Virus record (IMG/VR): IMGVR_UViG_3300025133_000028
From: a virus
Direction: 5' to 3' (one strand)
DNA: 64,000 nucleotides
In this document: positions 1 through 64,000 of the stretch, one piece after another
Layout of the letters: each line of letters begins with the position of its first letter
Numbering within the stretch: position 1 is the stretch's first letter
The notes under the pieces: model-generated
What the model saw: the letters and a program-made list of their open reading frames with translations, nothing else
What the model was told of the DNA's origin: nothing
The model's database searches: none
Program-made: the position numbers and the translations under genes

Positions 1-656
1 GTTGTGTTCGGGACGAAATCCTTAACATTCCTTCTAAAGATGTTGACTACTCTGTTGAGTGTATGTCTTTTAACCATATGCGAGAATCTATTTTAGGACG
101 TAATGGTGAAATCTTTTTGGAAACTCCAGAATACTTTACTATTCGTGCTAAAGTTCCTGGTTTGGGTGCATGTGACTTTGTTATGTGTCGAAAAGACGGA
201 GACTACTCGGACGGTAGACGACCAGATAAAGTAATTCATGGTACTCTTCTCGATGACTTAAAACGAAGAGACTTTACGATGAATGCAATTGCTAAATGTG
301 AGCAGGGTAATTTGATTGACCCTTTTAATGGTAAAAACGACATTGAACGTGGTGAAATTTGCCCTGTTGGGAATGCAAAAGACAGGTTTTGTGAAGACTC
401 GCTACGTATGATTCGTGCTATTCGATTTAGCATTACCAAAAACATGAATATGAACCCAGAAATTGTGCAGTGTCTGTTTAATTCTGAGTTGATTGCAAAA
501 TTAAAAAATGTTTCTGGTGAAAGAATTCGCGAAGAACTCCGAAAGTGTTTTAAGTTTAACACGATGAAAACGTTAGAAATGTTGCGGGATTTTCCAGAAC
601 TTTCTAATGCTATTTTTGAATGTGGTCTGTGGTTAGAGCCTACATTTAAAAGTTAG
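1..656 (+). CDS. cca: tRNA nucleotidyltransferase (CCA-adding / poly(A) polymerase family), 5'-partial, short head+neck form
   Basis: Frame is open from the window edge: CVRD...KDVD catalytic motif, DLKRRDFTMNAIA, DPFNG, EDSLRMIRAIRF (EDxxR), SGERIREEL. Confidence 0.9.
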   Translation, partial: CVRDEILNIPSKDVDYSVECMSFNHMRESILGRNGEIFLETPEYFTIRAKVPGLGACDFVMCRKDGDYSDGRRPDKVIHGTLLDDLKRRDFTMNAIAKCEQGNLIDPFNGKNDIERGEICPVGNAKDRFCEDSLRMIRAIRFSITKNMNMNPEIVQCLFNSELIAKLKNVSGERIREELRKCFKFNTMKTLEMLRDFPELSNAIFECGLWLEPTFKS

Positions 657-659
657 GAT

Positions 660-729
660 GGGGCGGGTGGTGGTTCCACAGTTAAGGCTTATATCCATGA
701 CTTCCTAGATTCAATTTCTAGTCGCCCTA
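660..729 (+). tRNA. atypical tRNA-Ile(UAU)-like gene
   Basis: Acceptor GGGGCGG/TCGCCCT, A73; D hairpin GTGG-TGGTT-CCAC abuts the acceptor; 7-bp anticodon stem with one mismatch, loop CTTATAT; T arm CTAGA-TTCAATT-TCTAG; no CCA. Confidence 0.7.
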
Positions 730-744
730 CTGAAAGGAAAAGAT

Positions 745-1056
745 ATGTTTAAAAATCTACTAATTTTGAGTGCGGGATTTATACTCTATTCTATGTGCGT
801 TTACGGGTCTTGTTTTATATCTGGTAATGGGTCAGAAGTTAAAGCTGGCGTGTCTAGTGTAGGTCACAAAATTTACGTTGATATTCCAGAGGTTAAAGAT
901 TTACCAGTAGAGCAAGAACCAAAACTGCTAGAAGACACCGAACAGTACTCAGAAATTCCGCAACCTCAAACAGAACAGGTACAAACATACGAATACACAA
1001 AGTATACAAGATATAGGAAAAGGTCTTGTGTTAGAAGACTACTTGGAAGACGTTAA
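745..1056 (+). CDS. hypothetical secreted/membrane-anchored protein
   Basis: AAGGA RBS; N-terminal hydrophobic signal-like segment; Arg-rich C-terminus. Confidence 0.65.
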   Translation: MFKNLLILSAGFILYSMCVYGSCFISGNGSEVKAGVSSVGHKIYVDIPEVKDLPVEQEPKLLEDTEQYSEIPQPQTEQVQTYEYTKYTRYRKRSCVRRLLGRR

Positions 1057-1057
1057 C

Positions 1058-1132
1058 GCGAGTGTAACTCAGTCTGGCCAGAGTAACTGACTTCCAATCA
1101 GACGGTCGCAGGTTCAAATCCTGTTACTCGCA
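1058..1132 (+). tRNA. tRNA-Gly(UCC)
   Basis: Canonical cloverleaf: GCGAGTG/TACTCGC, D stem ACTC/GAGT, loop CTTCCAA, T arm GCAGG-TTCAAAT-CCTGT; no CCA. Confidence 0.93.
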
Positions 1133-1136
1133 AAAA

Positions 1137-1226
1137 ATGGTAAAAACAGAAATAAAAAAATGCGACGTTCTTTGTGCTAACTGTCATTTTAAACATCATT
1201 ACAACGAAAAAGAGAAGGAAGACTAA
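1137..1226 (+). pseudogene. C-terminal remnant of an HNH endonuclease (29 aa)
   Basis: Translates MVKTEIKKCDVLCANCHFKHHYNEKEKED*, matching the EIxKCxVLCANCH tail of phage HNH proteins. Confidence 0.65.
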
Positions 1227-1290
1227 ATCTTCAGGGCGGAGAGAGAAATTGCAAATTTCTTGTCAGACGGTTCGACTCCGTTCCTTCTTT
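1212..1290 (+). tRNA. atypical tRNA-Cys(GCA)-like gene
   Basis: GAGAAGG/CCTTCTT acceptor, U73; anticodon arm AGAAA-TTGCAAA-TTTCT; T arm GACGG-TTCGACT-CCGTT; 9-nt instead of 2-nt acceptor-D connector. Confidence 0.65.
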
Positions 1291-1297
1291 CTGTCGT

Positions 1298-1360
1298 GCG
1301 GTTGTGGTATTATGGGACATTGCCGATGTTCAGACCGGAGTTCGATTCTCCGCAGCCGCA
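1298..1360 (+). tRNA. D-arm-less tRNA-Gly(GCC)-like gene (63 nt)
   Basis: GCGGTTG/CAGCCGC acceptor; 10-nt loop replaces the D arm; GGACA-TTGCCGA-TGTTC; CGGAG-TTCGATT-CTCCG. Confidence 0.75.
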
Positions 1361-1415
1361 CTGAAAGTCGCAATTATAATTGTAAACAATTGGAAAAACT
1401 AAAGGAGAAAGTTTA

Positions 1416-1946
1416 ATGGGAATGGTGAATGTTCGTACATTAGTCGCTGGTGATACTTTTGTACATAACGAAAAAGAATGGACAGTAAAACCGTCTGGTA
1501 GAGCTACTACAGAAGATGGCGATATGCTTATTGTTAGGCAAGAAAGTTTTGACGTATTTGTTAAGGACGATGTTATTAGCAAAGAAGACCCCTACGCAAG
1601 CGTAGAAAAAGACGAAAAGGTTGTAGAATATACGTTTCCTGATGACAACCATTATGTCGAATCTGTTACTTTACAAGAAGGCAAAGTGTGGGCTAATCAA
1701 AAAGACGCAGATAAAGTTCCAGAGTTTGATGAAGAAGCTGGACAAAAAGCATTAGAAGCTGTTGAAAATGGTGATTTTGTTACTGGTGAAGAACTTGAGC
1801 AAGAAGTTCAAAAAGCAGTAGAAGAAGGTTTTGCTCTAGTAGAAACTAGTGATGATTTAGACGTATCAAAAGACGATAATACCGATTCTGTAGAAGATGT
1901 AACAGAAGGAGATAGTAGTGACGAAAGCGACGAAGACGAAAATTAA
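1416..1946 (+). CDS. acidic hypothetical protein
   Basis: AAGGAG RBS; 176 aa, very D/E-rich C-terminus. Confidence 0.75.
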   Translation: MGMVNVRTLVAGDTFVHNEKEWTVKPSGRATTEDGDMLIVRQESFDVFVKDDVISKEDPYASVEKDEKVVEYTFPDDNHYVESVTLQEGKVWANQKDADKVPEFDEEAGQKALEAVENGDFVTGEELEQEVQKAVEEGFALVETSDDLDVSKDDNTDSVEDVTEGDSSDESDEDEN

Positions 1947-2220
1947 TCCAATGTCTGATTATGTAGCTGTTAAAATTGATACAGCAGAAACACATACTCC
2001 TGGTGGATTGGCCTTGCCTGCTAGTTCTCAAGACAAACCTCAAGTTGGAACAGTAGTTGCTATTGGTCCTGGTGCGTTACACGATGGAAAACGCGGGAAT
2101 ATGCAAGTTTGCGTAAAAGACAGAGTGTATGTTAATAAATACTCTGGTAATGAAGTAGAAGTTAATAATGAGACATTGCTTATTATCAGACAAAACGATA
2201 TTTTGTTAAGCTTGTCTTAA
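1918..2220 (+). CDS. groES: co-chaperonin GroES
   Basis: INPMSDYVAV, TPGGLALP mobile loop, GTVVAIGPG, KYSGNEV, IIRQNDIL; GTG start with AAGGAG. Confidence 0.93.
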   Translation: MTKATKTKINPMSDYVAVKIDTAETHTPGGLALPASSQDKPQVGTVVAIGPGALHDGKRGNMQVCVKDRVYVNKYSGNEVEVNNETLLIIRQNDILLSLS

Positions 2221-2227
2221 CTCGGCT

Positions 2228-2296
2228 GCTGGTGCGTCGTGGCGGCGACTTGTTCTTGTAAAACGAGTTTTTAGGATTCGATTTTCTACACCAGCT
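2228..2296 (+). tRNA. atypical tRNA-Thr(UGU)-like gene
   Basis: GCTGGTG/CACCAGC; D hairpin CGTCG-TGG-CGGCG abuts the acceptor; 6-bp anticodon stem CTTGTT/AACGAG, loop CTTGTAA; T arm TAGGA-TTCGATT-TTCTA. Confidence 0.72.
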
Positions 2297-2331
2297 TTTC
2301 CTAAAAAATTGGTATTTTATCAATTTTTTAG

Positions 2332-2360
2332 TTGTCAAACCGGCAAAAACCGTGTATACT
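2332..2360 (+). promoter_or_regulatory. sigma70-type promoter
   Basis: TTGTCA-N17-TATACT; predicted start ~2366-2367 coincides with the first hairpin RNA. Confidence 0.75.
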
Positions 2361-2366
2361 TTATTA

Positions 2367-2428
2367 GAGCAGTGAGGCAACGGGTTACTTCTCGAATTAG
2401 AAACCAACACCCATGCCAATGTACTCTC
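2367..2428 (+). ncRNA. Y RNA-like small RNA, copy 1
   Basis: Terminal helix GAG(C)AGT/ACTCTC with a single bulged C, then GGCA/TGCC and GGGT/ACCC helices; upstream of Ro60. Confidence 0.65.
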
Positions 2429-2444
2429 ATTTTATAGAAAAAAT

Positions 2445-2516
2445 TAGGCAGTGAACGAAACGGGTTACTTCAAAATTTTACCTTTTTAAGACCAAACCCT
2501 TTCATTAATTCTCCTA
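2445..2516 (+). ncRNA. Y RNA-like small RNA, copy 2
   Basis: TAGG(C)AG/CTCCTA bulged-C helix, GAAA/TTTC, GGGTT/AACCC; shares GCAGTGA and AACGGGTTACTTC with copy 1. Confidence 0.65.
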
Positions 2517-2528
2517 TTTTTATAGTAT

Positions 2529-2573
2529 GAGGGTTTACAACCAGATATTTCTGGTCTGTAGCCCTCTTTTTTT
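2529..2573 (+). terminator. intrinsic terminator-like hairpin between the small RNAs and Ro60
   Basis: GAGGG..TACAACCAGA-TATT-TCTGGT.TGTA.CCCTC followed by T7. Confidence 0.7.
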
Positions 2574-2595
2574 ATCTCTCGTAAGGAGTAGTGAA

Positions 2596-4179
2596 ATGCC
2601 AGTTAATCAAACACGACCAAAAAACAAAGTCAACAACCTAAATCCTCATACTAACCATATGAATGGTTTAAGTTTTGATATCTCAAATCCCCTACATAAC
2701 CTAAGTTGTGCAGCTTCTAGCTGTTTCTTCGGGGAACCACAATATTATTTCCCAACTAAAGATTCTCGTAAGAAATCTACCAAGATTCAAGTGCAAATGC
2801 ACACTCGTGGTCTGATAGAAGAATATTTAGACGCAATCACTCCATCTGAGTGGTATTACGACAATACTCCAGCTAAATTGCTTGAAAAAGCTATTGACAA
2901 AGCGTTAGACTGGAACCCAGAAGCTACCCTAACGGAAGCTGTGCGTTTGCGTAATAAGGAAAATATCAGAACCACACCACAAGTTATCTTGGTGCGTGCT
3001 GCTAATCACGTTAAGCTTAAAGGTACTGGATTGGTACGTAAATACGGAACAAATATTGTTAAAAGAGCAGACGAATTGTCTGTTTGTCTAGCATATCAGC
3101 TTCAGGCATACGGAAAACCAATTCCAAACTCTTTGAAAAAAGTACTACGTGATGGACTTGATAGGTTTACAGATTGCCAATTAGCTAAGTATCGTATGGA
3201 AAATCGTACTGTAAAAACAGTAGACGTAATGAACATGGTACACCCAAGTCGTACAGACAAAATCGACAAACTAGCTAAAGGTATGCTAAAAACCACAGGT
3301 AATACCTGGGAATCTATCCGTAGTAATGGTGGTAGCTGGGAAGATGCTATCGCTGTAATGGGACATATGGCTTTGTTAAGAAACTTGCGTAATTTTGGCA
3401 AGAACGAAGTAAATCCAGACCTATATTTGGACAAGTTGGTAAATACCACCGTTGGTGGAAAACAACTACCATTCAGATATTTTTCTGCGTATAACGCTTT
3501 GAAAGAAGCTGATTTTAACAACCCAAGAGTATTGGACGCTGTAGAAAACTGCTTAAACATTAGCATTTCTAACATTCCATCAATCAAGGGAAAAACTATG
3601 TCATTGTGTGATAATAGCGGGTCTGCACACGGAGCTATGACTTCTAGTGCTGGTACTATGACTATGGCTACCATTGGTAACCTAACTGGTGTTATTACCG
3701 GAATTATGGCAGATGAAGGTTATGTTGGTACTTTTGGTGATAGACTAGAAGTAACACCTATTCGTAAGAACTCTAGTGTGTTTGACCAACTAAAAACCGT
3801 TAATAAAACTGGACGCAGCGTTGGTGCTGCTACAGAAAATGGTGTGTGGTTATTTTGGGACAAAGCTATTAAAACCAAAGAACACTGGGACAATGTATTT
3901 ATCTACTCTGATATGCAAGCTGGTCACGGTGGATTGTATGGTTGTAACGCTAATGAATACTCAAATTATCAATGGGGTGGACGACATATCCACGTTCCTA
4001 AGTTAATTTCTGAATACAGAAACAAAGTTAACAAAAACGTTAACGTATTTTTGGTTCAAACTGCGGGTTACCAAGACACTATCGTTCCCGAATTTTACGA
4101 TAGAACTTACATCCTTGGTGGATGGGGTGATGGTATTTTACGTTTTGCGGCTACTATGATTGCGGCTAATAACCGATAG
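2596..4179 (+). CDS. rsr: Ro60/Rsr TROVE-domain RNA-binding protein with vWA domain
   Basis: MALLRNLRN and QLPFRYFSAY TROVE motifs; MIDAS DNSGS ... SDMQ; start placed at ATG 2596 after AAGGAG. Confidence 0.9.
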   Translation: MPVNQTRPKNKVNNLNPHTNHMNGLSFDISNPLHNLSCAASSCFFGEPQYYFPTKDSRKKSTKIQVQMHTRGLIEEYLDAITPSEWYYDNTPAKLLEKAIDKALDWNPEATLTEAVRLRNKENIRTTPQVILVRAANHVKLKGTGLVRKYGTNIVKRADELSVCLAYQLQAYGKPIPNSLKKVLRDGLDRFTDCQLAKYRMENRTVKTVDVMNMVHPSRTDKIDKLAKGMLKTTGNTWESIRSNGGSWEDAIAVMGHMALLRNLRNFGKNEVNPDLYLDKLVNTTVGGKQLPFRYFSAYNALKEADFNNPRVLDAVENCLNISISNIPSIKGKTMSLCDNSGSAHGAMTSSAGTMTMATIGNLTGVITGIMADEGYVGTFGDRLEVTPIRKNSSVFDQLKTVNKTGRSVGAATENGVWLFWDKAIKTKEHWDNVFIYSDMQAGHGGLYGCNANEYSNYQWGGRHIHVPKLISEYRNKVNKNVNVFLVQTAGYQDTIVPEFYDRTYILGGWGDGILRFAATMIAANNR

Positions 4180-4189
4180 GAGAATTATT

Positions 4190-4447
4190 ATGGCAACTTT
4201 GCAATGGAACAGACCAATACAACAAAAAGCTTTGTATTTTTCGGACATTCAAGTAAACGAGTCCTTTAAAATTACATCACCACACTCTCATGGAGCAGTC
4301 TACAGAAAAGTAGAAGACAGACATGGAAAAGGATTCTCTATGGAAGAAGCTACGGGTAAAATATATGACCCAACACCTTCTCCTATAGAACGAGTTGATG
4401 TAGAAGTTCATATTTGTAGGCCAAAACCGCAAATTAAAGGATATTAA
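4190..4447 (+). CDS. hypothetical protein
   Basis: AGGAG RBS before ATG 4190. Confidence 0.7.
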   Translation: MATLQWNRPIQQKALYFSDIQVNESFKITSPHSHGAVYRKVEDRHGKGFSMEEATGKIYDPTPSPIERVDVEVHICRPKPQIKGY

Positions 4448-4497
4448 AGAGTCAGGTCAGTTGTCGGTAAACTCCCGGTTATGAGGAACCGTCTTTT

Positions 4498-4568
4498 GCT
4501 TCTGTGGTGTAATGGTAACATAAAATCTTGGTACGATTTAGATTCGGTTTCGACTACCGACAGAAGAT
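4498..4568 (+). tRNA. tRNA-Thr(GGU)
   Basis: Cloverleaf with G1.A72 mismatch; D stem GTGT/ACAT; AAATC-TTGGTAC-GATTT; TCGGT-TTCGACT-ACCGA; no CCA. Confidence 0.8.
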
Positions 4569-4580
4569 TTAGGGATAATT

Positions 4581-4823
4581 ATGTGGGAAACAAGACAGTG
4601 TAACATGTGCCTATCGCACAACGAATTGTATATGGACAACCCACTGTGGATGGCATGGCAGTGTTGGAGTTGTCAAGACAACTATTGGCGTGATGAACAA
4701 ACTCATTATGACTACCTTATACTCCACGGTCTAACAGGAACGGAAGCTAATGCTAGAATAAATTCCGCCCACCATACTATATTTTTCCTTAATGGCAGTC
4801 CTGAAAGGACTGAAGACGTATGA
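4581..4823 (+). CDS. hypothetical protein, two CxxC motifs
   Basis: CNMC and CWSC; RBS present. Confidence 0.6.
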   Translation: MWETRQCNMCLSHNELYMDNPLWMAWQCWSCQDNYWRDEQTHYDYLILHGLTGTEANARINSAHHTIFFLNGSPERTEDV

Positions 4824-5023
4824 ACGAACATGAATTAATGAAACTCAAATTTGACGGTGGTTGGTATTACATGCAAATGTATGACGGAACTTTCGTTGTT
4901 GGGTATTTGTTAGACATGAAAACTGGCGTGTTTGGAATAATTTATTCAGTCGTGTGTGCTGACGATAAAACAATTGTGGATGTTGACCCCGAAGAAATAG
5001 AAAGTGTGATGCAACTTATTTAG
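4820..5023 (+). CDS. hypothetical protein
   Basis: ATGA overlap with upstream ORF. Confidence 0.55.
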   Translation: MNEHELMKLKFDGGWYYMQMYDGTFVVGYLLDMKTGVFGIIYSVVCADDKTIVDVDPEEIESVMQLI

Positions 5024-5058
5024 CTGGTTAACGCCAGCGTTTTTTATAGGATACTATA

Positions 5059-5868
5059 ATGCGCAGTCAACTAATAGTATGGAGTAAGGACAGAGCCTGT
5101 CAATTACACCTATTGCTTGAAAGTATTAAAACATATGTTCCAGACCATTTTGAAATTGATATTATATACACATGGTCTAACGAAAAATACAAAGAAGCAT
5201 ATGATAAGTTGATAAAAATATCTGATTCTCATATTCAATGGGTTATAGAAACTCGTGATTTACAGACAGAAACTGAATTTCTTATCAATCAAGAGAAAAA
5301 TAACCATATTTGCTTTAGCACAGACGATATGGTGTTTTGGCGAGAACCAGAAGGTTTGGCAAAATTGCCGGAATTTGACCACGAAGTTTTTTCTTACCGT
5401 TTAGGTCAAAACACAGTAGTTCAGGATTGTCACAGACGTACTTTCCAGCCTCCTTTATGCCAACCTCACAGAGTAGATTGTTACGTGGGTTGGGATATTC
5501 GCGGATATCATCCCTTGCATAATTACGGGTATCCACTTGCACTTGACACCCACGTTTTTACTAAGCGTAAGTTTCTTGAATTATCAGAAAGATTTGTCTG
5601 GAACAACACGAACTCCCTAGAAAGTGGTTTGCATAAATATTCAAACGAGACTTATATAATATATTCTTACGAAACCAGCACAGCGGTCAATATTCCGGCC
5701 AATAACATGAGTAGGATTACGATTGCTGGACAAGAATTCGGATATACAACCAGTTTTTTAAATGATTTGTTCCTTGAAGGAAAAAAGATTAGTCTTGCAG
5801 AAGTAAGTAAACAAAAAATTATTGGGTGTCATCAGGAAATGCCTTACGTGTTTATAGGGAGAAAATAA
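5059..5868 (+). CDS. putative GT-A-fold glycosyltransferase-like protein
   Basis: IVWSKDRACQLHLLLES N-terminus and FSTDD acidic motif. Confidence 0.5.
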   Translation: MRSQLIVWSKDRACQLHLLLESIKTYVPDHFEIDIIYTWSNEKYKEAYDKLIKISDSHIQWVIETRDLQTETEFLINQEKNNHICFSTDDMVFWREPEGLAKLPEFDHEVFSYRLGQNTVVQDCHRRTFQPPLCQPHRVDCYVGWDIRGYHPLHNYGYPLALDTHVFTKRKFLELSERFVWNNTNSLESGLHKYSNETYIIYSYETSTAVNIPANNMSRITIAGQEFGYTTSFLNDLFLEGKKISLAEVSKQKIIGCHQEMPYVFIGRK

Positions 5869-6167
5869 TGACAATGGATATCGAAGTAAAAGGTTCTCAT
5901 ACAGAAGAAAAACGAGTTAAAGCAAAGGATTGTTTTGGTGCTGATTACGGTGTTGTGTTTCAACAATATTTTCATGGTAAACCACAAAAAACGTACTTGA
6001 TTGGAACAGGACATGCAGACAGACCTATTAGTGTCTGGTGGGACGAAGAAGAAAAAGAATACAAAATCTCTTCAGAATCTAAAAAAGAACTAAAAGAATA
6101 TCTGCCCTGGGTCCAATTCAAAAAACTTCCTAATGCTCGTGTCAGACTGGAGTTAGACTGTGGATAG
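5868..6167 (+). CDS. hypothetical protein
   Basis: GGAG RBS; TAATG coupling to upstream gene. Confidence 0.65.
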   Translation: MTMDIEVKGSHTEEKRVKAKDCFGADYGVVFQQYFHGKPQKTYLIGTGHADRPISVWWDEEEKEYKISSESKKELKEYLPWVQFKKLPNARVRLELDCG

Positions 6168-6567
6168 ATTAAAATTTCGTGTTTGGTCTAAAAGTCAGGA
6201 AAGATTTTTAAATCATACAGAACAAGACCCGATGATTGATTGTCAGGGAGATGTTTCTGTTTATGATAGAGAAACTAAAGAATGGCATTGTGTGGTACAT
6301 AATCCAGATTTTGTAGTACAACAATGTACTGGTGTTAAAGATATTAACGGAGAATTAATTTATGAGGGAGATATTTGCAAAGCCAAAAAACCAAACTCTT
6401 ATCTTAATAATGAAGATTGTGAAATTAGATGGGACGAGAGAGGAAGATGGGTTTACTTTTTACCTAGAATAAATAGATATGCTACAGCCGGAAACAAAAC
6501 ACCATATCAAATTGGATGTCAAGGAAATTCTAGATGTGAAATCATAGGAAATATTTTTATCAAATGA
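6160..6567 (+). CDS. YopX family protein
   Basis: LKFRVW ... QCTGVKDINGELIYEGDI ... EIIGNIF. Confidence 0.88.
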   Translation: MDRLKFRVWSKSQERFLNHTEQDPMIDCQGDVSVYDRETKEWHCVVHNPDFVVQQCTGVKDINGELIYEGDICKAKKPNSYLNNEDCEIRWDERGRWVYFLPRINRYATAGNKTPYQIGCQGNSRCEIIGNIFIK

Positions 6568-7133
6568 CTTTAATTAATAAAATACAAAAAGAAAGACCAG
6601 ATTGGACATCACAGTTCATTCTTCATGCTTTTCACTGTTCTTTACGTAGTCATGATGCTCAAACTCAATGTGGTGCTGTACTGGTTGCTTCAGACAATAC
6701 TATTATTAGCGATGGTTATAACGGTTTTATTCGTGGGATTGACGACAACAAACTACCTAACCTACGACCAACCAAACCAAAAGATTACGGTAACCCAACT
6801 CAAGATAAATACATCTTTATGATTCATAGTGAACACAACGCTATACTTAACGCAGCCAGACAAGGTAAAAGTACTTTAGGAGCAACAGTTTACGTAACGG
6901 GTGAGCCTTGTTGTAATTGTTTGCAGTATATGATACAAGCTGGTATCACAAAAATCGTTTTTACTAATGTTAATAAAGCTAATATGACGGTTGTAAATCC
7001 AGACTACAAAAAGACTTTTGACTTAATAGTAGAACTTACTGGTATAGACATAGAAGAAATAGACATAGATAAAATTAACCCACAGTTCTTGTTAGAAAAA
7101 CTTTCCAAAATTTTTGTTGACAAACCAACGTAA
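6564..7133 (+). CDS. dCMP deaminase
   Basis: RSHD..TQCGAVLV, GYNG, HSEHNAI, PCCNC zinc motifs. Confidence 0.9.
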   Translation: MTLINKIQKERPDWTSQFILHAFHCSLRSHDAQTQCGAVLVASDNTIISDGYNGFIRGIDDNKLPNLRPTKPKDYGNPTQDKYIFMIHSEHNAILNAARQGKSTLGATVYVTGEPCCNCLQYMIQAGITKIVFTNVNKANMTVVNPDYKKTFDLIVELTGIDIEEIDIDKINPQFLLEKLSKIFVDKPT

Positions 7134-7147
7134 GTGGCGTATATATT
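7117..7147 (+). promoter_or_regulatory. promoter (TTGACA-N17-TATATA) overlapping a TGGCGTATA motif
   Basis: TTGACA 7117-7122; TGGCGTATA 7135-7143. Confidence 0.7.
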
Positions 7148-7151
7148 AGTA

Positions 7152-7383
7152 GCCGGGGACAAAAAACCTTTGGGTAAATCCCAAAGGATAAAGGCAACAC
7201 ACCCTCGGATTGCTTAATCGCTCTTAGCAAATTAAATTACTTACTGACTATCTTGTCAGAATACTTGGGTTCGACTCCCACAATTTATAAATAGGCAAAT
7301 AACTATGGTACTTGAAGCTAAGATTTAAACGTGTTGTCTCAAAACCAACAAGACTCGTCTTTTAAAAGAGGCGAGTCTTTTCT
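7152..7383 (+). ncRNA. structured RNA / leader of unknown class upstream of nrdJ
   Basis: Hairpins CCTTTGGG/CCCAAAGG, TTGCT/AGCAA, CTGAC/GTCAG, T-loop TGGG-TTCGACT-CCCA; long-range AGGCAACAC/GTGTTGTCT; bounded by promoter and terminator. Confidence 0.55.
7350..7383 (+). terminator. intrinsic terminator
   Basis: AAGACTCGTCT/AGGCGAGTCTT stem followed by a T run. Confidence 0.75.
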
Positions 7384-7413
7384 TATTAATACCAACATTT
7401 TAGAGGATAATAA

Positions 7414-10400
7414 ATGCACACTTATGAAGAGGCGTATGAGACAAGTAAAGAATATTTTGGTGGTAATGAGTTAGCAGCTAAGGTTTTTGTAGATAAATAT
7501 TCGTTAAAAAATGAGATAGGTGAAATTCTTGAAAAAACACCTACAAGTATGCATAAAAGATTGGCTAAAGAATTTGCTCGAATAGAAAAAAAGAAATTCA
7601 AAACACCATTAACCAAAGAAGAAATATTTGACTTGTTTGATAATTTTAAATATATTGTTCCTCAAGGTAGTCCAATGAGTGGGATTGGCAATAACTATAA
7701 CTATCAATCATTAGGTAATTGTTTTACTTTAGGCAATCATCCTGTAGATTCATATGGCGGTATTTTATATGCTGACCAAATGTTAGTACAGTTAAGTAAA
7801 AGGCGATGCGGTGTTGGTGCTCATATAAACAATATTAGACCAAAAGGTTTGCCAACAAAAAATGCAGCTATTACTACAGATGGTATTTCTGTATTTATGG
7901 AGCGATTCTCTAACAGTATTCGCGAAGTCGCACAATCAGGCAGAAGAGGAGCACTTCTTTTAGGATTGTCTGCATACCATCCAGAGATAGAAACTTTTAT
8001 CAATATCAAAAAAGATAAGACAAAAGTTACAGGTGCTAATCTATCTGTGCTATTACCTAATAATTTTATACAAGCGGTGGAACAAGACGAAGAATACGAA
8101 CAAAAATGGCCAATTGATTCTGAGACTCCGTTAGTTTCTCAAATGGTTAACGCTAAAAAAATATGGAATCAAATCATTAATGCTGCTTGGGAATCTGCCG
8201 AACCAGGACTATTGTTTATTGACAACATACAAAAATATAGCACTTCACACTGTTATGGTAAGGTAGATGAAAGGTTTTTAGACCTAATCCCAAATCCGTG
8301 TTTTCCAGCAAGCGAATATTTACTAACAAATAAAGGATATGTATCTTTTGGACAATTGTTTAAACAAGGTAATAATAATAAGATATTAGCAGACGCTCGT
8401 ATATCTTATAATAATGTTGGAGAAGAACGTGTTGAAAATTGGAAAATAAACTCCCAAAAACACGGAACAATTCAAAGAAATGCTAGTCATGTATTTTTAA
8501 CACAAAAAAAAGCTGACACAATAGAAATAGAAACCAAAAAAGGATTTAAACTGTCGTGTACGCCAGACCATCATATTGCAACAACTACAGGTATGATTGA
8601 AGCAAGTCAATTAATTAAAAATGATGATATACTAATATCGATTCCTAATCAAAATACAAAATCAATTAAAAACAGATTACCAAAAACAGAAAAAGAAATA
8701 TTGTCATTTCTAATAGGTTTGATTTCTGGAGACGGATGTATTGATAATAGTAAAAAAAATATACATCTTGATTTTTGGGAAGATGATAGATATCGTATGA
8801 CAGACATAGTTGTAAAGCTTATTAAAAAACTTCACAATAAATTAGGAGACAGATATGGATTGTCTAACAGAAAATTAAAAATATCTAGAATTTATGATGT
8901 ACAAAAAGAAAGAAAAATAAGAATTTCATCTTCTTGGTTGTTTAATGTACTTTCAGAATATGGTTTTAATAAACAAACAAAACATATGGTTCCTGATTTT
9001 ATATTAAATAATTGTGTAGGTAATATAGGCAAATATTATTTGTCTGGTATGATGTATACAGATGGAACTATTGGAGGAAGTGTAAGTTCTGGATATTCGG
9101 TAAGATTAAATCAAAGTAATAAAAAAATGCTACATAAAATACAAATGATTTTTCATGCTAATGGTATTTTAATGGGTTTATACAAAAGAAGAGACGAACA
9201 AAACCGTATGATGCCGGACGGCAAAGGCGGATATAAATCATATAAAACAAAAACAAATTATGAATTAATTAGTATATGTGGTAGTATAGTTAAATATATG
9301 TCAGAAATAGGGTTTTTTGGAGACAAAAACAAAGAGTCTAAATTTAATAAAAATCATAATTATAGAATCAAATTAAATTACACAGATAAAATTAAAAAAA
9401 TAACATTTAAAAATCAAGAACCAGTATTTTGCATTAAAGAAGATATTGGAAGGAATATTATTGTTAATGGTATTTCTGCAAGAAGATGCGGCGAAGTACC
9501 AATGGGATTTGATGCATGTAGGCTAATGTTATTAAATCTGTTTTCTTATGTAGATAAACCTTTTACTAAATCCGCTAAGTTTGATTACAAAAAATTTGAT
9601 GAACATTGTATTACAGCACAAAGACTAATGGATGACATGGTAGATTTAGAATTAGAAAAAATGGATAAGATAATCAAAAAGATTAAATCTGACCCAGAAC
9701 CTGATAATATTAAACAATTAGAACTTGAAATGTGGGAGTCATATAAAGAAACTGCCGAACTAGGACGTAGAACTGGACTTGGTATTACTGGACTTGGCGA
9801 TTGTTTAGCTGCTTTAGGAATTCAATACGGTTCTAAAAAATCTATTAGAAAAACAGAAGAAATATACAAGAGAATGGCTATATCTTCTATGAAATCGTCA
9901 TGTCTACTAGCTAAAGAACTTGGTGCTTTTCCTTTGTTTAATCCCACCGTTGAACAAGATAACATTTTCATGAATCGTATTTTTGATGCGTCTGAAGAAG
10001 TTAAAATTTTACACCAACAGTATGGCAGACGTAATATTTCCTTGACAACCACCGCTCCTGCCGGTAGTGTTAGTATTATGACCCAAACGACTTCTGGTAT
10101 TGAACCTGCTTTTATGTTAGAATATACCCGAAGAAGAAAAATAAATAACGATTCTGAAAAATGTGATTTCGTGGATGCTTCTGGCGATAAGTGGGAACAT
10201 AACAAAGTAGTCCATCATCACTTGCAGACATGGCGGGATTTAAGTCAAAAAGACAATATTGAGGATTCTCCGTATCATAAGGCTACTTCAAACGACATTG
10301 ACTGGAAAGCTAGTGTAGAATTACAGTCTGTTGCTCAAAAGTGGATTACTCACTCTATTAGTAAAACATGTAATATTCCTAGCGATTCCACAAAAGAACT

Positions 10401-11010
10401 AGTTGCGGAAATTTACTTGGCTGCTGCTAAAAGTGGATGTAAAGGCTTTACTGTATATCGCGATGGTTGTAGAGACGGTGTTTTAGTTGCTGACACAGAA
10501 GTAAAGTTACCACCCAATAGGCCAAAAGAACTAGATTGTGATGTTTACCACACTACAGTTCGCGGACAAGAATATTTTGTGTTAGTTGGATTGTACAAAA
10601 ACAAACCATACGAAGTATTCGCTGGTAAGAATGGTATTATTCACAAAAAAGTTAAGACTGGCAAAATTACTAGGAAACGTAAAGATTTTTACAAAGCGGT
10701 GTTTGATGACGAAAATGAACTATCTCCAATTACGGCATGTATGGAAGAAATGGAAGAATGTATTTCCAGACTTACGTCTAGTCTTTTACGTAGTGGTTCA
10801 GATATGAACTTTATTGTAACACAACTAGAAAAGGTTGGTGAAAGACAAACAGAAATGCATACTTTTGCTAAGTGTCTTGCTCGCGTACTCAAAAAGTATA
10901 TTCCAGACGGGACAGAAACTGGAGATAAATGCCCAGAATGTGGTGATAAACTTATTAGGGAAAGTGGTTGCCAATCGTGTAAATCATGCCCTTATGCTAA
11001 ATGTGGTTAA
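7414..11010 (+). CDS. nrdJ: class II (B12-dependent) ribonucleotide reductase, intein-containing, with C-terminal TSCPD-like and Zn-ribbon region
   Basis: PQGSPM, SLGNCF, QSGRRGA, AEPGLLF, NP|CGE, RRTGLGITG, APAGSVS, TSGIEP, SISKTCN, KGFTVYRDG. Confidence 0.93.
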   Translation: MHTYEEAYETSKEYFGGNELAAKVFVDKYSLKNEIGEILEKTPTSMHKRLAKEFARIEKKKFKTPLTKEEIFDLFDNFKYIVPQGSPMSGIGNNYNYQSLGNCFTLGNHPVDSYGGILYADQMLVQLSKRRCGVGAHINNIRPKGLPTKNAAITTDGISVFMERFSNSIREVAQSGRRGALLLGLSAYHPEIETFINIKKDKTKVTGANLSVLLPNNFIQAVEQDEEYEQKWPIDSETPLVSQMVNAKKIWNQIINAAWESAEPGLLFIDNIQKYSTSHCYGKVDERFLDLIPNPCFPASEYLLTNKGYVSFGQLFKQGNNNKILADARISYNNVGEERVENWKINSQKHGTIQRNASHVFLTQKKADTIEIETKKGFKLSCTPDHHIATTTGMIEASQLIKNDDILISIPNQNTKSIKNRLPKTEKEILSFLIGLISGDGCIDNSKKNIHLDFWEDDRYRMTDIVVKLIKKLHNKLGDRYGLSNRKLKISRIYDVQKERKIRISSSWLFNVLSEYGFNKQTKHMVPDFILNNCVGNIGKYYLSGMMYTDGTIGGSVSSGYSVRLNQSNKKMLHKIQMIFHANGILMGLYKRRDEQNRMMPDGKGGYKSYKTKTNYELISICGSIVKYMSEIGFFGDKNKESKFNKNHNYRIKLNYTDKIKKITFKNQEPVFCIKEDIGRNIIVNGISARRCGEVPMGFDACRLMLLNLFSYVDKPFTKSAKFDYKKFDEHCITAQRLMDDMVDLELEKMDKIIKKIKSDPEPDNIKQLELEMWESYKETAELGRRTGLGITGLGDCLAALGIQYGSKKSIRKTEEIYKRMAISSMKSSCLLAKELGAFPLFNPTVEQDNIFMNRIFDASEEVKILHQQYGRRNISLTTTAPAGSVSIMTQTTSGIEPAFMLEYTRRRKINNDSEKCDFVDASGDKWEHNKVVHHHLQTWRDLSQKDNIEDSPYHKATSNDIDWKASVELQSVAQKWITHSISKTCNIPSDSTKELVAEIYLAAAKSGCKGFTVYRDGCRDGVLVADTEVKLPPNRPKELDCDVYHTTVRGQEYFVLVGLYKNKPYEVFAGKNGIIHKKVKTGKITRKRKDFYKAVFDDENELSPITACMEEMEECISRLTSSLLRSGSDMNFIVTQLEKVGERQTEMHTFAKCLARVLKKYIPDGTETGDKCPECGDKLIRESGCQSCKSCPYAKCG
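8299..9486 (+). mobile_element. intein (396 aa) with LAGLIDADG homing endonuclease, inserted at the RNR catalytic Cys
   Basis: Interrupts NP/CGE; starts CFPASE; block B CTPDH; LIGLISGDG and LSGMMYTDG; ends VNGISARR|C; more AT-rich than flanks. Confidence 0.9.
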
Positions 11011-11021
11011 AGGAAAATATT

Positions 11022-11579
11022 ATGGATATTGCTTGTAGCGAAACTTACAACTTCGATGATGTGTATTTAGCTCCACCAATAGATTTAACTAGACAACATC
11101 ATATACACAGCATAGAAGTTAGTAAGGATTTAGGAAGAGAAGAAATCAACGAACTAGGTAGAAGAGGACCATATTTTAAATATGTAAATTTTCCAATTGG
11201 AATTACAAAGGAGTTAGGACTTGTGGCAATAGTACCAGACGTATCGAAATTTGGCGGATTTGATTTATACCAACATTTAGCTTCTGAAACTGCAATTTAT
11301 CCAGAAGAACAACGCATTACTTACCCCGCTTTGGGATTGTGTGGTGAATCTGGAGAAGTTGCTGAGAAAGTTAAAAAACTATTTCGGGATGATAATGGCG
11401 AATTATCAGAAGAAAGACGAGAAGCACTTAAAAAAGAAATTGGTGATTGTTTCTGGTATTTAGCTGCTCTTGCTAAGGATTTAGACATTAGTTTGGCTGA
11501 TGCTGCTCATGCCAATCTGGTTAAACTATTTGACCGCAGAGACAGAGGAGTACTCAAAGGCGACGGCGATAATCGTTAA
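11022..11579 (+). CDS. MazG-like NTP pyrophosphohydrolase with unrelated N-terminal extension
   Basis: YPALGLCGESGEVAEKVKK...EIGDCFWYLA...GDGDNR; second in-frame RBS+GTG at 11223. Confidence 0.85.
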   Translation: MDIACSETYNFDDVYLAPPIDLTRQHHIHSIEVSKDLGREEINELGRRGPYFKYVNFPIGITKELGLVAIVPDVSKFGGFDLYQHLASETAIYPEEQRITYPALGLCGESGEVAEKVKKLFRDDNGELSEERREALKKEIGDCFWYLAALAKDLDISLADAAHANLVKLFDRRDRGVLKGDGDNR

Positions 11580-11595
11580 AATTTGATTTTTTTGT

Positions 11596-11623
11596 TTGAC
11601 AAAAGCCAGTAAAGAGGTATATT
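11596..11623 (+). promoter_or_regulatory. sigma70-type promoter
   Basis: TTGACA-N16-TATATT in intergenic position. Confidence 0.6.
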
Positions 11624-11682
11624 TTCCTAGAAGACGTTGTTTTCCCGCTTGGGAAATTGTATTAAAACAAGAAAGTATTATC

Positions 11683-12258
11683 ATGAAAAATCATTCAGTA
11701 CTAGTATTAAACTCGAATTGGCAACCTTTTGATATCTGGGGATGGCAAAGAGCTATGGTCAAATTACTTAAGGGGAATGTGTACATGGCGGAAAAATATG
11801 ATTGGACCATTAGGGATGGTAAAGGTCAAGAATACGATGTTCCTTGTGTGTTGGTTTTAAAGAAGTATATTAATGCTCATAATAAACCAGCACCTTACGG
11901 CAAAAGAAACATTGCTGCTCGTGATGGATATACGTGTCAATACTGCGGAGAAATGTTTCCTAGTAGAGAATTAACTATCGACCACGTTATTCCTAGGTCT
12001 AAGTGGAAAAAGCTTGGAAGTGGAGGAAGTCCAAATAAGATGACTAATGCTGTTGCTAGTTGTGAAACCTGCAATAGAAAAAAGGGAGATAGGACTCCGA
12101 AAGAAGCAAATATGATGCTTTTAAGTGAGCCTAAGAATATACTTCAGAGTAAAGCTTTTGTTTTAAAGTTCATTCATACTAAGATTCCACAAGAATGGCT
12201 AGACTACATTACAATTGAAGGTAAAAAACATATAGATGGCAAGAAAAAGAAAGCGTAA
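11683..12258 (+). CDS. HNH endonuclease (McrA-like)
   Basis: VLVLNSNWQP, RDGYTCQYCG, TIDHVIPRS, CETCNRKKGDRTP. Confidence 0.9.
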   Translation: MKNHSVLVLNSNWQPFDIWGWQRAMVKLLKGNVYMAEKYDWTIRDGKGQEYDVPCVLVLKKYINAHNKPAPYGKRNIAARDGYTCQYCGEMFPSRELTIDHVIPRSKWKKLGSGGSPNKMTNAVASCETCNRKKGDRTPKEANMMLLSEPKNILQSKAFVLKFIHTKIPQEWLDYITIEGKKHIDGKKKKA

Positions 12259-12931
12259 GAATCAAGTTACACAACAAAGAAAAGACCAAGATTTTAAAGC
12301 AAAAACAAGTGGTCAAACAGAATACGTTAGAGCTATCGCAGAAAACAGATTGGTAATATGCACTGGTCCTCCAGGCACAGGTAAAACTAGCTGTGCTATT
12401 GGAGTCGCTTGCGAAAGATTAAAAGCCAATCAAATTAAGCGTATCGTTATTTCTAGACCAACTGTTGAAACTTCTAAAAGGGGTTTGGGTTTTATACCTG
12501 GAAAACTAGAAGAAAAATTCAGTGCTTATACTAGACCAGTAATAGCCGAACTTAAGAAGTATCTAGGTATAACCAAATACAATTCTCATTGTTATGCTGG
12601 TTCTATTATTTTTGAGCCACTAGAATATATGAGAGGAATGAACTATCATGACTCTTTTGTTATTCTGGACGAAGGTCAAAACGCGGAATATGAACAGCTT
12701 AAAATGTTCGTGACTCGTATGGGTCAAAACTCAACCTTTGTTATAAACGGAGACCTTAAACAAAACGACTTATGGGATAGAAACGACAAGCTATTCCACG
12801 ACGAAATTGGTCTTTATGATGTGATTACTAAATTGGAAAACATTAATGGCGTATCTCATGTTAAGTTACAAAACTCTGATATTGTCAGAGACCCATTTAT
12901 TGGGGTTTTAGCTCAAGCGTTAGATGAATAA
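12236..12931 (+). CDS. phoH: PhoH family ATPase
   Basis: GPPGTGKT, ISRPTVE, LGFIPG, LEYMRG, ILDEGQN, NGDLKQ, DIVRDP. Confidence 0.93.
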   Translation: MARKRKRKNQVTQQRKDQDFKAKTSGQTEYVRAIAENRLVICTGPPGTGKTSCAIGVACERLKANQIKRIVISRPTVETSKRGLGFIPGKLEEKFSAYTRPVIAELKKYLGITKYNSHCYAGSIIFEPLEYMRGMNYHDSFVILDEGQNAEYEQLKMFVTRMGQNSTFVINGDLKQNDLWDRNDKLFHDEIGLYDVITKLENINGVSHVKLQNSDIVRDPFIGVLAQALDE

Positions 12932-13021
12932 AAACTTTGCAAAAAGTTGGAATTTTTCTGAGAATAAAAAGAAAAATGGCGTATACAAGGGATAGACGAA
13001 GGAAATAACGTACTTATTTTA

Positions 13022-13056
13022 AAGATTCCTTCATGTGTTTGAGGGAGTCTTTTTTT
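13022..13056 (+). terminator. intrinsic terminator (possible attenuator)
   Basis: AAGATTCCTTCA-TGTGTT-TGAGGGAGTCTT followed by a T run. Confidence 0.75.
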
Positions 13057-13075
13057 ATTAAATGGAGAAAATTAA

Positions 13076-13324
13076 ATGATTGAAGCAGGATTTGTATTAT
13101 TTATGGAAAATCATTTTGGTCGTAAACCCAATATGTCAGAGGGTAAAGACCGAGATTTATACTCAGCGTGGAAACACGGCAGAGACCACGAAGACGTAGT
13201 GTTCGAGAAAGTTACAGAAACTGATGACAAATGGGCAAAATCCAAAAGCCTTGGAGCATACGAAGTGGACATGGACAGCATGTTAAAAGACACCAAAAAT
13301 TTACGAAGTGATTTTCAAAAATAA
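13076..13324 (+). CDS. hypothetical protein
   Basis: GGAG RBS. Confidence 0.7.
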   Translation: MIEAGFVLFMENHFGRKPNMSEGKDRDLYSAWKHGRDHEDVVFEKVTETDDKWAKSKSLGAYEVDMDSMLKDTKNLRSDFQK

Positions 13325-13341
13325 CTTAAAGGAAAAATAAC

Positions 13342-13770
13342 ATTAAGACAATAATAGCTGGCGACCGTAATTTAAAAGAATACCAACACATAGTGGATGC
13401 TGTTAATATTTCCAAGTTTGAGATTACGGAAATAGTATCTGGAAAAGCCAGAGGGGCAGACGAACTTGGTGAACAGTGGGCCACAGAGAATGGTGTGCCA
13501 ATTAAACCGTTTGCTGCTAACTGGAATAATCTTACTCAGCCAGGAGCAGTAATTAAAATCAACAAGTGGGATAAAAAATACAACGCAAATGCCGGATTTT
13601 ATCGAAACCAAAAAATGGCTGAGTATGCTGATGCTTTGATTGCAATTCAAGTTGATGGTGATACTCCTGGTACTGGTGATATGATTAAAAGAGCTAAAGC
13701 AGAAGGATTGTCGGTCTTTGTGTATGAAGGGCCAGAAGAAAAAGACAAAGTATTTGCTTTTAGTTTTTAA
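13342..13770 (+). CDS. SLOG-superfamily (DUF2493/YspA-like) protein, predicted ATT start
   Basis: (M)KTIIAGDR...IVSGKARGAD...AGFYRNQKMAEYADALIA...GT.DMI. Confidence 0.8.
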   Translation: MKTIIAGDRNLKEYQHIVDAVNISKFEITEIVSGKARGADELGEQWATENGVPIKPFAANWNNLTQPGAVIKINKWDKKYNANAGFYRNQKMAEYADALIAIQVDGDTPGTGDMIKRAKAEGLSVFVYEGPEEKDKVFAFSF

Positions 13771-13781
13771 GGAGAATAACA

Positions 13782-14213
13782 ATTCCTACATACATTTTAG
13801 AATGCGGTGAATGCAATATATACTGGGAAAGAAAAATGCCCATGGCAGATACGGAAAAAATTGGCAAATACATTCCGTGTCCTAAATGTAAAAAGAAAAA
13901 GTCAGTTAGTCAAGACTTTTCTGAATCTGGCCAACATATCCAAGTCTCTAGGGACGCTTCTACAGTTGGTGAAATCGCGGAAAGAAATACCAAAAACATG
14001 GGCACATACGAACTAGAAGATAAACGTAAAGCTTATTTTGACAGTAAGAAGAAAGCCAAACGAACCATGTTAACGGAAAATGGTATAATTAAACCGGGAG
14101 ACCCTTTACCAGAAGACAGTAAACCATGGTATGGAAAAATGGACAAGGAAACTAAAAAACAAATTGAAACAAATCCAGCCAGAGCGGAAAAATATATTAT
14201 GGAGGGGAAATAA
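13782..14213 (+). CDS. FmdB-like zinc-ribbon protein, predicted ATT start
   Basis: (M)PTYILECGEC...CPKC after AAGGAG. Confidence 0.75.
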   Translation: MPTYILECGECNIYWERKMPMADTEKIGKYIPCPKCKKKKSVSQDFSESGQHIQVSRDASTVGEIAERNTKNMGTYELEDKRKAYFDSKKKAKRTMLTENGIIKPGDPLPEDSKPWYGKMDKETKKQIETNPARAEKYIMEGK

Positions 14214-14425
14214 TGTCAGCGAAAAGTCCACATAAAGCGATACTAAATGTTAATGTCAAAGTTTACGAAGTTAGACCTGACGGTACATGTGGTCAAGAAA
14301 TATCTAGAGAAGACATGGACAATGTAAATGTCAAACCTGATTTTCTTCTTAATGTAGATGGATTTGATAGGTTTGATTGTTTAAAAAGGCTTAAAAAAGA
14401 AATTGAGGAGTTTGGCAATGGGTAA
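14213..14425 (+). CDS. hypothetical protein
   Basis: GGAGG RBS; coupled to upstream gene. Confidence 0.65.
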   Translation: MSAKSPHKAILNVNVKVYEVRPDGTCGQEISREDMDNVNVKPDFLLNVDGFDRFDCLKRLKKEIEEFGNG

Positions 14426-14828
14426 ATTTCAACCAAGAGAAACGACAGACGAAGACATCAGACTTAAAGTTTCAGAATTTGCTGAGACAGACGACCCGAA
14501 AGACCACGAAGAAGATATTGTTGTGCGTGCTAAATACGGGTATGAAGACCTAGACGAACATACTATGATATGTGCTAATTGCGAAAAAAAACTAGCTGTT
14601 ATTAAAAAAGTCGCAAAAGAGTCTATGGTTAATATTTTTAAAGCAGAGTGTCCATTTTGTAATGATAGTTCTTTTAAATATAAAGTCACCGGCAAAACAT
14701 ACGTTGGTGGTACTGACATTACGTCTTTGAAAGATATTCAAATGACCAACAGTTATGTTGATAATGATGTTCTTATAATGGAAGCTACTATTACGCTCTG
14801 TATACATGAGGATAAATATAGTGAGTAG
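14418..14828 (+). CDS. hypothetical zinc-binding protein
   Basis: CANC...CPFC; GAGGAG RBS. Confidence 0.65.
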   Translation: MGKFQPRETTDEDIRLKVSEFAETDDPKDHEEDIVVRAKYGYEDLDEHTMICANCEKKLAVIKKVAKESMVNIFKAECPFCNDSSFKYKVTGKTYVGGTDITSLKDIQMTNSYVDNDVLIMEATITLCIHEDKYSE

Positions 14829-15186
14829 AGACGAAAAAGACATTAGTCATATAGATTTACCAGATGTTAATCAGTATCTGGCTGTGTTTACGTTAAAAGA
14901 CGGTACGGAATTGTCACAAACATATGACGAACAAACAAAACCCAAAGAACCAGTATATGCGTGTGCAAAAACTGTGACCAACTTGACAAAAAACACTGTT
15001 TCGTTTTTTGTTAGGTCAGACGGCGGTAGTTTATACAATCCAAGGTTGTCTTCTTTTAGTTACGAAAAAAGAAAAAACTGGCAATGGAAAAAACTACACA
15101 AACAAGAAGGCACTTTTAATTTTTATGTTAAATTTTTACAAACAAATAGAGAAACAGACCTAAGATATGCAGAAAGGTCTCTCTAA
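14806..15186 (+). CDS. hypothetical protein
   Basis: ORF in co-oriented run; true start may be GTG 14821. Confidence 0.65.
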   Translation: MRINIVSRDEKDISHIDLPDVNQYLAVFTLKDGTELSQTYDEQTKPKEPVYACAKTVTNLTKNTVSFFVRSDGGSLYNPRLSSFSYEKRKNWQWKKLHKQEGTFNFYVKFLQTNRETDLRYAERSL

Positions 15187-15196
15187 GGAGAATATT

Positions 15197-15574
15197 ATGG
15201 CTAAAAAAGGCAGACTATCAGACGTAGAAAAATTCTATATCGAAAACAATCTTCAGCTTAGTGATGAAAAGCTTGGAGAAATATTAGACAGAACACCAAA
15301 CACTGTTAAGAAGGTTAGAGATATGACTCCAGAAGTAGAGCCAAAACCAGAAGTAGAAAAAGCAGAATTGGCTGAATCTGAAAAAACGGTTATTACTAAA
15401 CAAGAAGCATTGAGTAAAGGATATAATGTTAGTGACCTTATGGGACGTAAACGCGAAGCAACCGTTATGACCCCAGCAGCAAGCGAAATGGCTGATGATG
15501 CAAATGCTCTTAATCGCTCACAAAGTAAAAACCATCGTTTCGCATCAAATATTCACAATCCCAAAGGAGGCTAA
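15197..15574 (+). CDS. hypothetical protein, possible N-terminal HTH
   Basis: AAGGAG RBS; LSDEKLGEILDRTPNTV. Confidence 0.65.
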   Translation: MAKKGRLSDVEKFYIENNLQLSDEKLGEILDRTPNTVKKVRDMTPEVEPKPEVEKAELAESEKTVITKQEALSKGYNVSDLMGRKREATVMTPAASEMADDANALNRSQSKNHRFASNIHNPKGG

Positions 15575-15575
15575 T

Positions 15576-16010
15576 ATGGACAGTAGAATCTGTACTGAAC
15601 CAGACCAATATGTTAACGACAGATTTGAAGGACATACTCATTGGATTATTGAATTAAGTAATGGTCAAACTGTTTATCAAGACGAAGACAGGCCAGACCA
15701 CGACCCTAGTGCTTGGGTTAGGTTAAAAAACCATTGTCAAGAAAACAATATTCATATTGTTAAAATGTACTTACGCTTTCGTTCTCATAAAGAATTCTTA
15801 CCAGATAATGCACAGGGATATTTTTTCGTCAAAGTAGCTCGCGGTAACTGGGGAAGTACAAAAACTTTACACAAGTACATTGTTGGTCATATTGATGATG
15901 ATGGAATATTACATACTACTAAGTATAGAATTCCAGAACTACTACCAGAAAACCATGAAAGACGTAAATGGAAACCAGAAGACTTATCAGTGATTGTTAA
16001 GAAAGGATAA
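15576..16010 (+). CDS. hypothetical protein
   Basis: AGGAGG RBS before ATG 15576. Confidence 0.7.
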   Translation: MDSRICTEPDQYVNDRFEGHTHWIIELSNGQTVYQDEDRPDHDPSAWVRLKNHCQENNIHIVKMYLRFRSHKEFLPDNAQGYFFVKVARGNWGSTKTLHKYIVGHIDDDGILHTTKYRIPELLPENHERRKWKPEDLSVIVKKG

Positions 16011-16013
16011 TAT

Positions 16014-16427
16014 ATGACCAATTATCATTCAAGAAATACCAAAGAACCATGTAGTGCTGCGCATCTATTAACAGAAATAATGTGCGAAAGAAAGTCTAAG
16101 AAAGACAATATGGTTTTAGGACATAAATTTTGGAACAAAGAAGAATGGAAACTCTTTTACCGAAGAACCATAATTGCAGCAAACAAAACGTTTAAATTGT
16201 ATAGCTCAGAAGTTGTTTTCAGAGTTCTTAAGCATAAAAAACATCAGTGGCAATATTCATTGCATGAAAAAACACTAAACGAAGCTTTAAGAATTGAACA
16301 ACGTAATTTTGACAAAGAACAGCAAAGTTTAAAAAAGGCCAAAACAATTGATATTCAACCAACTGTAATCGATGTTAAAAAGAATACAGATGGTAGTAAG
16401 AACAAATTTAATAAACTCAGGGATTAA
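16014..16427 (+). CDS. hypothetical protein
   Basis: RBS; co-oriented. Confidence 0.7.
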   Translation: MTNYHSRNTKEPCSAAHLLTEIMCERKSKKDNMVLGHKFWNKEEWKLFYRRTIIAANKTFKLYSSEVVFRVLKHKKHQWQYSLHEKTLNEALRIEQRNFDKEQQSLKKAKTIDIQPTVIDVKKNTDGSKNKFNKLRD

Positions 16428-16428
16428 A

Positions 16429-17463
16429 ATGGCTAAAAAGAAAGTGACAGCAAAAGAAACAAAAACATCACCAGCAATAACAGCAACAGATAAACTAGCA
16501 AACGAAATTAACAAAGAATACGGGATTGGTATTTGCGTAGACGCTAATGAAATTTTAGATAAAGAACAAATAATCATACCAGTCAGTCCTAGAATTGATG
16601 CAGGAATTCACGGAGGCATTCCAGAGGGTTCGTGGGTAATTATGTCCGGTCCTCCTAAGTGTGGTAAAAGCACTACGTGTTTAGAATTTGCAGCTACATG
16701 TCAACAGTCTGAATACGGTGATAGAGAAATTTATTACTTTGATGTTGAAGGTCGTCTTAAAAAGATGAACTTAGAACAAATCCCAAACTTAAATCTTAAA
16801 AAATTTCATATAATAAAATCAACTAAGGAAAAAATATTAGCAGCCGAAGACCACCTTACTATTGCTGTTAACGTATTGAAAAATGTACCCAGAGCCATTG
16901 TAATTATAGACTCAACTTCCGCAATGGCTGGCGTATCAACATTAGAGGATAGAGTTAGAGGAGACGGTAGAGAACCAGCACCACGGATTTTATCTAACTT
17001 CTGCAAACAAATGGGTGGAGTCGTACCTATTCAGGACTCTATTGTAATTCTAGTTCAACACCTGATTACAAATACAAGTGGTAAGGGTGCCATGTATATG
17101 GAAGACGGGGGAAGAAAAATTCAGTATCAAGTTGACGTGAAGCTCAGATGCACGTACTTTGAAAGGTGGGAGGACACTAGTAAAACCCAAATAGGGCAAA
17201 AAGCACACTGGAACGTCCTGTCTTCTGCTCTTGGTCCTCCTGGGGCAAAAATTGAAAGCTATCTTAGATATGGTGAAGGTATTGATATGATATACGAAAC
17301 CATGAAAATTGCAGAAGAAATCGGAATTATTGCTAAAGCTGGCTCTTGGTATACTTATGAGGAATACAAAGTACAAGGTGCGGAAAAATTACGACAGTAT
17401 TTTGTAGACAATCCTGATAAGTATAAAGAACTAACCAAAGAAGTACAGGAAATGTTATCATGA
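16429..17463 (+). CDS. recA: RecA/UvsX recombinase
   Basis: GGIPEG, GPPKCGKST, FDVEGRL, IIDS, GGRKIQY, KAGSWY. Confidence 0.93.
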   Translation: MAKKKVTAKETKTSPAITATDKLANEINKEYGIGICVDANEILDKEQIIIPVSPRIDAGIHGGIPEGSWVIMSGPPKCGKSTTCLEFAATCQQSEYGDREIYYFDVEGRLKKMNLEQIPNLNLKKFHIIKSTKEKILAAEDHLTIAVNVLKNVPRAIVIIDSTSAMAGVSTLEDRVRGDGREPAPRILSNFCKQMGGVVPIQDSIVILVQHLITNTSGKGAMYMEDGGRKIQYQVDVKLRCTYFERWEDTSKTQIGQKAHWNVLSSALGPPGAKIESYLRYGEGIDMIYETMKIAEEIGIIAKAGSWYTYEEYKVQGAEKLRQYFVDNPDKYKELTKEVQEMLS

Positions 17464-17849
17464 GAGTAATTGGATTGCACGGTCAGGAAATGACTCTGAA
17501 TTTCAATAAATCCGGCACTAGAAAAAACGCATCGTCATATCATACTAAAGCAAGAGAACTACTTAATGATTATTTTTCTCTTGAGGTAATTTATGAAGAA
17601 CTAGGAATTCCAGGTACTTTATTGACTTTGGATTTTTTTATACCTAGGTACAAGGTAGCTGTTGAGGTACAAGGCGAACAACATTATAAATTTATTGGAC
17701 ATTTTCACAAAAACAAATTAGAATTTTACAGAGCAAAAAAACGAGACCAAGACAAACGCAATTGGTGCGAAGTTAATAATTTTGATTTGATTGAATTTCC
17801 ATATAATGAGGATAAAAACGAATGGCTGACGAGAATACAGGAAAGATAG
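17460..17849 (+). CDS. Vsr/DUF559-like PD-(D/E)XK endonuclease
   Basis: LDFFIP...AVEVQGEQHY...RDQDKRNWC. Confidence 0.75.
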   Translation: MRVIGLHGQEMTLNFNKSGTRKNASSYHTKARELLNDYFSLEVIYEELGIPGTLLTLDFFIPRYKVAVEVQGEQHYKFIGHFHKNKLEFYRAKKRDQDKRNWCEVNNFDLIEFPYNEDKNEWLTRIQER

Positions 17850-18310
17850 AATCACAGTGGAACGAAATTGACCAATTACTAAACGACTATGACGAAAGGT
17901 TGTGTTTAAAACATATAACTCATAGTCCAGAAGTTGAAAAGATTCTGACCATTTCTTATGTCGAATTAAAAGCGTTGTCTGCCGAAAGATGCGGAGAGTG
18001 TGCTGTTTTATTAGCTCAGTATGGTATATTTGTACAAAAAGAAATAAATCGTCAGACAGCTAAAATGAAATGGGCGGAAAAAGGCATTCACATAATGGCT
18101 GCTAAATATGGCAAAAACTACAGTCAGTATATGAAATTTGAAGAAAAACAAGCAACAATCATATCAGACAACAGTGCTGCGTTTAAACTTCATAAACTCA
18201 AACAAATATCTCAAGCTATAGTTGACGAATTGTCTTACATTACCAGTCGAATAAATACTATGGGACAGTCTTTTATAGAGCTTCAAAACACCAAAAGGAG
18301 AACGCAATGA
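17822..18310 (+). CDS. helical protein, possible UvsY-like recombination mediator
   Basis: Coiled-coil character; between recA and helicase; function is inference. Confidence 0.4.
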   Translation: MADENTGKIESQWNEIDQLLNDYDERLCLKHITHSPEVEKILTISYVELKALSAERCGECAVLLAQYGIFVQKEINRQTAKMKWAEKGIHIMAAKYGKNYSQYMKFEEKQATIISDNSAAFKLHKLKQISQAIVDELSYITSRINTMGQSFIELQNTKRRTQ

Positions 18311-18939
18311 GTATTATAACAGATACCAAACAAATGATAGAAACCGCTATGAACAGCGGAGATAAAGACCTAATGAAGATGGCTATGTTGATGCAGTCTA
18401 AAATAGTAGACAATCTGCCAGAGCCAACACAAGAACCAACACAAGAACCGTATTACACTTGTGATGCTTGTGGTGAAAGATTTCCGTTTGATAAAAAAAG
18501 AAAACGTTGCCCTTCTTGTAAGAAACATAAACTAGTTTTGGTTGATGTTGCAAAAGAGCCAGAGCCAGTAATTGACACAAGAAGTAAAAGACTACGAGCA
18601 ACAGATGTTGAAAATTTTACTATGACCCGTGACCCTAATTTTGACAGAGAAGTTAGAGACGAAGAAGGTAATGTGATTGGCACTAAAACTTTATCTCAGA
18701 GTATTCAAGTTACTGGTAATCAATTTCAAGACAACAACGATGATTGTTCTGCTGACAGAGACTTTACCAAACAGGTTAAGTTTAATGTTAGCCAACGTAG
18801 AGGTAAGGTCAATATGGTAAATTGGCAATGTGAATCATGTAATAAACAGGAACAAAAACACCCCGCGTTTTCTAAAGAATTGTATTGTGATAAATGTTTA
18901 ATCAAAGGGAAAGGAAGAGGGCGAAATAAACGTGTCTGA
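18307..18939 (+). CDS. zinc-finger hypothetical protein
   Basis: Four CxxC pairs; short EPTQ tandem repeat. Confidence 0.65.
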   Translation: MSIITDTKQMIETAMNSGDKDLMKMAMLMQSKIVDNLPEPTQEPTQEPYYTCDACGERFPFDKKRKRCPSCKKHKLVLVDVAKEPEPVIDTRSKRLRATDVENFTMTRDPNFDREVRDEEGNVIGTKTLSQSIQVTGNQFQDNNDDCSADRDFTKQVKFNVSQRRGKVNMVNWQCESCNKQEQKHPAFSKELYCDKCLIKGKGRGRNKRV

Positions 18940-20404
18940 TAAACAAGGTAATACGGGTGTAGAAAGAGCGGTAGTGTCTGGGTTATGTCAATATGGTAAA
19001 GACGCATGGATTGATGTATCTGACATAATAGATTCATCGTCGTTTGTAGAACAACATAATCAAATGATTTTTAGAGTCATAGACAATATAATAAACATTC
19101 AAGGGATTGAAACTATTGATTTGTCTTCTATTGTCGCAACAGCCGAAACTCTTGGTTTTTCATCAACTATATCTGATAGGAAATACAACGATTATATTAG
19201 GTCTATATTCAACTTTCCTGTTGAATTAGCAAATGTTAGAGTCCATGCTAAAAAACTCGCCAAACTTGAAATCGCAAGAAAATGGAAAAACAAACTTAAA
19301 GACATATACAACAAGATGGCAGAAGTTACTGGTGATGAAACTATTGACGAAATAGTTAACATTCCAGAATCTGCATTGTTTGATATGGTTCATAATTTAT
19401 ATCACAATACCGATAACAATCCCGTTCAAATAGCAGAAGGAAACTCAGAACTTTTAAACGACTTGATAAACAACCCAATTGAAATGATTGGTGTTCCTAC
19501 TCCTTGGCCAATTTATAACGAAATTATTGGTGGTGGTTTGCGTCCTGGTGTTTCATTAATTGCTGCTAGACCAAAAATTGGTAAGTCATCACTTGCTAAA
19601 GATGCGTTACTTCATATTTCTGGTAAAATGAATATTCCAACTCTGTACATTGATACAGAAATGGATAAGACAGAACAGGTTTTTAGAATGTTGGCAACAC
19701 TATCAGACGTTCCAACTAAAAGAATTGAGACAGGATATTTCGGTCAAGACGATGATGAAAAAGAACGAGTTTTTCTAGCTAATAAAGAATTAGAAGCAAT
19801 GCCGCTATCTCATAAAAGGGTTGGTGGAATGGATTTTAAAGAAATATTAAGTATTGTTAGACGATGGATTTTTAAAGATGTTGGATTTGACGATTCGGGT
19901 GAAGCCAATCCTTGTGTGATAGTTTATGATTACTTTAAGCTTATGAATGTTGAAACACTACAAAAAATGCAAGAATTTCAAGCTTTGGGTTTTCAAATAT
20001 CAGAATTGAGTGACTTTACTAAACAATATAGTATTCCTTGTCTAGCTTTTGTACAAACAAACAGAGAAGGTATTAAAGAAACTGGTGGTAGTGTATTATC
20101 AGGTTCTGACCGTTTGTTGTGGTTGTGCATTTCTGCGTGTGACTTCAAGAGAAAAACATCAGAAGAAATTGAAGAAGATGGGCCAGAATTTGGCAATAGA
20201 AAACTTGTACCTATCGAATGTCGTTATGGTAGTAGTTTATCAGACAACGATTATATACATATGAACTTACAAGGTAATATTTCAAAGGTTACGGAATTAG
20301 GTACGAAATCTGCTAGTATTAAAGATGAAGATGATTCTGGATTTACTGGAGGAAAACCAATACCTGTTGAAGACGACGAGGAGGAAGACGATTGTCCTTT
20401 CTAG
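18932..20404 (+). CDS. dnaB: replicative DNA helicase
   Basis: AARPKIGKS, YIDTEM, VYDYFKL, FVQTNR, CRYG. Confidence 0.92.
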   Translation: MSDKQGNTGVERAVVSGLCQYGKDAWIDVSDIIDSSSFVEQHNQMIFRVIDNIINIQGIETIDLSSIVATAETLGFSSTISDRKYNDYIRSIFNFPVELANVRVHAKKLAKLEIARKWKNKLKDIYNKMAEVTGDETIDEIVNIPESALFDMVHNLYHNTDNNPVQIAEGNSELLNDLINNPIEMIGVPTPWPIYNEIIGGGLRPGVSLIAARPKIGKSSLAKDALLHISGKMNIPTLYIDTEMDKTEQVFRMLATLSDVPTKRIETGYFGQDDDEKERVFLANKELEAMPLSHKRVGGMDFKEILSIVRRWIFKDVGFDDSGEANPCVIVYDYFKLMNVETLQKMQEFQALGFQISELSDFTKQYSIPCLAFVQTNREGIKETGGSVLSGSDRLLWLCISACDFKRKTSEEIEEDGPEFGNRKLVPIECRYGSSLSDNDYIHMNLQGNISKVTELGTKSASIKDEDDSGFTGGKPIPVEDDEEEDDCPF

Positions 20405-21528
20405 TATCAGACGAAAGCATTGAAAATATCTTATACGGATTGTCTGAGCGTATGGAAGATGTATTAGATGAATTTGGATTGGAATACGAAATTTATGATA
20501 ACAGAATATGTACAAATTGTGAAATTCATGGTGGGGATAAAAAAGAAGCGTTAGTAGTTTATACTAATAATGATTTAGGAATATGGAAATGTTATACAGC
20601 AGAATGTCATGAAACCTACGGTAAAGATGGCATTGGCTTAATTCGCGGTCTACTTAGCGTCGAAAAAAGTAAAGAAATTTCGAGATTCGATGCAATAAAG
20701 TGGGCTGCGAATTTTTTAGGAGAATCCATTAATTATGAAGAAAATAAGAATTTCAAAGACCAGCGTAATTATACCAAAATGGCTAAGGCTTTACTAAAAA
20801 CTAATAAAACTACAACAGTACAAATAAAACGAGAGCAAGCAATCAAGAGTTTACGGATTCCAGCGACTTTTTATGTGCGACAGGGATTCAGCAAAAAGAT
20901 TCTAACGAAGTACGATGTTGGATATTGTGCGACTGCGGGCAAAGAAATGTTTGACAGAGTTGTATTTCCTGTGTATGATGATATGCATGAACACATTGTC
21001 GGTGTTGTGGGACGAACGATTCAGCCGTATTGTAAAAAGTGTAAAAAATATCATTATACTAATCGTCATTGTCCAACAAACAGAGTCGAAGAACTATGGG
21101 CATCTAAATGGAGAAACAGTAAAGGGTTTCGTGCTGAATCGTTTTTCTTTAACTACTGGTTTGCTGCAAAGCATATTAAACAATGTGGTTGTGCAATACT
21201 TGTTGAAGGACAAGGAGATGTATTAAGATTAGAAGAGGCGGGTATTAAAATAGCTTTAGGAATGTTTGGTACTTCAATAACTGATGACCAGCTTATGTTA
21301 TTAGAAAAAAGTGGTGCTACGACACTGGTAATTTTTACCGATAACGACAACGCTGGTAAAAAAGCTAGAGAAGACATTAAAGAGAAATGTGGACTGTGTT
21401 TTAATATTATTACGGAAGATTTACCAAAAAAAGATTTTGGTATAATGAAAGTAGCAGAAACACGAACTTTTGTTAATCCAATACTTAAAAGAATAGGAGT
21501 TAGTAATGCTTTGGGAATTCACTGTTGA
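20392..21528 (+). CDS. dnaG: DNA primase (CHC2 zinc finger + TOPRIM)
   Basis: CEIHGGD...WKCY..EC, RVVFPV, VGVVGR, LVEGQGD, DNDNAG. Confidence 0.9.
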   Translation: MSFLVSDESIENILYGLSERMEDVLDEFGLEYEIYDNRICTNCEIHGGDKKEALVVYTNNDLGIWKCYTAECHETYGKDGIGLIRGLLSVEKSKEISRFDAIKWAANFLGESINYEENKNFKDQRNYTKMAKALLKTNKTTTVQIKREQAIKSLRIPATFYVRQGFSKKILTKYDVGYCATAGKEMFDRVVFPVYDDMHEHIVGVVGRTIQPYCKKCKKYHYTNRHCPTNRVEELWASKWRNSKGFRAESFFFNYWFAAKHIKQCGCAILVEGQGDVLRLEEAGIKIALGMFGTSITDDQLMLLEKSGATTLVIFTDNDNAGKKAREDIKEKCGLCFNIITEDLPKKDFGIMKVAETRTFVNPILKRIGVSNALGIHC

Positions 21529-21841
21529 ACTAGAGGAAATTAAAGACAAAGACAAAAATGTTACACAAAAGTCTGGCACAGAAGTAGTAGTAGTTGAGGC
21601 AAATATTTTAAATACTGCTGCGTATAGAGTGTTTAGACAACTGACTAATTCTGGACGTATGCTTCGTAAACCAAAATGGGTTACCCCCAAAAACCAAAAC
21701 AGAAAACATCCACAAGAAGTAGAATTTGCGTGGAAAGGTGTTACTGTCAAAACGCTTCAACCCGTAAAGACAGTAAACATTACTGAGTTGGGCTATGAAG
21801 CTAAAAAAGACAAAAGGAGTATGAAGCAAGACAATGGGTGA
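21506..21841 (+). CDS. hypothetical protein
   Basis: AGGAG RBS. Confidence 0.65.
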   Translation: MLWEFTVELEEIKDKDKNVTQKSGTEVVVVEANILNTAAYRVFRQLTNSGRMLRKPKWVTPKNQNRKHPQEVEFAWKGVTVKTLQPVKTVNITELGYEAKKDKRSMKQDNG

Positions 21842-22655
21842 CCAAAACATATTAGTATTCTTTGGTGAAAAACAATCGGGTAAAGACAGTGGTGCAAACT
21901 TTATTTCTGGTTGGGTAATGCGAGAATACGCAGGATTAATGGAAAGGTTTGAGATTGACCCAGAAACAGGAAAACTAGTTACGTCAGTTAATACCCAAAA
22001 TGAAAAAGGTGAAACTATTAAAGGCGAAGCTATTTTAGACTTTGAACAGCATTGGGTAGACCCAGACTTAAGACGATGGCTTGCCGCAAATGTATGGCCA
22101 TATGTTAAAAAATACAGCTTTGCTGACAATCTAAAAATGGCATGTATGAAAATCTTTGGGCTGACATTTGAGCAATGTTATGGTAGTGACGACGATAAAA
22201 ACACAGAGACAAAAATACTCTGGTCTGATATGTTTAAGTTCTTACCAGACGAAACAGTTGCTGAACTTGGTGATAAAAAACATCAAAAAATGACAGCAAG
22301 AGAAGTTATGCAATATTTTGGCACTGATGTTTGTCGTGGACTAATGGACGAGTGTTGGGTAAAGTCTACTTTTGATAAAATCAAAGAAGAAGGTGTGCCG
22401 TTTGCGTTAATTTCAGATGGTAGATTTTTAAACGAATTAGAATATTCTAATCGAGTTGATGCAAAAACTCTCTTTTTAGAAAAGAAATTAGAAACTAATA
22501 CTACCCACGCAAGCGAACAGGCTGGACAATTACCAAAAAACCAGTTTAGTAAAATCATCGCTAACGCAAACATGGACATTGTAGCTAAAAATCTTCAGTT
22601 GTTAGAAACATTAGGAGAATGGGGATGGATAAATTGGACAGTAACTTCTCAGTAA
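21834..22655 (+). CDS. deoxynucleoside monophosphate kinase
   Basis: GEKQSGKD, SFADNLK, TAREVMQYFGTD, ISDGRFLNE, HASE. Confidence 0.85.
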   Translation: MGDQNILVFFGEKQSGKDSGANFISGWVMREYAGLMERFEIDPETGKLVTSVNTQNEKGETIKGEAILDFEQHWVDPDLRRWLAANVWPYVKKYSFADNLKMACMKIFGLTFEQCYGSDDDKNTETKILWSDMFKFLPDETVAELGDKKHQKMTAREVMQYFGTDVCRGLMDECWVKSTFDKIKEEGVPFALISDGRFLNELEYSNRVDAKTLFLEKKLETNTTHASEQAGQLPKNQFSKIIANANMDIVAKNLQLLETLGEWGWINWTVTSQ

Positions 22656-23065
22656 GACCACTTGCTTTTAGGGATTTAAATGAAGATTACTTTAAACTTA
22701 TGAGTCAATTAACAGATTCTCCTTATTGGAACGTATCTTTACGCGAATGGAATGTCTATAAACATTCAAATAAATGTATAGTTGTAACAGTAGACAAAAA
22801 AGACAAGATAGTAGGAACTGCCTCTATATTTTTTGAAAAGAAATTTACCAGAGGAGGTTCTACCGTTGGGCATATTGAAGACGTAGTGGTTGATGTCGCC
22901 TATAGAAAAAAAAGTATAGCTTTAACAATGCTAAACTTTCTTCGACTAATGGCAAAAGGAATTGGAGCATATAAATTGATTTTAAACTGTAGTGACGATA
23001 ATATTGATTTTTACACAAAGTGCGGTTTCTACAAACATGAAAACGAAATGAGGTTAGATATTTGA
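22619..23065 (+). CDS. glucosamine-6-phosphate N-acetyltransferase (GNA1-type GNAT)
   Basis: IVGTASIFFEKKFTRGG..VGHIEDVVVD, YKLILNCSDDNIDFYTKCGF. Confidence 0.85.
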   Translation: MGMDKLDSNFSVRPLAFRDLNEDYFKLMSQLTDSPYWNVSLREWNVYKHSNKCIVVTVDKKDKIVGTASIFFEKKFTRGGSTVGHIEDVVVDVAYRKKSIALTMLNFLRLMAKGIGAYKLILNCSDDNIDFYTKCGFYKHENEMRLDI

Positions 23066-24186
23066 TAGTAACATATTACAGAAGTAGTAGCTATTCCAAT
23101 CTGTCGTTTTGTGAAATGCAATATTTTCAAACATACGTTTTGGGTATGCCTCGCGTAGCTGGACTAAAAGCAGACAAAGGCACTACCACACATAAAGCAT
23201 TAGAATGTTTAGCTTGTATTAAAAAACTAATTCAAGATGGGCAAACAAAAGGAATCTATCAAGATAGTCAACTTGGACCAATCGAATACGACGAACAGAC
23301 ATGGATGAAACCGCATCATTTATCTGATGATGAAGTTGACGCTATTAATAAGACAAGACGAAATAAGCAAACCTACAAAAGTTTGTGTAAAATTCCGTAT
23401 GGAACAGTACACTATGGTGTAGATTTGGTTAATGAACTTGCCCAAAAATCTTCTGATTATTATGCCGAAAGAGGAGCACATAAGTGGAAACCAGTTGATT
23501 TCAAAGATGTCAAAAACTTTACATATATTCCACTAGAATATAAAGACGGTATGTTTGACCCAAGACGTAGAACAATTGTTGAAGCAGAACCTCACTTTGA
23601 CATCACTATTGACAAGCCTTGGGCTAATTATCAGTACGAACATCAAGGAAAAATATTAGATGGACAACTGGCAATTAAGGGTACGGTTGACCTAATTACT
23701 GATATTGGTGGCGGAATTTACGAGATTGTTGACTGGAAAACTGGCCAACGTATTGACTGGGGAGCAAAGGGCACACCAGAAAAGACGTATGATAAGTTGT
23801 GTGAAGACCCGCAGTTGATGTTGTATTACTATGCTTGTCGTAATATGTATCCAGACGTTAAGGGAATTATCTTAAGTATTTTCTTTGTTCGTGACGGTGG
23901 GCCGTTTAGTATATGTTTTGATGAACACCACTTAGCACATATGGAAAAACTATTAGAAAAGAAATTTAAGTATACACAAAATTGTACACTACCCGAAATG
24001 TGTGACCCAAATCAGAAAGATTTTAAATGTACTAGAATCTGTGATTTTTACAAACAAAAAAAGAACGACAAAAACATGTGTAGATTTATTCATGACGAAA
24101 TCAAAGATAAAGGTATGCAACACGTAATAGACAATCATACGGAAGATGGTCACAACGTAGGATTCTATCAAAACCCAGGAGAATAG
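23062..24186 (+). CDS. PD-(D/E)XK exonuclease (RecB/Cas4-like)
   Basis: GTTTHKALE, KGTVDLI, IVDWKTG, QLMLY, C-terminal Cys cluster. Confidence 0.85.
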   Translation: MIVTYYRSSSYSNLSFCEMQYFQTYVLGMPRVAGLKADKGTTTHKALECLACIKKLIQDGQTKGIYQDSQLGPIEYDEQTWMKPHHLSDDEVDAINKTRRNKQTYKSLCKIPYGTVHYGVDLVNELAQKSSDYYAERGAHKWKPVDFKDVKNFTYIPLEYKDGMFDPRRRTIVEAEPHFDITIDKPWANYQYEHQGKILDGQLAIKGTVDLITDIGGGIYEIVDWKTGQRIDWGAKGTPEKTYDKLCEDPQLMLYYYACRNMYPDVKGIILSIFFVRDGGPFSICFDEHHLAHMEKLLEKKFKYTQNCTLPEMCDPNQKDFKCTRICDFYKQKKNDKNMCRFIHDEIKDKGMQHVIDNHTEDGHNVGFYQNPGE

Positions 24187-24195
24187 GAAAACAAC

Positions 24196-26091
24196 ATGCC
24201 AAAATGGACCCCATTACACCTACATAGTTATTATTCGTTGCTTGATGGTCTACAGAGTCCAACGCAGATAGCTAGTAAATGTGAAGAGTATGGATATACA
24301 TCGTGTGCTATTACTGACCACGGAGTATTATCTGGGAGTGTTCAGTTTACACAAGCACTTAAAAAGAAAAACATAAAACCAATATTGGGTTGCGAATTCT
24401 ACCTTAGTAGTCAAGACCCAACGATTCAATCTCAAGAAAATAGAAAGCTATCTCACCTATGCCTTTTGGCTAAAAACAAAAAAGGTTGGTTACAGCTTAT
24501 TGCCGCGTCATCCCGAAGTAACGAAGATGACGTTTTTTATTATAAACCGCGATTAAGTCTTGATATGTTGGCACCCTACTGTGGTGACTTAATATCGTTT
24601 TCTGGTCATCCTGGCAGTGATATGTGTAACGTATTGTTTGATGGAAATCCGTATGCGTGTAAAACCGCAGATGAAGTAAGAAAAATACTACATCCAGACT
24701 GGAGAAAAAGAGCCGCAAGCTTAGCGAATAAATACCAAGACATATTTGGTAAAGGTAATTTTTTCCTTGAAGTACAATTAATTGACCAACACCAATTGCC
24801 AGTACAAATTGTCATAGCAGACTGTTTGAGACAGGTCGGTAAGGACACCGGAATTTTATGTGTGGCTACTGCTGATTCTCATTACACTAACAAAACAGAT
24901 ACTTTTGACCATCGTGTGATTTTGTGTTCTGGTTTAAAAACAACATTACCAAAAGTCAATTCTAAGTTAGCAGCCGGAAATGACGTTGGATTAGGAGGAT
25001 TCTTTAAAACAGACCAGTATCATATTCCTAGTCCTGACGAAATTGAAGCTATTAATACACAGGAAGAAATAGACAACACAGGCGTAATTGCTGGTATGTG
25101 CGAAGATTATGACATCCTTAGTAGACCAAGACTTCCTAAGTTTGAATGGACAGAAGGTATGTCAGAGTCTGGTTATGTGCGTCATTTGTGCAGAAAAGGT
25201 TGGACAAACAGAGTCTGTTCGGAGTGGGACCAAAATATCTATTCGGATAGAATCAAAAAAGAACTTGGCGTGTTTGACAAAGCCGACTTAAATGGGTATT
25301 TTTTAATTGTCCAAGACTACGTCAACGAAGCAAAAAATCGCGGCATTCTGGTCGGCCCTGGTCGTGGTAGTGGTGCTGGCTCACTAGCCGCTTATTTGTT
25401 AAACATTACAAACGTAGACCCTATCCCAGAAGGTTTGTTATTTGAAAGATTTTACAACGACGGTAGAAATACTGCCGAAAGAGTTTCATTGCCTGACTTT
25501 GATATTGATTTTCCTATTAAAGAAAGAGAGGAAATGATTGAATATGTCAAAGACAAATATGGTCATGATAGAGTTTGTCAAATGGTTACGTTTGGAAGAA
25601 TGCAAGGTAGAGGAGCAATCAAAGAAGTTTTAAGAGTACACGAAGCTTGTGGATATGATATCATGAATGATATTACCAGAAATATTCCACAAGAGCATAT
25701 AATTGATGACCAAATGAAAGCGTCTGGCGAAACATCAATTTTAAACTGGACACTTGAAAACGAGCCAGAAGCAATAGCTGACTTTTGCAGAAAAGAAGAC
25801 GACGGTACTTTGACTGGAGATTATGCTAGATACTTTGAACAGGCTATTAGATTAGAAGGAACTTATAAGACTCAAGGTAAACATGCTGCTGGTATCATTA
25901 TTGCTGCCGAACCTCTTGCTGGCATTTGTCCAATGGTTAGAGATAAAACAGGTGGTATGATTGCCGGTATGGATATGAACGACTTAGAAGAAATGGGACA
26001 CGTTAAGTTTGACTTTCTCGGAATCTCCTCCTTAAGTAAGCTGATGGCAGTAAATAACCTGTTAATGTATGGGAGAATTAACGTTGATTAA
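24196..26091 (+). CDS. dnaE: DNA polymerase III alpha, N-terminal half (PHP + catalytic palm)
   Basis: HLHSYYSLLDG, TDHG, GPGRGSGAGSL, LPDFDIDF, GKHAAG, KFDFLG then stop. Confidence 0.93.
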   Translation: MPKWTPLHLHSYYSLLDGLQSPTQIASKCEEYGYTSCAITDHGVLSGSVQFTQALKKKNIKPILGCEFYLSSQDPTIQSQENRKLSHLCLLAKNKKGWLQLIAASSRSNEDDVFYYKPRLSLDMLAPYCGDLISFSGHPGSDMCNVLFDGNPYACKTADEVRKILHPDWRKRAASLANKYQDIFGKGNFFLEVQLIDQHQLPVQIVIADCLRQVGKDTGILCVATADSHYTNKTDTFDHRVILCSGLKTTLPKVNSKLAAGNDVGLGGFFKTDQYHIPSPDEIEAINTQEEIDNTGVIAGMCEDYDILSRPRLPKFEWTEGMSESGYVRHLCRKGWTNRVCSEWDQNIYSDRIKKELGVFDKADLNGYFLIVQDYVNEAKNRGILVGPGRGSGAGSLAAYLLNITNVDPIPEGLLFERFYNDGRNTAERVSLPDFDIDFPIKEREEMIEYVKDKYGHDRVCQMVTFGRMQGRGAIKEVLRVHEACGYDIMNDITRNIPQEHIIDDQMKASGETSILNWTLENEPEAIADFCRKEDDGTLTGDYARYFEQAIRLEGTYKTQGKHAAGIIIAAEPLAGICPMVRDKTGGMIAGMDMNDLEEMGHVKFDFLGISSLSKLMAVNNLLMYGRINVD

Positions 26092-26305
26092 GATAAAAAT
26101 TAGCGGGCCAGGAGGCACATTTGGTTCTATTGCTTTTCAGATTATGAAAGTATTAGAAAACAACGGAGCGATAGTGACTATTGATGAACATTACGAAAAT
26201 ACAGATTTACCATTTAATAACGAAAACACGGAAAACGCTACAGTAAGACAATTTAGAAACAAAGAAGTACATATCCATTTACAGCAATTGCCATGGGGAG
26301 GATAA
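26069..26305 (+). CDS. hypothetical protein
   Basis: Short ORF in operon. Confidence 0.55.
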   Translation: MGELTLIKIKISGPGGTFGSIAFQIMKVLENNGAIVTIDEHYENTDLPFNNENTENATVRQFRNKEVHIHLQQLPWGG

Positions 26306-26306
26306 A

Positions 26307-26549
26307 GTGAACGAACTAAACGTATTAAAAGAACTATTAGAATCTGGTCATTCTATCTCATATAAGAGATTGACAGTATGTAAGATTACCAGACCTTTTG
26401 GAAAACACAAAAATGTTTTTCAAGTACACTGCGAAGATTCTAGTTTTAAACATAGTCAACTATATTTTGATGTTGAGTCTGCAATTATAACTTTTTGTGA
26501 ACACAGACAGAAATTGGTCAAAAAATATAAAAATGCATATCTTAAATGA
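26307..26549 (+). CDS. hypothetical protein
   Basis: GGAGG RBS, GTG start. Confidence 0.6.
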   Translation: MNELNVLKELLESGHSISYKRLTVCKITRPFGKHKNVFQVHCEDSSFKHSQLYFDVESAIITFCEHRQKLVKKYKNAYLK

Positions 26550-27102
26550 GAACATACACAAGTGTAATATGTGTCCTTTGCGTGCTTTGCTACCAGACAC
26601 ATGTCAACCACTTGTCGGAGTTGGGCAACCTTCTCCTTTAATGATTGTCGGTGACGCTCCTTCTGAAAACGAAATATTGACTCAGACTACTTTTTATGAT
26701 TCTAGTTTGTATCTAGAAAAAATGCTAGAAAGCACAGGATTAGATATTGGTCAGTGTTATATAACAAATTTGATGAAATGCAAACCAAAAAGAGCAGCTA
26801 AAAAAGATGAAATAGACTCATGTAAGAAATGGTTATGGAAAGAAATCAAAAAAACCAAACCCAGAGTAATTGTAACGATGGGAAAAATTTCATCTATATC
26901 TTTGTTAAAAGGACAGATAAAACAAAACTTCACTATGAAAGACCTAATAAGTAGAGAGTTTTCTGTTTCTTATTGTGATGCAAAAATTTTACCGTGTTAT
27001 GGACCATTGTATTTATTAAACCAAGGAAAACAACTCAACGACCAAGCACGTATGGTATTGAAATACGCTGCGTTTTTATCAGGAATTAGGACACAAATAT
27101 GA
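26533..27102 (+). CDS. family-4 uracil-DNA glycosylase-like protein (degenerate motifs)
   Basis: CNMCPL, MIVGDAPS, YITNLMKCKP, EIDSCKKWL..EI, IVTMG. Confidence 0.8.
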   Translation: MHILNENIHKCNMCPLRALLPDTCQPLVGVGQPSPLMIVGDAPSENEILTQTTFYDSSLYLEKMLESTGLDIGQCYITNLMKCKPKRAAKKDEIDSCKKWLWKEIKKTKPRVIVTMGKISSISLLKGQIKQNFTMKDLISREFSVSYCDAKILPCYGPLYLLNQGKQLNDQARMVLKYAAFLSGIRTQI

Positions 27103-27602
27103 GTTTTACAGAGGATATTCGAGTAGGTACGGCAGGCGAAAGATTTATCAAAAAATTATTCAAGATGCATAAAGTCGATGTAGAATTTGGCAAAGACAAA
27201 AAACACCGCGAATCTTATGACTTGATTGGTAAGATTGGAAGAAGTAAATTAACCATAGAAGTTAAATTTGACAAGATGGCAGAAAAGACTGGAAATCTTG
27301 CAATTGAATACCACAACCCCAAATCTGGAAAACCAAGTGGAATTAGCGTAACTAAAGCTAAACTGTGGGCACACGTTGTTCTTGACTGTGGACATATGAC
27401 AGCTTGGTTGGCGTCTACTAAAGAATTGAAAGCATACATTGAAATGTACGAACCTAGAAAAATGGTCTTCTTTGGTGGCGATAAGAACGCTAATTTGTAT
27501 TTGTATGAAGATATACATATCCTTAAAACCGTTTTTAATCGTATTGATACAATATTTGATGAAAGTAAATTTCAAAAACTAGTCAAAAAACTCATAAAAT
27601 AA
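27099..27602 (+). CDS. PD-(D/E)XK family nuclease
   Basis: YDL...IEVKFD....TGNLAIEY...GKPSGI..TKA. Confidence 0.7.
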   Translation: MSFTEDIRVGTAGERFIKKLFKMHKVDVEFGKDKKHRESYDLIGKIGRSKLTIEVKFDKMAEKTGNLAIEYHNPKSGKPSGISVTKAKLWAHVVLDCGHMTAWLASTKELKAYIEMYEPRKMVFFGGDKNANLYLYEDIHILKTVFNRIDTIFDESKFQKLVKKLIK

Positions 27603-27614
27603 CAAGGAAAAACA

Positions 27615-28418
27615 ATGAACTTCAACGACTTCATCTTCTACGATTTTGAAACAGGCAGCAAAAGTGCTCGCAAATGCCAACCTTTACAATTGGCTGCTGT
27701 GGTTATTGATGCTAGAAAACTAACAATCAGACCAAACAGTGTATTTAATACTTTAATTAAACCACTCAGCGATAGCCAAGCAGAAGCTTGTGGTATAGAC
27801 CCCGTAAGCGACGAAGCTTTAGAAGTCAATCATATTAAACGAGAAGACTTAAAAAGTGCTCCGTCTTGTAAACTAGCATGGTCTCAATTTGTAGAATATG
27901 TAAACAAGTACAACAGACGTAAAAATAGATGGGCAGCACCAATCAAAGCTGGTTACAACAATTGTAATTATGACGACATTATTCTAGACAGATTGTGTTG
28001 TGGACAATATTGTGGTAACATTACCATGACTAGAGATAGTTTTAAGACAGTCAAAAAAGGCCCGCATGACGAAGTTCATGTTAAAGACTATGTCCTAAAA
28101 GAACCGTATGGTTTTGGTCCGTCTGACGACGTATATGGAGGAGAGGCACTGTTTCATCCTTTTAACAACATCGACGTTATGAAAGAAGTCTTTAGTTGGA
28201 TTTATGAAAACGACAAAAAGGTTACGTCAATTAGTATGGATACTATGAGAGAGTATCTTGGTATGCCAGCAGACAAGGCACACGACGCGGAGTACGATGT
28301 CTTACAAGGTGCAGAAATGTTGGTTAGATTCTTAAAGCTTAAAAGAAACATCATGAAAAGCAGTATTGGTGTTAAGTTTAAAGGCACCTGTTCTGAGAGT
28401 AAGTTAGGAGTTTACTAA
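27615..28418 (+). CDS. DEDDh 3'-5' exonuclease (DnaQ-like)
   Basis: YDFETG, AGYN...YD, AHDAEYDV. Confidence 0.88.
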   Translation: MNFNDFIFYDFETGSKSARKCQPLQLAAVVIDARKLTIRPNSVFNTLIKPLSDSQAEACGIDPVSDEALEVNHIKREDLKSAPSCKLAWSQFVEYVNKYNRRKNRWAAPIKAGYNNCNYDDIILDRLCCGQYCGNITMTRDSFKTVKKGPHDEVHVKDYVLKEPYGFGPSDDVYGGEALFHPFNNIDVMKEVFSWIYENDKKVTSISMDTMREYLGMPADKAHDAEYDVLQGAEMLVRFLKLKRNIMKSSIGVKFKGTCSESKLGVY

Positions 28419-30079
28419 TGTGTGGCATATATGCTAGAGTTGGTACACATAAAATTAAAGAAAGTTGTCAAAGACTTAAAAAACTTTCCTATAGAGGATA
28501 TGACGCACATGGTTATCGCGTTGTGTGCAACGGTGGTCTTTATGCATATACTCATAAGAGACTGGGAGAAATAAAACCCACTGGTGGTGCTGATGCTCAA
28601 TTATTTTTAGGACACACTAGGTGGGCTACTAGTGGCACCAACCATGAGGAACTAGCACATCCACACAATTTTGACAACAACTATATAGTACATAACGGAA
28701 TATTAAACTGTCCACCAGATAACCAAGCTGTAGAAACAGATTCTCAAATCATACCTGTTTTGATAAATAAATATATTACAGATGAAAAATCTATAGACGC
28801 TTTAGAATTGGCTTTAAAAGAACTATATAAGTACAATACAGAAATAGGAGCTATAGTCTACTACGATGAAACACATGGTCACACAAAAGAACTGATTGTT
28901 TATACTGATTCTTTACCTCTGTTTACAAATTGTCGTGGGGTTGTGGCATCCGATACTTCTGCGTTTGAAGACGATGAAAACATATATGCCGTTCCAAAAC
29001 ACATAGCTTTCACTCTTACTGAAGAAGGTCTAATTGATAATGGTCTTGTGGCTATAGGTCTAGAAAAAGCATCAAGGAAAAAATCTGATAAAACCAAGCA
29101 TACGGAAAATTTCACACTAAACGAGATTGCAGAACAGGCGGATTTAATCAAAGAAATAGAACAACGCAATGTTAGTCCTTTGACAGATTTGATATACTCT
29201 GACCGTAGGATTATGACAATTGCTTGTGGTAGTAGTCATTATGCGGGAATGTTAGGCGGCTTATATTTAGGTAACACGGGCGTAAGGTGTAATCAGAGAT
29301 ACGCAAGCGAAATACAAGACGGTCTTTACTATTCTGACGAGTATACAACCCATATGCTGATTTCTCAGAGTGGTGAGACAAAAGACGTGATAGATTCCGC
29401 CAAAATAATCAAAAAAGGCTTTGCGTTAATTAACAGGAGTAACAGTTCTTTATCTCATATTTTTCCTTCATATATGATGGGCGTAGGCGAAGAAATTGGC
29501 GTTGCTGCAACTAAGTCTTTTATGGCTACAGCTTTATTGATGTATAAATGCGGACATATTACATCTTTTAAAAATCTAGCGACCTGTGTCAGAGATTTGA
29601 CAAGTCCACAAACTTCGGGTATTATTAAAGGGTACGCGAAGCAGTTTAAAAATTATCGCAATATGCTGATTCTGGGAACAGGACTGAATTACCCAATCGC
29701 TCTTGAAGCGGCGTTGAAAATTAAAGAAGTATCTTATATCCATGCAGAGGGTATGCCTTCGTCAGAAATTAAACATGGTCCATTAGCTCTTATAGATGAT
29801 GATACGTTGTCTGTATGTATAGTTGACAAGACAGACCCTAAAGTAGTGGAATCAATCAGAAATATAGAACAGATTAAAACCCGTGGTGGTGAAGTATTAG
29901 TCATTGGCAACAATAATTATACAAGTAAAAATCAAATATTAACTATACCATGTGACAATAAAGACCTACAACCTTTGGTTAATTTGGTTGTACTACAATT
30001 GTTTGCATGTTATTTAGCTGAAGCCAAAGGATTAAATGTAGACAAACCAAGGAATTTAGCTAAGTCGGTGACTGTATGA
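28418..30079 (+). CDS. glmS: glutamine--fructose-6-phosphate aminotransferase
   Basis: MCGI, YRGYD, GHTRWAT, HNG, CGSS, SQSGET, GVAATKSF, EAALKIKEVSYIHAEG, KHGP, KPRNLAKSVTV. Confidence 0.95.
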   Translation: MCGIYARVGTHKIKESCQRLKKLSYRGYDAHGYRVVCNGGLYAYTHKRLGEIKPTGGADAQLFLGHTRWATSGTNHEELAHPHNFDNNYIVHNGILNCPPDNQAVETDSQIIPVLINKYITDEKSIDALELALKELYKYNTEIGAIVYYDETHGHTKELIVYTDSLPLFTNCRGVVASDTSAFEDDENIYAVPKHIAFTLTEEGLIDNGLVAIGLEKASRKKSDKTKHTENFTLNEIAEQADLIKEIEQRNVSPLTDLIYSDRRIMTIACGSSHYAGMLGGLYLGNTGVRCNQRYASEIQDGLYYSDEYTTHMLISQSGETKDVIDSAKIIKKGFALINRSNSSLSHIFPSYMMGVGEEIGVAATKSFMATALLMYKCGHITSFKNLATCVRDLTSPQTSGIIKGYAKQFKNYRNMLILGTGLNYPIALEAALKIKEVSYIHAEGMPSSEIKHGPLALIDDDTLSVCIVDKTDPKVVESIRNIEQIKTRGGEVLVIGNNNYTSKNQILTIPCDNKDLQPLVNLVVLQLFACYLAEAKGLNVDKPRNLAKSVTV

Positions 30080-30181
30080 ATAAAGAAGAGATAACAAAAT
30101 TGTTGGTATATACCTTGGACCATTGTCTTAATGGAGACAAGACTATTATCTTAGAAAAAAAAGATATGGACAAAATAATAA

Positions 30182-31990
30182 ATGACTGAATATTACGAAA
30201 TGTCGTGTGGTTGTAAGTTTCCGATTCAAGATGTTAAAAAAAGAGACAATTGTGATTCATTACCACCAATACAAATAGACTACGAAAATATTAGATATGA
30301 CTGTCCAGCTACTTGGGAACTCCTACAAAGCGGACAAACTAAAGGGGTCTTTCAATTAGAAACCAGACTTGGTCAAGGGTGGTCTAAAAAAATATCACCA
30401 GAAAATCTAGGTCACCTATCTGCTTTGGGTGCTTTGCTGCGTCCTGGTTGTTTGAAGTCTAAAATTTCTGGCAAGTCTATGACAGAACTATATGCAGATA
30501 GAAAAGCCGGATTAGAAAAGACAGAATATATCCACGAGTCATTAAAGTCTATATTGTCTTCGACACATGGTGTATTAACTTTTCAGGAGCAGGCTATGGC
30601 TATTGCTCAGAAACTAGCAGGGTTTAATCTACAAGAAGCTGATGTTTTGCGTAAAGCTATTGGTAAGAAAAAAGCCGATATTATGACGAAAGTTAAAAAA
30701 ACTTTCATGGACGGTTGTGCAAAAACTAAAGTAGTTCCTGTAGAAATTGCAGAACAGATTTTTGGCTGGATTCAAGAGTCACAAAAATATTCGTTCAATG
30801 CAAGCCATAGTTATTCGTATGGTATGATTGGCTACTGGACAGCTTATGCTAAAGCACATTTTCCACAACACTTTTTTACAGCATGGTTGTATTACGCTAA
30901 AGAAAAGATTGACCCGCACGCAGAGACCAAACAGTTAGTTGCTGATGCCAAAAATTTTGAAGTAGACATATGTCCTCCTTTGTTGGAGACAACAGAAAAA
31001 GGAGACCCTGGTGATTTTACTCTATATGAGAATAAAGTATACTTTGGTATTAGAAATGTTAAAAGAGTAGGCGATTCGCATATCAAAAAACTCCTTTCTC
31101 ACGTAGTGAGTAACGAAGAAGCATTAGACAAAGACATCAAAGATTTTAATTGGTATGAATTCCTGTGTTCTTTTGGTAGGCAAATCAACAAAAATACTAT
31201 CCAAGGTATCATGTCTGTCGGAGGGTTAGACGGACTTAATAAATCTAGAACTAGTATGTTATTTGAATATCATCTGTATACTAAATTAACTTCAAGAGAA
31301 AAAGAACTACTTAGTATACTAGGCGGATTTAGCCCAGAAGAAATCCAGGTAAAGGTTGATGGCGAATTATACGGTATAAACCCCGCAAGTCCTGATGTAA
31401 TCAATCAAATGAATATATTGGGTGTTAAAGCTGCTGCTAGGAAAAAAATTGCTTATGTGGCGGATTTATATAATTCTGACGAAAGATGCGACAATTTGCG
31501 AGACGGGTTGGTAATTTTATCTGAATGCGAGATAATATCTAAAAATAGACAAAATAAAATCGGTGAAATGATTATTTCTCTTGATGAACCTCCTCATTCC
31601 CTAGTTGATGATTCCAAATGGATAAATCGCACAGAGTCTGAACTTTTAGGTATTTCTATCACCTGTAGCAACCTAGATGTTGTTGACCAATCGTTTGCTG
31701 TTACTGCTACTTGTAAAGAATTTGTGGATGGACGTGTTGGACTAATGAGTTTAGGTGTAGAAATTAATGAAGTCAAAGAACACGTAATTAAAAAGAAGGG
31801 AAACATGGAAGGAATGACCATGGCGTTTTTGACCGTACAAGACGATTCGGGTGTGGTTGATTCTATTATTATGTTTCCAGATGCTTACGAAAGTTTTAAG
31901 CATTTATTATATCCAGAAAATACTGTCTTATTAGTCGGAGAGCGTTCTGACCGGGACTCTTTAATAGTAAAAAAGGTACGACAAATTTAA
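30182..31990 (+). CDS. dnaE: DNA polymerase III alpha, C-terminal half (fingers, HhH, OB)
   Basis: TKGVFQLE, LRPG, FQEQAM, ADVLRKAIGKKK, YSFNASHS, AKAHFP, MAFLTVQDDSG. Confidence 0.92.
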   Translation: MTEYYEMSCGCKFPIQDVKKRDNCDSLPPIQIDYENIRYDCPATWELLQSGQTKGVFQLETRLGQGWSKKISPENLGHLSALGALLRPGCLKSKISGKSMTELYADRKAGLEKTEYIHESLKSILSSTHGVLTFQEQAMAIAQKLAGFNLQEADVLRKAIGKKKADIMTKVKKTFMDGCAKTKVVPVEIAEQIFGWIQESQKYSFNASHSYSYGMIGYWTAYAKAHFPQHFFTAWLYYAKEKIDPHAETKQLVADAKNFEVDICPPLLETTEKGDPGDFTLYENKVYFGIRNVKRVGDSHIKKLLSHVVSNEEALDKDIKDFNWYEFLCSFGRQINKNTIQGIMSVGGLDGLNKSRTSMLFEYHLYTKLTSREKELLSILGGFSPEEIQVKVDGELYGINPASPDVINQMNILGVKAAARKKIAYVADLYNSDERCDNLRDGLVILSECEIISKNRQNKIGEMIISLDEPPHSLVDDSKWINRTESELLGISITCSNLDVVDQSFAVTATCKEFVDGRVGLMSLGVEINEVKEHVIKKKGNMEGMTMAFLTVQDDSGVVDSIIMFPDAYESFKHLLYPENTVLLVGERSDRDSLIVKKVRQI

Positions 31991-32503
31991 ATGTTCAAAA
32001 AACAAATAGACGAAATGCATGAAAAAGCAGGTTTTTTGGTTTATGTCACAGAAAACAAACACGGTTGTACAGCTATGTTCCCTTGTGCTGTTATAAGACA
32101 GTACAATTTTGATAAATTATGTAGAGAATATGTTATAAACAACAATCAACTAACCATCAAAGACAAGGATTATAAAGTAGAATACACATATAAGCCTTAT
32201 ATGATACGTGTTTTAATATTGTTAGATATTACAATTCAGGCTAGTTGTAGAGGAATTTCTAGTTCTCAGCTTTATTTTTCTAAAAACAAAGAAAAAAGAT
32301 TGACAAGAGGGCGAGAATCGGTATTATCTCTAATGAGCCCCCCAACAGATGAAAACGAACAAAAATTAGAAAACAAACTAAAACAACTATTTGACGCATT
32401 ATTGTTGGGTGATGGCTCACACGCAGAAGAATTGGCTCGCAAGTTTGACTTGCAAGATGGCTACAATGAAATTTTGATTCTATTTGAAAACGGAGGATTT
32501 TAA
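31991..32503 (+). CDS. hypothetical protein
   Basis: ORF in run; contains an internal TTGACA-N16-TATTAT at 32300-32327. Confidence 0.55.
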   Translation: MFKKQIDEMHEKAGFLVYVTENKHGCTAMFPCAVIRQYNFDKLCREYVINNNQLTIKDKDYKVEYTYKPYMIRVLILLDITIQASCRGISSSQLYFSKNKEKRLTRGRESVLSLMSPPTDENEQKLENKLKQLFDALLLGDGSHAEELARKFDLQDGYNEILILFENGGF

Positions 32504-32914
32504 ATGTTAAATTTAACAGGAACAGGAAGATTTACGGCTGACCCTGAATTGAGAACTACCAAAGACGGTGTTTCTGTATGTGATTTTGTGTTGGCTCACA
32601 ATGAGTATCGTAAAGACGCTAATGGAGAACGAAAGTCTTTTGCAGGATTTTTCAACTTTGTTATTTGGGACAAAGCAGCAGAAATTGTATGCAAGTATGC
32701 TAAAAAAGGTGACTTGATTGAAATTCGAGCTACACCTAGACAAGACAAGTGGGAAACTGAAGAAGGAGACAAGCGTTCCAAGATTGTTTTTCGTGTCGAT
32801 GCGTTCAACTTTATCTCAACAGGACGTAAGAATTCTGAAACGGAAACTAAAGCTGAAGAAACAAAGGAACCAGTAACACCAGCGGGAGAACCAATAGATG
32901 ACGCACCATTCTAG
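32504..32914 (+). CDS. ssb: single-stranded DNA-binding protein
   Basis: GRFTADPELR, WDKAAE, KKGD, acidic tail IDDAPF. Confidence 0.93.
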   Translation: MLNLTGTGRFTADPELRTTKDGVSVCDFVLAHNEYRKDANGERKSFAGFFNFVIWDKAAEIVCKYAKKGDLIEIRATPRQDKWETEEGDKRSKIVFRVDAFNFISTGRKNSETETKAEETKEPVTPAGEPIDDAPF

Positions 32915-33395
32915 TAATGGTGGTGCTCCAAATATAAGCGGACCTGACGATATTATTAAACTCAATATGGGACTAATAGTATCTCAGGTCCGCTCTTTTT
33001 GTGGACCACGACATAATGACTTTGAGGATTATATACAAATTGGATGTATGGCTGTTGTAAAATGTTATGATAGTTATGATGAAAGCAAAGCAAGATGGAC
33101 GACATATGCGTGTAGTTGTATCAGAAACGCTCTTAAAAATGAACTCAGAAAAAAACAACGAAACATTAAAACAGTTAATATAGACAACATAGACGAAGAA
33201 AAATGGTATTACGACACCAACATTAATGATTCCATTCCAGAAAACCTAGAAGACAACGAACGACAAATTCTAGATTTAAAAATAGCGGGTTATACTCGTA
33301 AAGAAATAGCAGAAATTACTGGGCAATCATCTAAAAGTGTAAGATATCAAATTACAAGACTTCTTAAAAAACTGAGGCAAATAAATGAAACCTAG
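32898..33395 (+). CDS. small sigma70-family RNA polymerase sigma factor (regions 2 and 4)
   Basis: NMGLI, EDYIQIG, WTTYACSCIRN, GYTRKEIAE HTH. Confidence 0.85.
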   Translation: MTHHSSNGGAPNISGPDDIIKLNMGLIVSQVRSFCGPRHNDFEDYIQIGCMAVVKCYDSYDESKARWTTYACSCIRNALKNELRKKQRNIKTVNIDNIDEEKWYYDTNINDSIPENLEDNERQILDLKIAGYTRKEIAEITGQSSKSVRYQITRLLKKLRQINET

Positions 33396-35016
33396 AATAT
33401 TAATGTGCAATGAAGCATCTTTTTTATCTACTGGTTACGCTACATATGGCAGAGAAGTTTTGAAAAGACTGTATGCTTCTGGTAGGTATGAAATAGCTGA
33501 ATTTGCTAGTTATGCAAAAAAAACAGATGTAAGACTAAATACTATTCCTTGGAGGGTATATTGTAATCTTCCAGACACAGAAGAAGAACAGCAAGCTTTT
33601 AATTCACAGCCAATTAATCAATTTGGTGCTTGGAGATTTGAACAAGTATGTTTGGATTTTAAACCACATTGCGTATTCAATATTTTAGATTGGTGGATGA
33701 TGTCTTTTCAAGAAGAAAGTCCTTTTAAAAAATGTTTTAAATGGGCAATCATGCCAACAGTAGACAGTGTTCCACAACACGAACAATGGTTAGCTACGTA
33801 TGCAAATGCAGATGCTGTTTTTACATATCAAGACTGGTCATATAAGGTTTTGGAAAAACAAGGAGGAGGTAACATCAATCTATTAGGCACAGCTTCTCCT
33901 GCTGCCGACGATTGTTATTTTCCTGTGGAGAACAAAGACGAAATCAAACAACAGCTAGGTATTGGTAACTACAAAGTAATCGGTACAATTATGCGAAATC
34001 AAAGACGTAAATTGTTTCCAGATTTATTTCAAGCTTTTCGCAAATTCTTAGACCAATCAAAAAAGAAAGACGTGCTGTTATATTGTCACACTAGCTATCC
34101 AGACAACGGGTGGGACATACCAAAAATACTTCTTGACAATGGTATAGCATCTAAGGTTTTATTTACTTACAAATGTAAAAGTTGTCAATCTGCATATCCA
34201 GCATTTTTTAGCGATGCTGTTTCTATATGTATTCAATGTGGTCAACCAACAGCCAGTCCGTGTAATGTACAAGATGGTGTATCCCCAGAGATAATGTCAA
34301 AGATTATTAACATTTTTGACTTATATGTACAGCCTGCTAATTCAGAAGGTTTGGGTATGCCTCAACTAGAAGCTGCAATGTGTGGTGTCCCAATAATGTC
34401 TACTAACTTTTCTGCTATGGAAGATGTTGTTAAAAAACTAAAAGGATATCCAATTCCTGTTGTCGGCTACCAATGGGAAGTAGAGACAGGATGTAAAAGA
34501 GCATTACCAGATATTGATTGGATGGCAAATAAATTTGAAGAGTTTTTTGACATGCCAAAAGCTATGCAATTAGCTAAAGGTAAACAAACAAGAAATTTAG
34601 CAGAAAAATATTCAAGTTGGGACCAAACAGCCGAAACATGGGCAAGCTTTTTTAACACAATTGATACAACACAAGCTGAACAACTATGGAAACTACCCCC
34701 AGATATTGCACAACCACATGCTGATATTGATAGTTCTCGTATGTCTAATAGAGAATATGTAAGATTTTTGATTACCAAAGTGTTATGTGATACTAGTAAA
34801 TTAGGTAGTTATCTAGAACTAAGAATGACCAGAGACTTAAATTGTCAACAAACAGAAATTGGTCGTACCAATCTTAGTTACATGAACGACGATTCTATGA
34901 TGGCTATTAAATCAGACTTTATTCCTTTTACTAGAGAAAACGCATATAATGCTATGGTTAATTCTCGTGATAAAATCAACCAATGGGAGCAAGCAAGACA
35001 TGCCAGCAACGCCTAA
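33385..35016 (+). CDS. GT-B (GT4-like) glycosyltransferase with Zn-ribbon insert
   Basis: STGYATY, RNQRRK, SEGLGMPQLEAAMCGVP. Confidence 0.88.
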   Translation: MKPRILMCNEASFLSTGYATYGREVLKRLYASGRYEIAEFASYAKKTDVRLNTIPWRVYCNLPDTEEEQQAFNSQPINQFGAWRFEQVCLDFKPHCVFNILDWWMMSFQEESPFKKCFKWAIMPTVDSVPQHEQWLATYANADAVFTYQDWSYKVLEKQGGGNINLLGTASPAADDCYFPVENKDEIKQQLGIGNYKVIGTIMRNQRRKLFPDLFQAFRKFLDQSKKKDVLLYCHTSYPDNGWDIPKILLDNGIASKVLFTYKCKSCQSAYPAFFSDAVSICIQCGQPTASPCNVQDGVSPEIMSKIINIFDLYVQPANSEGLGMPQLEAAMCGVPIMSTNFSAMEDVVKKLKGYPIPVVGYQWEVETGCKRALPDIDWMANKFEEFFDMPKAMQLAKGKQTRNLAEKYSSWDQTAETWASFFNTIDTTQAEQLWKLPPDIAQPHADIDSSRMSNREYVRFLITKVLCDTSKLGSYLELRMTRDLNCQQTEIGRTNLSYMNDDSMMAIKSDFIPFTRENAYNAMVNSRDKINQWEQARHASNA

Positions 35017-36115
35017 AGTTCTATTTGTAGGACATTATAGAGAACAATCAGGTTGGGGTAATGCCGCACAGGACTATATTTTGGCAATGGATAGGGCTGG
35101 CGTCGATGTTGTTCCTAGGCCAATTAAACTAAACAACGTTCAAGCAAAAGTACATCCTAGAATTTTAGCATTGGAACGTAACAGGTCACCACAAGATTGT
35201 GATGTTTGTATTCAAAACGTTTTACCACACTTTATGAAATACGATGGTAGATTCAAAAAGAATATTGGTATATGCTTTACAGAAACAACAGAAAGAGGAA
35301 TCAGTGATTGGCATGACCATATGGAATTAATGGATGAAATATGGGCTCCAAACAACGACATGCCTGCTCAATCAAACTTAAATGTTCCTGTTTATCCAAT
35401 TGGGGTTCCTTGTAATCCAAGTAAATATCATAACGAATATCCTGATATACCACAACTCTCTCAAGAGACGATGGGTAATTACGTATTTTATTACATTGGT
35501 GAATTTAGCAGAAAGAAAAATATTACAAGTATTTTAAGAGCGTTTCATTCTGAGTTCGACTTCGATGAACCAGTGTCTTTAGTTTTAAAGTGTAATAAAT
35601 TTGGCGTAGACCATACACAACTTGCTGAAGAAATCGCTGGCAATTGCACTAAAGTTAAAGAAAATCTTAAAAAGTATTCTGATTTAAATAGATACAAAAA
35701 AGAAATAACTATAACACAATATCTACAAGAAGACCAAATTATGTCTTTACACAATCAATTTGATTGTTTTGTAACAACCAGCTTTGGAGAAGGATGGTGT
35801 GTTCCTGCTTTTGATGCCTTGTCTATGGGAAACATGGTTTTAGCACCTAATTTTGGTGGACCAACAGACTATTTAAATGATAGAATTTCTGTACACAAAG
35901 AACCAGCTTTTGGTATGACAGAAACTTTTCCAGACATTTTTACTTGTAAAGAAAATTGGCACAGAATGGATATCTCCGCATTAATGAAAGGTATGAGAAA
36001 AATGTTCAATCAAGGAAAAAATAGCAATAAAACAACAAATGCGGGAATTATCGACGAATACAGTTATGACAATGTTGGCAATCTAATGAAAGAGTTGTTG
36101 GAGGGTTCGGTATGA
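35000..36115 (+). CDS. GT4-like glycosyltransferase
   Basis: SGWGNAA, RKKN, GEGWCVPAFDALSMG. Confidence 0.85.
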   Translation: MPATPKVLFVGHYREQSGWGNAAQDYILAMDRAGVDVVPRPIKLNNVQAKVHPRILALERNRSPQDCDVCIQNVLPHFMKYDGRFKKNIGICFTETTERGISDWHDHMELMDEIWAPNNDMPAQSNLNVPVYPIGVPCNPSKYHNEYPDIPQLSQETMGNYVFYYIGEFSRKKNITSILRAFHSEFDFDEPVSLVLKCNKFGVDHTQLAEEIAGNCTKVKENLKKYSDLNRYKKEITITQYLQEDQIMSLHNQFDCFVTTSFGEGWCVPAFDALSMGNMVLAPNFGGPTDYLNDRISVHKEPAFGMTETFPDIFTCKENWHRMDISALMKGMRKMFNQGKNSNKTTNAGIIDEYSYDNVGNLMKELLEGSV

Positions 36116-37119
36116 TAAATCCTATTAAGTCTATATTTAGACAATCTCATAGAAGTGATACATGTAAGTTAAACATTCTTTGTGGAGCAACCCACGAGAG
36201 AACGGAGACAAACATGGCGAAAACTGGACATAACTTTTATGCTATTGATGGAGAACATATTAAAGGATGGAATACTGACTTTGCTCCTATGCCTAGTAAT
36301 TACACCTTACTTAATAGTCCAGAACCACCTGCTTGGGTGGAGTTCGATTTGGTATTATCCCAGAATAAGTTTGGACAGTTTGAACCACTAAGTAATTTAG
36401 CTAGGCAAATGCACCTACCTTTAGTTAGTCTGGAACACACTTTACCTTTTATTGGCTGGTCAGAAGAACATGTAGAACATCTACGTAATTTACGTGGTGA
36501 TATTAATGTGTTTATTTCTGATTTTAGCATAAAAGAATGGGGATGGACAACAGAAAAAGACGATACCGTTGTTGTCACACATATGGTTGATACGGATTTA
36601 TTTAAACCATCTGACCACGACGTTAGAAATCAATACGGACTATCTGTGGTAAACGATTGGATAAATCGAGATTGGTGCTGTGGATTTAAAATTTGGCAAC
36701 GAGTCACAAAAGACATGCCTGTTAAAGTACGTGGCGATACCGAAGGATTATCAACGTCAACAAAGACTACGGCAGAGTTAATACAGGAATATCAACAAGC
36801 AAGTATTTTTGTCAATACGTCAACAATTAGTCCTGTTCCAACAGTTATGCTAGAAGCAATGGCGTGTGAATGTGCCGTTGTAACTACAGCAACGTGTATG
36901 ATTCCAGAGATTATTATTGATGGACACAATGGTTTTATCTCAAATGACGAAACAGAACTTAGAGAAAAATTTCAGTATTTATTAGATAACCCTAAAGTAG
37001 CAAGAGAGTTAGGACAAAACGCCAGAAAAACCATATTAAACAATTTTGCAGAAGATAGATATGTCAAACAATGGAACGACATATTCAATCAAGTCAAAAA
37101 CACAGTATTTACAGGATAA
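36112..37119 (+). CDS. GT4-like glycosyltransferase
   Basis: PTVMLEAMACECAVV, PEIIIDGHNGF. Confidence 0.88.
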   Translation: MINPIKSIFRQSHRSDTCKLNILCGATHERTETNMAKTGHNFYAIDGEHIKGWNTDFAPMPSNYTLLNSPEPPAWVEFDLVLSQNKFGQFEPLSNLARQMHLPLVSLEHTLPFIGWSEEHVEHLRNLRGDINVFISDFSIKEWGWTTEKDDTVVVTHMVDTDLFKPSDHDVRNQYGLSVVNDWINRDWCCGFKIWQRVTKDMPVKVRGDTEGLSTSTKTTAELIQEYQQASIFVNTSTISPVPTVMLEAMACECAVVTTATCMIPEIIIDGHNGFISNDETELREKFQYLLDNPKVARELGQNARKTILNNFAEDRYVKQWNDIFNQVKNTVFTG

Positions 37120-37123
37120 CAAA

Positions 37124-37573
37124 ATGAAAAAAGTAAGAATATCTGTCGGATTAAACCAACTAAACGGTTATGTGAATATTGACCCCTTACATGGTAAAAA
37201 TCCCGAAAACTTCGACGAAGACGTATTGCCATCGGAATGTAATGAAATAATTCTAGAAAACATCTTAGAATATATACCCCAAGAACAATTACCTAGCATG
37301 ATGGAATACTGGGTATCCAAAATGAGACATAAAGGAAAAATATCAGTAAAATTTACTAATTTGGCAGCTATATGCAGAAAATATTTGTATAATAGATTGA
37401 CGGCGGCTCAAATAAATGAATTACTATATGGTTCTGGACAACATGTGTGGGATGTTAGACGCGGGAATTATGAAGCTCAATACATAGAAGAGATATTACT
37501 ACATATGGGATTAGTCATAACAGGAAAAGAAATTTCTGGAACAGACGTATTATTAACTGCGGAGAGACCATGA
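37124..37573 (+). CDS. class I methyltransferase-like protein (degenerate)
   Basis: GYVNID...EIILENILEYI...GKI. Confidence 0.5.
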   Translation: MKKVRISVGLNQLNGYVNIDPLHGKNPENFDEDVLPSECNEIILENILEYIPQEQLPSMMEYWVSKMRHKGKISVKFTNLAAICRKYLYNRLTAAQINELLYGSGQHVWDVRRGNYEAQYIEEILLHMGLVITGKEISGTDVLLTAERP

Positions 37574-38373
37574 CCGACGAAAAAACCCTTGAGATTACAA
37601 CTCATTGCTCAGATTGTTATTTTACAGAAATAGAAGACGGTATACAAACAGGATGTCGTCTCAATAGAATTGATAAATTCATCGAATACGACAAAGCAGA
37701 GTTTGATGAAGAAGGCATCCCGCAGGCATACGTAGTTAACACTATGTGTTCAGCTAAAAGGTCAGACATTTGGGCAAACGCACATAAAGACCCAGAAGCT
37801 AGAATTAAGACAGAAACGCAAGTGCCGTTGGACTGGGTTGTATTACATGTGGGAAACGATGAAAAACAATTATATTTTTCTCTTAAAGAAATTAAAAAAC
37901 ATACTATTCAACCACGGCGAGTTATGTTTGTAGTTAAAGGTAGTATACAATTTTCAAAATTTCTCGAAGATGCTAAAAATTGCCTATCAGATTCAATTGT
38001 TCAGATTACGAGAGTGATTGAAAACGCTAACACAAGAAAGTGTTTAGATATTGGGGTTAAAAAAATAGATTCTAAAGGACCGTTTTATGTCATGATTAAA
38101 GCAGGAGAGTCTTTTAATACCGACTTAAACGAAAGACTTAATACCGCAATTAATGAGGAACTTTTAACACCTTTGTGTATTACTGGAGATTGTGAATATC
38201 ATGGCACAATCATATCAACGCAACTACACAAAATGGTTGGTGGTAATAAAGAAGCGGAAATGGTGTATAACGAGACCAAACGGACTCTTTATAGAGTAGA
38301 AGACAAAATTAAAGCAATCGCTATAGAACAAGATAAACAACAAAGCTTTATTTATACATGGGGTCAAATATGA
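37570..38373 (+). CDS. hypothetical protein in glycan island
   Basis: Coupled ORF; Cys-rich N-terminus. Confidence 0.6.
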   Translation: MTDEKTLEITTHCSDCYFTEIEDGIQTGCRLNRIDKFIEYDKAEFDEEGIPQAYVVNTMCSAKRSDIWANAHKDPEARIKTETQVPLDWVVLHVGNDEKQLYFSLKEIKKHTIQPRRVMFVVKGSIQFSKFLEDAKNCLSDSIVQITRVIENANTRKCLDIGVKKIDSKGPFYVMIKAGESFNTDLNERLNTAINEELLTPLCITGDCEYHGTIISTQLHKMVGGNKEAEMVYNETKRTLYRVEDKIKAIAIEQDKQQSFIYTWGQI

Positions 38374-39155
38374 GTTTGCCAGCGGTAACGGTTTTAATTA
38401 CGAACTACAACTACGGAAAATATATATCTAAAGCTATTAGGTCTGCGTTATTACAGGACTATAAAGGTGTTGTTAATATTGTGGTAGTAGACGATTGTTC
38501 TACAGACAGTTCTGTTAAATCAGCACAAGAGACATTGTGTTTATCAAATCCGCCAGAACCATGGACAAAAAACGGAGACATATCTTATACATCATTAGTA
38601 ACAGACAATGATGGCGTACACATGATAGTTAAGTTAAACAAAAACTCTGGACCAAGCACAGGTAGAAATATTGGTATAGAAGTATCTAAAGACTTTACAG
38701 ATGTTTATGCTGTTCTAGACGCTGATGATATGATGATGTCAAATAAAATATCTGCATGTGTCACAGTTATGCAAGCAACGCCACAGATAGGAGTGGTGTA
38801 TGCAGATTATAACATCGTAAATGTAAACACAGGCAATGTCGTCAGAGAATATAAAGAACCGTTTAGTTTTAAAAGACTGTCTGAAGAATGTATAGTTCAT
38901 AGCGGAAGTCTTATTACTAAACAGGCTTTATTAGAATGTGCTGACCAATTCGGTTATTATGACAGTCAAATGAGAACATGTGAAGACTATGATTTATGGT
39001 TACGTGTTGCCGAAAAATTTATGATTGTACATATTGCAGAACCCTTAACACTAGTAAGAGCAACTGATATGTGTTCTTCTGCTACGGTTCCTACAGAAAT
39101 ATGGCAACAAAATTGGGCTCGCGTCCAACAAAAGGCTCAAAACAGAAATGGTTAA
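38358..39155 (+). CDS. GT2 family glycosyltransferase
   Basis: VLITNYNYG, VVDDCSTD, GPSTGRN, LDADD, EDYDLWLR. Confidence 0.92.
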   Translation: MGSNMSLPAVTVLITNYNYGKYISKAIRSALLQDYKGVVNIVVVDDCSTDSSVKSAQETLCLSNPPEPWTKNGDISYTSLVTDNDGVHMIVKLNKNSGPSTGRNIGIEVSKDFTDVYAVLDADDMMMSNKISACVTVMQATPQIGVVYADYNIVNVNTGNVVREYKEPFSFKRLSEECIVHSGSLITKQALLECADQFGYYDSQMRTCEDYDLWLRVAEKFMIVHIAEPLTLVRATDMCSSATVPTEIWQQNWARVQQKAQNRNG

Positions 39156-39864
39156 AAGAAGAGATTGTGTAACAACGACGAGAAAAAAGGTAGGAGAAAA
39201 GCAGCTTTTACCAATTGTTTTTTTGTCTTCAGGTATAGGCTATAGAATGAAAGGCTATGGCCCAAAACCTTTGATTAAAATACATAAAGAACAAAATATA
39301 TTAGAAAAGCAAATAGAAGAAGTAGAAAAAGTATATCCAAACTCTGAAATTATTTTAGTTACCGGCTTTGAATCTGAAAAAATAGCCAGAAATGTAGACC
39401 AAAAAATTCGTATAGTTGAGAACCGATTGTATCAGACTACAAATGAAGCAGAAGAATTACGACTTGCTTTGCAAAATATAATATCAGACCAAGCGTTGGT
39501 TATTCAAGGCGATATAGTATTTGACTACTTTGCCGTTGAGGGACTGTGTAATGATAATTCGTCAGTGTTGGTTGATAGTTTAAATCGTATGCCAAAAGAC
39601 AATGTTGGAGTAACATCTGTTAATAATGTGGCTACGATTTTTTCTTATGGATTAGACATCAAATGGGGAGGAATGGTTTATCTTGCTGGTAAGGAATTTA
39701 AATTAGCAAAAAAAATATGTTCAATCACAAATGAAAAATTGTATTTGCATGAAATCTTAAACAGAATCATAGAAAAAAGCGGAAGCTTTAAAACCATAGA
39801 ACAAAACCAAATGAAGATACACAAAATAGATTCTAAAAACATTGAAACACTAAGGAATGAATAA
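39148..39864 (+). CDS. sugar-phosphate/phosphocholine nucleotidyltransferase family protein
   Basis: LSSGIGYRMKGYGPKPLI, VTGF, QGDIVF. Confidence 0.8.
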   Translation: MVKRRDCVTTTRKKVGEKQLLPIVFLSSGIGYRMKGYGPKPLIKIHKEQNILEKQIEEVEKVYPNSEIILVTGFESEKIARNVDQKIRIVENRLYQTTNEAEELRLALQNIISDQALVIQGDIVFDYFAVEGLCNDNSSVLVDSLNRMPKDNVGVTSVNNVATIFSYGLDIKWGGMVYLAGKEFKLAKKICSITNEKLYLHEILNRIIEKSGSFKTIEQNQMKIHKIDSKNIETLRNE

Positions 39865-40913
39865 TGAAAATTTTAATTAGTAGCGATTCGCCAACCGCAC
39901 ATTATTATATTAGACTGGCTATAGCTAGAGTTTTAACGTATATGGGTCACGAAGTAATTTTGTGGGACATTACAAAAAAATCAGCTTTCGATGCTTTCGA
40001 TGAATTTGAACCAGATATTTTTATGGGCCAAACATACAATATTGATAGTGCATTAATTAAGTGTATTGCAGAACGTCCTTTGTTAAAAGTATTTATGAAA
40101 GCTGCTGATTGGGGCGAAACATCAGACTATATTGATAGAAAGAAATATCCAATATTGTTTGCAACAACAGAAGAACAAAAACGAGTTATCGAGTTAGCAG
40201 ACAGAACAGGCAAGCCAGACTTTTTATATATACACTATCATAAAGATTGGCTAGAAGAAACACACGGCAATTGGATGAAACTTGGTTTTAAAGTTGATTC
40301 TTTAATGAATGCTGCTGATATTTTTGATTTTACTAAAGGTAAGTTTAATCCCGATTTTGCAAGTGACGTTGCTTTTGTTGGCGGGTATTGGCCGTATAAG
40401 GCTATTACTTTAGATAGGTATATAACTCCTTTGTGTAATCCCGATATGGATATTAATGTTAAAATCTTTGGTAACCAAGGATGGTCAGTGCCTCAGTATT
40501 GTGGGTATATTGAAAACAATCTAGCAAAGGACGTACTGGCATCTGCTAAAGTCTGCCCTAACATCAGCGAATTACATTCTCAAGATTTTGGCTTTGATAT
40601 TGTAGAAAGACCGTTCAAATTATTAAGTAATAAGTGTTTTGTGATTTCTGACTACGTACAAGGAGCAGAAGAAGTGTTTGGAGATTCTGTAGTATTTGCA
40701 AAGACACCAGACGAATTTAAAAAACTAGTCTTGCACTATATTTCGCACCCAAACGAAAGAGACTATCATATAAACAAAGGGTATGAATTAGTAATGCAAA
40801 AACACACATATTTTCATCGGGTACATCAAATATTAAACAACCTTAGACTACACGACGAAGCAAACAAATGTTTAGAATTGTTTAATAACTTAAAACAAAA
40901 ATTATCACTTTAG
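39864..40913 (+). CDS. CgeB-like GT-B glycosyltransferase
   Basis: SDVAFVGG, ERPFK, VISD, HTYFHRV. Confidence 0.75.
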   Translation: MKILISSDSPTAHYYIRLAIARVLTYMGHEVILWDITKKSAFDAFDEFEPDIFMGQTYNIDSALIKCIAERPLLKVFMKAADWGETSDYIDRKKYPILFATTEEQKRVIELADRTGKPDFLYIHYHKDWLEETHGNWMKLGFKVDSLMNAADIFDFTKGKFNPDFASDVAFVGGYWPYKAITLDRYITPLCNPDMDINVKIFGNQGWSVPQYCGYIENNLAKDVLASAKVCPNISELHSQDFGFDIVERPFKLLSNKCFVISDYVQGAEEVFGDSVVFAKTPDEFKKLVLHYISHPNERDYHINKGYELVMQKHTYFHRVHQILNNLRLHDEANKCLELFNNLKQKLSL

Positions 40914-40921
40914 GAGAAATC

Positions 40922-41842
40922 ATGAGAGTCTTAATTACTGGTAGTACTGGATTTATTGGTCATCATGTTACCAAACATGTTCTTAAAGATAATAAAATTA
41001 CCAGCGTATTATTACCGTCTAGAAACACAACGACTCTACGCAGTGTGTTAAAGAGCAATAAAATATCTAGATGTTGGTACACTCCTGGTGATTTACACGA
41101 CCTTGGAAGAATAGTTAAAAACTATAATCCACACTATGTGTTGCACCTAGCAGCAAATCCTTCTCCTCGTCCTGGTGGTGTTGGTAATATGATTGACGAT
41201 AACATAAAGCTAACCAAAGTATTACTTGATAATGTACAAAAAAAATGTAAATTTCTATACGCTTCTAGTGTTGTCGTTTACGGCAATCAGTCTGGTCAAT
41301 GTGATGAAAGCACTTTGTTAGAACCAACATCATTGTATGGAGCGACAAAAGCAGCATCAGAAGCTTTAATTAGTGCATATCACCACATGGGATATATTAG
41401 AGGTACTAATTTAAGATTGTGTGCTACCGTTGGTAAGGGTTTGACTCATGGTATTATTTTTGATTTTATTAAAAAACTAAAAGCAAAATCTGATGAATTA
41501 GAAATGTTTGGAGATTGTCCAGGTAGTTCTAAACCTTTTATACACGTAAGTGACGTAGTAAAAGCGTTTCATATGGCTATGTATAATTGTAACACTAATC
41601 TTAAAACATATAACGTATGTCCAAACGATTATATTAGTGTGAGTGGAATTGCTGATGTTGTTATGTCAACATTAGATATTAAGAAGAAAAAGAAATGGAT
41701 GGGCTCAACATCAGTATGGAAAGGTGATAATAAATATATTCATTGTAGTAATAATAGAATTAGATTTGCGGGATGGATGTCAGATTACCCAACATCTAGA
41801 GAAGCTATCTGCCAAGCAGTAAAGGAAGAAAATGAATCTTAA
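40922..41842 (+). CDS. NAD-dependent epimerase/dehydratase
   Basis: TGSTGFIG, HLAA, ASSVVVYG, YGATK. Confidence 0.92.
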   Translation: MRVLITGSTGFIGHHVTKHVLKDNKITSVLLPSRNTTTLRSVLKSNKISRCWYTPGDLHDLGRIVKNYNPHYVLHLAANPSPRPGGVGNMIDDNIKLTKVLLDNVQKKCKFLYASSVVVYGNQSGQCDESTLLEPTSLYGATKAASEALISAYHHMGYIRGTNLRLCATVGKGLTHGIIFDFIKKLKAKSDELEMFGDCPGSSKPFIHVSDVVKAFHMAMYNCNTNLKTYNVCPNDYISVSGIADVVMSTLDIKKKKKWMGSTSVWKGDNKYIHCSNNRIRFAGWMSDYPTSREAICQAVKEENES

Positions 41843-42521
41843 TCGAATAGTTGACAAAGCCATATGTTTAGTTTTAGACAAAAGATACGATGACTGGTCA
41901 CAAAAAGTTTTGCCACAATTAAAAATCTTAGGCGTAGAAGTCGAAGCTTTTATTGCTGGCGACGGTGGTTATAATTTGGAATACGACCATATAGACAGTC
42001 AGGAATTGCCTGTATATTGTGGAGGAATAGATTATCCAACGTGGTATAAAAGACCAAACGCTTACAACGCTTGGAAATGTCATAAAAAAATGCTAGAACA
42101 ATGTGTTGAACAAGATGTAGAATATGTTTTGTTTCTTGAAGACGACGTACAAGTACACGAAGATTATGAAGAAGTAACAAGACAAGCAATTAGAGACCTG
42201 TCTTATAACCATATTGACATGTTATATCTAGGACATTATGGAACCAAACACAATAGTAGAAAAACTAATGTGCCCAATGTTGTTAGAATGAGTGGTGGTG
42301 GTGGATGGCATTCTGTAATTATACACAATCGCGTAATGAAACAATTACTTAGAATTAACGATGTTCCGTATGGCCCATTTGATTGGCAGTGTGGACAACA
42401 GATTCATAAACAGTTCGATTGTTATGGATTAAACCCGTCTGTTATTACTCAAATAGACGGACATAGTTATGTTGAAGGACACCATTTGGATAAACCAGGG
42501 AGACACATACAATGGGACTAG
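41832..42521 (+). CDS. GT25-like glycosyltransferase
   Basis: CLVLDKR, WKCH, LFLEDD, DMLYLG. Confidence 0.75.
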   Translation: MNLNRIVDKAICLVLDKRYDDWSQKVLPQLKILGVEVEAFIAGDGGYNLEYDHIDSQELPVYCGGIDYPTWYKRPNAYNAWKCHKKMLEQCVEQDVEYVLFLEDDVQVHEDYEEVTRQAIRDLSYNHIDMLYLGHYGTKHNSRKTNVPNVVRMSGGGGWHSVIIHNRVMKQLLRINDVPYGPFDWQCGQQIHKQFDCYGLNPSVITQIDGHSYVEGHHLDKPGRHIQWD

Positions 42522-43177
42522 TACCTTGTGATGTTAACACACACAGCACTGCTGTAATGATGCGACAATTTGAAATCAACCCAAAATACGTTATGCATAT
42601 TGGTGCTCATGACGGTATTGAGGCAGATATTTACGACCACTTTAATGCTAAGTCTGTCATATGGTTTGAGTGTAACGATAAGCTATTTGAAGACCTGTGG
42701 ACAAGATTAGAAGGTAGAAAAAACCACGTAGTTGAACCATACTGCTTGTGGCATAAAGATGGTGAAACTCTTGATTTTCATTATTACAGAGACGAAAAAG
42801 ACGGTGCTTCTGGACTATTTGAAAATGATAAAATGTTTGATTATATTAAAGATTGCCCAATTGTTGGAAAAACCCAAGTACACACATTAACCTTTGATAC
42901 ATGGGCAGAAGAAGCCGAAGGTGTACCTTGGAATGAAACAGATTTTCTAAATATCGACGTTCAAGGAGCAGAATTAAATGTCTTTAAAGGGGCACAAAAA
43001 TTACTTAACCTCTCTTCTCTTAAATATATATGGTGTGAAGTATCTTGGGACCATGTTTACAAAAATGCACCGCTTATGGAAGATATTGACAAATGCTTGG
43101 AACAATACGGATTTGTCAAAATCGGAGTTAGAAAAGATTGGGAAATTCACGGAGACGCATTGTATGTTAAAGCATGA
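42512..43177 (+). CDS. FkbM family methyltransferase
   Basis: HIGAHDG, IDVQGAELNVFKG, GDALY. Confidence 0.9.
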   Translation: MGLVPCDVNTHSTAVMMRQFEINPKYVMHIGAHDGIEADIYDHFNAKSVIWFECNDKLFEDLWTRLEGRKNHVVEPYCLWHKDGETLDFHYYRDEKDGASGLFENDKMFDYIKDCPIVGKTQVHTLTFDTWAEEAEGVPWNETDFLNIDVQGAELNVFKGAQKLLNLSSLKYIWCEVSWDHVYKNAPLMEDIDKCLEQYGFVKIGVRKDWEIHGDALYVKA

Positions 43178-43235
43178 TAAAGGATTCCACGGAGTACCAG
43201 CAAACCCAAAGAGTATTATATTAGAGGAGGATAAG

Positions 43236-43577
43236 ATGCAACCCAGAGATTTTTGTTATTGGCTCAAAGGTTATTTTGAATTAAGAAAAGACCAAGGTGA
43301 AGATAAACACTATTTAGATGAAGTACAAACCCAAATCATTGAAGACCATCTTGACTTGGTTTTTAAAAAGGAAACACCAGATAGACAACCCAGAAAAGAA
43401 GATGTAGTACAACTACGTTCTATACTGGCACAAAATGGTGTCCCAAACAAAAATGACGACATTTATTGTACAAGTTCTTTTACTATGCCACCAGACCAAG
43501 TCGCTCGTCAGGACCAATTAAAACACGATAATTTTCCAACCATATTTTGGCCAGATGGTCCACCAGCAAGTTGCTAG
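43236..43577 (+). CDS. hypothetical phage protein
   Basis: GAGGAGG RBS; MQPRDFCYWLKGYFEL. Confidence 0.7.
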   Translation: MQPRDFCYWLKGYFELRKDQGEDKHYLDEVQTQIIEDHLDLVFKKETPDRQPRKEDVVQLRSILAQNGVPNKNDDIYCTSSFTMPPDQVARQDQLKHDNFPTIFWPDGPPASC

Positions 43578-43587
43578 GAGAAATAAT

Positions 43588-44499
43588 ATGAAACTAATTG
43601 ACACATTCTTATTTTCCGAACCTTACGAATCAGACCTGTTGTGGTTAAAGTTTAAACTTGAAACACCATTTGTGGACGAATGGATTATTCAAGAATGTGA
43701 CCACACCACGCAGGGAGATTTTAAAGGATTATTTGCCAACGGAATATTAGAGGAAGAGAGATTTAAACCATATCTAAACAGAATTAAGATTTTTCAACAT
43801 CATGGAAATCCCGCAATAAAAGACGGTAAAGAAAACACCAACTTTATGCGAGAAAACTTTCAAAGAACTTTATGTGCTGAATATCTGTCTACGCAACATG
43901 ACGACACTCTGGTTATTGTTTCTGATACTGATGAAATGATTGATTGTACAGACGAAGATAAAAGATTGTGGCGATTTAAAGAAATACTCAAACGACACCA
44001 TAATGAGTATTTTTTTCTTGGTAGAATGCGTTATTGGTTTGATTATGACAATAGGTGTTACCTTCCAAATATTAGAATTCCTATTGCGAACGTTGGAATG
44101 ATGAAACGTAGTGGCGGATTAAAACAATGTTTATCTACCTTAAGACATATTCAAGGACAAGGACCAACCTACGACGTTGGTGAGACTCCAATTGCTTTTG
44201 AGTACTCTTACGTATTTAAAAGCTTAGAAGACTTATGGAGAAAGAAAACTACATACGCTCATAATAACTTTGATGTAGAATGTTTAGAAAAAGCATTAAA
44301 ATACAATCATTGGCCAAGGACATCCAAAAGAGGAGAACGTGTTGGTCAAGAGCCATATGATTTCTTTGAAAAAGTTACACTCACAGAAGAAAACTCGCCA
44401 AAATATGTGCGAGAAAATATAGAGAAATTGCGTACAAACATAGTAAGTTCGGTGTATAGATTAAATAGGACTAATGATAGGATAGGACCAAATGAATAA
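43588..44499 (+). CDS. GT17-like (beta-1,4-GlcNAc transferase family) glycosyltransferase
   Basis: LIDTFLF..E.DLL, VDEWIIQE...T.QG..K, RENFQR, VSDTDEM. Confidence 0.7.
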   Translation: MKLIDTFLFSEPYESDLLWLKFKLETPFVDEWIIQECDHTTQGDFKGLFANGILEEERFKPYLNRIKIFQHHGNPAIKDGKENTNFMRENFQRTLCAEYLSTQHDDTLVIVSDTDEMIDCTDEDKRLWRFKEILKRHHNEYFFLGRMRYWFDYDNRCYLPNIRIPIANVGMMKRSGGLKQCLSTLRHIQGQGPTYDVGETPIAFEYSYVFKSLEDLWRKKTTYAHNNFDVECLEKALKYNHWPRTSKRGERVGQEPYDFFEKVTLTEENSPKYVRENIEKLRTNIVSSVYRLNRTNDRIGPNE

Positions 44500-44672
44500 T
44501 TATTGGGATTTTTACGCAGACGGCGATTTGATTATTTGTCATCCATCTAACTACAATCTTATATGTGACGAAATCAACTGAAAGAATAACTGAAGATAAG
44601 CCAGTATATGGTATATGATTAATACAAAGCCTTTACGCAGAATATTAACATTGCCAATCGACGGAGATAAAG

Positions 44673-45596
44673 ATGAAAGTATTAGTCAGCGGAGCGGGTG
44701 GGTTCGTGGGAAATGTTTTGTGCCGCCAACTTCTGTACAAAGGACATCAAGTAGTAGCTTTTGACAATTTTCATAAGGGCCAATGCGATGCGTTAATTCC
44801 ACTGGTCAGTAATGATAATTTTTCCTTCATATATGGAGACGTAACAAATAAATCAGACGTTACTAAAGCAATGTCTGGAATAGACGGAATTATCCACCTA
44901 GCAGCAATAGTTGGTGTTCCCGCATGTAATCGCCATCCAGCATTAGCAAAAGCGGTTAATGTAGAAGGAACGCAAAATATAGTAAATGCCAAATCTCAAG
45001 ATATGCCGATTGTGTATGCTTCTACTGGTTCTGTTTATGGAGCAGTTGAAGGAACATGTACAGAACGTAGTCCAACAAACACAAATACGCTTTATGGTAT
45101 TACAAAACTAAATGCAGAAAAAATTATTAGAGATACTACAAATTCCGTATCTTTAAGATTTGCAACAGGTTTTGGTTTAAGTCCGTGTATGCGAGTAAAT
45201 TTATTAGTTAATGACTTTGTTTATAGAGCTAAAAACGAAGGTTGCTTAACTGTGTTTCAAAAATCTTTCAGAAGAACTTTTATTCATGTTACAGACATGG
45301 CACGAGCACTAATTTTTTCTTTAGAACACAACAAAACATTTAAAAACGACGTTTATAATTGTGGTGACAATAATTTAAACTGGACCAAAGAACAACTATC
45401 GGAGTATGTTAAAGAAAGGACTGGATGTTATGTTAGTTATGCAGAGTTTGGAACAGACGCTGACCTTAGAGATTATGCTTGTGATTTTAGCCTGTTAAAT
45501 GAAGAAGGGTTCTTTTGTACGGTTACCATGGAAGAAGGTATAGACGAACTTATTAAAGCAACACCGTTATTACAAATAAGACATCAATATGAATAA
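44673..45596 (+). CDS. NAD-dependent epimerase/dehydratase
   Basis: SGAGGFVG, HLAAIVG, STGSVYG, YGITK. Confidence 0.92.
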   Translation: MKVLVSGAGGFVGNVLCRQLLYKGHQVVAFDNFHKGQCDALIPLVSNDNFSFIYGDVTNKSDVTKAMSGIDGIIHLAAIVGVPACNRHPALAKAVNVEGTQNIVNAKSQDMPIVYASTGSVYGAVEGTCTERSPTNTNTLYGITKLNAEKIIRDTTNSVSLRFATGFGLSPCMRVNLLVNDFVYRAKNEGCLTVFQKSFRRTFIHVTDMARALIFSLEHNKTFKNDVYNCGDNNLNWTKEQLSEYVKERTGCYVSYAEFGTDADLRDYACDFSLLNEEGFFCTVTMEEGIDELIKATPLLQIRHQYE

Positions 45597-45736
45597 ACAA
45601 GAAGAACATGTGTATTGGATGACACAAAAAGAACTAGTAACTTGGTTATTAAGAAATTCTGCTCATAATTCTGATGGTTCTATAACTATACCAAAAACAA
45701 AAGTAGACTTTTTAGAAAAGAAACTAGGATTTAGAA

Positions 45737-46516
45737 ATGAATAAATTAATAAATTTCATAGGACTACAAAGATGCGGTACTCACGCGGTTGCAAACTGGA
45801 TTATTCATCAAAGTGAAAACGCAGAAAAAGAACAACATCCAACACACTTTCATGATGATGTTTGGTATTATGATTGGGGCTCTTTTACATGTGGCATAAT
45901 GTTTAACTCTAGATTTCCACATAATCCAGAGATTGGATATAATCATCTTAAAAAAATCAAAGAATATTTAGGCAATCCAACTGTTGATGTGTGTCTTTTG
46001 TGTTATGAGTGTTCTTTAGTTTATATGCATTATGATTGTAAAGCAGAACCCGATTTATATGAAACAGATAGAAAAAACTTTCAATCTAATAACGAACAAA
46101 CAGTTATATTACTTAGGGATGTTAAAAATTGTTTTGCTAGTTTCTACAAAAAATACGGTCATGTACCTCAACATATTATAGGACATTGGGAAGCTAGAGC
46201 TAATGAAATACTTGGAAAAACGAAAAATGTTCCAAATCATGTATTCTTAAATTACAACAAATGGTTTATTGACAAAAAATATAGACAACAACTATGTAAT
46301 GATTTAAGTTTATATTTTACTGACATTGGCAAAAGTCAAGTTCCAAATTTTGGTGGTGGTTCCTCTTTTTCTGGCAGACAAGCAGATGGTAACGCAAGTT
46401 CTATGGACGTACTAACCAGATTTAGAAATTTTGATAAAAACGCAGGATTCCAACGAACACTGCAAACCCATAAACACTTAGTTGAATTATCGGACGAAAT
46501 TTTTGGAGAAATGTAG
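45737..46516 (+). CDS. sulfotransferase-like protein
   Basis: GLQRCGTH (5'-PSB-like) and LLRDVKNCFAS (3'-PB-like). Confidence 0.55.
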   Translation: MNKLINFIGLQRCGTHAVANWIIHQSENAEKEQHPTHFHDDVWYYDWGSFTCGIMFNSRFPHNPEIGYNHLKKIKEYLGNPTVDVCLLCYECSLVYMHYDCKAEPDLYETDRKNFQSNNEQTVILLRDVKNCFASFYKKYGHVPQHIIGHWEARANEILGKTKNVPNHVFLNYNKWFIDKKYRQQLCNDLSLYFTDIGKSQVPNFGGGSSFSGRQADGNASSMDVLTRFRNFDKNAGFQRTLQTHKHLVELSDEIFGEM

Positions 46517-46522
46517 ACAATA

Positions 46523-47464
46523 ATGGAAATTAACTTAAAGGAAAAAAAATGTTTAATTACGGGTTCTGGCTCAATGATTGGGCTCGCTGTTGTAAAATCT
46601 TTGAAAAGACGTGGTGCTGACTGTATTGAAGTTTATCATAAGGACTGGGATTTAGAGTACGGACCTGAAGTTGATGACATTTTCCGACTTATGCAACCAG
46701 ATTACGTATTTCACTTGGCTGGATATAACGGCGGAATTGAATGGAATAGAAAATATCCAGCAGACATTTTTAAACGCAACGTTCAAATGGGTTTAAACAT
46801 CCTTAATAGCTGTGTAACATACAATACCAAAAAAATAGTATCAGTTATGGCATCTTGTGCTTACCCAGATATGCCCGCAGAAGAATACGAAGAAAAAGAT
46901 TTCTGGGCAGGCTTACCAAACTCAAGCGTAGAATGTCATGGACTGGCCAAACGAATGCTACACGCTTATTCTCGACAGATTAACAAACAATACGGAGACC
47001 AAGCTACAACCGTTATTTTAACTAACTCATACGGTCCTCACGACAGTTACCATCCAGAAAAAACCAAAGTTGTTGGAGCAGCAATTAAAAGAATAGTTGA
47101 AGCTCAACAGAACAACACGGATTGTACGTTTTGGGGCAGTGGCAAACCATTGCGAGAATTTATGTTTTCTCTTGATGCAGGCGAAGCCATTGTACAGACC
47201 ATGGAAAAATACGACAATTTTGAGTCTCCTTTAAACTTGGGTTCTGGACAAGAAGTATCCATTCAGAGATTGGCTTATACCATATCTAAAATAGTAGGAT
47301 ATGACAGTAACAGAATACATTGGGACACAACCAAACAGGATGGCCAAATGAGAAAAAGATTAAATACTACCAAAATGAGAGAATATCTTAATGTCCCAAT
47401 TACTAGACTAGAAGACGGATTGTTCAAAACTATCGAATGGTATAAGGAGACATATTGTGACTAA
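46523..47464 (+). CDS. fcl: GDP-L-fucose synthase family epimerase-reductase
   Basis: GSGSMIG, HLAGYNGGI..N, SCAYP, NSYGPHD, WGSGKPLREF, DGQMRK. Confidence 0.88.
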   Translation: MEINLKEKKCLITGSGSMIGLAVVKSLKRRGADCIEVYHKDWDLEYGPEVDDIFRLMQPDYVFHLAGYNGGIEWNRKYPADIFKRNVQMGLNILNSCVTYNTKKIVSVMASCAYPDMPAEEYEEKDFWAGLPNSSVECHGLAKRMLHAYSRQINKQYGDQATTVILTNSYGPHDSYHPEKTKVVGAAIKRIVEAQQNNTDCTFWGSGKPLREFMFSLDAGEAIVQTMEKYDNFESPLNLGSGQEVSIQRLAYTISKIVGYDSNRIHWDTTKQDGQMRKRLNTTKMREYLNVPITRLEDGLFKTIEWYKETYCD

Positions 47465-47933
47465 AAAAGTCGGATTAGTTCTTCCTCATTTACATTCGTC
47501 TCAGATTGCCTTTTTTGGATTGAGTTATATCAACAATATTGTCAGTCAAACCAACGAGTATGATTTTGCTGTTTTTTATCAAGATTTGTTACCTGCGTGC
47601 GTGCGTCCTAATTGTGCTATTATGAACTACAACGAAATATGGACCCATAATGGACTATTGATTGCTACTAATTTAGATACCGCCGATGCTTGTTTACGAA
47701 CAGTGTCATCGTCAAAAACATTATTTTATGTTAATGACTTAGAATGGTTGCGAAAAGATAGACATAATTTCTTACGAAACATCAACATATATCGCAATGT
47801 AAGCTATCTCGTATGCAGAAGCGAACACCACGCCAAGCAACTACAACACTACTGCAATCGCAAAGCTGACGCCGTAATTTCTTTGTTTAATTTGACACAA
47901 ATTCTTGACTTCGCATTTGACAAAACCGTCTAA
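47457..47933 (+). CDS. hypothetical protein, possibly GT-related
   Basis: AAGGAG+GTG; FYVNDLEW. Confidence 0.6.
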   Translation: MTKKVGLVLPHLHSSQIAFFGLSYINNIVSQTNEYDFAVFYQDLLPACVRPNCAIMNYNEIWTHNGLLIATNLDTADACLRTVSSSKTLFYVNDLEWLRKDRHNFLRNINIYRNVSYLVCRSEHHAKQLQHYCNRKADAVISLFNLTQILDFAFDKTV

Positions 47934-47944
47934 AACCGTATACT
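47917..47944 (+). promoter_or_regulatory. sigma70-type promoter
   Basis: TTGACA-N16-TATACT; AAAACCG before the -10, as at 2332. Confidence 0.65.
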
Positions 47945-47986
47945 GTATTGTACAGAAAATTAGATGTTTTTGAAGAATCGGAGAAA

Positions 47987-48916
47987 ATGATGACAATCCC
48001 ACAAGAATACAAAAGCGTGACCGTTGCAGACCTACGAGCAGAATTGGTTTTACTTGACGTAGACGACGATATCGTAAACGCTCTTAAAGGCAAACAAGCT
48101 CTTGTAGATTACTTGGTAGATACTAAAAACGCTAATGTAAATCTAGAGGAAGTAAAAGAAGTAGAAGAAGCACAAGTAGATACTGACCAAGACGAAGTAA
48201 TTCCAGATTACAACTCTCCAGAATGGCAAGATTTTGTAATGTCTAAATTTACTGATAGTGAAACAGTAGAAAACTCTAAAGGTAAACCAGAACCAAAAGT
48301 AGGTGGCTTACGTAGAGTAGTTGGATTACTAATTGGTGATATCCTTGAAAGCTATCCTCAACATTACACACCTTCGTTAGACGCTGGTGTAGACGGTAGA
48401 GCAAGTTGCTCTTATATTATCAAAGTAGATTTTGGTAATGAAGTTAGAACATTTGGTGCTGTTGCTGACAGTTGTATTAATAACACTGACGATTTCGTGG
48501 CTGGATATCCATTAGCGGTAGCCGAAACACGAGCAGAAAGCAGAGCACTTAAAAAGATTTTGCGGCTTGAGGGTCTAGCAGCAGAAGAAACAACCAGAGA
48601 CAAAGACCCCACAATATTTGCCAGAACGGCAAAAAAGGAAGCAAGTGTGAATATTGATAATGATACTCCAACAAGTATTACTTCTGCTCAAATTAATATG
48701 ATTACTAAAAAATGTGAATCGTTTAAAATAGATGTAGAGAAGTTCATTAATTCAGGAGTAAACAAATACAATAAATTTGAAGACGTACCTTATGAAACAG
48801 CACAAAGAATGATTAAGCGTCTAAATGATTATCAATCCAACACTTCTACAACCAAGCACATTGATGTACCTGACGGGTTAAAACTTGTCGATATTGACGC
48901 GAAAAACGCAAACTAG
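47987..48916 (+). CDS. putative ssDNA-annealing (Rad52/ERF-like) protein
   Basis: AVAETRAESRALKKILRL helix and C-terminal ITSAQI...A..MI domain; GGAG RBS; function is inference. Confidence 0.5.
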   Translation: MMTIPQEYKSVTVADLRAELVLLDVDDDIVNALKGKQALVDYLVDTKNANVNLEEVKEVEEAQVDTDQDEVIPDYNSPEWQDFVMSKFTDSETVENSKGKPEPKVGGLRRVVGLLIGDILESYPQHYTPSLDAGVDGRASCSYIIKVDFGNEVRTFGAVADSCINNTDDFVAGYPLAVAETRAESRALKKILRLEGLAAEETTRDKDPTIFARTAKKEASVNIDNDTPTSITSAQINMITKKCESFKIDVEKFINSGVNKYNKFEDVPYETAQRMIKRLNDYQSNTSTTKHIDVPDGLKLVDIDAKNAN

Positions 48917-48922
48917 GAGAAA

Positions 48923-49294
48923 GTGATGAAAGTAACTTATGATAGCAATACCAAAGGTCTTAAAGCAGAATTTGATTGTGCAACACAACAAGAGTTGTTT
49001 AAAGAATTGTCTGAATTTCAAGAAGTCTTTGAAGATGTCCCTACTAGAAAAGATAGTAACGGAAATCTAATGAGTCCGAAAGATTTGCGGTTTAACATCC
49101 GTAAAAACGGTGATGACGAATACTTTGAAGTTCGATACGTTGGCGACAACAAAGAATTTTGGGGTGTGAGAAAAGCTTTTGGTTGCCATAAGAAAGGTGG
49201 AGGACTATTCCCACAACGTAAGGATAAAGACGGAGAATACCTACCCCACAAAGGTTGGGTAAAATGGGACAAGGAATCAGAAAAATACGTGTAA
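48923..49294 (+). CDS. hypothetical protein
   Basis: AGGAG RBS. Confidence 0.7.
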   Translation: MMKVTYDSNTKGLKAEFDCATQQELFKELSEFQEVFEDVPTRKDSNGNLMSPKDLRFNIRKNGDDEYFEVRYVGDNKEFWGVRKAFGCHKKGGGLFPQRKDKDGEYLPHKGWVKWDKESEKYV

Positions 49295-49310
49295 CAGCGT
49301 AATATACTAC

Positions 49311-49342
49311 AAAAATAGGTCAGAGAAATCTGGCCTATTTTT
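49311..49342. terminator. intrinsic terminator (bidirectional shape)
   Basis: AAAAATAGGTCAGA-GAAA-TCTGGCCTATTTTT. Confidence 0.85.
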
Positions 49343-49356
49343 ATAGAGGGACTTCA

Positions 49357-49566
49357 ATGAGTAAACAAAAAACACATACACCAAGAACACTATGTAAATC
49401 ATTAACACAATTGAGAAATATAGCTAAAAACTCACATTACAACGAACATTTTACAAAAGAAGAATCTAAATTTATATACGATATTTATAATAAATCATTT
49501 GATATAAGAAGAAGGCTAATGTTAGAACATAATTTAGATATACACAACGATTATAGGGACGTATAA
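49357..49566 (+). CDS. hypothetical protein
   Basis: RBS; short ORF. Confidence 0.55.
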   Translation: MSKQKTHTPRTLCKSLTQLRNIAKNSHYNEHFTKEESKFIYDIYNKSFDIRRRLMLEHNLDIHNDYRDV

Positions 49567-49901
49567 TGTACGTAGTATACAGAAAACACCTTTGGAAAAT
49601 ACCCAAAAGAAAGCTTAGAAAATCTAGGTCTAGAAAAGGTCTTAAAAAATGTCTGGATAAAATACTAGATAGTAGACCACAACCAGAATTTGACATTGGA
49701 ACAGCTTGCGGTTGGATAATTAAATTCGGCAATCAAAAAAGTTTCGACGCTGTATCTAGGTCAATGAAAATAATGGAAGAGGGTTTCAAAAACAAAAAAC
49801 CGTCACCTTATACAGACAAACTTAACCAATGGGCAAAGGAAGGTTTAAAAGATGAACAACGACGAATCGACAAAATTGTTGCCAAAGCAAAAAAACTTTA
49901 A
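49566..49901 (+). CDS. basic hypothetical protein
   Basis: TAATG coupling. Confidence 0.6.
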   Translation: MYVVYRKHLWKIPKRKLRKSRSRKGLKKCLDKILDSRPQPEFDIGTACGWIIKFGNQKSFDAVSRSMKIMEEGFKNKKPSPYTDKLNQWAKEGLKDEQRRIDKIVAKAKKL

Positions 49902-50055
49902 TGAATGGTCGTGGAGAATCCTAGCTGCCTTTAGTTTTTCTGGTTTAATGTTTCTTGCTATATTAAAACTATCTCCTGCGTGGTTGATAGGTATCTGCGG
50001 GATTCTTTCGCTTTATAATTTTATAAGATGTTTATTACTTGCTAACAATCTATAA
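49852..50055 (+). CDS. small membrane protein (2 TM)
   Basis: Two hydrophobic segments. Confidence 0.5.
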   Translation: MNNDESTKLLPKQKNFNEWSWRILAAFSFSGLMFLAILKLSPAWLIGICGILSLYNFIRCLLLANNL

Positions 50056-50064
50056 AGGAAACAA

Positions 50065-51456
50065 ATGACAATTAAAGACGCAGTAAATACAGCAAACGAA
50101 GTATTTGCGTGGTGGAAAACCGTACCTGCCCCACAAAGGGGTGACTTGATTAGGGAGTTCGGGAATACTTTAAGGAAAAATAAGTCTAAACTTGCGGAAA
50201 TTATCACGGAAGAGTCTCGCAAACCTATATCGGAAGCTTTGGGTGAGGTACAGGAAGCTATTGATATGTGTGACTTTGCTTGTGGTTTGAGTAGACAACT
50301 GTATGGTCTGACTATGGGAAGTGAACGACCTAACCACAGACTACAGGAAATGTGGCACCCGCTAGGACCAGTTGGTGTTATCTCTGCGTTTAATTTTCCT
50401 TGTGCTGTTTGGGCATGGAACTTCTGTTTAGCTGTTGTGTGTGGAAATCCGGTTATCTGGAAACCAAGCGAAAAGACTGAAAAGACTGCGGAATTATGTA
50501 AAAAACTATGGAACGATACGGTATTTGACACAGCAGAAAATAGAATTGGAGGTTTCAGTCCAGGTGCTGACTTTGATTTGGTACAAATAATCAAAGGAGG
50601 ACAAGAAGCCGCAGAAGAAATGGCTGACCACCCAGGTATTAAATTAGTAAGTGCAACAGGCAGTACTAAAATGGGTAAGAACATTGCTGAAAGAGTTGCC
50701 AGACGTTTGGGGCGTAGTCTATTAGAACTAGGCGGAAATAACGGCGGAATTATTTGTCCTAGTGCAGACCAAGACTTGGCATTACGCGGGGTTGTGTTCT
50801 CTGCTGTTGGAACTACCGGCCAAAGATGTACTACTTTACGTAGGTTATTTGTACATACCGACATCTACGACGAATTCGTAGGTAAGCTTAAAGCCGTATA
50901 TCATAAACTTGAGCCAGGAAATCCCGCAGAATCTAAAACACTGTTTGGACCATTGATTGACGAAGCAGCAGGCGATAAATATATAGACACTATAATTGAT
51001 TCCAAAAACGTAACATCGAGAGGTATAATTTATGACAATATTAATGACAAAATCAAGTACGTACATCCAGCCTTAATAGAATTAGACAAACCTAACGAAG
51101 CTTGTAAAAAAGAAGTGTTTGCACCAATATTATATATTTTTCCTTACAGTAATTTGCGTGACGCTATATCGCTACACAACGATGTACCACAAGGTTTGAG
51201 TAGTTGTATATTTACTAGAGATATGCAAGAGGCAGAGTTGTTTATTGGACCAGAAGGAAGTGATTGCGGAATTGTTAATGTTAACATTGGTCCGAGTGGA
51301 GCAGAGATTGGTGGGGCGTTTGGTGGCGAGAAAGACACCGGAGGAGGGAGAGAAAGCGGAAGTGACGCTTGGAAAAATTACATGCGTAGAACTACCGTTA
51401 CTATTAATTACGGAAACGACTTACCGTTGGCTCAAGGAGTACAGTTTGAATTGTAA
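50065..51456 (+). CDS. aldehyde dehydrogenase, ALDH7 (antiquitin / piperideine-6-carboxylate dehydrogenase) family
   Basis: ISAFNFP, WKPSEKT, SATGST, LELGGNN, GQRCTT, GAEIGGAFGGEKDTGGGRESGSDAWKNYMRR. Confidence 0.93.
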   Translation: MTIKDAVNTANEVFAWWKTVPAPQRGDLIREFGNTLRKNKSKLAEIITEESRKPISEALGEVQEAIDMCDFACGLSRQLYGLTMGSERPNHRLQEMWHPLGPVGVISAFNFPCAVWAWNFCLAVVCGNPVIWKPSEKTEKTAELCKKLWNDTVFDTAENRIGGFSPGADFDLVQIIKGGQEAAEEMADHPGIKLVSATGSTKMGKNIAERVARRLGRSLLELGGNNGGIICPSADQDLALRGVVFSAVGTTGQRCTTLRRLFVHTDIYDEFVGKLKAVYHKLEPGNPAESKTLFGPLIDEAAGDKYIDTIIDSKNVTSRGIIYDNINDKIKYVHPALIELDKPNEACKKEVFAPILYIFPYSNLRDAISLHNDVPQGLSSCIFTRDMQEAELFIGPEGSDCGIVNVNIGPSGAEIGGAFGGEKDTGGGRESGSDAWKNYMRRTTVTINYGNDLPLAQGVQFEL

Positions 51457-51645
51457 ATATATAGATGTTCAAAAATATCTTCAAACAGATAGTTTATTTT
51501 CTCGTGAAGATATAGACAAATGTATCGCATCACAAGATATGATAGACGATTTTATTACAAACGGTAAATATATTTGTGTAGAAGGTTTAGACTTTATTAT
51601 TGAAGGGTATTGTCAAAACGGCATATTTATGTTAACTAACATTAC

Positions 51646-51678
51646 AAAAAAAGCCCGCTGATTAAAGCGGGCTTTTTT
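51646..51678. terminator. bidirectional terminator between convergent gene blocks
   Basis: AAAAAAAGCCCGCT-GATTAA-AGCGGGCTTTTTT. Confidence 0.9.
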
Positions 51679-51695
51679 ATTGTAGAATTCTTATA

Positions 51696-52565
51696 TTATC
51701 TCTGATTCTTAAAATCTTCTATTATATTAGGATGATTTTCTGAAACATAATCATAAAATTGTTTAAAACACCTAAAATTCTCTGACGAACCCCTTTTAGA
51801 TGGTGTAGATATTGCATCTTCTGGTTTCCAACCAGCTTCTCTAAGTCTATATATTAGTGAATTATAAGTACATTTACACCTACTATCTAATGACCAATTG
51901 TTGGCGTTTTTAGTTTCTCCCCATGCTGTTATGTTGATACTAACACTACGATTATCGCTTTGTTCTTTAGTAGTTGCCCATCTGCAATTTTCTGGACAAT
52001 AATTTCCAAGATTGTCTTTTCTATCAATAGATAATTCGTCAGAATATCCGTTTTTCATAGCCCAATTGTAAAAATTATCAAAAACAAGCCATTCTTCGCA
52101 TACTCTAATACCTTTGGCTCCATAATTTTTATAAGCTCTCTGGCTTTTATATATACATCTGGCTTTCATGCCATTCCAAATACTAAACAATCTATGGTCG
52201 GAAAGACCGTGTGTAGTATTTTTCTTTGTAACATCTGGTCTTCTACGGTCTGGCCAACCAACTTTTCCTTTATTAAGTTGTGTTAACTTATAAACAGATG
52301 TTTTACCACATCCTAACGTAGATTTAACTTTTGCCATACTTATATGTGTGTTGCCGTCGTGTGTGATATATATATCTATAATTTCCCATCCTTTAACAAC
52401 ATCTCCAACAACACATGTTTCTTTTTCTAATCCAAGCTCGTTATACTTATGTCGAACAGACCTAGTTGTTCTTCCTAGTATCTTTGCTATGTCCTTACAA
52501 GCAATACTTGGTCCATGTTTTGTTAAGTAATCCAATTCTTCTTGTGTCCAAATTCGTCCTGCCAT
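51696..52565 (-). CDS. HNH-type homing endonuclease with N-terminal HTH/Myb-like segment
   Basis: WTQEELDYL; WNGMKARC, YGAKGIRVCEEW, SIDRKDNLGNYCPENCRWAT. Confidence 0.85.
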   Translation of the reverse strand: MAGRIWTQEELDYLTKHGPSIACKDIAKILGRTTRSVRHKYNELGLEKETCVVGDVVKGWEIIDIYITHDGNTHISMAKVKSTLGCGKTSVYKLTQLNKGKVGWPDRRRPDVTKKNTTHGLSDHRLFSIWNGMKARCIYKSQRAYKNYGAKGIRVCEEWLVFDNFYNWAMKNGYSDELSIDRKDNLGNYCPENCRWATTKEQSDNRSVSINITAWGETKNANNWSLDSRCKCTYNSLIYRLREAGWKPEDAISTPSKRGSSENFRCFKQFYDYVSENHPNIIEDFKNQR

Positions 52566-52612
52566 AAAAAATCTCCCATTCGTGTAAATAAAGTAAAAGT
52601 TTTCTCTACTTA

Positions 52613-52641
52613 CTTATACACCAATGGGAGCAAAATGTCAA
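52613..52641 (-). promoter_or_regulatory. sigma70-type promoter for the HNH gene
   Basis: TTGACA-N17-TATAAG on - strand; includes TGGTGTATA. Confidence 0.65.
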
Positions 52642-52671
52642 TAAAATTTTATACATTTTTGGTATTATTCC

Positions 52672-53283
52672 TTATAAATATTCCAGCTCAACGTATAATC
52701 CGTATAAATTCTTAGAGCCAATTGAGTCCGGTGAGGCACTAATAGCAACATAGTAATCGTGTCTATCAGCAGTAGTATCAGAACCATTAGGTCTCTGCCC
52801 CGACATACCAGGACTTGCAACCAAATCCATAATAACAGCACTACCAGTTGGTGTATTCCAGGTTGTATCACCAGAACCATTGTTGTTTTGTACAACGTCT
52901 GGGTGGATAATTTCAGCTACTTTGGTTGTAACACCAGAAGCTGGATTATTGATATTTGTACGGTCAAAAATTCTCAACTTACTATTCTGCGTTTTTACAG
53001 CAGAAGTATGAGAAAATCTAACATTCAAAGTAGCCAAAGCATTGGTAATTTGGGTCAAAGCAACAGAACCTAATCCGTTAATTGAACCGCTACCAGGGTG
53101 TTTCCACTTATTGTCATTAACCTGTGGACCCTGAATAGTACCGTTTGCATCAGTAATAAACGTTGAAGTTTGGTATGAACCAACCTCAACTGACGAACCG
53201 AAAGAACTACCATAAAAACCCAAACCTGAGCCATTTAAATTGGTGATTCCGTTGTCATCAGCATGAAAGCTAATAGTAGCCAT
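52672..53283 (-). CDS. putative virion structural protein
   Basis: AGGAG RBS; G/S/T/N-rich beta composition; in structural block. Confidence 0.65.
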   Translation of the reverse strand: MATISFHADDNGITNLNGSGLGFYGSSFGSSVEVGSYQTSTFITDANGTIQGPQVNDNKWKHPGSGSINGLGSVALTQITNALATLNVRFSHTSAVKTQNSKLRIFDRTNINNPASGVTTKVAEIIHPDVVQNNNGSGDTTWNTPTGSAVIMDLVASPGMSGQRPNGSDTTADRHDYYVAISASPDSIGSKNLYGLYVELEYL

Positions 53284-53335
53284 ATCTTTATATCTCCTAA
53301 TAATTTGTGTTTAAAATAATAGAACTCTAGTGTAT

Positions 53336-53344
53336 TATACGCCA
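53336..53344 (-). promoter_or_regulatory. TGGCGTATA motif, candidate phage late promoter
   Basis: Exact 9-mer also at or next to intergenic regions at 7135 and 12977. Confidence 0.5.
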
Positions 53345-53346
53345 TT

Positions 53347-56300
53347 TTAAGCAATGTCTGTGTCATTTATCCAAACATTACCAGTTCTTTCAACAGTCAT
53401 TCTACCATATGCCTTGGTAGACCATTGGGTTTGTAAAAAAGAAGGAGGGTCTATTAATCTCATCATTATATCAACAGTGTCTCCACTGGCAAAATTAACC
53501 AAAAAGTCTGTAGAATATGACCCTAATCCTTTAGAACGTGTGTGTTGAGGAAAAATAGGCACATCCCAGGGCCATTTCCAGCCGTTTTTATTAATAATTG
53601 GTTCTGTACTCAAACCGTTTTTATAAACAAATGTTTTCATGGTGATAGTAGGATGAATAGTGGTTCTTAAACTATCAATATCGACTTGGTCAAAAACAAC
53701 ATCATGTGTATGAGCAACTGTTGGTCCAGAGGCTCCATCGGTATCTACTGTGTATGATGTTAACCTTGGATAACTTGTTAAATCCCAATCAAAAGTGAAA
53801 CCAATTCTATAAACTCCAGATTTTTCTATCTTAACAGCATATGTGTCTGTGCTTAAGTCACTACTAACGGTTAAATCATTTTGATTTAAATTATCAGTAT
53901 GTGAATTAAAATACAAACCGTCTGAAATAGCCGCTGTTGTAATAACCGGAGGAACAACATTACCAACAACTCCTGAAGAAGCAAAATTTAAACCCCAAAA
54001 TTCTGAAACAGATTTCTGTGTTGTTGTCCAAACCTTGGCGCTGTCATCCCATCTTAAATCAATAGGTCCAGCTTTCCATTTGTCCATACGAGAATGGTGG
54101 TCGTCTAAAAAATCGTCAGTTGGAGTATCAGGGTCTGAATTAGGTACAGGTTTTCCTTTGGTGTCATATCCCCAACCAACACCAATAGCAGGAAGTTTAA
54201 TACCCATGGCTCTAACTTTTTCTGTGCCGTCAGCATCACCATTAGATAACAAAGTATCTGGTATTTCAGAACTATGAGTGACCAATGATATGTCGTGATT
54301 GGAACCAAAAGGATTTAATGTTTGGGCATTAATATTGCCTGTTCCGGTTTCAAAGTGTGGTAAAACATCTGTATCTTCATCTACATCGTTTGAGTATGGT
54401 CTAAACATACCGTCCAAAGACATAGCCGCTTTCTTGTCATAATCAACACCCATATGGCTACTAACATTATAATTAGGAGCAATAGCTGCCGTACCTTTTC
54501 TAGCGTCAGTATCAGTATTGGTTAACATCATACCCATAATTACTTGGGATGACGAAGCTGGTTTCTTACGATTAATTCCTGCTCTTTCTCTCAAGGCAAA
54601 AAACTTACTAAAAGGTGGTGCTGGTTGCTTAAATAAATTTCTAAACATACGTCTTTGTTGTTGTTGTCTTTTAGAAATTCTTTGCATTCTATCAGCATTG
54701 GCTTTAGATATCTTACCAAATCTTCTAGTCCAAGTTTCCATTCTATATGTACTTGTTACACCATCAGCACCAATTTTAATAGTAATATCCGTAACGTAAG
54801 GACCGGCAGAAATAAGTTGTCCACCCAATTGTATAGTTGGGGCACCAGGAAATTCTAACAATCCTGTTTCACCAACCTGAGCATTAGAACTAGCGCCAAC
54901 AACTTTAGCGTTACCAGCTAAGTTCATAGCAGAAAAACCACCATAGTTCCAAGGAACTAGTGATTCGTCCTGTTCAAATTCAACCTTACCTTCTGCACCC
55001 CATAGATACCATGGGCCATAAACATCGATATTACTCTTTAAAGGAACAGCAGCCATAGTAGGAATAACAGCAGCACCTCTGTTTTCAAAGAATAACTGTT
55101 CGCCCCCTGGTTGACCAATTAGTTTCGCAATTGTTTCTTCTACTTTTGCGTCTCCATGTGTTGTTAAAACTTCTCGAAGAACAGCTAACATAGCGCCAGC
55201 AAAATCATTGCTGTCATCTAAATCACGAACCTGACCGCTTATAGTAACAATAGCTTTTGGACTAAAGTTTGTACTTCTGTTCAGATGAACAATTTCTGGA
55301 TTGACTTGACATTTAACAAAAACAGTTGTTCCATTAGGTTGCATAATAAGGTCATTCTCTGGAACGTCAGAAAAATCTAAGTTTTGAGCATTGTCATACT
55401 TAACATACGCTTCAACTCTACCGTCTTGTGTAGTGACGGAATTTACATCAAATGGCATTAAGTTTAAAGATACCGCAGATGCAAATTCATTTTCATCAAT
55501 GTATCCCGCGTCAGTAGTTTCGTAACTTGTAGTAATTAATCCGGTTTCATCATCCTGTGCGGTATATAAGAAAGGAATACTAACTAAAAATTGTTTACCA
55601 TAAAACTCACTAGCAAGTTTATACACAAAGTCATAAATGATTCTAATAGTTTCTTCGTGACCACCAGCAATGGCAGAATTAATTTGTTTACGTGAAAAAC
55701 CACCAAACTCAATTGGCGACATAGCTTTGATTTCAGCCAAAGCTTTAGCTTCTAATGCTGTTTTTAGTTTTTCTAAACCATTGCCAATAATATTGAGCTT
55801 GGTTGCTCTTTTAAATTGTGGTGTATCTTTATTATCGTCTCTACCACTTAAAAATATTTCCCATGACTCTTGACCAGCTAGAGCAGCACGCATTTCAGCA
55901 ACATCTGACCAGTAAAAAGCACCAATACCAGGAACATTTAGTGTTCTGGAATCTACCGCAAACGTATGAGCATCATTAACACCGACACCATATACTGGAT
56001 TTTGAGCCGCGTTTAAACCCCAAAAAGGCCAAATGGCTTGATTGCTACCAGCATACTGAAACCACGTAAGTAGTTTATTACCACCAACAGCAAACTTGCT
56101 TGTGGTCTCATTACGTAATTCTCTACCACTGTCTTTGACTACAGTTTCGGTATTGTTAACTACGTATTCGTCAATCTTACCTAGTTGCGGAGCATCGTTT
56201 CTACTAATAGTTTGAAGTTTGATTACATTTCGGGTTTCAAATATATCCAAAACCGTGTTATATACTTCTTCTTCTTGAAGGATAAAAAAGTAATCATGAA

Positions 56301-56904
56301 CACCGGCTTCGCAGATTTCATTGATATAATCCATTAAGCTGATGTTTGCGCCACCTATTCTATAAAAAGACGGAACTGAAGGCAAAGCCGATAGGTCTAA
56401 TACATACGTACTCCCTTTAAACACAACAGGGTCTAATGAACTATCGGCTATAGCATTCATGGCAAGTAGAACATTTCTCCAAGGCATACCACCTTCATTG
56501 ACTCCAGCTTGACCAAATCCGTAATTAGACTCTAAGAATCCGTAAACATTATATATGTTGGGAACGTTATATGTACTGCCTGTATAGCCATCCAAAATCA
56601 TTTGGACACCATCAAGAATTTCTCTTGGGTCTGTAATTACAATGTCATACAAAGGGTTGCCAGAAGTACCGTGTTTTCTCTTCCAGTTTTGAAGCAATCC
56701 ACCAAAAGTCCATCCTTCATATTCAAAATATACAGGAGCACCCAGTGATTCTCTAAATTGGTTAATTGGTGGATTAAAACTATCTCCATTTGCGTTGTCT
56801 TCAACTAGAGTTACATTCAGACTAGATGGCTGAGAACCCCAACCTAGACTTGCACTAAAGTTTACTATAGAAGCACCTAAAAAGCTTCCTCTACTTAAAG
56901 CCAT
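53347..56904 (-). CDS. large tail/baseplate-region structural protein (1185 aa)
   Basis: Size, beta-rich composition, position downstream of tape measure. Confidence 0.65.
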   Translation of the reverse strand: MALSRGSFLGASIVNFSASLGWGSQPSSLNVTLVEDNANGDSFNPPINQFRESLGAPVYFEYEGWTFGGLLQNWKRKHGTSGNPLYDIVITDPREILDGVQMILDGYTGSTYNVPNIYNVYGFLESNYGFGQAGVNEGGMPWRNVLLAMNAIADSSLDPVVFKGSTYVLDLSALPSVPSFYRIGGANISLMDYINEICEAGVHDYFFILQEEEVYNTVLDIFETRNVIKLQTISRNDAPQLGKIDEYVVNNTETVVKDSGRELRNETTSKFAVGGNKLLTWFQYAGSNQAIWPFWGLNAAQNPVYGVGVNDAHTFAVDSRTLNVPGIGAFYWSDVAEMRAALAGQESWEIFLSGRDDNKDTPQFKRATKLNIIGNGLEKLKTALEAKALAEIKAMSPIEFGGFSRKQINSAIAGGHEETIRIIYDFVYKLASEFYGKQFLVSIPFLYTAQDDETGLITTSYETTDAGYIDENEFASAVSLNLMPFDVNSVTTQDGRVEAYVKYDNAQNLDFSDVPENDLIMQPNGTTVFVKCQVNPEIVHLNRSTNFSPKAIVTISGQVRDLDDSNDFAGAMLAVLREVLTTHGDAKVEETIAKLIGQPGGEQLFFENRGAAVIPTMAAVPLKSNIDVYGPWYLWGAEGKVEFEQDESLVPWNYGGFSAMNLAGNAKVVGASSNAQVGETGLLEFPGAPTIQLGGQLISAGPYVTDITIKIGADGVTSTYRMETWTRRFGKISKANADRMQRISKRQQQQRRMFRNLFKQPAPPFSKFFALRERAGINRKKPASSSQVIMGMMLTNTDTDARKGTAAIAPNYNVSSHMGVDYDKKAAMSLDGMFRPYSNDVDEDTDVLPHFETGTGNINAQTLNPFGSNHDISLVTHSSEIPDTLLSNGDADGTEKVRAMGIKLPAIGVGWGYDTKGKPVPNSDPDTPTDDFLDDHHSRMDKWKAGPIDLRWDDSAKVWTTTQKSVSEFWGLNFASSGVVGNVVPPVITTAAISDGLYFNSHTDNLNQNDLTVSSDLSTDTYAVKIEKSGVYRIGFTFDWDLTSYPRLTSYTVDTDGASGPTVAHTHDVVFDQVDIDSLRTTIHPTITMKTFVYKNGLSTEPIINKNGWKWPWDVPIFPQHTRSKGLGSYSTDFLVNFASGDTVDIMMRLIDPPSFLQTQWSTKAYGRMTVERTGNVWINDTDIA

Positions 56905-56907
56905 TTT

Positions 56908-58404
56908 TTATTCCTCATATACCCAATCTATAGAATAAGAAAAACTCCCTTCTGTTGGGTTCCAGTTTGATTGTGGTTGATTTCTGAAAACCTGACTACC
57001 AGTTGGTTGAGCAGCTTGGATAAGACTTCTAATATCTCCCGAAGTGTTAGCTTTTTCCAATGGTGTTTTCATAAATTCCTTAATAGACGCTTGGTCTGTT
57101 CCCGATAGGGTGTCTGGTTTAAATGCCACTTCGATATTAAGACTTCTATTCAACGCAGGACGAGTACCAATATCTTGCAATACTGGTCCTACTGCTCTTC
57201 CTAATACCGGAATTTGAGCGAAAATATCACCATCCAAACCATCTCGAATACCAATAACTTCACTTAGAGAGCCTGACACTATGTTTGAGGGTCTATCGTC
57301 ATATAACAAGCTATAATTAATTGTGCCCGTCACAGGGTTTCTAGCAGTCGTTTGTGATAAAGGATTGATATTTAATGAAGTGTTTTCAGAATATGCCCGA
57401 GCACGACCAAACGCCATGCCAGACGCAACAAGATATGCTTCCTTAGCACTGTCCCATTTACTTTTAGTAATTAGATGACTGGTTGAATCTCTTAATTCTA
57501 AACCAGCAATGTTACCATCTATATTAACTTGTACTCTACCGCCATTATTGTTAGTAGATACATTCAACGTTTCAACAGCAGAACCACTAGACGCCATAAG
57601 CCAAGTCTCTACCAATGCGTATGCACCACCAAGTTCGTCTACATTTTCATTAATAATGTGATTAAATGCTTGGTATGTATCATTAAAGCTATGTAGATTA
57701 AATTCACCAGAATTAAACGTAGGATTAAATCTTTCTCCTTTTTTAGAATGTACATAATCTCTAGCTTGTTGCCATGCGGGTTTAGCTAATGTTCCAGTAT
57801 CATCATAAAAAGCTTTGCCTACAGCACTTAAATTATGAGTCAAAACATAGGTTGGAATATTTCCACCAGAACCAAAAACAACCTGTTCTTCATTAGTGTC
57901 TATCGACCAGTTTTCACTTGCGGTACTCACATACACACCAGATGGTGCCAAACCCAACTGAGCTACATAGTCTTCTTGACCTGGATATAAAATATCCGTA
58001 TCTAAAACTATAGAATAAGTACTTGTATTAAAGTGTTGACCTTGAGGAAAAACAATGGAAACAATCCTAGGATTACACTTAATTGATTGTTGCCCGTCTG
58101 CACTTTGGACTTCAAACTGTAAACCTTGTTGAGAAAACAACGAACGAATAGATTCTTGCTTTCTTTGAATATTTCCAAGTCTACTATCTCCATCAACAGT
58201 TTCGTCTGGAGGGAATCCGCCAACAGTATGAAAAGTGCCACTTCCACTAGGCGAACCTTTGAAAGAACAAATAGTTCCATTAATAGTGATACTATATTTA
58301 GAACCTATTTGTGTACTATCACCCGTTGTTTCATACTGTTTAGATACAGCAATAAACGGAGCAGGAATCAACCTGTTTCCATTATACATAACTCTAGTAG
58401 ACAT
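56908..58404 (-). CDS. putative tail structural protein (498 aa)
   Basis: GAGGT RBS; beta-rich; structural block. Confidence 0.65.
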   Translation of the reverse strand: MSTRVMYNGNRLIPAPFIAVSKQYETTGDSTQIGSKYSITINGTICSFKGSPSGSGTFHTVGGFPPDETVDGDSRLGNIQRKQESIRSLFSQQGLQFEVQSADGQQSIKCNPRIVSIVFPQGQHFNTSTYSIVLDTDILYPGQEDYVAQLGLAPSGVYVSTASENWSIDTNEEQVVFGSGGNIPTYVLTHNLSAVGKAFYDDTGTLAKPAWQQARDYVHSKKGERFNPTFNSGEFNLHSFNDTYQAFNHIINENVDELGGAYALVETWLMASSGSAVETLNVSTNNNGGRVQVNIDGNIAGLELRDSTSHLITKSKWDSAKEAYLVASGMAFGRARAYSENTSLNINPLSQTTARNPVTGTINYSLLYDDRPSNIVSGSLSEVIGIRDGLDGDIFAQIPVLGRAVGPVLQDIGTRPALNRSLNIEVAFKPDTLSGTDQASIKEFMKTPLEKANTSGDIRSLIQAAQPTGSQVFRNQPQSNWNPTEGSFSYSIDWVYEE

Positions 58405-58416
58405 AATTACCTCTTA

Positions 58417-61400
58417 TTAAAAACCGTGAGTATAAAGTTCCATACTGCCAGAAGGTTGTGATTCAAGAATATTTGGCATTACAAGTGGCATATTATTATT
58501 TACACCACTTTCACCACCTTCGACAAATAAATTCATATTATTATTTTCACCAGATTGAGCCAACAAGTGTAACGACACACGATGATGAACACCATTAAAC
58601 TGTCGGTTAATAAACAAATTCATATTATCATTAAACGGTACAGCACCTAAAGTTCCAGAAGGAGCAGCCATAAACAACGGAATATTTCCAGATTCTAAAA
58701 CATAATCGTTTTGCAAGAACAATGGAATATTATCATTAACAGAATTGTCGTTTTCTAAGAACAAATTCATGTTAGAAGTTAAATCAGATGAAGCATCTCC
58801 TTGCATAACCAAATTAAGCTGATAATCAGGGTCTGGTGTTCCTGATATTCCAATATGTAATGGTGTTGTGTTAAATACGCCAGAATTAGTGGTAGACCAC
58901 ATAAACAATGAAATGTCACCACTACTTTCTAATGGTGTTAAACCACTAGAATAAAGATTCATAGAAGCATTGTCATACAAACCACCTTTAATATATAGTG
59001 GAATACTACCAGAAATAGGTGCTCCGTTAATATATAAAGTAGTATCATCAAATTTAGTACCAGCTAAAGTATATAAAGGAATAAATTCATTTAGAATAGA
59101 ACCAGAAATATATACCGGAACACCAGAGGGTCCATTATTAACATGAACTCCTCCCAAAACGTGTAATGGCATATTGTCGTTGCTGGCTAAACTACCATCA
59201 ATAAATAAATCTAAATTTTCAGCAGCACCGCGATTTTTGATGAACAAGTCTAATTCATTGTCGTCAAAATCACCCAGAGTAAACAAAGGCATACTGCCAG
59301 TACCAGTAGCAGGAATACACAAAGCATCAAAGCCAACATTGTAAGAAAATAGTTTTAAATCGCCAAAATAATTCTCATTACCGTCTTGGTTGTATTGTAA
59401 GTCTACGGTTAGGTCATTGTCGTGAATCTCGCTTGCTAATATTTCTCCAATATCATTACTATTGTATAATCTGTATACCTGTTTTTCACCTGAAGGAAAA
59501 AATGTACTAAATTCTGCGAAATTAATAGGAAATCCGCCAGCATCTTCAAATATAACAGCACCATCAAACTTAACACCAGATACGTGATTAGTTGTGTGTT
59601 CTACACATACGTCCATCCATATAGAACTCGGACTTAATTGTAATGTATTATATAAAATACTGTCAGTGCCACCAATAGCGTATAAATTGTCAATATTCTT
59701 AATAATATTAGTATTATAGGCAGTATAACCAGTGACATCGGCTTTGGTGTTACCGCTTGGTAATATCCACCTAATAAACGAACTATCACCAGAACATTCG
59801 GCGGCTGTCGTTACAACATCACCAACATATTGTGCCGTATTTACTGTCTGCATAACAGTGCCAGACAATTCTGGTGTTGTTGCAGAAATCGGATTTCCAC
59901 TACCTATTCCAAAATCAGTAATCCATCCACCAAAAGAATTATTGCTAAAAAGTGTTGGATATCCAGACGGCACACCACCAACTGTCATTTTAGGATTGGG
60001 ATTGTTGATATATCTATTATTTGGGAAACTAACTGAACCCTTATTCTGTAAAAATCCATTTGCTGGTGAACCACCGTCTGTCCAAATATCAATACTATCT
60101 TCGTCAAAAACAAGTACAATAGTTGTAGTATATATATCTATAGCAGATGCAGAACTAGTCAAAGTAATCGGATTTAGTAAATCGTCATATCCACCAATAA
60201 GAATAGTATCATCTAACAAAGACACCTGAAGTTCAGCTTGTGATGGAAATCCTCTATAGAGAATAGTTTCATTTTGTGGAGTCTTACCGCCACTAGGAGC
60301 TACTCGTAGCATAACAAAATAGTTAGTAGGATTCGGAATAACAACCCTTTCACTAAAATCAATGTAAGCTTCCCCGAATGTACCACTAGACAAAGTTCCA
60401 GTAGGACCATAAATAGGTCCATGTGATTCTCTAAATTGGTCTCCCCAAACACCACTAAAGCCAGGAAAATAATCATGAGTCAAAATACCACTTGTGGCAC
60501 CATTTGTTGAATTGACTATTTTTCCTTGATATTCATTTATTGGCCAATATCCAACATCATAAATATTGTCTAATGATTGTTTACCAAAGTCATCACCACT
60601 TCCTCTTAAGGTCCAATATGCATTACCACCACCAGAAGGAGTTATTTCTTTTTGACACGCAAAAGTATGACCAAAAACATTCAGTCCCATCGTGTCATCT
60701 TCTGCATAATGCACATTTAAATGTGTGGCAGAAACTTGTACGCCAGATGGTAAACCAATAACTTTAAGTTCTAAATCACGAAACGCTTCTATAACATCAT
60801 GATGTCTGCGTTGTTGTGTACCGCTTCCATCTCCCCATGGAGTAGGTTGAAAAGCTTGATGTAAAGGATTATACCAGTTTAACTCACATGTGTAATTTTT
60901 AAATCCAGAATATTCAACAATCTGACCAACACCATATAGTTCTGGTGCGATATGTAGTTTTTTACCAACGCCAGCATAGTAACTTTTAATACAATGCGAA
61001 ATACCATATACTTCAAATTCATCACGTAAATTTACACCAGAAGTTGGAACATTCATTCTCATATTAAGAATAGCTCTACCAATTCTTGTATAATTTCCGC
61101 TACCTTGTAAAGCGCCAAAATATAAACTAAGATAATCTGTTTTTTTTGCAGATGACACTCCAAATGAATTTAATTGAAGATATTCAGTATCCGTATCAAC
61201 ACCACTCACAGGATGTGAAACTCTGCCTATATCGCTTGCACTTACAACAGCCGCAACATCGTTTCTCCAATCTCCACAATGTCCAATAAGACCACTTGGA
61301 TAAACTTCTGTCTCATATTGCATACTGTTGAAGTGGTTATTTCTAAATTGTCCACCAGAATAATATATTTCTACAGCATTTAATCGAGTACCAGAAGAAG

Positions 61401-62583
61401 CTGGAAAATCTATTCTTAATGATTCATAACGACTTTTTACATTACCATTATCGGCAGACGTAGGATAACAATTAAAGTCTAACAAACGAAAAATATCATC
61501 TCTAGTTCCATCTGTTAAGTCAATATGTCTAGTAGTAATGCCTTCATCAAAATCTACAGTGGTTAAAAACTTTTCATTTAACCAAAAATCTGTTGTGGCA
61601 GAAGAAGTAGTATTCACGCCACTAACTTTAACGGTGATTCTATCTGGAATTCTATTCGTCTTTTCTATTTTGAACAATGCAGTAACAGCACTACTGGTTG
61701 TTGTTTGCATATACTCATTTGCTGCATCTGCATTAACATCTACATCAATTTTTTCATATAACGAATTAGTATGACTTCTAAAATTATGATTTTGGTCAAC
61801 ATAGCCATCTTCATCATGTTCAAGAATGTCTCTTACAAATCTAACACGGTCTTGACTAGCAAGAGCTAAACAAGCATTGTATTCGCCAGAATTACTACAC
61901 AGGCACAAAGGTGTACCAGAATCTGTTACAGAAATAGGTCCAGATATATATAACGGTATATTATCGTTTAAGTCTACAAAAGACTCGCCAGAGGCAACCA
62001 CATTTAGTTCGTCGAACTTGGTATTTATAGAATTACTAGGAGTTGTTAAATCAAAAACTATTTCAGGATATCCATCAAGAGAAAAAGTTCTCCAAATTGG
62101 CTTAGTGTCGTGATTTACCGTTAGATTAATTGTCGTGGTTTCAAACTGACTAGCGTCTGGAATGTAAGTATTATCGCCGGAAGCAATTAAGACTTTGGTT
62201 TGAGCAAGGCCGGAATTTTGTAACTGATAATACCACAATTGCGGATTATTAAAGTTTATGTCACCACTACTTCTTATCTGGATACTGATAGAAGATGGCA
62301 ATACAGCAAAAGGTTCAAGCGTAAGTTGAGCATGTCCATTCGCTGGGTTGTGGTCTTCGTTATCTATCCAATACTCAGTACTAACAGGTGTTGCTACTCC
62401 GTCATTAATAAACGCAGATGCACTACCAGCACCAAAATCCGGCACCGAACTAAGTTCAGTATCAGATGGAGTTGTAGTACGTACACCATGCCATTCATTA
62501 ATGCATAATGCGTCACCATCAGTACCCTTTAGTACTCTGTTAGTCCTAGTAGGGTCTAAATATACAGTACGTTCTATACCCAT
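58417..62583 (-). CDS. large Ser-Gly-rich virion protein with C-terminal repeats (1388 aa)
   Basis: Acidic, beta-rich; about 42 SG dipeptides by manual count; (M/I)(P/N)L(F/Y) repeats. Confidence 0.7.
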   Translation of the reverse strand: MGIERTVYLDPTRTNRVLKGTDGDALCINEWHGVRTTTPSDTELSSVPDFGAGSASAFINDGVATPVSTEYWIDNEDHNPANGHAQLTLEPFAVLPSSISIQIRSSGDINFNNPQLWYYQLQNSGLAQTKVLIASGDNTYIPDASQFETTTINLTVNHDTKPIWRTFSLDGYPEIVFDLTTPSNSINTKFDELNVVASGESFVDLNDNIPLYISGPISVTDSGTPLCLCSNSGEYNACLALASQDRVRFVRDILEHDEDGYVDQNHNFRSHTNSLYEKIDVDVNADAANEYMQTTTSSAVTALFKIEKTNRIPDRITVKVSGVNTTSSATTDFWLNEKFLTTVDFDEGITTRHIDLTDGTRDDIFRLLDFNCYPTSADNGNVKSRYESLRIDFPASSGTRLNAVEIYYSGGQFRNNHFNSMQYETEVYPSGLIGHCGDWRNDVAAVVSASDIGRVSHPVSGVDTDTEYLQLNSFGVSSAKKTDYLSLYFGALQGSGNYTRIGRAILNMRMNVPTSGVNLRDEFEVYGISHCIKSYYAGVGKKLHIAPELYGVGQIVEYSGFKNYTCELNWYNPLHQAFQPTPWGDGSGTQQRRHHDVIEAFRDLELKVIGLPSGVQVSATHLNVHYAEDDTMGLNVFGHTFACQKEITPSGGGNAYWTLRGSGDDFGKQSLDNIYDVGYWPINEYQGKIVNSTNGATSGILTHDYFPGFSGVWGDQFRESHGPIYGPTGTLSSGTFGEAYIDFSERVVIPNPTNYFVMLRVAPSGGKTPQNETILYRGFPSQAELQVSLLDDTILIGGYDDLLNPITLTSSASAIDIYTTTIVLVFDEDSIDIWTDGGSPANGFLQNKGSVSFPNNRYINNPNPKMTVGGVPSGYPTLFSNNSFGGWITDFGIGSGNPISATTPELSGTVMQTVNTAQYVGDVVTTAAECSGDSSFIRWILPSGNTKADVTGYTAYNTNIIKNIDNLYAIGGTDSILYNTLQLSPSSIWMDVCVEHTTNHVSGVKFDGAVIFEDAGGFPINFAEFSTFFPSGEKQVYRLYNSNDIGEILASEIHDNDLTVDLQYNQDGNENYFGDLKLFSYNVGFDALCIPATGTGSMPLFTLGDFDDNELDLFIKNRGAAENLDLFIDGSLASNDNMPLHVLGGVHVNNGPSGVPVYISGSILNEFIPLYTLAGTKFDDTTLYINGAPISGSIPLYIKGGLYDNASMNLYSSGLTPLESSGDISLFMWSTTNSGVFNTTPLHIGISGTPDPDYQLNLVMQGDASSDLTSNMNLFLENDNSVNDNIPLFLQNDYVLESGNIPLFMAAPSGTLGAVPFNDNMNLFINRQFNGVHHRVSLHLLAQSGENNNMNLFVEGGESGVNNNMPLVMPNILESQPSGSMELYTHGF

Positions 62584-62604
62584 TATTTTTTACCTTGATT
62601 GATA

Positions 62605-64000
62605 TTAACCATTGTTCATACCAAATTCTGATTTAAGTCCAGCGATAGCAGTGTCTACTTGACCAACTACCATTTCTTTAACCACACTAATAAGCTTGCT
62701 TTGTATACCTTCTGCTAACGTATTACCACCAGCAAATGTAACATTGACATTATGTGTAGCAACATGATTAACTTCTCTTGGAAAATTATTCAGAGCTTCT
62801 ATATGGGTTTGTAATCCACTATTGAAAGAACTAACAGCAGCAGCAAATTTACCAGTATCTACACCTTCTCTGTTACTACTACTATCCGCTCGTATTCCAG
62901 CTTGCATTCCTGCTTGTAATCCAACTTTTCTAACTGGTCCACCGTGTTTGAATCCTTTAATACCAAGGTTTCGTCCAGCAATATTAGCGTCTCTTAAAAC
63001 ATCTCTAGGCATTCCTTTGTCTGTTCCTTTGTTTCTAATATATTTTAAAGCTGTTCGTAAAGCACGAACATCTGGAGTACTAGGCAGTGTTTCTAGTAGG
63101 TTTAATCCAGCTTCTGGATTGTTTTTTAATGATATTGCTGTTGTTCTGTTAAATATTCTTTGACGGTCTGAACCGCTATATCTCCTACCTTTGCTAATTG
63201 AATGATGTCTAAAAGCCCATTTTTTAGCTCTACGATTTCTTTCTGCTAACCAATTCGCTCTTCTTTCTGCTTTACCAGCTAAATAATTTTCTCTTCTTTC
63301 TGCTCTACGTCGTGGGTCTAGTCTTCTAACACGACCACCACGAGCAAATCTATCGGCATTGTTAAGCTCATTAAGTGCGTCTGGTCCTAAAGCAGAAGCG
63401 GCATCTTTGCGAATAACAAACTCACCAGGAGTTAACATAGCAGGAACAGTATCACGTCTACCAGAACCAGGAACACCACCCCCAGTATTTCTAACAATAC
63501 CAGCACCTATAGGAATTCTAGCAGATAAACCAATAAGAAAATCTTTTAAAGTAATATGTAGTTTATTGACAAAATTGTTTAAAATAGTTTTTTCGTAGTT
63601 TGCCAAAGCTAACGCAGCCGCAGCAGCTTGTTTTTGAACAATAATAGCTTCTTTTTGAAGTTTAACTATTTCAGCATCTTCTACTTTTAATGCACTGCCA
63701 AGATACTTACCTAAAGCACCCTCAAGAATCTTATTACCTGTTTCACCAGTTCTTCCTACAACTGCTCCACCAAATCTTTTCAAACCTGCTTGAATTAATC
63801 TAAGTTCGGCACCACCAATTTTAGATATGTCTCTGTCACCAGAAGCAAACTTCCTAGCAGCAAGCAACTCTTTAATTATTTGTCTTTGGCCTTTTCTGTC
63901 TGCTCCAATAAAACCTTCTGCAATACCAATCTTAGCTGCCCTAGCACTTTCTACTTCTTCTAATCTTTTTAGCGTATCAGCAGTACGACCAGAACCATCA
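62605..64000 (-). CDS. tail tape measure protein, C-terminal part (5' end outside window)
   Basis: GGGVPGSG..DTVPAMLTPGEFVIRKDAA, FARGGRV and FKHGGPV motifs; Ala/Gly-rich helical. Confidence 0.8.
   Translation of the reverse strand, partial: DGSGRTADTLKRLEEVESARAAKIGIAEGFIGADRKGQRQIIKELLAARKFASGDRDISKIGGAELRLIQAGLKRFGGAVVGRTGETGNKILEGALGKYLGSALKVEDAEIVKLQKEAIIVQKQAAAAALALANYEKTILNNFVNKLHITLKDFLIGLSARIPIGAGIVRNTGGGVPGSGRRDTVPAMLTPGEFVIRKDAASALGPDALNELNNADRFARGGRVRRLDPRRRAERRENYLAGKAERRANWLAERNRRAKKWAFRHHSISKGRRYSGSDRQRIFNRTTAISLKNNPEAGLNLLETLPSTPDVRALRTALKYIRNKGTDKGMPRDVLRDANIAGRNLGIKGFKHGGPVRKVGLQAGMQAGIRADSSSNREGVDTGKFAAAVSSFNSGLQTHIEALNNFPREVNHVATHNVNVTFAGGNTLAEGIQSKLISVVKEMVVGQVDTAIAGLKSEFGMNNG

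What the first reader, a model, noticed from the sequence alone, without database searches (positions are those of the whole stretch)
1..4568. Phage RNA surveillance/repair locus: CCA enzyme + deviant tRNAs + Y-RNA-like pair + Ro60
Seen: within 4.6 kb are a CCA-adding enzyme, six CCA-less tRNA-like genes (four structurally abnormal), two bulged-C hairpin RNAs and a full Ro60/TROVE-vWA gene. Known: bacterial Rsr binds Y RNAs, tethers PNPase and often lies near RNA-repair genes; phage tRNAs can offset host anticodon nucleases. Inference: a self-contained module that matures, protects or uses tRNA mimics as decoys against tRNA-targeting defences. No RtcB is visible in this window.
Basis: partly seen in the sequence, partly recalled or inferred. 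Interest (0 to 1): 0.85.

Follow-up and report, generated by a model that had tools for sequence, protein, structure and literature searches.

The report
Phage Ro60 with two Y RNAs
An uncultured 164-kb phage carries the ring-shaped RNA-binding protein Ro60 and two small partner "Y RNAs" inside a partly decayed tRNA gene cluster. This partnership is already known from bacteria and phages; what is new is a variant docking stem that Rfam does not detect, and the idea that the odd tRNAs are decoys is not supported.

Summary
There is a 227-aa CCA-type nucleotidyltransferase, six CCA-less tRNA-like genes of which four are abnormal, two bulged hairpin RNAs, and a full Ro60 gene (TROVE plus vWA domains).

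The two hairpins are genuine Y RNAs. A covariance model built from relatives scores them at 59 and 55 bits, and nothing else in the 64-kb window matches. The model finds this family, always on the Ro60 strand, next to Ro60 in most related viral loci and in 63 of 72 bacterial loci. Its stems covary strongly: 92% of cells pair, against 61% after shuffling.

The handle reads closing stem, bulged base, AGUGA ... GGUUACUUC ... UCU. It lacks the published GNCGAA motif and matches no Rfam family.

Linkage of Ro60 to tRNA arrays is common (44 of 83 viral loci). Linkage to the CCA enzyme is not (0 of 83).

The "D-armless" tRNA-Gly is an 8-nt deletion allele of a normal tRNA that is intact in a 99%-identical strain. 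The compact tRNAs read the phage's favourite A-ending codons. The decoy or anti-defence reading is therefore unsupported.

Verdict: a known kind of module with a variant Y RNA handle. The scan found the same handle before on other phage DNA (e1-5336651, e1-5686866).

The parts
1..656 (+). Short (227 aa) class II tRNA nucleotidyltransferase (CCA-adding type). The gene starts 27 nt before the window. It has head and neck domains only, with no body or tail.
   Evidence: PF01743 at 79.5 bits. NCBIfam CCA equivalog PRK13299 at 139 bits, below its 290 cut-off, covering profile positions 24-209 of 396. Motifs read. phrog_24229 (245-position profile, tRNA nucleotidyltransferase) at E 2e-45. Homologues of the same length occur in 456 phage records.
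660..731 (+). Compact tRNA-like gene, anticodon UAU (Ile, AUA codon). No nucleotides at positions 8-9, 5-nt D loop, extended anticodon stem, 2-nt variable region, no encoded CCA.
   Evidence: Fold. Found by the descriptor scan. Not called by ARAGORN or Rfam.
1058..1132 (+). Canonical tRNA-Gly(UCC).
   Evidence: Rfam tRNA 63.5 bits and ARAGORN.
1140..1225 (+). C-terminal remnant of an HNH homing endonuclease (...KCDVLCANCHFKHHYNEKEKED*).
   Evidence: Sister strain L092 has a 1054-nt insertion at 1132/1133 with the full 154-aa ORF ending in the same residues.
1212..1290 (+). tRNA-Cys(GCA)-like element with a perfect acceptor and T arm but a degenerate D arm. Its 5' end overlaps the HNH remnant.
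   Evidence: Descriptor scan. ARAGORN calls it only at a lowered threshold. Rfam tRNA 19.4 bits, E 2.1.
1298..1360 (+). tRNA-Gly(GCC) lacking 8 nt of the D arm, a deletion allele.
   Evidence: 41.7 bits here. Strain L092 carries the intact 71-nt gene at 55.6 bits with an extra GTCGTATA at window position 1304.
1951..2220 (+). Cpn10/GroES co-chaperonin gene, a neighbour that is also next to Ro60 in relative L007.
   Evidence: PF00166 at 82.7 bits. L007 gene table.
2228..2296 (+). Compact tRNA-Thr(UGU): 3-nt D loop containing GG, 6-7 bp anticodon stem, 3-nt variable region, no encoded CCA.
   Evidence: ARAGORN. Fold. Not found by the Rfam tRNA model.
2332..2360 (+). Sigma-70-like promoter TTGTCA-17-TATACT that ends 4-6 nt before the first Y RNA stem.
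   Evidence: 10 of 12 consensus matches. The region's total count of such sites is not above shuffles, so this is weak evidence on its own.
2364..2431 (+). Y RNA U1 (short form). Order: P1 AGAG/CUCU, bulged C, AG, UGA, P2 GGCA/UGCC, P3 GGGU/ACCC, apical UUACUUC...
   Evidence: Model R1 at 59.1 bits, E 3e-11. Fold.
2443..2518 (+). Y RNA U2 (short form). Order: P1 UUAGG/CCUAU, bulged C, AG:CU, P2 GAAA/UUUC, P3 GGGU/ACCC, 3' UUCU.
   Evidence: Model R1 at 55.1 bits, E 3e-10. Fold.
2527..2575 (+). Intrinsic-terminator-like hairpin plus a U7 run, between the Y RNAs and the Ro60 ribosome-binding site.
   Evidence: RNAfold of 2362-2580. The simple terminator scan misses it because the stem is bulged. 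Relatives L006 and L009 show similar hairpin-plus-T runs after a Y RNA.
2596..4179 (+). Ro60 / Rsr-type protein (TROVE HEAT-repeat ring plus vWA domain with MIDAS), 527 aa, with AAGGAG 8 nt before the ATG.
   Evidence: The invariant residues H18 and N20 favour the 2596 start over the later start at Met22 that gives the 506-aa protein P0001.
4498..4568 (+). tRNA-Thr(GGU), near-canonical, with a G1-A72 mismatch and no encoded CCA.
   Evidence: Rfam tRNA 48.4 bits. ARAGORN.

Best explanation
The core is a phage-borne Ro60-Y RNA cassette. Two short Y RNAs (68 and 76 nt, of the YrlB/Yrn2 hairpin type, with no tRNA-like domain) are transcribed from their own promoter and mostly stopped at a terminator. 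The Ro60 gene follows and must be reached by read-through.

Shown here: the RNAs belong to a structured family that travels with this Ro60 clade in phages and bacteria. Phages therefore probably acquired RNA and protein together.

Inferred from D. radiodurans, Salmonella and Thermus phage phiLo: the conserved bulged helix (P1, bulged pyrimidine, AG:CU, UGA) docks on the Ro60 ring. The conserved apical part (UUACUUC plus an A-rich strand) recruits a host 3'-5' exonuclease such as PNPase. The particle then handles structured or misfolded RNA during infection.

The cassette sits in the phage's RNA-gene island. That island supplies tRNAs for A-ending codons and a minimal CCA-adding enzyme to finish them. 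The island is decaying through deletions and homing-endonuclease traffic, which explains part of the 'deviant' tRNAs.
For: Family and linkage.
- A shared motif lies upstream of Ro60 in relatives.
- RNAalifold gives 12 pairs, 11 with compensatory changes.
- Model R1 gives 90 hits over 718 kb, all on the Ro60 strand and mostly within 700 nt upstream. The window has exactly two hits.
- On A4, 92.3% of cells pair against 61.4% after shuffling and 46-53% when the partner is slid. The covariation score is 0.758 against 0.20.
- The same family lies upstream of Ro60 in 63 of 72 bacterial loci, including Sorangium, Polyangium, Chloroflexota and a Deinococcus.

Link to known Y RNAs. Long-form members carry a permuted tRNA-like core that hits Rfam YrlA at 34-43 bits. 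This ties the family to known Y RNAs.

Ro60 identity.

Published precedent.
- Y RNAs are encoded upstream of rsr on the same strand.
- They are co-transcribed with tRNA.
- Each studied species has a short hairpin Y RNA (PMC4201824).
- Phage phiLo Ro60 binds two upstream Yrl RNAs and host PNPase (PMC12135203).

tRNA side.
- The anticodons UAA, UCU, UAU, UCC and UGU match AGA at 50%, UUA 36%, ACA 39%, GGA 32% and AUA 29% of their codon families.
- No tRNA gene encodes CCA.
- Decay is shown by the sister strain.
Against: - No expression, binding or processing data exist for this phage.
- The published bacterial Rsr-binding motif GNCGAAN0-1G is not conserved in this family.
- No Rfam family, including YrlA and Y_RNA, matches the window copies even at E up to 10.
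- The promoter call is weak statistically.
- U1 has only a 3-4 bp closing stem and ACU instead of UCU.
- The host is unknown, so the codon-supplementation argument is indirect.
- PNPase recruitment is carried over from distant systems: the Ro60 here is 20% identical to phiLo's and 12% to Rsr in the structural alignments.
Confidence: 0.8

Rival explanations
1. First reader's reading. The 4.6 kb form one integrated anti-defence module in which deviant tRNAs act as decoys or protected substitutes against host tRNA-targeting nucleases. The CCA enzyme matures them and Ro60-Y RNA guards them.
For: - Four of six tRNA-like genes are structurally unusual yet keep perfect acceptor and T arms.
- Two of them (UAU, UGU) share the same compact design.
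- The genome also encodes Thg1-like, Rnl1-type and Rnl2-type ligases and a kinase, typical of phage tRNA repair sets (concept in PMC7824862).
- Ro60 sits in tRNA arrays in about half of related viral loci.
Against: - The D-armless tRNA-Gly is a recent 8-nt deletion allele.
- The Cys-like element borders a homing-endonuclease scar.
- The anticodons fit the phage's own codon usage, as ordinary supplementary tRNAs do.
- The set lacks Lys and Tyr, the best-known targets of PrrC, PARIS and retron-type nucleases (my own knowledge).
- cca is not linked to Ro60 in relatives.
- The repair genes are 30-40 kb away.
- The same Y RNA-Ro60 pair occurs in bacteria without tRNA arrays.
Confidence: 0.1
2. The two hairpins are not trans-acting RNAs. 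They form a cis-acting leader or attenuator of the Ro60 mRNA, for example for autoregulation by Ro60 binding its own 5' UTR.
For: They lie directly upstream on the same strand and are followed by a terminator. Only 20 nt then remain before the Ro60 start, with no room for a promoter, so Ro60 mRNA must contain them.
Against: - Family members also lie downstream of Ro60 or kilobases away (L022 5581 and 5665, L019 6946, L007 133 and 3441, L148 4149-4724).
- They occur in 1-4 copies interleaved with tRNAs and tRNA-like spacers.
- Some carry YrlA-type tRNA-like domains.
- Known Y RNAs have the same upstream, same-strand layout and are processed from precursors.

The two roles are not exclusive.
Confidence: 0.08
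3. Ro60-Y RNA in phages is specifically a quality-control device for the phage's own fast-evolving, often mis-shapen tRNAs. It binds and routes misfolded tRNA precursors to decay, which would explain its place in tRNA arrays.
For: - 309 tRNAs lie within 4 kb of Ro60 in 83 viral loci, nearly all on the same strand.
- Ro60 is known to bind misfolded small RNAs (PDB 2I91, 9NEP titles).
- This phage's tRNAs are visibly degenerate.
Against: - Co-location may only reflect shared transcription and processing. D. radiodurans Yrn2 is co-transcribed with a tRNA, and in L010 the Y RNAs abut tRNA-like spacers.
- 39 of 83 viral loci and most bacterial loci have no tRNA nearby.
- There is no functional data.
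Confidence: 0.2

Closest known systems
Bacterial Ro60 (Rsr) with Y RNAs: D. radiodurans Rsr-Yrn1/Yrn2, S. Typhimurium Rsr-YrlA/YrlB, M. smegmatis (Chen et al. 2014, PMC4201824)
   Same: - Ro60 gene with one or more small RNAs encoded just upstream on the same strand.
- 5' and 3' ends pair into a stem with a conserved bulged or internal-loop region.
- Short hairpin forms (YrlB/Yrn2 type) exist beside forms that carry a tRNA-like domain.
- Co-transcription with tRNAs.
   Different: - The conserved handle is AGUGA...GGUUACUUC...UCU, not GNCGAAN0-1G.
- The window copies have no tRNA-like domain.
- There is no rtcBA operon next to it.
- The Ro60 is very distant: 12% identity to Rsr in the structural alignment.
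Thermus phage phiLo Ro60 with Yrl1 and Yrl2 (PMC12135203; PDB 9KOP, 9L5Y)
   Same: A phage Ro60 with two Y RNA-like genes directly upstream. It is the best structural match of the model (TM 0.61-0.69) and the only PDB sequence match (E 6e-12).
   Different: About 20% identity. The phiLo RNAs were picked by a CGAA motif, whereas this family conserves another handle. The phiLo locus is not reported to lie inside a tRNA array.
Rfam YrlA (RF02553)
   Same: Long-form relatives of the window RNAs contain the permuted T arm, acceptor-like hairpin and D arm core. They hit the model at positions 24-84.
   Different: All hits are below the gathering score (34-43 bits against 69). The window's two RNAs give no hit at all.
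Short phage tRNA nucleotidyltransferases (phrog_24229), e.g. Arthrobacter phage Atuin gp178, Synechococcus phages B3, B23 and S-CBWM1, Cellulophaga phage phi17:2
   Same: About 230-240 aa, head plus neck only, 39-50% identical over the full length, and found in large tRNA-rich phages.
   Different: None of note. This is an ordinary member.
Phage RNA-repair gene sets as catalogued for jumbo phages (Iyer et al. 2021, PMC7824862)
   Same: The same inventory at genome level: tRNAs, Rnl1- and Rnl2-type ligases, kinase, Thg1, CCA-adding enzyme and a TROVE protein with a tRNA-like RNA partner.
   Different: Here the genes are spread over more than 40 kb and do not form one module. The genome is 164 kb, below jumbo size.

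Membership tests
Ro60 / Rsr (TROVE) proteins | TROVE (HEAT-repeat ring) domain | tested here: met
   PF05731 at 37.7 bits against a cut-off of 23. phrog_850 at E 2e-38. The AF2 model (pLDDT 79.7) has 13 top PDB matches that are all Ro60 proteins over the full length.
Ro60 / Rsr (TROVE) proteins | C-terminal vWA domain with MIDAS motif (DxSxS...T...D) | tested here: met
   D339-N-S341-G-S343, T413 and D439 are invariant in 22 relatives. Alpha/beta fold at residues 330-510. Weaker PDB matches to vWA domains.
Ro60 / Rsr (TROVE) proteins | Binds Y RNA on the ring's outer face and misfolded RNA in the central hole | not testable with these tools
   No RNA-protein modelling or binding assay is available here.
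Y RNAs (bacterial/phage YrlA, YrlB, Yrn type) | Encoded within about 2 kb of Ro60 on the same strand | tested here: met
   U1 and U2 end 165 and 78 nt before the Ro60 ATG. All 90 viral and 75 bacterial model hits are on the Ro60 strand.
Y RNAs (bacterial/phage YrlA, YrlB, Yrn type) | 5' and 3' ends pair into a stem that holds a conserved bulged helix | tested here: met
   14 modelled pairs, 13 with changes on both sides, 92.3% of cells paired. Bulged base at column 9, then A:U and G:C pairs at 83-100% conservation.
Y RNAs (bacterial/phage YrlA, YrlB, Yrn type) | GNCGAAN0-1G motif near the 5' end (Chen et al. 2014) | tested here: not met
   The family conserves AGUGA there, and the following 6-8 nt vary. 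U2 holds ACGAAAC and U1 GGCAAC, neither an exact match.
Y RNAs (bacterial/phage YrlA, YrlB, Yrn type) | Bound and stabilised by Ro60 | not testable with these tools
   Needs RIP, EMSA or Northern blots in a Ro60 mutant.
Rfam YrlA (RF02553) | Score at or above the gathering threshold (69 bits); permuted tRNA-like domain | tested here: not met
   No hit in window 1-5200 at E up to 10. The window copies are 68 and 76 nt with no T or D arm.
Class II CCA-adding enzymes | Head domain with GGxVRD and DxD, motif B RRD, motif D EDxxR in the neck | tested here: met
   GGCVRD, DVD, RRDFTMNA and EDSLRMIRAIRF are present and align to 1MIV residues 23-202.
Class II CCA-adding enzymes | Body and tail domains that hold the tRNA (about 400 aa in all); NCBIfam equivalog cut-off | tested here: not met
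   The protein ends at residue 227 and the next 4 nt start a tRNA-like gene. PRK13299 scores 139 bits against a cut-off of 290. It is nevertheless a full-length member of the short phage family phrog_24229.
Canonical elongator tRNA | Cloverleaf with a standard D arm, nucleotides 8-9 and 26, 5-bp anticodon stem; detected by the Rfam tRNA model | tested here: inconclusive
   - Met by 1058-1132 and 4498-4568.
- 1298-1360 passes the score (41.7 bits) but lacks 8 nt of the D arm.
- 660-731 and 2228-2296 are missed by Rfam, although they keep a 7-nt anticodon loop with U33 and A37, GG in the D loop and a standard T loop.
- 1212-1290 scores 19 bits.

The most novel reading that the evidence does not exclude
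The AGUGA/GGUUACUUC-handle RNAs are an undescribed, widespread class of Y RNA. They are the missing partners of the Ro60 clade of Myxococcota, Chloroflexota and large phages, groups where Chen et al. 2014 found few YrlA RNAs. In phages this particle would be functionally coupled to the tRNA array, for example as quality control of the phage's own deviant tRNAs or as a shield or repair platform against host tRNA nucleases, rather than merely co-transcribed with it.
Probability: 0.15. Interest if true: 0.65.

Novelty: new variant of a known kind. Interest (0 to 1): 0.35.

Why it matters
Ro60-Y RNA particles are well studied in animals because Ro60 is an autoantigen, and in a few bacteria. Their role in phages is still open.

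- This locus adds a clean, minimal example: two 70-nt RNAs plus the protein.
- The comparison gives a testable definition of the docking stem for a large Ro60 clade that current RNA catalogues miss.
- It also gives a caution. Odd-looking phage tRNAs can be fresh deletion alleles and homing-endonuclease scars rather than designed mimics.
- The practical gain is a covariance model and a short list of mutants for binding tests. It is not a new kind of system.

Tried and rejected
- DNA similarity of window 1-6000 to 50,697 phage records found only tRNA-Gly-sized matches, so there is no cultured close relative. DNA polymerase is at most 36% identical to known phages, so host and taxon stay unknown.
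- A single-protein scan of viral contigs with Ro60 found nothing. The alignment-based scan worked.
- Rfam at permissive thresholds gave no Y RNA family for the window. There is a weak, unexplained hit to Enterococcus sRNA_1300 (24 bits against 48.8) across both units plus the terminator.
- Folding energy alone does not single out the hairpins or the compact tRNAs (z between -0.5 and -1.7). Comparative evidence was needed.
- I considered that the compact tRNA at 2228-2296 might be a detached tRNA-like domain of the Y RNAs or a processing spacer, as in L010 where tRNA-like spacers abut Y RNAs within 1-5 nt. Here it lies 67 nt upstream with a promoter-like site in between, so I do not claim this.
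- I looked for conserved protein neighbours of Ro60. Only two small ORFs recur, each in a single relative.
- A resemblance between AGUGA...GUUACUUC and the upper-stem sequence of human Y RNAs comes from memory only. Rfam Y_RNA gave no hit, so it is not used.
- The supplementary tables of Chen et al. 2014 are not held. I could not check whether any member of this family, such as phage G, was already listed there.

Full report
**Setting.** The window is bases 63,997-127,996 of a 163,651-bp IMG/VR virus record judged complete. The genome has 36.6% G+C. No cultured phage is close to it. Three short metagenome contigs carry the same locus. Two are identical and one, L092, is 99% identical.

**What is in 1-4568.**
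- *CCA enzyme.* It is a 227-aa ORF that starts 27 nt before the window. It has the catalytic head and the nucleotide-selecting neck of class II CCA-adding enzymes: GGCVRD, DVD, RRDFTMNA and EDSLRMIRAIRF. It aligns to residues 23-202 of the 404-aa Bacillus enzyme and lacks the body and tail. It is a normal member of a short phage family, phrog_24229, with homologues in 456 phage records, and is about 230-240 aa where checked, as in large tRNA-rich phages.
- *tRNA-like genes.* A strict descriptor (T arm with a TTCRA loop plus a perfect 7-bp acceptor) finds six elements in the whole genome. All are on the + strand and all lie in window 660-4567. Shuffled genomes give 0.1. None encodes CCA.
- *Ro60.* The protein (2596-4179) has a TROVE hit, an invariant MIDAS motif, and a predicted structure whose 13 best PDB matches are all Ro60 proteins.

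**The two hairpins are Y RNAs of a conserved family.**
- Both copies share GCAGUGA...ACGGGUUACUUC and fold with a bulged C.
- The nearest Ro60 proteins are 55-65% identical. They come from phage-like contigs, Myxococcota and Chloroflexota.
- In those loci the motif [A/G]GUGA-N5-10-GUUACUU recurs 1-4 times on the Ro60 strand, mostly 100-650 nt upstream of Ro60. It appears in almost every locus whose Ro60 is at least 50% identical.
- Each copy closes with a 3' NCU followed by the complement of the bases that precede the bulge.
- RNAalifold on 19 short forms gives 12 pairs, 11 of them with compensatory changes.

A covariance model, R1, was then searched over the window plus 73 other sources: 70 viral Ro60 loci, two phage-genome loci, and L004, which re-reads the window's own genome (718 kb in all). 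It returned 90 hits, two of them the L004 copies of U1 and U2. Every hit is on the Ro60 strand, and the window's only two hits are U1 (59.1 bits) and U2 (55.1 bits).

On the resulting alignment 92.3% of cells pair. Shuffling gives 61.4%, and sliding the 3' partner gives 46-53%. Thirteen of 14 pairs change on both sides. That alignment is fitted to the model and so leans towards it. The slide control and the independent RNAalifold result argue the structure is real.

The same model hits just upstream of Ro60 in 63 of 72 bacterial loci, including Sorangium, Polyangium, Chloroflexota and a Deinococcus. RNA and protein therefore travel together across bacteria and phages.

**Anatomy of the family.**
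- A variable closing stem.
- One bulged base.
- An A:U and a G:C pair (G 100%, C 96%).
- UGA.
- Two short covarying helices.
- An invariant UUACUUC that opens the apical part.
- An A-rich 3' strand, then U-C-U and the closing strand.

Of 88 distinct hits, 59 are short (95 nt or less, like the window's two). The other 29 are long. Where inspected, the long forms carry in the apical part a permuted tRNA-like core that gives sub-threshold Rfam YrlA hits. This ties the family to known Y RNAs.

The family still fails two membership tests. The published GNCGAAN0-1G motif is not what is conserved, and no Rfam family reaches threshold. The window copies give no hit at all. Chen et al. 2014 noted that few YrlA RNAs were found in delta-proteobacteria and that variant Y RNAs were to be expected. 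I found no paper describing this handle.

**Transcription unit.** A TTGTCA-17-TATACT site ends 4-6 nt before U1. A bulged hairpin followed by U7 comes after U2 and ends 20 nt before the Ro60 ATG, whose AAGGAG lies in between. Ro60 can therefore only be expressed by read-through. This would set an excess of Y RNA over Ro60 mRNA. That is an inference, and the promoter call alone is not statistically strong.

**The tRNAs.**
- Gly(UCC) and Thr(GGU) are canonical or nearly so.
- The "D-armless" Gly(GCC) is an allele with 8 nt deleted. Strain L092 has the intact 71-nt gene, scoring 55.6 bits against 41.7 here.
- The same strain has a 1054-nt insertion right after tRNA-Gly(UCC) that carries a full HNH endonuclease. 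The window keeps only its last 22 codons, which overlap the 5' end of the Cys-like element. Sequence divergence is concentrated on both flanks of this insertion. I read this as recombination around a homing endonuclease.
- The two compact tRNAs (UAU, UGU) keep U33, A37, GG in the D loop and standard T loops.
- Together with the upstream Leu(UAA), Arg(UCU) and Gly(UCC), they read AGA (50% of Arg codons), UUA (36%), ACA (39%), GGA (32%) and AUA (29%). This is the usual pattern of codon supplementation. The host is unknown, so this is an inference.

**Linkage.**
- Forty-four of 83 viral Ro60 loci have a tRNA within 4 kb, and 31 have three or more. Of the 309 tRNAs, all but three are on the Ro60 strand.
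- In L010 the Y RNAs alternate with tRNA-like spacers that abut them within 1-5 nt and lack decoder features. This suggests release by tRNA-processing enzymes.
- By contrast, no CCA-enzyme homologue lies within 4 kb of Ro60 in any of the 83 loci. Only 1 of 5 near-complete relatives has one, and it is about 150 kb away.
- The genome has no RtcB. It does have a Thg1-like gene next to an Rnl2-type ligase, and a kinase next to an Rnl1-type ligase, 30-40 kb upstream. This matches the inventory described for large phages (PMC7824862).

**Verdict.**
- The Ro60-Y RNA particle in a tRNA island is real and conserved.
- The 4.6 kb are not a conserved self-contained module.
- The decoy idea has evidence against it and none for it.

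The mechanism (Y RNA docking on Ro60 and tethering a host exonuclease) is inferred from D. radiodurans, Salmonella and phage phiLo. It was not tested here.

The scan has met the same handle in two other phages (e1-5336651, e1-5686866), and Ro60-like proteins with other handles in many more. Those notes agree with this reading but are not independent evidence.

Noticed in passing
window 1132/1133 and 1140-1225; L092 2103-3156: A 99%-identical strain carries a 1054-nt insertion after tRNA-Gly(UCC) with a full 154-aa HNH endonuclease and small ORFs. The window keeps only the C-terminal remnant. Differences between the strains cluster in tRNA-Gly(UCC) (1067-1126) and in 1304-1414, on the two sides of the insertion.
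   Followed up: partly
window 729-737 and 1360-1367: Two tRNA-like genes (660-731 and 1298-1360) are followed by the same trailer, A-CUGAAAG. This may be a shared 3' processing signal or a trace of duplication.
   Followed up: no
L010 3291-3926: Order in a related phage: tRNA-Gly, Y RNA, tRNA-like spacer, Y RNA, long Y RNA, tRNA-like spacer, Y RNA, Ro60. The gaps are 1-5 nt. The spacers have C33 or C37, or a 'Leu' anticodon without the long variable arm, so they look like processing punctuation rather than decoders.
   Followed up: partly
genome 22359-24153 and 31436-33031 (L088, L090; before the window): A Thg1-like gene lies next to an Rnl2-type RNA ligase, and an AAA_33 kinase next to an Rnl1-type RNA ligase. 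Together they form a tRNA-repair toolkit away from the Ro60 locus.
   Followed up: partly
window 24196-26091 and 30182-31990: The DNA polymerase (phrog_405) is split into two ORFs about 4 kb apart, with other genes in between.
   Followed up: no
L006 1314-1386; L007 4044-4116: Related Ro60-bearing phage contigs carry a tRNA with anticodon CUA (an amber suppressor type) close to Ro60.
   Followed up: no
window 2380-2575: A weak hit to Rfam sRNA_1300 of Enterococcus (24.4 bits, E 0.017) spans both Y RNAs and the terminator. I could not tell whether that sRNA is itself a Y-like RNA.
   Followed up: no
L067, L069, L072, L074-L076, L082: Giant-virus metagenome bins (GVMAG) encode Ro60 relatives at 31-34% identity. 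Three of them have weak hits of model R1 just upstream (E 0.002-0.1).
   Followed up: no
L001 (Bacillus phage G) 1779-3815: Six copies of a sister handle, GAAGCGG-N6-CAGUUACUUC, fill the 1-kb 'empty' gap before gp540 (Ro60, 41% identical) and one gap further upstream. Only the first carries a tRNA-like core.
   Followed up: partly

What the first reader, a model, noticed from the sequence alone, without database searches (positions are those of the whole stretch)
660..2296. Two tRNAs (Ile-UAU at 660, Thr-UGU at 2228) share the same non-canonical architecture
Seen: in both, the D hairpin follows the acceptor stem with 0-1 connector nt, the D loop is 3-5 nt, the anticodon stem extends to 6-7 bp and the variable loop is 3-4 nt, although the sequences are unrelated. 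Known: this geometry resembles tRNA-Pyl and mammalian mitochondrial tRNA-Ser(UGA). Inference: the same compensated fold occurring twice argues for a selected structural class rather than decay, and standard scanners may miss it.
Basis: partly seen in the sequence, partly recalled or inferred. Interest (0 to 1): 0.75.

Follow-up and report, generated by a model that had tools for sequence, protein, structure and literature searches.

The report
Compact, mitochondria-like tRNAs in a phage
An uncultured 164-kb phage carries isoleucine and threonine tRNA genes whose D arm is shrunk and whose anticodon stem is lengthened, much as in one mitochondrial tRNA; they look like working tRNAs that standard gene finders miss, but this has not been tested experimentally.

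Summary
Window 660-729 (anticodon UAU) and 2228-2296 (UGU) fold as minimum-energy cloverleafs. Both have a 13-nt D hairpin, a 7-8-position anticodon helix and only 2-3 unpaired variable-loop nucleotides.

- **Not chance:** a strict structural descriptor finds only these two in the 163.6-kb genome and none in 40 shuffles.
- **Missed by scanners:** Rfam's tRNA model misses both; ARAGORN finds Ile only in mitochondrial mode.
- **A third member:** a CAU tRNA lies about 1 kb upstream of the window.
- **Same families elsewhere:** in a distant phage (G001), Ile, CAU and Thr-UGU are again among the D-arm-reduced tRNAs, with fully compensated stem changes.
- **Conserved contacts:** every reduced D loop keeps GG and every T loop keeps TTCR.
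- **Codon demand:** ATA and ACA are heavily used, and no tRNA gene encodes CCA, beside a phage CCA-adding enzyme.

Best reading (about 0.62): functional compact decoders, closest to mitochondrial tRNA-Ser(UCN).

Caveats:
- Thr-UGU has a competing near-canonical D-arm register.
- The three tRNAs are not identical in design.
- There are no intermediate-distance homologues.
- There are no expression data.
- A neighbouring tRNA-Gly(GCC) shows real decay, an 8-nt deletion.

Other first-stage notes on this same genome flagged the CAU/UAU/UGU family; I found no such note on other DNA.

The parts
660..729 (+). Compact tRNA-Ile(UAU) gene: acceptor 660-666/722-728, D hairpin 667-679 (loop TGGTT), anticodon helix 680-687/695-702, anticodon TAT 690-692, variable loop 703-704, T arm 705-721 (loop TTCAATT), discriminator A at 729; no encoded CCA (trailer CTG).
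   Evidence: The minimum-energy fold is the cloverleaf and pair probabilities are 0.8-0.9. It is a descriptor hit, with 0 hits in shuffles. It is found only by ARAGORN -mt and not by Rfam. It starts 4 nt after the stop codon of the CCA-enzyme gene.
2228..2296 (+). Compact tRNA-Thr(UGU) gene: acceptor 2228-2234/2289-2295, D hairpin 2235-2247, anticodon stem 2248-2254/2262-2268, anticodon TGT 2257-2259, variable loop 2269-2271, T arm 2272-2288 (loop TTCGATT), discriminator T at 2296; no encoded CCA (trailer TTT).
   Evidence: ARAGORN calls tRNA-Thr with the anticodon at position 30. The minimum-energy fold is the cloverleaf with 24 bp and no mismatch. Two D-arm registers compete. Rfam does not find it.
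3..656 (+). C-terminal 217 codons of a tRNA nucleotidyltransferase (CCA-adding enzyme) gene; the full 227-aa ORF is L001:874-1557. It ends just upstream of the Ile tRNA.
   Evidence: Pfam PolyA_pol head domain, E=1.9e-18. tblastn hits are annotated as phage tRNA nucleotidyltransferases. None of the 9 tRNA genes encodes CCA.
1058..1132 (+). Canonical tRNA-Gly(UCC), for comparison within the same cluster.
   Evidence: Rfam 63.5 bits and an ARAGORN call.
1298..1360 (+). tRNA-Gly(GCC) that has lost 8 nt (positions 8-15: the connector and the 5' strand of the D stem). It is a real decay product and leaves the 3' D strand unpaired.
   Evidence: Aligned with the full-length copy in strain contig L082 (ARAGORN tRNA-Gly gcc 8383-8454) and with L003:3483-3555. 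It still scores 41.7 bits in Rfam.
4498..4568 (+). Canonical tRNA-Thr(GGU). It shares G1, C2-G71, U3-A70 and discriminator U73 with the compact Thr(UGU).
   Evidence: Rfam 48.4 bits, ARAGORN, acceptor ends.
1951..2220 (+). GroES (Cpn10) gene. Its stop codon lies 8 nt before the Thr(UGU) tRNA, so the tRNA is probably cut out of the same transcript.
   Evidence: Pfam Cpn10, E=1.9e-23. No promoter-like site lies between the gene and the tRNA.
2596..4179 (+). Ro60/TROVE-domain RNA-binding protein gene, 300 nt downstream of Thr(UGU). This is context only; a link to the tRNAs is not shown.
   Evidence: Pfam TROVE, E=2e-9. It is 40% identical to the Bacillus phage G RNA-binding protein and about 60% identical to many TROVE proteins.

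Best explanation
Both elements are real, probably functional elongator tRNA genes of a lytic-type phage. One reads AUA (Ile) and the other ACA (Thr).

They belong to a phage tRNA lineage in which the D arm has been progressively shortened. The rest of the molecule stayed intact or was re-paired. The acceptor/T-arm stack (7+5 bp) is canonical, so the surfaces used by EF-Tu, RNase P and the CCA enzyme are unchanged. The anticodon loop is canonical (U33, anticodon, A37). The tiny D loop keeps GG and the T loop keeps TTCRA, so the elbow contact can still form. Nucleotides that are normally position 26 and its neighbours pair with 44-46, giving a 7-8-position anticodon helix.

They are transcribed together with the upstream protein genes, excised by host RNase P and 3' nucleases, and completed by the phage's own CCA-adding enzyme. 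They then supply A-ending codons that the phage uses heavily.

Shown: the sequence and structure, that it is not chance, the recurrence in another phage, codon demand, and the absence of encoded CCA. Inferred: transcription, processing, aminoacylation and use on the ribosome.
For: 1. Structure beyond chance: these are the only two strict descriptor hits in the genome, with 0 in 40 shuffles. With one mismatch or fewer allowed, 5 compact hits appear in 1.4 Mb and 0 in shuffles.

2. All three compact tRNAs of this phage fold as the minimum-energy cloverleaf, whereas four of the five normal-length ones examined (Leu, Arg, Gly-UCC, Thr-GGU) do not.

3. Recurrence with compensation in phage G001, whose CCA enzyme is 58% identical:
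- Of its 36 tRNAs, 7 are D-arm-reduced, and they include Thr-UGU, CAU and Ile-GAU. The chance that three named families all fall in that set is about 0.005.
- Own versus G001, pairs changed on both sides with pairing kept in the acceptor, anticodon-core and T stems: CAU 4, 1 and 2; Thr-UGU 2, 3 and 5; Ile (own UAU versus G001 GAU) 4, 2 and 3.

4. All four phage tRNA-Ile examined (own UAU, G001 UAU, G001 GAU, L183 GAU) share G1.U72, A73 and a closed 5-6-nt D loop of the form NGGTT or TGGTAA.

5. GG is kept in all six reduced D loops.

6. Codon use: ATA is 29% of Ile, ACA 39% of Thr (the top Thr codon), AGA 49% of Arg and TTA 36% of Leu. The phage's anticodon set (UAU, UGU, UCU, UAA, UUU, UCC) matches these.

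7. Thr-UGU carries G1-C72, C2-G71, G35 and U36, and shares U73 with the canonical Thr-GGU. That these are ThrRS identity elements is from memory.

8. No tRNA gene encodes CCA, and a CCA-adding enzyme gene abuts the Ile tRNA.

9. E. coli HisRS, EF-Tu and ribosomes accept even a D-arm-less tRNA without adaptation (PMC11551756).
Against: - There is no transcript, end-mapping, modification or charging evidence.
- There are no homologues at intermediate distance. Ten strain contigs are 99-100% identical overall, so the invariance of the tRNAs says nothing. The neighbouring ORF is an ORFan. Pattern scans of viral and genome collections found no further copies.
- Orthology with the G001 tRNAs rests on loops, identity positions and partial gene order, not on a tree.
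- The G001 tRNA-Ile(UAU) has normal connectors, a 5-bp anticodon stem and a 5-nt variable loop. The zero-connector form is therefore specific to this phage and could be a recent, mildly defective derivative.
- Decay does occur in this very cluster.
- Ile has an A.A mismatch in the anticodon stem.
- An unmodified U34 in tRNA-Ile(UAU) risks reading AUG.
Confidence: 0.62

Rival explanations
1. They are tRNA-shaped RNAs with a non-decoding job. They might act as processing punctuation that lets RNase P and RNase Z cut the CCA-enzyme and GroES messages out of a polycistronic transcript. They might be decoys for host anticodon nucleases. They might be ligands of the neighbouring Ro60/Y-RNA particle or of the CCA enzyme.
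For: - Each sits within 4-8 nt of the stop codon of the upstream gene, with no promoter in between.
- The locus also holds Ro60/TROVE, candidate Y RNAs and a CCA enzyme.
- Bacterial Y RNAs next to Ro60 mimic tRNA and are RNase P and CCA-enzyme substrates (PMC4201824).
- Phage tRNAs are known counter-measures to tRNA-cleaving defences (abstract of PMC12409363).
Against: - The anticodon loops are fully canonical (7 nt, U33, A37). The anticodons match the phage's most used A-ending codons. A pure processing signal or decoy would not need this.
- No Rfam Y-RNA family matches.
- The Ro60 link is not general. Phage contigs with TROVE (L094, L095) carry only canonical tRNA arrays. The records with reduced tRNAs (G001-G003) show no TROVE, though they are 46-79% complete.
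- Processing and decoding roles are not exclusive.
Confidence: 0.17
2. They are decaying pseudo-tRNAs. Deletions in the D arm have left non-functional relics that have not yet been purged.
For: - A neighbouring tRNA-Gly(GCC) lost 8 nt of its D arm in this strain, while a 99%-identical strain keeps it intact.
- A 1.05-kb indel and a mosaic tRNA-Gly(UCC) allele show that the cluster is in flux.
- The Cys(GCA)-like element at 1216-1291 scores only 19 bits.
- In each family, this phage's copy is the shortest.
Against: - The true decay product leaves an unpaired orphan strand. The compact tRNAs have every stem paired (24 bp with 0 mismatches; 23 bp with 1 mismatch). They also gain extra Watson-Crick pairs at 26:44 and beyond, and they keep GG, TTCRA, U33 and R37.
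- The reduced state is shared with a distant phage, with compensatory substitutions. That implies long persistence under constraint.
- Shuffles give no such structures.
Confidence: 0.13
3. The structure is less exotic than claimed, at least for Thr-UGU. It may be an ordinary L-shaped tRNA with a 2-nt connector (C8 G9), a 4-bp D stem, a minimal 4-nt D loop (GGCG) and a C26-G44 pair, so the two tRNAs do not share one architecture.
For: - The alternative register is only 3.1 kcal/mol less stable and holds about one third of the ensemble.
- ARAGORN draws a 2-connector form.
- The 3' half has canonical spacing.
- Tertiary contacts, which the folding program ignores, could favour this register.
Against: - Even in this register the D loop is 3 nt shorter than the canonical minimum.
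- The invariant U8 and A14 are absent.
- Rfam's tRNA model gives no score.
- Ile-UAU has no 2-connector parse at all.
Confidence: 0.3

Closest known systems
Mammalian mitochondrial tRNA-Ser(UCN), the 'type I' mitochondrial tRNA
   Same: - At most 1 nt between the acceptor and D stems.
- A small D loop that still contains G18 G19.
- An anticodon stem longer than 5 bp.
- A variable loop of about 3 nt, with T-Psi-C kept.
- It is reported to retain the L shape (PMC7609411).
   Different: - Here there are 0 connectors (certain for Ile), a 7-8-position anticodon helix rather than 6 bp, and different anticodons and amino acids.
- The genes are phage-encoded and must work with a bacterial translation apparatus, not a co-evolved mitochondrial one.
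tRNA-Pyl, especially the Methanomethylophilus alvus form
   Same: - An elongated anticodon stem, a 3-nt variable region and a 4-5-nt D loop.
- M. alvus tRNA-Pyl has no nucleotide between the acceptor and D stems, and a broken anticodon stem (PMC7609411). Ile-UAU resembles this with its A.A mismatch.
   Different: tRNA-Pyl has a CUA anticodon and G73, lacks G18 G19 and T-Psi-C, and needs PylRS. These tRNAs have sense anticodons and A73 or U73, and they keep GG and TTC.
Phage T4-type tRNA sets that supplement A-ending codons
   Same: The anticodon repertoire is alike: Ile for AUA, Thr UGU, Arg UCU, Leu UAA and Gly UCC. The genes are clustered, co-transcribed and excised by host enzymes. This comparison is from my own knowledge of T4, not tested here.
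   Different: T4 tRNAs are canonical cloverleafs. Here 3 of about 10 are compact and 3 more have deviant D and T loops. Only 4 reach Rfam's threshold.
YrlA-type bacterial and phage Y RNAs with a tRNA-like domain beside Ro60
   Same: They lie next to a Ro60/TROVE gene, have a tRNA-like shape, and are possible RNase P and CCA-enzyme substrates (PMC4201824).
   Different: As I recall it (the passages read do not state this), YrlA has its Ro60-binding helix in place of a decoding anticodon arm. These elements have free acceptor ends and a canonical anticodon loop, and no Rfam Y-RNA match.

Membership tests
Canonical class I elongator tRNA (Rfam RF00005) | 7-bp acceptor stem, 5-bp T stem and a 7-nt T loop with T54-T55-C56-R57-A58 | tested here: met
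   Both have perfect 7/5 stems (G.U pairs allowed) and T loops TTCAATT and TTCGATT.
Canonical class I elongator tRNA (Rfam RF00005) | 7-nt anticodon loop with U33 and a purine at 37 | tested here: met
   The loops are CTTATAT and CTTGTAA.
Canonical class I elongator tRNA (Rfam RF00005) | 2-nt connector with U8; D loop of 7 nt or more with A14 and G18 G19 | tested here: not met
   Ile has 0 connectors and a 5-nt loop. Thr has 0 connectors with a 3-nt loop, or C8 G9 with a 4-nt loop. GG is present, but U8 and A14 are not.
Canonical class I elongator tRNA (Rfam RF00005) | 5-bp anticodon stem, unpaired position 26, 4-5-nt variable loop | tested here: not met
   Position 26 and 1-2 upstream nucleotides pair with 44-46, leaving 2-3 unpaired variable-loop nucleotides.
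Canonical class I elongator tRNA (Rfam RF00005) | Score at or above the family's gathering threshold (29 bits) | tested here: not met
   There is no RF00005 hit at E<=10 on 110-nt slices or in the whole genome.
Canonical class I elongator tRNA (Rfam RF00005) | Aminoacylation and use in translation | not testable with these tools
   This needs tRNA sequencing, charging assays or genetics.
Type I mitochondrial tRNA (tRNA-Ser(UCN)-like architecture) | At most 1 connector, a small D loop with GG, an anticodon stem of 6 bp or more, a variable loop of about 3 nt, and T-Psi-C kept | tested here: met
   Parses were compared with the feature list in PMC7609411. This is a resemblance in architecture, not in descent.
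Type I mitochondrial tRNA (tRNA-Ser(UCN)-like architecture) | Mitochondrial gene, UGA anticodon, serine identity | tested here: not met
   The record is a phage genome, CheckV 100% complete, and the anticodons are UAU and UGU.
tRNA-Pyl | CUA anticodon, G73, and no G18 G19 or T-Psi-C | tested here: not met
   The anticodons are UAU and UGU, the discriminators are A and U, and GG and TTC are present.
YrlA-type Y RNA tRNA-like domain | A Ro60-binding helix in place of the anticodon arm, the GNCGAAN0-1G motif, and a match to Rfam Y-RNA models | tested here: not met
   No Y-RNA family hit at E<=10 in 400-5000. A canonical anticodon arm is present.

The most novel reading that the evidence does not exclude
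A lineage of large uncultured phages has evolved its own reduced, mitochondria-like tRNA architecture for several sense codons (Ile, Thr, the CAU tRNA, and Arg in another phage), and these tRNAs work on bacterial ribosomes. The shrinkage would be adaptive. It removes the D-arm and variable-loop features that host tRNA-targeting nucleases, or modification-dependent quality control, recognise. In this phage it would be backed by a dedicated maintenance kit: its own CCA-adding enzyme, and a Ro60/Y-RNA particle that could divert host PNPase. PNPase is the enzyme that limited use of a D-arm-less tRNA in E. coli (PMC11551756).
Probability: 0.15. Interest if true: 0.85.

Novelty: new variant of a known kind. 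Interest (0 to 1): 0.6.

Why it matters
[quoted passage not shown] Natural compact tRNAs with sense anticodons, made to work in a bacterial cytoplasm, would show how much D-arm the bacterial aminoacyl-tRNA synthetases, EF-Tu and ribosome really need. They could also offer ready-made orthogonal-looking scaffolds for genetic-code engineering.

There is a practical consequence too. Only 4 of about 10 tRNA-like genes in this phage pass Rfam's threshold, and ARAGORN at default settings finds 5, so phage tRNA counts from standard pipelines may be too low in such lineages. The graded series of D-arm lengths (Ile 27, 25, 23 nt before position 27; CAU 24, 23; Thr-UGU 23, 22) is a rare non-mitochondrial example of reductive tRNA evolution with structural re-pairing.

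Tried and rejected
1. **Close homologues for covariation.** The search for related loci with the CCA enzyme or the TROVE protein alone found nothing. The two protein searches showed a gap between 100% and 65% identity. ORF 1416-1946 is an ORFan. Ten contigs carrying the identical CCA protein are 99-100% identical overall, so their invariant tRNAs are uninformative.

2. **Contigs of the nearest CCA and TROVE relatives (L092-L095, L180-L183).** Synteny is not conserved and the tRNAs are mostly canonical. Only L183 gave a useful tRNA-Ile.

3. **Pattern scans.**
- The own-type Ile pattern in viral contigs gave 4 chance hits in coding DNA.
- The Thr loop pattern gave 0 hits in viral contigs. In GTDB genomes it gave 8 hits: 7 lie in non-tRNA Flavobacteriales-type DNA (5 are one conserved stretch) and 1 is a canonical tRNA-Thr.
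- The tRNA-Ile(GAU) acceptor pattern found only the G001 lineage twice.

4. **Metagenome scan with the CCA alignment.** It returned only more distant relatives: 36 canonical tRNAs and no compact ones in 0.88 Mb.

5. **MAFFT alignments of the compact tRNAs (A2, A3).** They were structurally inconsistent in the D region, so I built no covariance model and counted pairs with my own anchored script instead.

6. **blastn against cultured phages.** It matched only the canonical tRNA-Gly.

7. **Ro60 co-occurrence with reduced tRNAs.** Not supported.

8. **Literature.** Five full-text searches found no description of phage tRNAs with extended anticodon stems. Absence from this library is not proof.
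Full report
**Setting.** The window is bases 63,997-127,996 of a 163,651-bp virus record that CheckV rates 100% complete. The genome is 36.6% G+C. The first 4.6 kb of the window is the downstream end of a loose tRNA region that begins about 10.7 kb upstream. In order it holds:
- the 3' part of a tRNA nucleotidyltransferase (CCA-adding enzyme) gene, 3-656;
- the Ile candidate, 660-729;
- a 103-codon ORF;
- tRNA-Gly(UCC), 1058-1132;
- a weak Cys(GCA)-like element, 1216-1291;
- a shortened tRNA-Gly(GCC), 1298-1360;
- an ORFan, 1416-1946;
- GroES, 1951-2220;
- the Thr candidate, 2228-2296;
- a promoter-like site at 2332-2360, followed by candidate Y RNAs flagged by other first-stage notes;
- a Ro60/TROVE gene, 2596-4179;
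- tRNA-Thr(GGU), 4498-4568.

RNAfold's minimum-energy structure of each candidate is a four-arm cloverleaf, with z-scores of -2.3 and -2.7 against shuffles.
- *Ile-UAU.* The acceptor stem runs straight into a 4-bp D stem closed by TGGTT. This is followed without a spacer by an 8-position anticodon helix (7 pairs plus one A.A), the loop CTTATAT, two unpaired nucleotides, a normal T arm (TTCAATT) and A73. Pair probabilities are 0.8-0.9, and no two-connector alternative exists.
- *Thr-UGU.* It has 24 base pairs and no mismatch, but its D region can pair in two registers. The zero-connector form has a 5-bp stem and a TGG loop, at -22.6 kcal/mol and about 60% of the ensemble. The near-canonical form has C8 G9, a 4-bp stem and a GGCG loop, at -19.5 kcal/mol and about 33%.
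- *Where the shortening lies.* In both tRNAs the 3' half has standard spacing. The abnormality is a 5' segment of only 22-23 nt before position 27. Of 123 phage tRNAs parsed the same way, 115 have 25-29 nt.

**Not chance, and missed by scanners.** I wrote a descriptor that requires perfect acceptor, D and T stems, a TTCR T loop, U33 and R37.
- It finds exactly these two elements on both strands of the genome and none in 40 dinucleotide shuffles of it.
- Allowing one mismatch adds a third compact tRNA with anticodon CAU, at genome 62,960-63,028 (L082:4992-5060), about 1 kb upstream of the window. Shuffles of 1.4 Mb still give nothing.
- Rfam's tRNA model reports neither candidate, at gathering threshold, at E<=10 on 4.6 kb, on 110-nt slices, or genome-wide.
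- ARAGORN finds Thr at default settings (anticodon at position 30) but finds Ile only in mitochondrial mode.
- Across the genome only 4 of about 10 tRNA-like genes pass Rfam's cut-off.

**Comparative evidence.** Close relatives do not exist in the collections I could search.
- The adjacent CCA enzyme and TROVE protein have nothing between 100% and 65% identity, and the ORF between the tRNAs is an ORFan.
- Ten contigs from other samples carry identical tRNAs, but they are 99-100% identical overall, so this says nothing about constraint.
- Compact tRNAs are rare in about 2.2 Mb of loci around related CCA-enzyme or TROVE genes. About 100 tRNAs are canonical and two are compact: Ile-GAU in L003/G001 and Arg-UCU in L012/G002.

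The informative comparison is phage G001 (119 kb, 42.6% G+C, CCA enzyme 58% identical).
- Of its 36 tRNAs, seven are D-arm-reduced. They include Thr-UGU, CAU and Ile-GAU, the same families that are compact in this phage. The chance that three named families all fall in that set is about 0.005.
- The two CAU tRNAs are plainly homologous. They share 14 identical nucleotides across the anticodon arm and a near-identical T arm. They differ at four acceptor pairs, each changed on both sides with pairing kept.
- The two Thr-UGU tRNAs share both loops and U73. They differ at 2, 3 and 5 fully compensated pairs in the acceptor, anticodon and T stems.
- Four phage tRNA-Ile (own UAU, G001 UAU, G001 GAU, L183 GAU) share the unusual G1.U72 pair, A73 and a closed 5-6-nt D loop (TGGTT, TGGTT, AGGTT, TGGTAA). 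Their stems differ completely but stay paired.
- G001's tRNA-Ile(UAU) has normal connectors, a 5-bp anticodon stem and a 5-nt variable loop. The mini D loop is therefore old in this lineage, while the zero-connector, long-anticodon-helix form is the extreme reached in the present phage.
- Lengths before position 27 form a series: Ile 27 (L183), 25 (G001 GAU), 23 (own); CAU 24, 23; Thr-UGU 23, 22.
- All six reduced D loops keep GG, and all T loops keep TTCR. This argues that the elbow contact is still under selection.

**What decay looks like here.** The element at 1298-1360 is a tRNA-Gly(GCC) that has lost exactly 8 nt (positions 8-15). The reference is the full-length copy in strain contig L082 and a homologue in L003. 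The deletion leaves the 3' strand of the D stem unpaired. The same strains differ by a 1.05-kb indel that truncates an HNH-like ORF, and by a mosaic tRNA-Gly(UCC) allele. The cluster is therefore in flux. The compact tRNAs look different from this product: every helix is paired, and extra Watson-Crick pairs appear at 26:44 and beyond.

**Evidence bearing on function.**
- Codon use in 161 ORFs: ATA is 29% of Ile codons, ACA 39% of Thr (the commonest), AGA 49% of Arg, TTA 36% of Leu and GGA 32% of Gly. The phage's anticodons are UAU, UGU, UCU, UAA, UUU and UCC. This is the classical pattern of phage tRNA sets, T4 for example (my own knowledge).
- Thr-UGU has G1-C72, C2-G71, G35 and U36, and shares U3-A70 and U73 with the canonical Thr-GGU. 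That these are ThrRS identity elements is from memory.
- None of the nine tRNA genes encodes CCA, six have C-T after the discriminator, and the CCA-enzyme gene ends just upstream of the Ile tRNA.
- There is no promoter-like site before either tRNA. They are probably excised from the CCA-enzyme and GroES transcripts.
- Published work shows that E. coli's synthetase, EF-Tu and ribosome accept even a tRNA with no D arm, and that PNPase degradation was the barrier (PMC11551756).

**Interpretation.**
- Most likely (about 0.62): these are working decoders with a reduced D arm and a re-paired core.
- Rival 1, about 0.17: tRNA-shaped RNAs with a non-decoding role (processing signals, nuclease decoys, Ro60 or CCA-enzyme ligands).
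- Rival 2, about 0.13: non-functional relics.
- A separate structural question applies to Thr only: whether it adopts the near-canonical register, about 0.3.
- A functional link to the neighbouring Ro60 gene is attractive but unsupported. TROVE-bearing phage contigs L094 and L095 carry only canonical tRNAs, and the records with reduced tRNAs show no TROVE, though they are incomplete.

**Comparison with known classes.** By the feature list in PMC7609411 the architecture is closest to mammalian mitochondrial tRNA-Ser(UCN). That tRNA has at most one connector, a small D loop with GG, a longer anticodon stem, a 3-nt variable loop and T-Psi-C. The M. alvus tRNA-Pyl has no connector and a broken anticodon stem. 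The phage tRNAs fail the defining features of tRNA-Pyl (CUA, G73, loss of GG and T-Psi-C). They are not mitochondrial, and they fail several defining features of the canonical Rfam tRNA family. Five full-text literature searches found no report of such tRNAs in phages.

**Verdict.** This is a real and statistically robust structural variant of tRNA. It recurs in a small set of phage lineages and is plausibly functional, but this is unproven. I score it as a new variant of a known kind, with interest 0.6.

Noticed in passing
window 1298-1360; L082:8383-8454; L003:3483-3555: The '63-nt D-armless tRNA-Gly(GCC)' is an 8-nt deletion derivative (positions 8-15). A full-length tRNA is kept in a 99%-identical strain, and a homologue exists in a distant phage. 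It still scores 41.7 bits in Rfam.
   Followed up: yes
window 1137-1226; L082:7877-8311: Only the last 29 codons (with a CxxCH motif) remain of a 144-aa Cys-rich HNH-like ORF that is intact in strains L082 and L088. The window strain lacks about 1.05 kb, carrying four small ORFs, inside the tRNA cluster. Pfam gave no hit for the intact ORF.
   Followed up: partly
window 1058-1132 vs L082:7086-7164: tRNA-Gly(UCC) is only about 85% identical between strains that are 99.4% identical overall. The D stem shows compensatory changes (ACTC/GAGT versus GCCC/GGC). This is a recombined or mosaic patch.
   Followed up: partly
genome G000:C1 53325-53398, 54414-54486, 62782-62853 (upstream of the window; the last is also L082:4814-4885): tRNA-Leu(UAA), Lys(UUU) and Arg(UCU) have normal length, but their T loops read N-G-C (TGCAAAT, GGCGGTT, AGCGTAA) instead of T-T-C. 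Their D loops carry AG instead of GG, a possible co-varied elbow. Leu has a short variable loop. Rfam misses all three.
   Followed up: no
window 1216-1291: The Cys(GCA)-like element has a mismatched acceptor stem and a weak D arm (Rfam 19 bits; ARAGORN finds it only at lowered threshold). It is 100% conserved among strains. Its status is unclear.
   Followed up: no
window 2297-2595: A promoter-like TTGTCA-17-TATACT at 2332-2360 is followed by two repeats that share GCAGTGA...AACGGGTTACTTC, ahead of the TROVE gene. There is a weak Rfam hit to sRNA_1300 (24 bits) and no Y-RNA family hit. Other first-stage notes read these as Y-RNA-like genes.
   Followed up: no
window 7227-7289: A 16.5-bit sub-threshold RF00005 match lies upstream of the ribonucleotide reductase gene. 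This is the T-loop-bearing structured RNA noted by another first-stage reader.
   Followed up: no
window 7414-11010: The ribonucleotide reductase gene is interrupted by an intein with a LAGLIDADG domain (Pfam).
   Followed up: no
G001 (record of L003) 24342-51811: This 119-kb phage record has 35 ARAGORN tRNAs plus one that ARAGORN misses. Seven are D-arm-reduced: Ala-UGC, Trp-CCA, Arg-ACG (66 nt), Thr-UGU, CAU, Ser-GGA and Ile-GAU. It is worth a study of its own.
   Followed up: partly

Follow-up and report, generated by a model that had tools for sequence, protein, structure and literature searches.

The nrdJ gene and the intein it carries

The window analyzed here, a viral DNA stretch of 64,000 nucleotides (IMG/VR record IMGVR_UViG_3300025133_000028), contains a single open reading frame at positions 7414-11010 that encodes a class II, adenosylcobalamin (B12)-dependent ribonucleotide reductase (RNR), nrdJ, interrupted by one intein; this gene and all of its features described below lie on the plus strand. 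The precursor has 1198 residues and the spliced product would have about 802. Its membership in class II is indicated by TIGR02504 (NrdJ_Z; 415.8 bits, cut-off 399.95), and PF02867 was matched across the insert (residues 103-1015, E = 9e-71), with a TSCPD domain at the C-terminus. All residues of the NrdJ motifs are present, namely Cys103 (in NCF), Asn294, Cys692, Glu694 and Cys701. The N-extein (7414-8298; 295 residues), delimited by translation and by alignment to intein-free NPCGE homologs, ends in DLIPNP and holds the redox cysteine Cys103, and the C-extein (9487-11010; 507 residues plus stop) shares at most 63% identity with intein-free NrdJ proteins of about 800 residues. As PF02867 has a single match in the whole phage genome (163.6 kb, rated 100% complete), this gene is the only RNR of the phage.

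The intein (8299-9486; 396 residues) begins with CFPASEYLLT, ends in Arg-Arg and is placed exactly between Asn-Pro and Cys-Gly-Glu of the RNR, as read from the translation. Pfam and NCBIfam matches, an AF2 model and Foldseek all describe a Hint splicing domain into which a LAGLIDADG homing endonuclease is inserted. The splicing domain was matched by Intein_splicing (PF14890; 38-43 bits, cut-off 35.8) and by TIGR01445 for the intein N-terminal region (34-37 bits, cut-off 24.5); LAGLIDADG_3 also matched, and the same search of Pfam and NCBIfam gave no match to models of the intein C-terminal region. The AF2 model (mean pLDDT 95.3, pTM 0.94) found its best Foldseek matches in the TliVMA, PI-PfuI and PI-SceI inteins (E = 8e-18 to 1e-10). 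With a Hint fold and the blocks A, B, F and G, inserted in frame into a conserved host protein, the element qualifies as an intein. The predicted endonuclease matched PF14528 in two stretches (46.8 bits), and each of its two motifs has an acidic residue: FLIGLISGDG (8707-8736) contains Asp145, with Gly140, Asp145 and Gly146 conserved, and YLSGMMYTDGT (9037-9069) contains Asp255, which together with Gly256 is invariant in A2.

We compared the splicing residues with those of 204 complete inteins at this RNR site, of which 100 end in Arg. Cys1 (8299-8301), the nucleophile of step 1, is invariant in all 204. The block B motif T-P-D-H (8560-8571) provides Thr88, present in 77 of the 78 inteins of a first set, and His91, invariant in the 100 Arg-ended ones. 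The +1 Cys (9487-9489), the nucleophile of step 2, belongs to the NPCGE finger loop and is, as we take from established RNR knowledge, also the thiyl-radical carrier of the enzyme; all 100 hosts of Arg-ended inteins keep it, and 99 of them have Glu at +3. In block F, Cys378 (TGC; 9430-9432), within the motif V-F-C-I, stands at F:4, where the usual residue is Asp, and Arg385 (AGG; 9451-9453) takes the place of the block F His, a site that is Arg in 96 and Lys in 4 of the Arg-ended inteins. Finally, Arg395 and Arg396 (AGA AGA; 9481-9486) replace His-Asn. The earlier note on this DNA had described Cys1, TxxH and both LAGLIDADG motifs as intact and had listed a Cys in block F, and all of them are present in the translation; the range it gave for the intein, 8299-9489, starts correctly but includes the +1 Cys codon at its end.

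Cys1, the Thr-x-x-His of block B and the +1 Cys are the features of a class 1 intein, but the C-terminal Asn, Gln, Asp or Glu of that class is replaced by Arg396. The penultimate His, common though not obligatory in class 1, is replaced by Arg395, and it is also missing in many Gln- or Asn-ended relatives (GQ, GN, SN). Canonical His-Asn LAGLIDADG inteins (PI-PfuI, 1DQ3; TliVMA, 7QSU; PI-SceI, 1VDE) have the same fold and domain order, and those at NP/CGE (the slash marking the splice junction) are homologs at the same site, such as the distant relative P0097 with its end VVHN/CGE; the present intein differs from them in having Cys for Asp at F:4, and Arg for the block F His, the penultimate His and the terminal Asn. 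Class 3 inteins are defined by the WCT motif of Trp B:12, Cys F:4 and Thr G:5, of which only the F:4 Cys is found here, G:5 being Ala (Thr in 35 of 78 relatives). Inteins of that class (mycobacteriophage Bethlehem DnaB type) resemble the present one in their obligatory F:4 Cys and phage-associated origin (PMC4031507; PMC2807308), whereas they have no N-terminal nucleophile and end in Asn, in contrast with Cys1, Ile93 in place of Trp B:12 and an Arg end here. By sequence, the NrdJ-1 split intein (8UBS; E = 0.004) was the sole match with a solved structure; it also comes from a phage-type NrdJ but is small, split and distant, its likeness to the present intein being confined to the block B region.

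The Arg-Arg end of the intein is real

Direct reading of positions 9466-9495 gives AAT GGT ATT TCT GCA AGA AGA (9466-9486) followed by TGC GGC GAA (9487-9495), i.e., NGISARR/CGE, the junction that the earlier note had claimed. The register of the intein is fixed by two observations. Intein-free homologs have an uninterrupted NPCGE (68 of the 118 nearest relatives of the C-extein), and the VYDLTEPxTHSFVANGLxxHN/C of canonical relatives aligns residue for residue with VFCIKEDIGRNIIVNGISARR/C. Other registers were considered and rejected: an end at IIVN/G would put Gly at +1 and lengthen the finger loop by six residues, and is excluded by the canonical alignment, and an intein spanning F2 to C would follow no known chemistry and conflicts with the register set by the same alignment. 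Removal at the RNA level was also rejected, as the frame is open throughout and an Rfam search of positions 6900-11200 gave no group I or II intron.

Recoding of AGA could be dismissed as well, because this codon encodes the conserved Arg of the RNR motif SGRRGA (written GGC AGA AGA GGA), and AGA thus means Arg in this phage. The terminase intein of the same phage has a normal His-Asn end (VHN/S). The earlier note had correctly counted two bases between AGA and an Asn codon and judged a read error unlikely; this judgment held, since exactly the same 1198-residue protein was found on seven contigs from four sources (JGI/IMG, Logan, ENA and MetaClust). The Arg-Arg end is hence confirmed as real and not a sequence error.

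Arg-ended inteins at the NP/CGE site

A search for conserved xRR/C ends in RNR inteins had been suggested by the earlier note, and the 100 Arg-ended inteins are its outcome: the penultimate residue is Arg in 94 of them, Ala in two, and Lys, Val, Ser or Gln in one each. The remaining 104 inteins of the comparison set end in Asn, Gln or Ser, with Gln in 37. The Arg-ended inteins are highly diverse (pairwise identity 22-99%, median 38%), and only nine positions are invariant among them (C1, G13, D32, R34, H91, T95, G140, C378 and R396). Terminal Lys never occurs in this lineage, though AGA to AAA is a change of one base and position 385 tolerates Lys (four inteins). When related loci were searched for at the DNA level, a query built from a five-row alignment gave loci and a query with the single intein gave none; their terminal Arg codons, counted without the most divergent and the nested Asn/Gln-ended members, are AGA in 31, CGA in four and AGG in two.

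The Arg end is also kept where the endonuclease has been lost or has decayed. A mini-intein of 162 residues (P0177) has lost the endonuclease, has kept all splicing blocks and ends in TRR/C, and the RR end is retained in three inteins with decayed endonucleases. The nearest relatives of the exteins (63% identity) have empty sites, and the intein of the window is 55% similar to its relatives, against 42% for its C-extein. A tblastn search of 50,697 deposited phage genomes, cultured and uncultured, found no close relative, the best matches being inteins of SPbeta-type NrdE with at most 28% identity. Judged from these sequence comparisons, an invariant Arg end characterizes an intein lineage that is old, diverse, phage-borne and still mobile.

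Three positions vary together. The combination of Cys at F:4, Arg or Lys at 385 and Arg at the end is found in all 100 Arg-ended inteins, whereas Arg at 385 occurs in only one of the 104 others, the remaining 103 having His, Asn or another residue there. In the clade to which all Arg-ended inteins belong, F:4 is Cys in 106 of 106 rows, with no change; outside this clade, F:4 is Asp in 61 and Cys in 36 inteins, with six changes. The clade includes six Asn- or Gln-ended inteins, all with F:4 Cys, which form four nested lineages (P0104; P0077/78/105; P0103; P0113). In all four, position 385 is His or Asn, so that the four independent pairs changed in the same direction (sign test p = 0.125, a test that cannot reach significance with n = 4). 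The double exchanges R385H with R396N and R385N with R396Q have arisen naturally, in P0077/78 and P0103. Monophyly of the Arg-ended inteins was rejected by an AU test with wider sampling (p = 0.0005), and was not rejected with the first set of 95 rows (p = 0.63). In two of the nested lineages the end is Arg-Gln, a single base change (CGA to CAA) away from Arg-Arg; neither this short distance nor the coupled change from His to Arg in block F had been noticed in the earlier note. A recombinational import of canonical C-terminal tails was rejected as the origin of the nested forms, as the tails are nearer to Arg-ended inteins in three of the four lineages; that of P0104 is ambiguous, being about equally close to Arg-ended and canonical inteins (0.58 vs 0.56). 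The return of these nested relatives to canonical ends suggests that the Arg-ended lineage stayed functional.

Splicing and its third step

To our knowledge, in all described mechanisms of protein splicing (classes 1-3) a branched intermediate is resolved by cyclization of a terminal Asn, rarely of Gln, Asp or Glu, and our literature search found no paper on an Arg-ended intein. From the conserved exteins, the presence of only one RNR in the phage and the Arg end of an endonuclease-free mini-intein, it appears that Arg-ended inteins do splice, and for the present one we regard splicing as very likely. The extein dN/dS, a quantity whose calculation the earlier note had proposed, is well below 1 (omega 0.08-0.5, rough values with dS near saturation). 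The argument from the only RNR carries less weight in a phage than in a cell, because a phage can live on the RNR of its host. Taken together, Arg-ended inteins probably complete splicing by a chemistry that has so far not been described.

Among known systems, whose ends are Asn, Gln, Asp or Glu (reviewed in PMC4031507), the closest parallel is offered by Gln-ended inteins, one of them in an RNR, which splice via cyclization of Gln (PMC4031507; PMC8175363). Gln-ended class 1 inteins (Chilo iridescent virus RNR; Pol II of Pyrococcus abyssi and P. horikoshii) have, like the intein described here, Cys1, TxxH, a +1 Cys, no penultimate His, a non-Asn end and a side-chain nitrogen at the epsilon position. 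Moreover, Gln ends are common at the same RNR site and include the two Arg-Gln forms within the Arg clade. In contrast, the Arg-ended inteins carry a guanidinium instead of a carboxamide, have Arg or Lys in place of the block F His or Asn, and are known from sequence.

The best overall explanation, to which we assign a probability of roughly 0.4, is that of a working, mobile LAGLIDADG intein of class 1 type, in which a co-adapted pair, Arg396 and Arg/Lys385, on an obligate Cys378 (F:4) background stands in for Asn/Gln and His/Asn, and Arg396 cyclizes. The first two steps would be ordinary: a thioester would form at Cys1 with the aid of Thr88 and His91 of block B, and the N-extein would pass to the +1 Cys. 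In step 3, the bond between Arg396 and the +1 Cys would be cut without Asn cyclization. The part of this explanation that makes the terminal Arg itself the nucleophile is tentative, at somewhat less than even odds. Counted in bonds from C-alpha, its N-epsilon lies as far out as the N-epsilon-2 of Gln, and an attack of this nitrogen on the backbone carbonyl of the same residue would release the intein with a C-terminal arginine delta-lactam, a six-membered analog of the glutarimide of Gln inteins. Unless strongly perturbed, a guanidinium (pKa about 13.8) has very little nucleophilicity; its deprotonation might be helped by the positive charges of Arg385, Arg395 and often Lys380 and by the conserved acid Glu381, with Arg385 of block F as the activating partner of Arg396. 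The freed Cys amine would then complete the S-to-N shift and give active NrdJ.

Alternatively, the Arg396-Cys bond could be cut by another group, the Arg cluster having only an electrostatic role. We consider this somewhat less likely than the cyclization of Arg396. Either the Cys378 thiolate would attack the scissile carbonyl in the manner of a cysteine protease, akin to what the F:4 Cys of class 3 inteins does at the N-terminal bond, or the +1 Cys would undergo an N-to-S acyl shift, with hydrolysis or transfer to Cys1 as the next step; in both versions Arg396, Arg385 and Arg395 would form an electrostatic or oxyanion-stabilizing cluster that lowers thiol pKa values. The complete constancy of Cys378 within the clade, against six changes outside it, is equally compatible with an attack by this residue, and the change of His to Arg at 385, like the predominance of basic penultimate residues, agrees with a charge cluster. 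Attack on a peptide bond by an F:4 Cys is established for class 3, and F:4 adjoins and contacts the terminal residue in the structure of the Pho RadA intein (PMC4031507). On the other hand, F:4 Cys is not specific to Arg ends, being found in 36 Asn/Gln-ended relatives outside the clade and in all six nested ones, and a purely electrostatic role should admit an occasional Lys, as at 385, whereas all 100 inteins of the lineage have Arg at the end. The easy one-base step between Arg and Gln ends is also more natural if Arg occupies the place of the cyclizing residue, as the Arg396 cyclization would have it.

Two further possibilities appear much less probable. If the intein formed the branched intermediate alone and an Arg-specific host or phage protease then cut after Arg in trans, the basic junction, RR/C in 94 of 100, would resemble a dibasic or trypsin-like site; yet one partner is unlikely to serve some 100 different RNRs of phages that come from many environments, the penultimate residue may be Ala, Val, Ser or Gln, and the change that goes with the Arg end at the buried position 385 of block F suggests an intramolecular active site and not protease recognition, which leaves this scenario highly improbable. 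A complete failure to splice, with a dead RNR or with the intein as a selfish passenger while the phage relies on the host RNR, is hardly more plausible. The residue thought to be essential for step 3 is indeed absent, the C-terminal splicing models had no match, and phages can replicate without an RNR of their own. However, about 100 lineages have intact reading frames and keep the catalytic residues, the exteins have omega values below 0.5, splicing blocks are retained in mini-inteins and in inteins with decayed endonucleases, nested relatives went back to canonical ends, and a dead intein would not maintain an invariant terminal Arg. Thus, of the three options offered by the earlier note, non-canonical chemistry is strongly favored by the invariant Arg end, the conserved RNRs and the mini-inteins, a dead RNR is unlikely, and help from a protease is unparsimonious.

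An invariant Arg end in a large natural lineage, inside an enzyme that is useless unspliced, would imply a fourth way to break the bond at the C-terminal junction. If Arg cyclization is true, it would add a new class to the mechanisms of protein splicing, and arginine would here have the rare role of a nucleophile that attacks a peptide bond. The lineage itself makes direct tests feasible, as it offers a natural mini-intein of 162 residues and natural "revertant" pairs that define the two residues to swap. Protein engineers may gain inteins with different junction requirements or a different dependence on pH or redox state. A new cleavage chemistry would also widen the rules of intein annotation, under which such inteins are now likely called inactive.

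The RNR precursor and its insert

The source virus record comprises 163,651 bases and is 100% complete (CheckV). Its single PF02867 match lies in an nrdJ-type RNR precursor of 1198 residues (7414-11010, plus strand), which scored 415.8 bits against the NrdJ equivalog TIGR02504 (cut-off 399.95). No other RNR occurs in the complete phage genome, and neither NrdD nor NrdB was found in it. The barrel domain match (precursor residues 103-1015) spans a large insert, an intein at 8299-9486 (plus strand; precursor residues 296-691) that is placed precisely between Asn-Pro and Cys-Gly-Glu of RNR. NPCGE, the RNR finger loop with its thiyl radical Cys, is uninterrupted in intein-free homologues (68 among the closest 118 C-extein relatives). 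A Cys-rich tail (CPECGDKLIRESGCQSCKSCPYAKCG, 10930-11010) follows the TSCPD domain on its C-terminal side, and its pattern, CPxCG...CxxCxxCG, is also present in the alignment consensus of relatives. Upstream, a 280-base gap (7134-7413) separates nrdJ from the preceding ORF and includes, near 7268-7283, a string that resembles a tRNA T-arm (GGTTCGACTCCCAC). ARAGORN called no tRNA or tmRNA in this gap, and Rfam revealed no cobalamin riboswitch there, the sole match being the sub-threshold sRNA RF02617 (24 bits, E 0.2). Three phage tRNA genes (Gly-TCC, Thr-TGT and Thr-GGT; 1058-1132, 2228-2296 and 4498-4568, respectively) lie upstream of the RNR region.

The Pfam models Intein_splicing and LAGLIDADG_3 matched the insert, as did the NCBIfam model of the intein N-terminal region; among Pfam and NCBIfam profiles, no intein C-terminal splicing model matched. 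It begins with CFPASEYLLT, carries TPDH as block B, retains Asp in both LAGLIDADG motifs, has VFCIKEDIGRN as block F and ends in IIVNGISARR before CGE. Its register against canonical relatives (VYDLTEPxTHSFVANGLxxHN/C; slashes mark junctions) is exact, with F:4 Asp replaced by Cys378, the block F His by Arg385, the penultimate His by Arg395 and the terminal Asn by Arg396 (numbering within the 396-residue intein). The junction reading and this alignment bore out in every detail the claim of the earlier note that the RNR intein ends in Arg-Arg instead of His-Asn, and Cys1, the block B motif, both LAGLIDADG motifs and the block F Cys, which it had listed, are all present. The 1198-residue sequence recurs identically on 7 contigs from four public sources, the conserved arginines of the RNR motif GRRGA are written with AGA within this gene, and Rfam detected no intron in 6900-11200. 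Modelled with AlphaFold2 together with short exteins, the intein gave a very confident structure (mean pLDDT 95.3, pTM 0.94) that best matched the endonuclease-bearing inteins TliVMA, PI-PfuI and PI-SceI. The Arg-ended RNR intein is a real, reproducible feature and no artefact, and it is an intein in all respects but the residue that defines step 3. A second LAGLIDADG intein of this phage lies outside the window in the large terminase subunit, an ORF of 1048 residues or more (locus L049, G000:C1:148986-152159, minus strand); it starts at ...EYGA/CQTSDTLI and ends at ...LLNATVHN/SFSND, a fully canonical His-Asn/Ser junction.

Distribution and covariation of Arg-ended inteins

With the intein region as query, a word-indexed search returned 96 proteins, and HMMER, run in full against 1.84 billion cluster representatives, produced 1014 matches (E <= 0.001), the best 150 of which were used. 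From the matches listed in both, 204 complete inteins at the RNR N-P/C site were cut, and 100 of these ended in Arg, 66 in Asn, 37 in Gln and one in Ser. In this search for conserved xRR/C ends, which the earlier note had proposed, RR closes 94 of the Arg-ended inteins, the others ending in AR (2), KR, VR, SR and QR (1 each). Mutual identity among Arg-ended inteins ranges from 22% to 99% (median 38%), and only nine positions are invariant: Cys1, Gly13, Asp32, Arg34, His91 (block B), Thr95, Gly140, Cys378 and Arg396. Thus, the terminal Arg is constrained as strongly as known catalytic residues. Lys is never found at this end, although one transition would turn AGA into AAA; at position 385 Lys does appear. 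At the DNA level, 37 related loci use AGA (31), CGA (4) and AGG (2) for the terminal Arg and five codons for the penultimate residue; it is therefore the amino acid that is under selection.

F:4 is Cys in all 100 Arg-ended inteins, and position 385 is Arg in 96 of them and Lys in 4; Arg at 385 occurs in only 1 of the 104 non-Arg-ended inteins among the matches listed. In trees built without the four trait columns, a single 106-row clade takes in all Arg-ended inteins, and six Asn- or Gln-ended inteins are nested in it at four separate places, represented by the related proteins P0104 (ending in TN), P0077, P0078 and P0105 (KN, RN), P0103 (RQ) and P0113 (RQ). Position 385 is His or Asn in all four nested lineages, and an all-column scan identified it as the sole splicing-domain position that changes together with the intein end in three or more of them. 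The F:4 Cys shows no change across the clade and six toggles outside it. In an AU test on a 73-row set, the tree uniting the Arg-ended rows, a group defined post hoc after the trees were seen, was rejected (delta lnL 162, p 0.0005). A first, smaller set with only one nested lineage did not reject this grouping (p 0.63), so the rejection depends on wider sampling. Across the body and over the final 30 residues alike, the nested inteins are nearer to Arg-ended than to canonical inteins, P0104 being ambiguous; because of this resemblance, point substitution is a simpler account of their ends than an imported tail.

The intein shows signs of mobility. Most of the nearest C-extein relatives, at 59-63% identity, lack an intein and are about 800 residues long. 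Relatives with C-exteins only about 42% identical to that of the window carry inteins about 55% identical to its own, and other intein/C-extein pairs show the reverse pattern. The NP/CGE site also houses unrelated HNH-type and mini-inteins with Asn or Gln ends; several intein lineages, many of which end in a residue other than Asn, share this hot spot. Seven related proteins (P0267, P0274, P0305, P0312, P0327, P0329 and P0349) show at least one further family there, unrelated to the Arg-ended inteins, HNH-type (PF13392 in 5 of 7) and Gln-ended (...NNLQ/C, ...TPQ/C). Many relatives (P0005, P0008, P0023, P0029, P0068, P0078 and others) are RNR precursors of 1,500-1,900 residues with two or three inteins, whose extra domains include Hom_end PF05204, HNH PF13392 and Hint PF01079/PF13403.

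Selection for splicing and the chemistry of step 3

The evidence for splicing is indirect. The phage has no RNR besides this one, and of the 100 proteins that carry Arg-ended inteins, 100 retain the +1 Cys, 99 the following Glu and 90 a nearby second Cys. For the extein dN/dS suggested in the earlier note, pairwise Nei-Gojobori estimates put omega at 0.08-0.5 (C-exteins) and 0.2-0.45 (inteins), rough values with dS near saturation. A natural mini-intein of 162 residues in the related protein P0177 (residues 286-447) belongs to this lineage; it ends in TRR/CGE, its endonuclease is cleanly deleted and all its splicing blocks are intact. Three more members have a decayed endonuclease and retain the RR end. 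A non-homing element kept in an open RNR gene with conserved splicing blocks is the classic sign of selection for splicing. We consider it improbable that the gene is dead and its intein non-splicing.

Steps 1 and 2 could proceed as usual, since their parts are all present. In step 3, the terminal Arg would cyclise with N-epsilon as the attacking nitrogen, yielding a six-membered delta-lactam. We tentatively favor this reading (probability roughly 35-40%) because Arg N-epsilon topologically equals Gln N-epsilon-2, and the proposed delta-lactam would mirror the glutarimide of Gln-ended inteins, which do splice, one RNR intein among them (PMC4031507). Moreover, among the matches listed, the commonest relatives without an Asn end at the same site are Gln-ended, CGA (Arg) and CAA (Gln) differ by one base, the clade contains nested forms ending in Arg-Gln, and the end is never Lys, whose ring would have to have seven members. 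Extra positive charge from Arg385, Arg395 and, in many cases, Lys380, together with the conserved Glu381, would also be expected if a guanidinium had to lose its proton. In peptide synthesis, Arg activated at its carboxyl group is well known to form the delta-lactam as a side product, and ADP-ribosylation, Arg-GlcNAcylation and McsB phosphorylation are enzymatic reactions in which Arg is the nucleophile.

Alternatively, the invariant Cys378 or the +1 Cys might make the cut, with the Arg cluster as an electrostatic catalyst. In class 3 inteins the F:4 Cys attacks a peptide bond. The terminal residue of the Pho RadA intein is contacted by F:4 (PMC4031507). Such a Cys-based cut is the main rival and only a little less probable than Arg cyclisation. 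Cleavage by a trans-acting protease seems improbable, about as much so as a dead, non-splicing gene.

Relation to known inteins

The C-terminal residues of inteins given in a mechanistic review of 2014 are confined to Asn, Gln, Asp and Glu (PMC4031507). In full-text searches of the non-subscription literature we found no description of an Arg-ended intein, and an earlier report is possible in subscription journals. With tblastn, no close relative was detected in 50,697 deposited phage genomes, an absence that may explain why the lineage has been overlooked so far. We believe that this analysis contributes the 385/396 covariation, the nested Asn/Gln-ended lineages and the Gln/Arg epsilon-nitrogen argument, as well as the natural mini-intein of P0177, a small, ready-made object for tests, and the terminase intein as an internal control.
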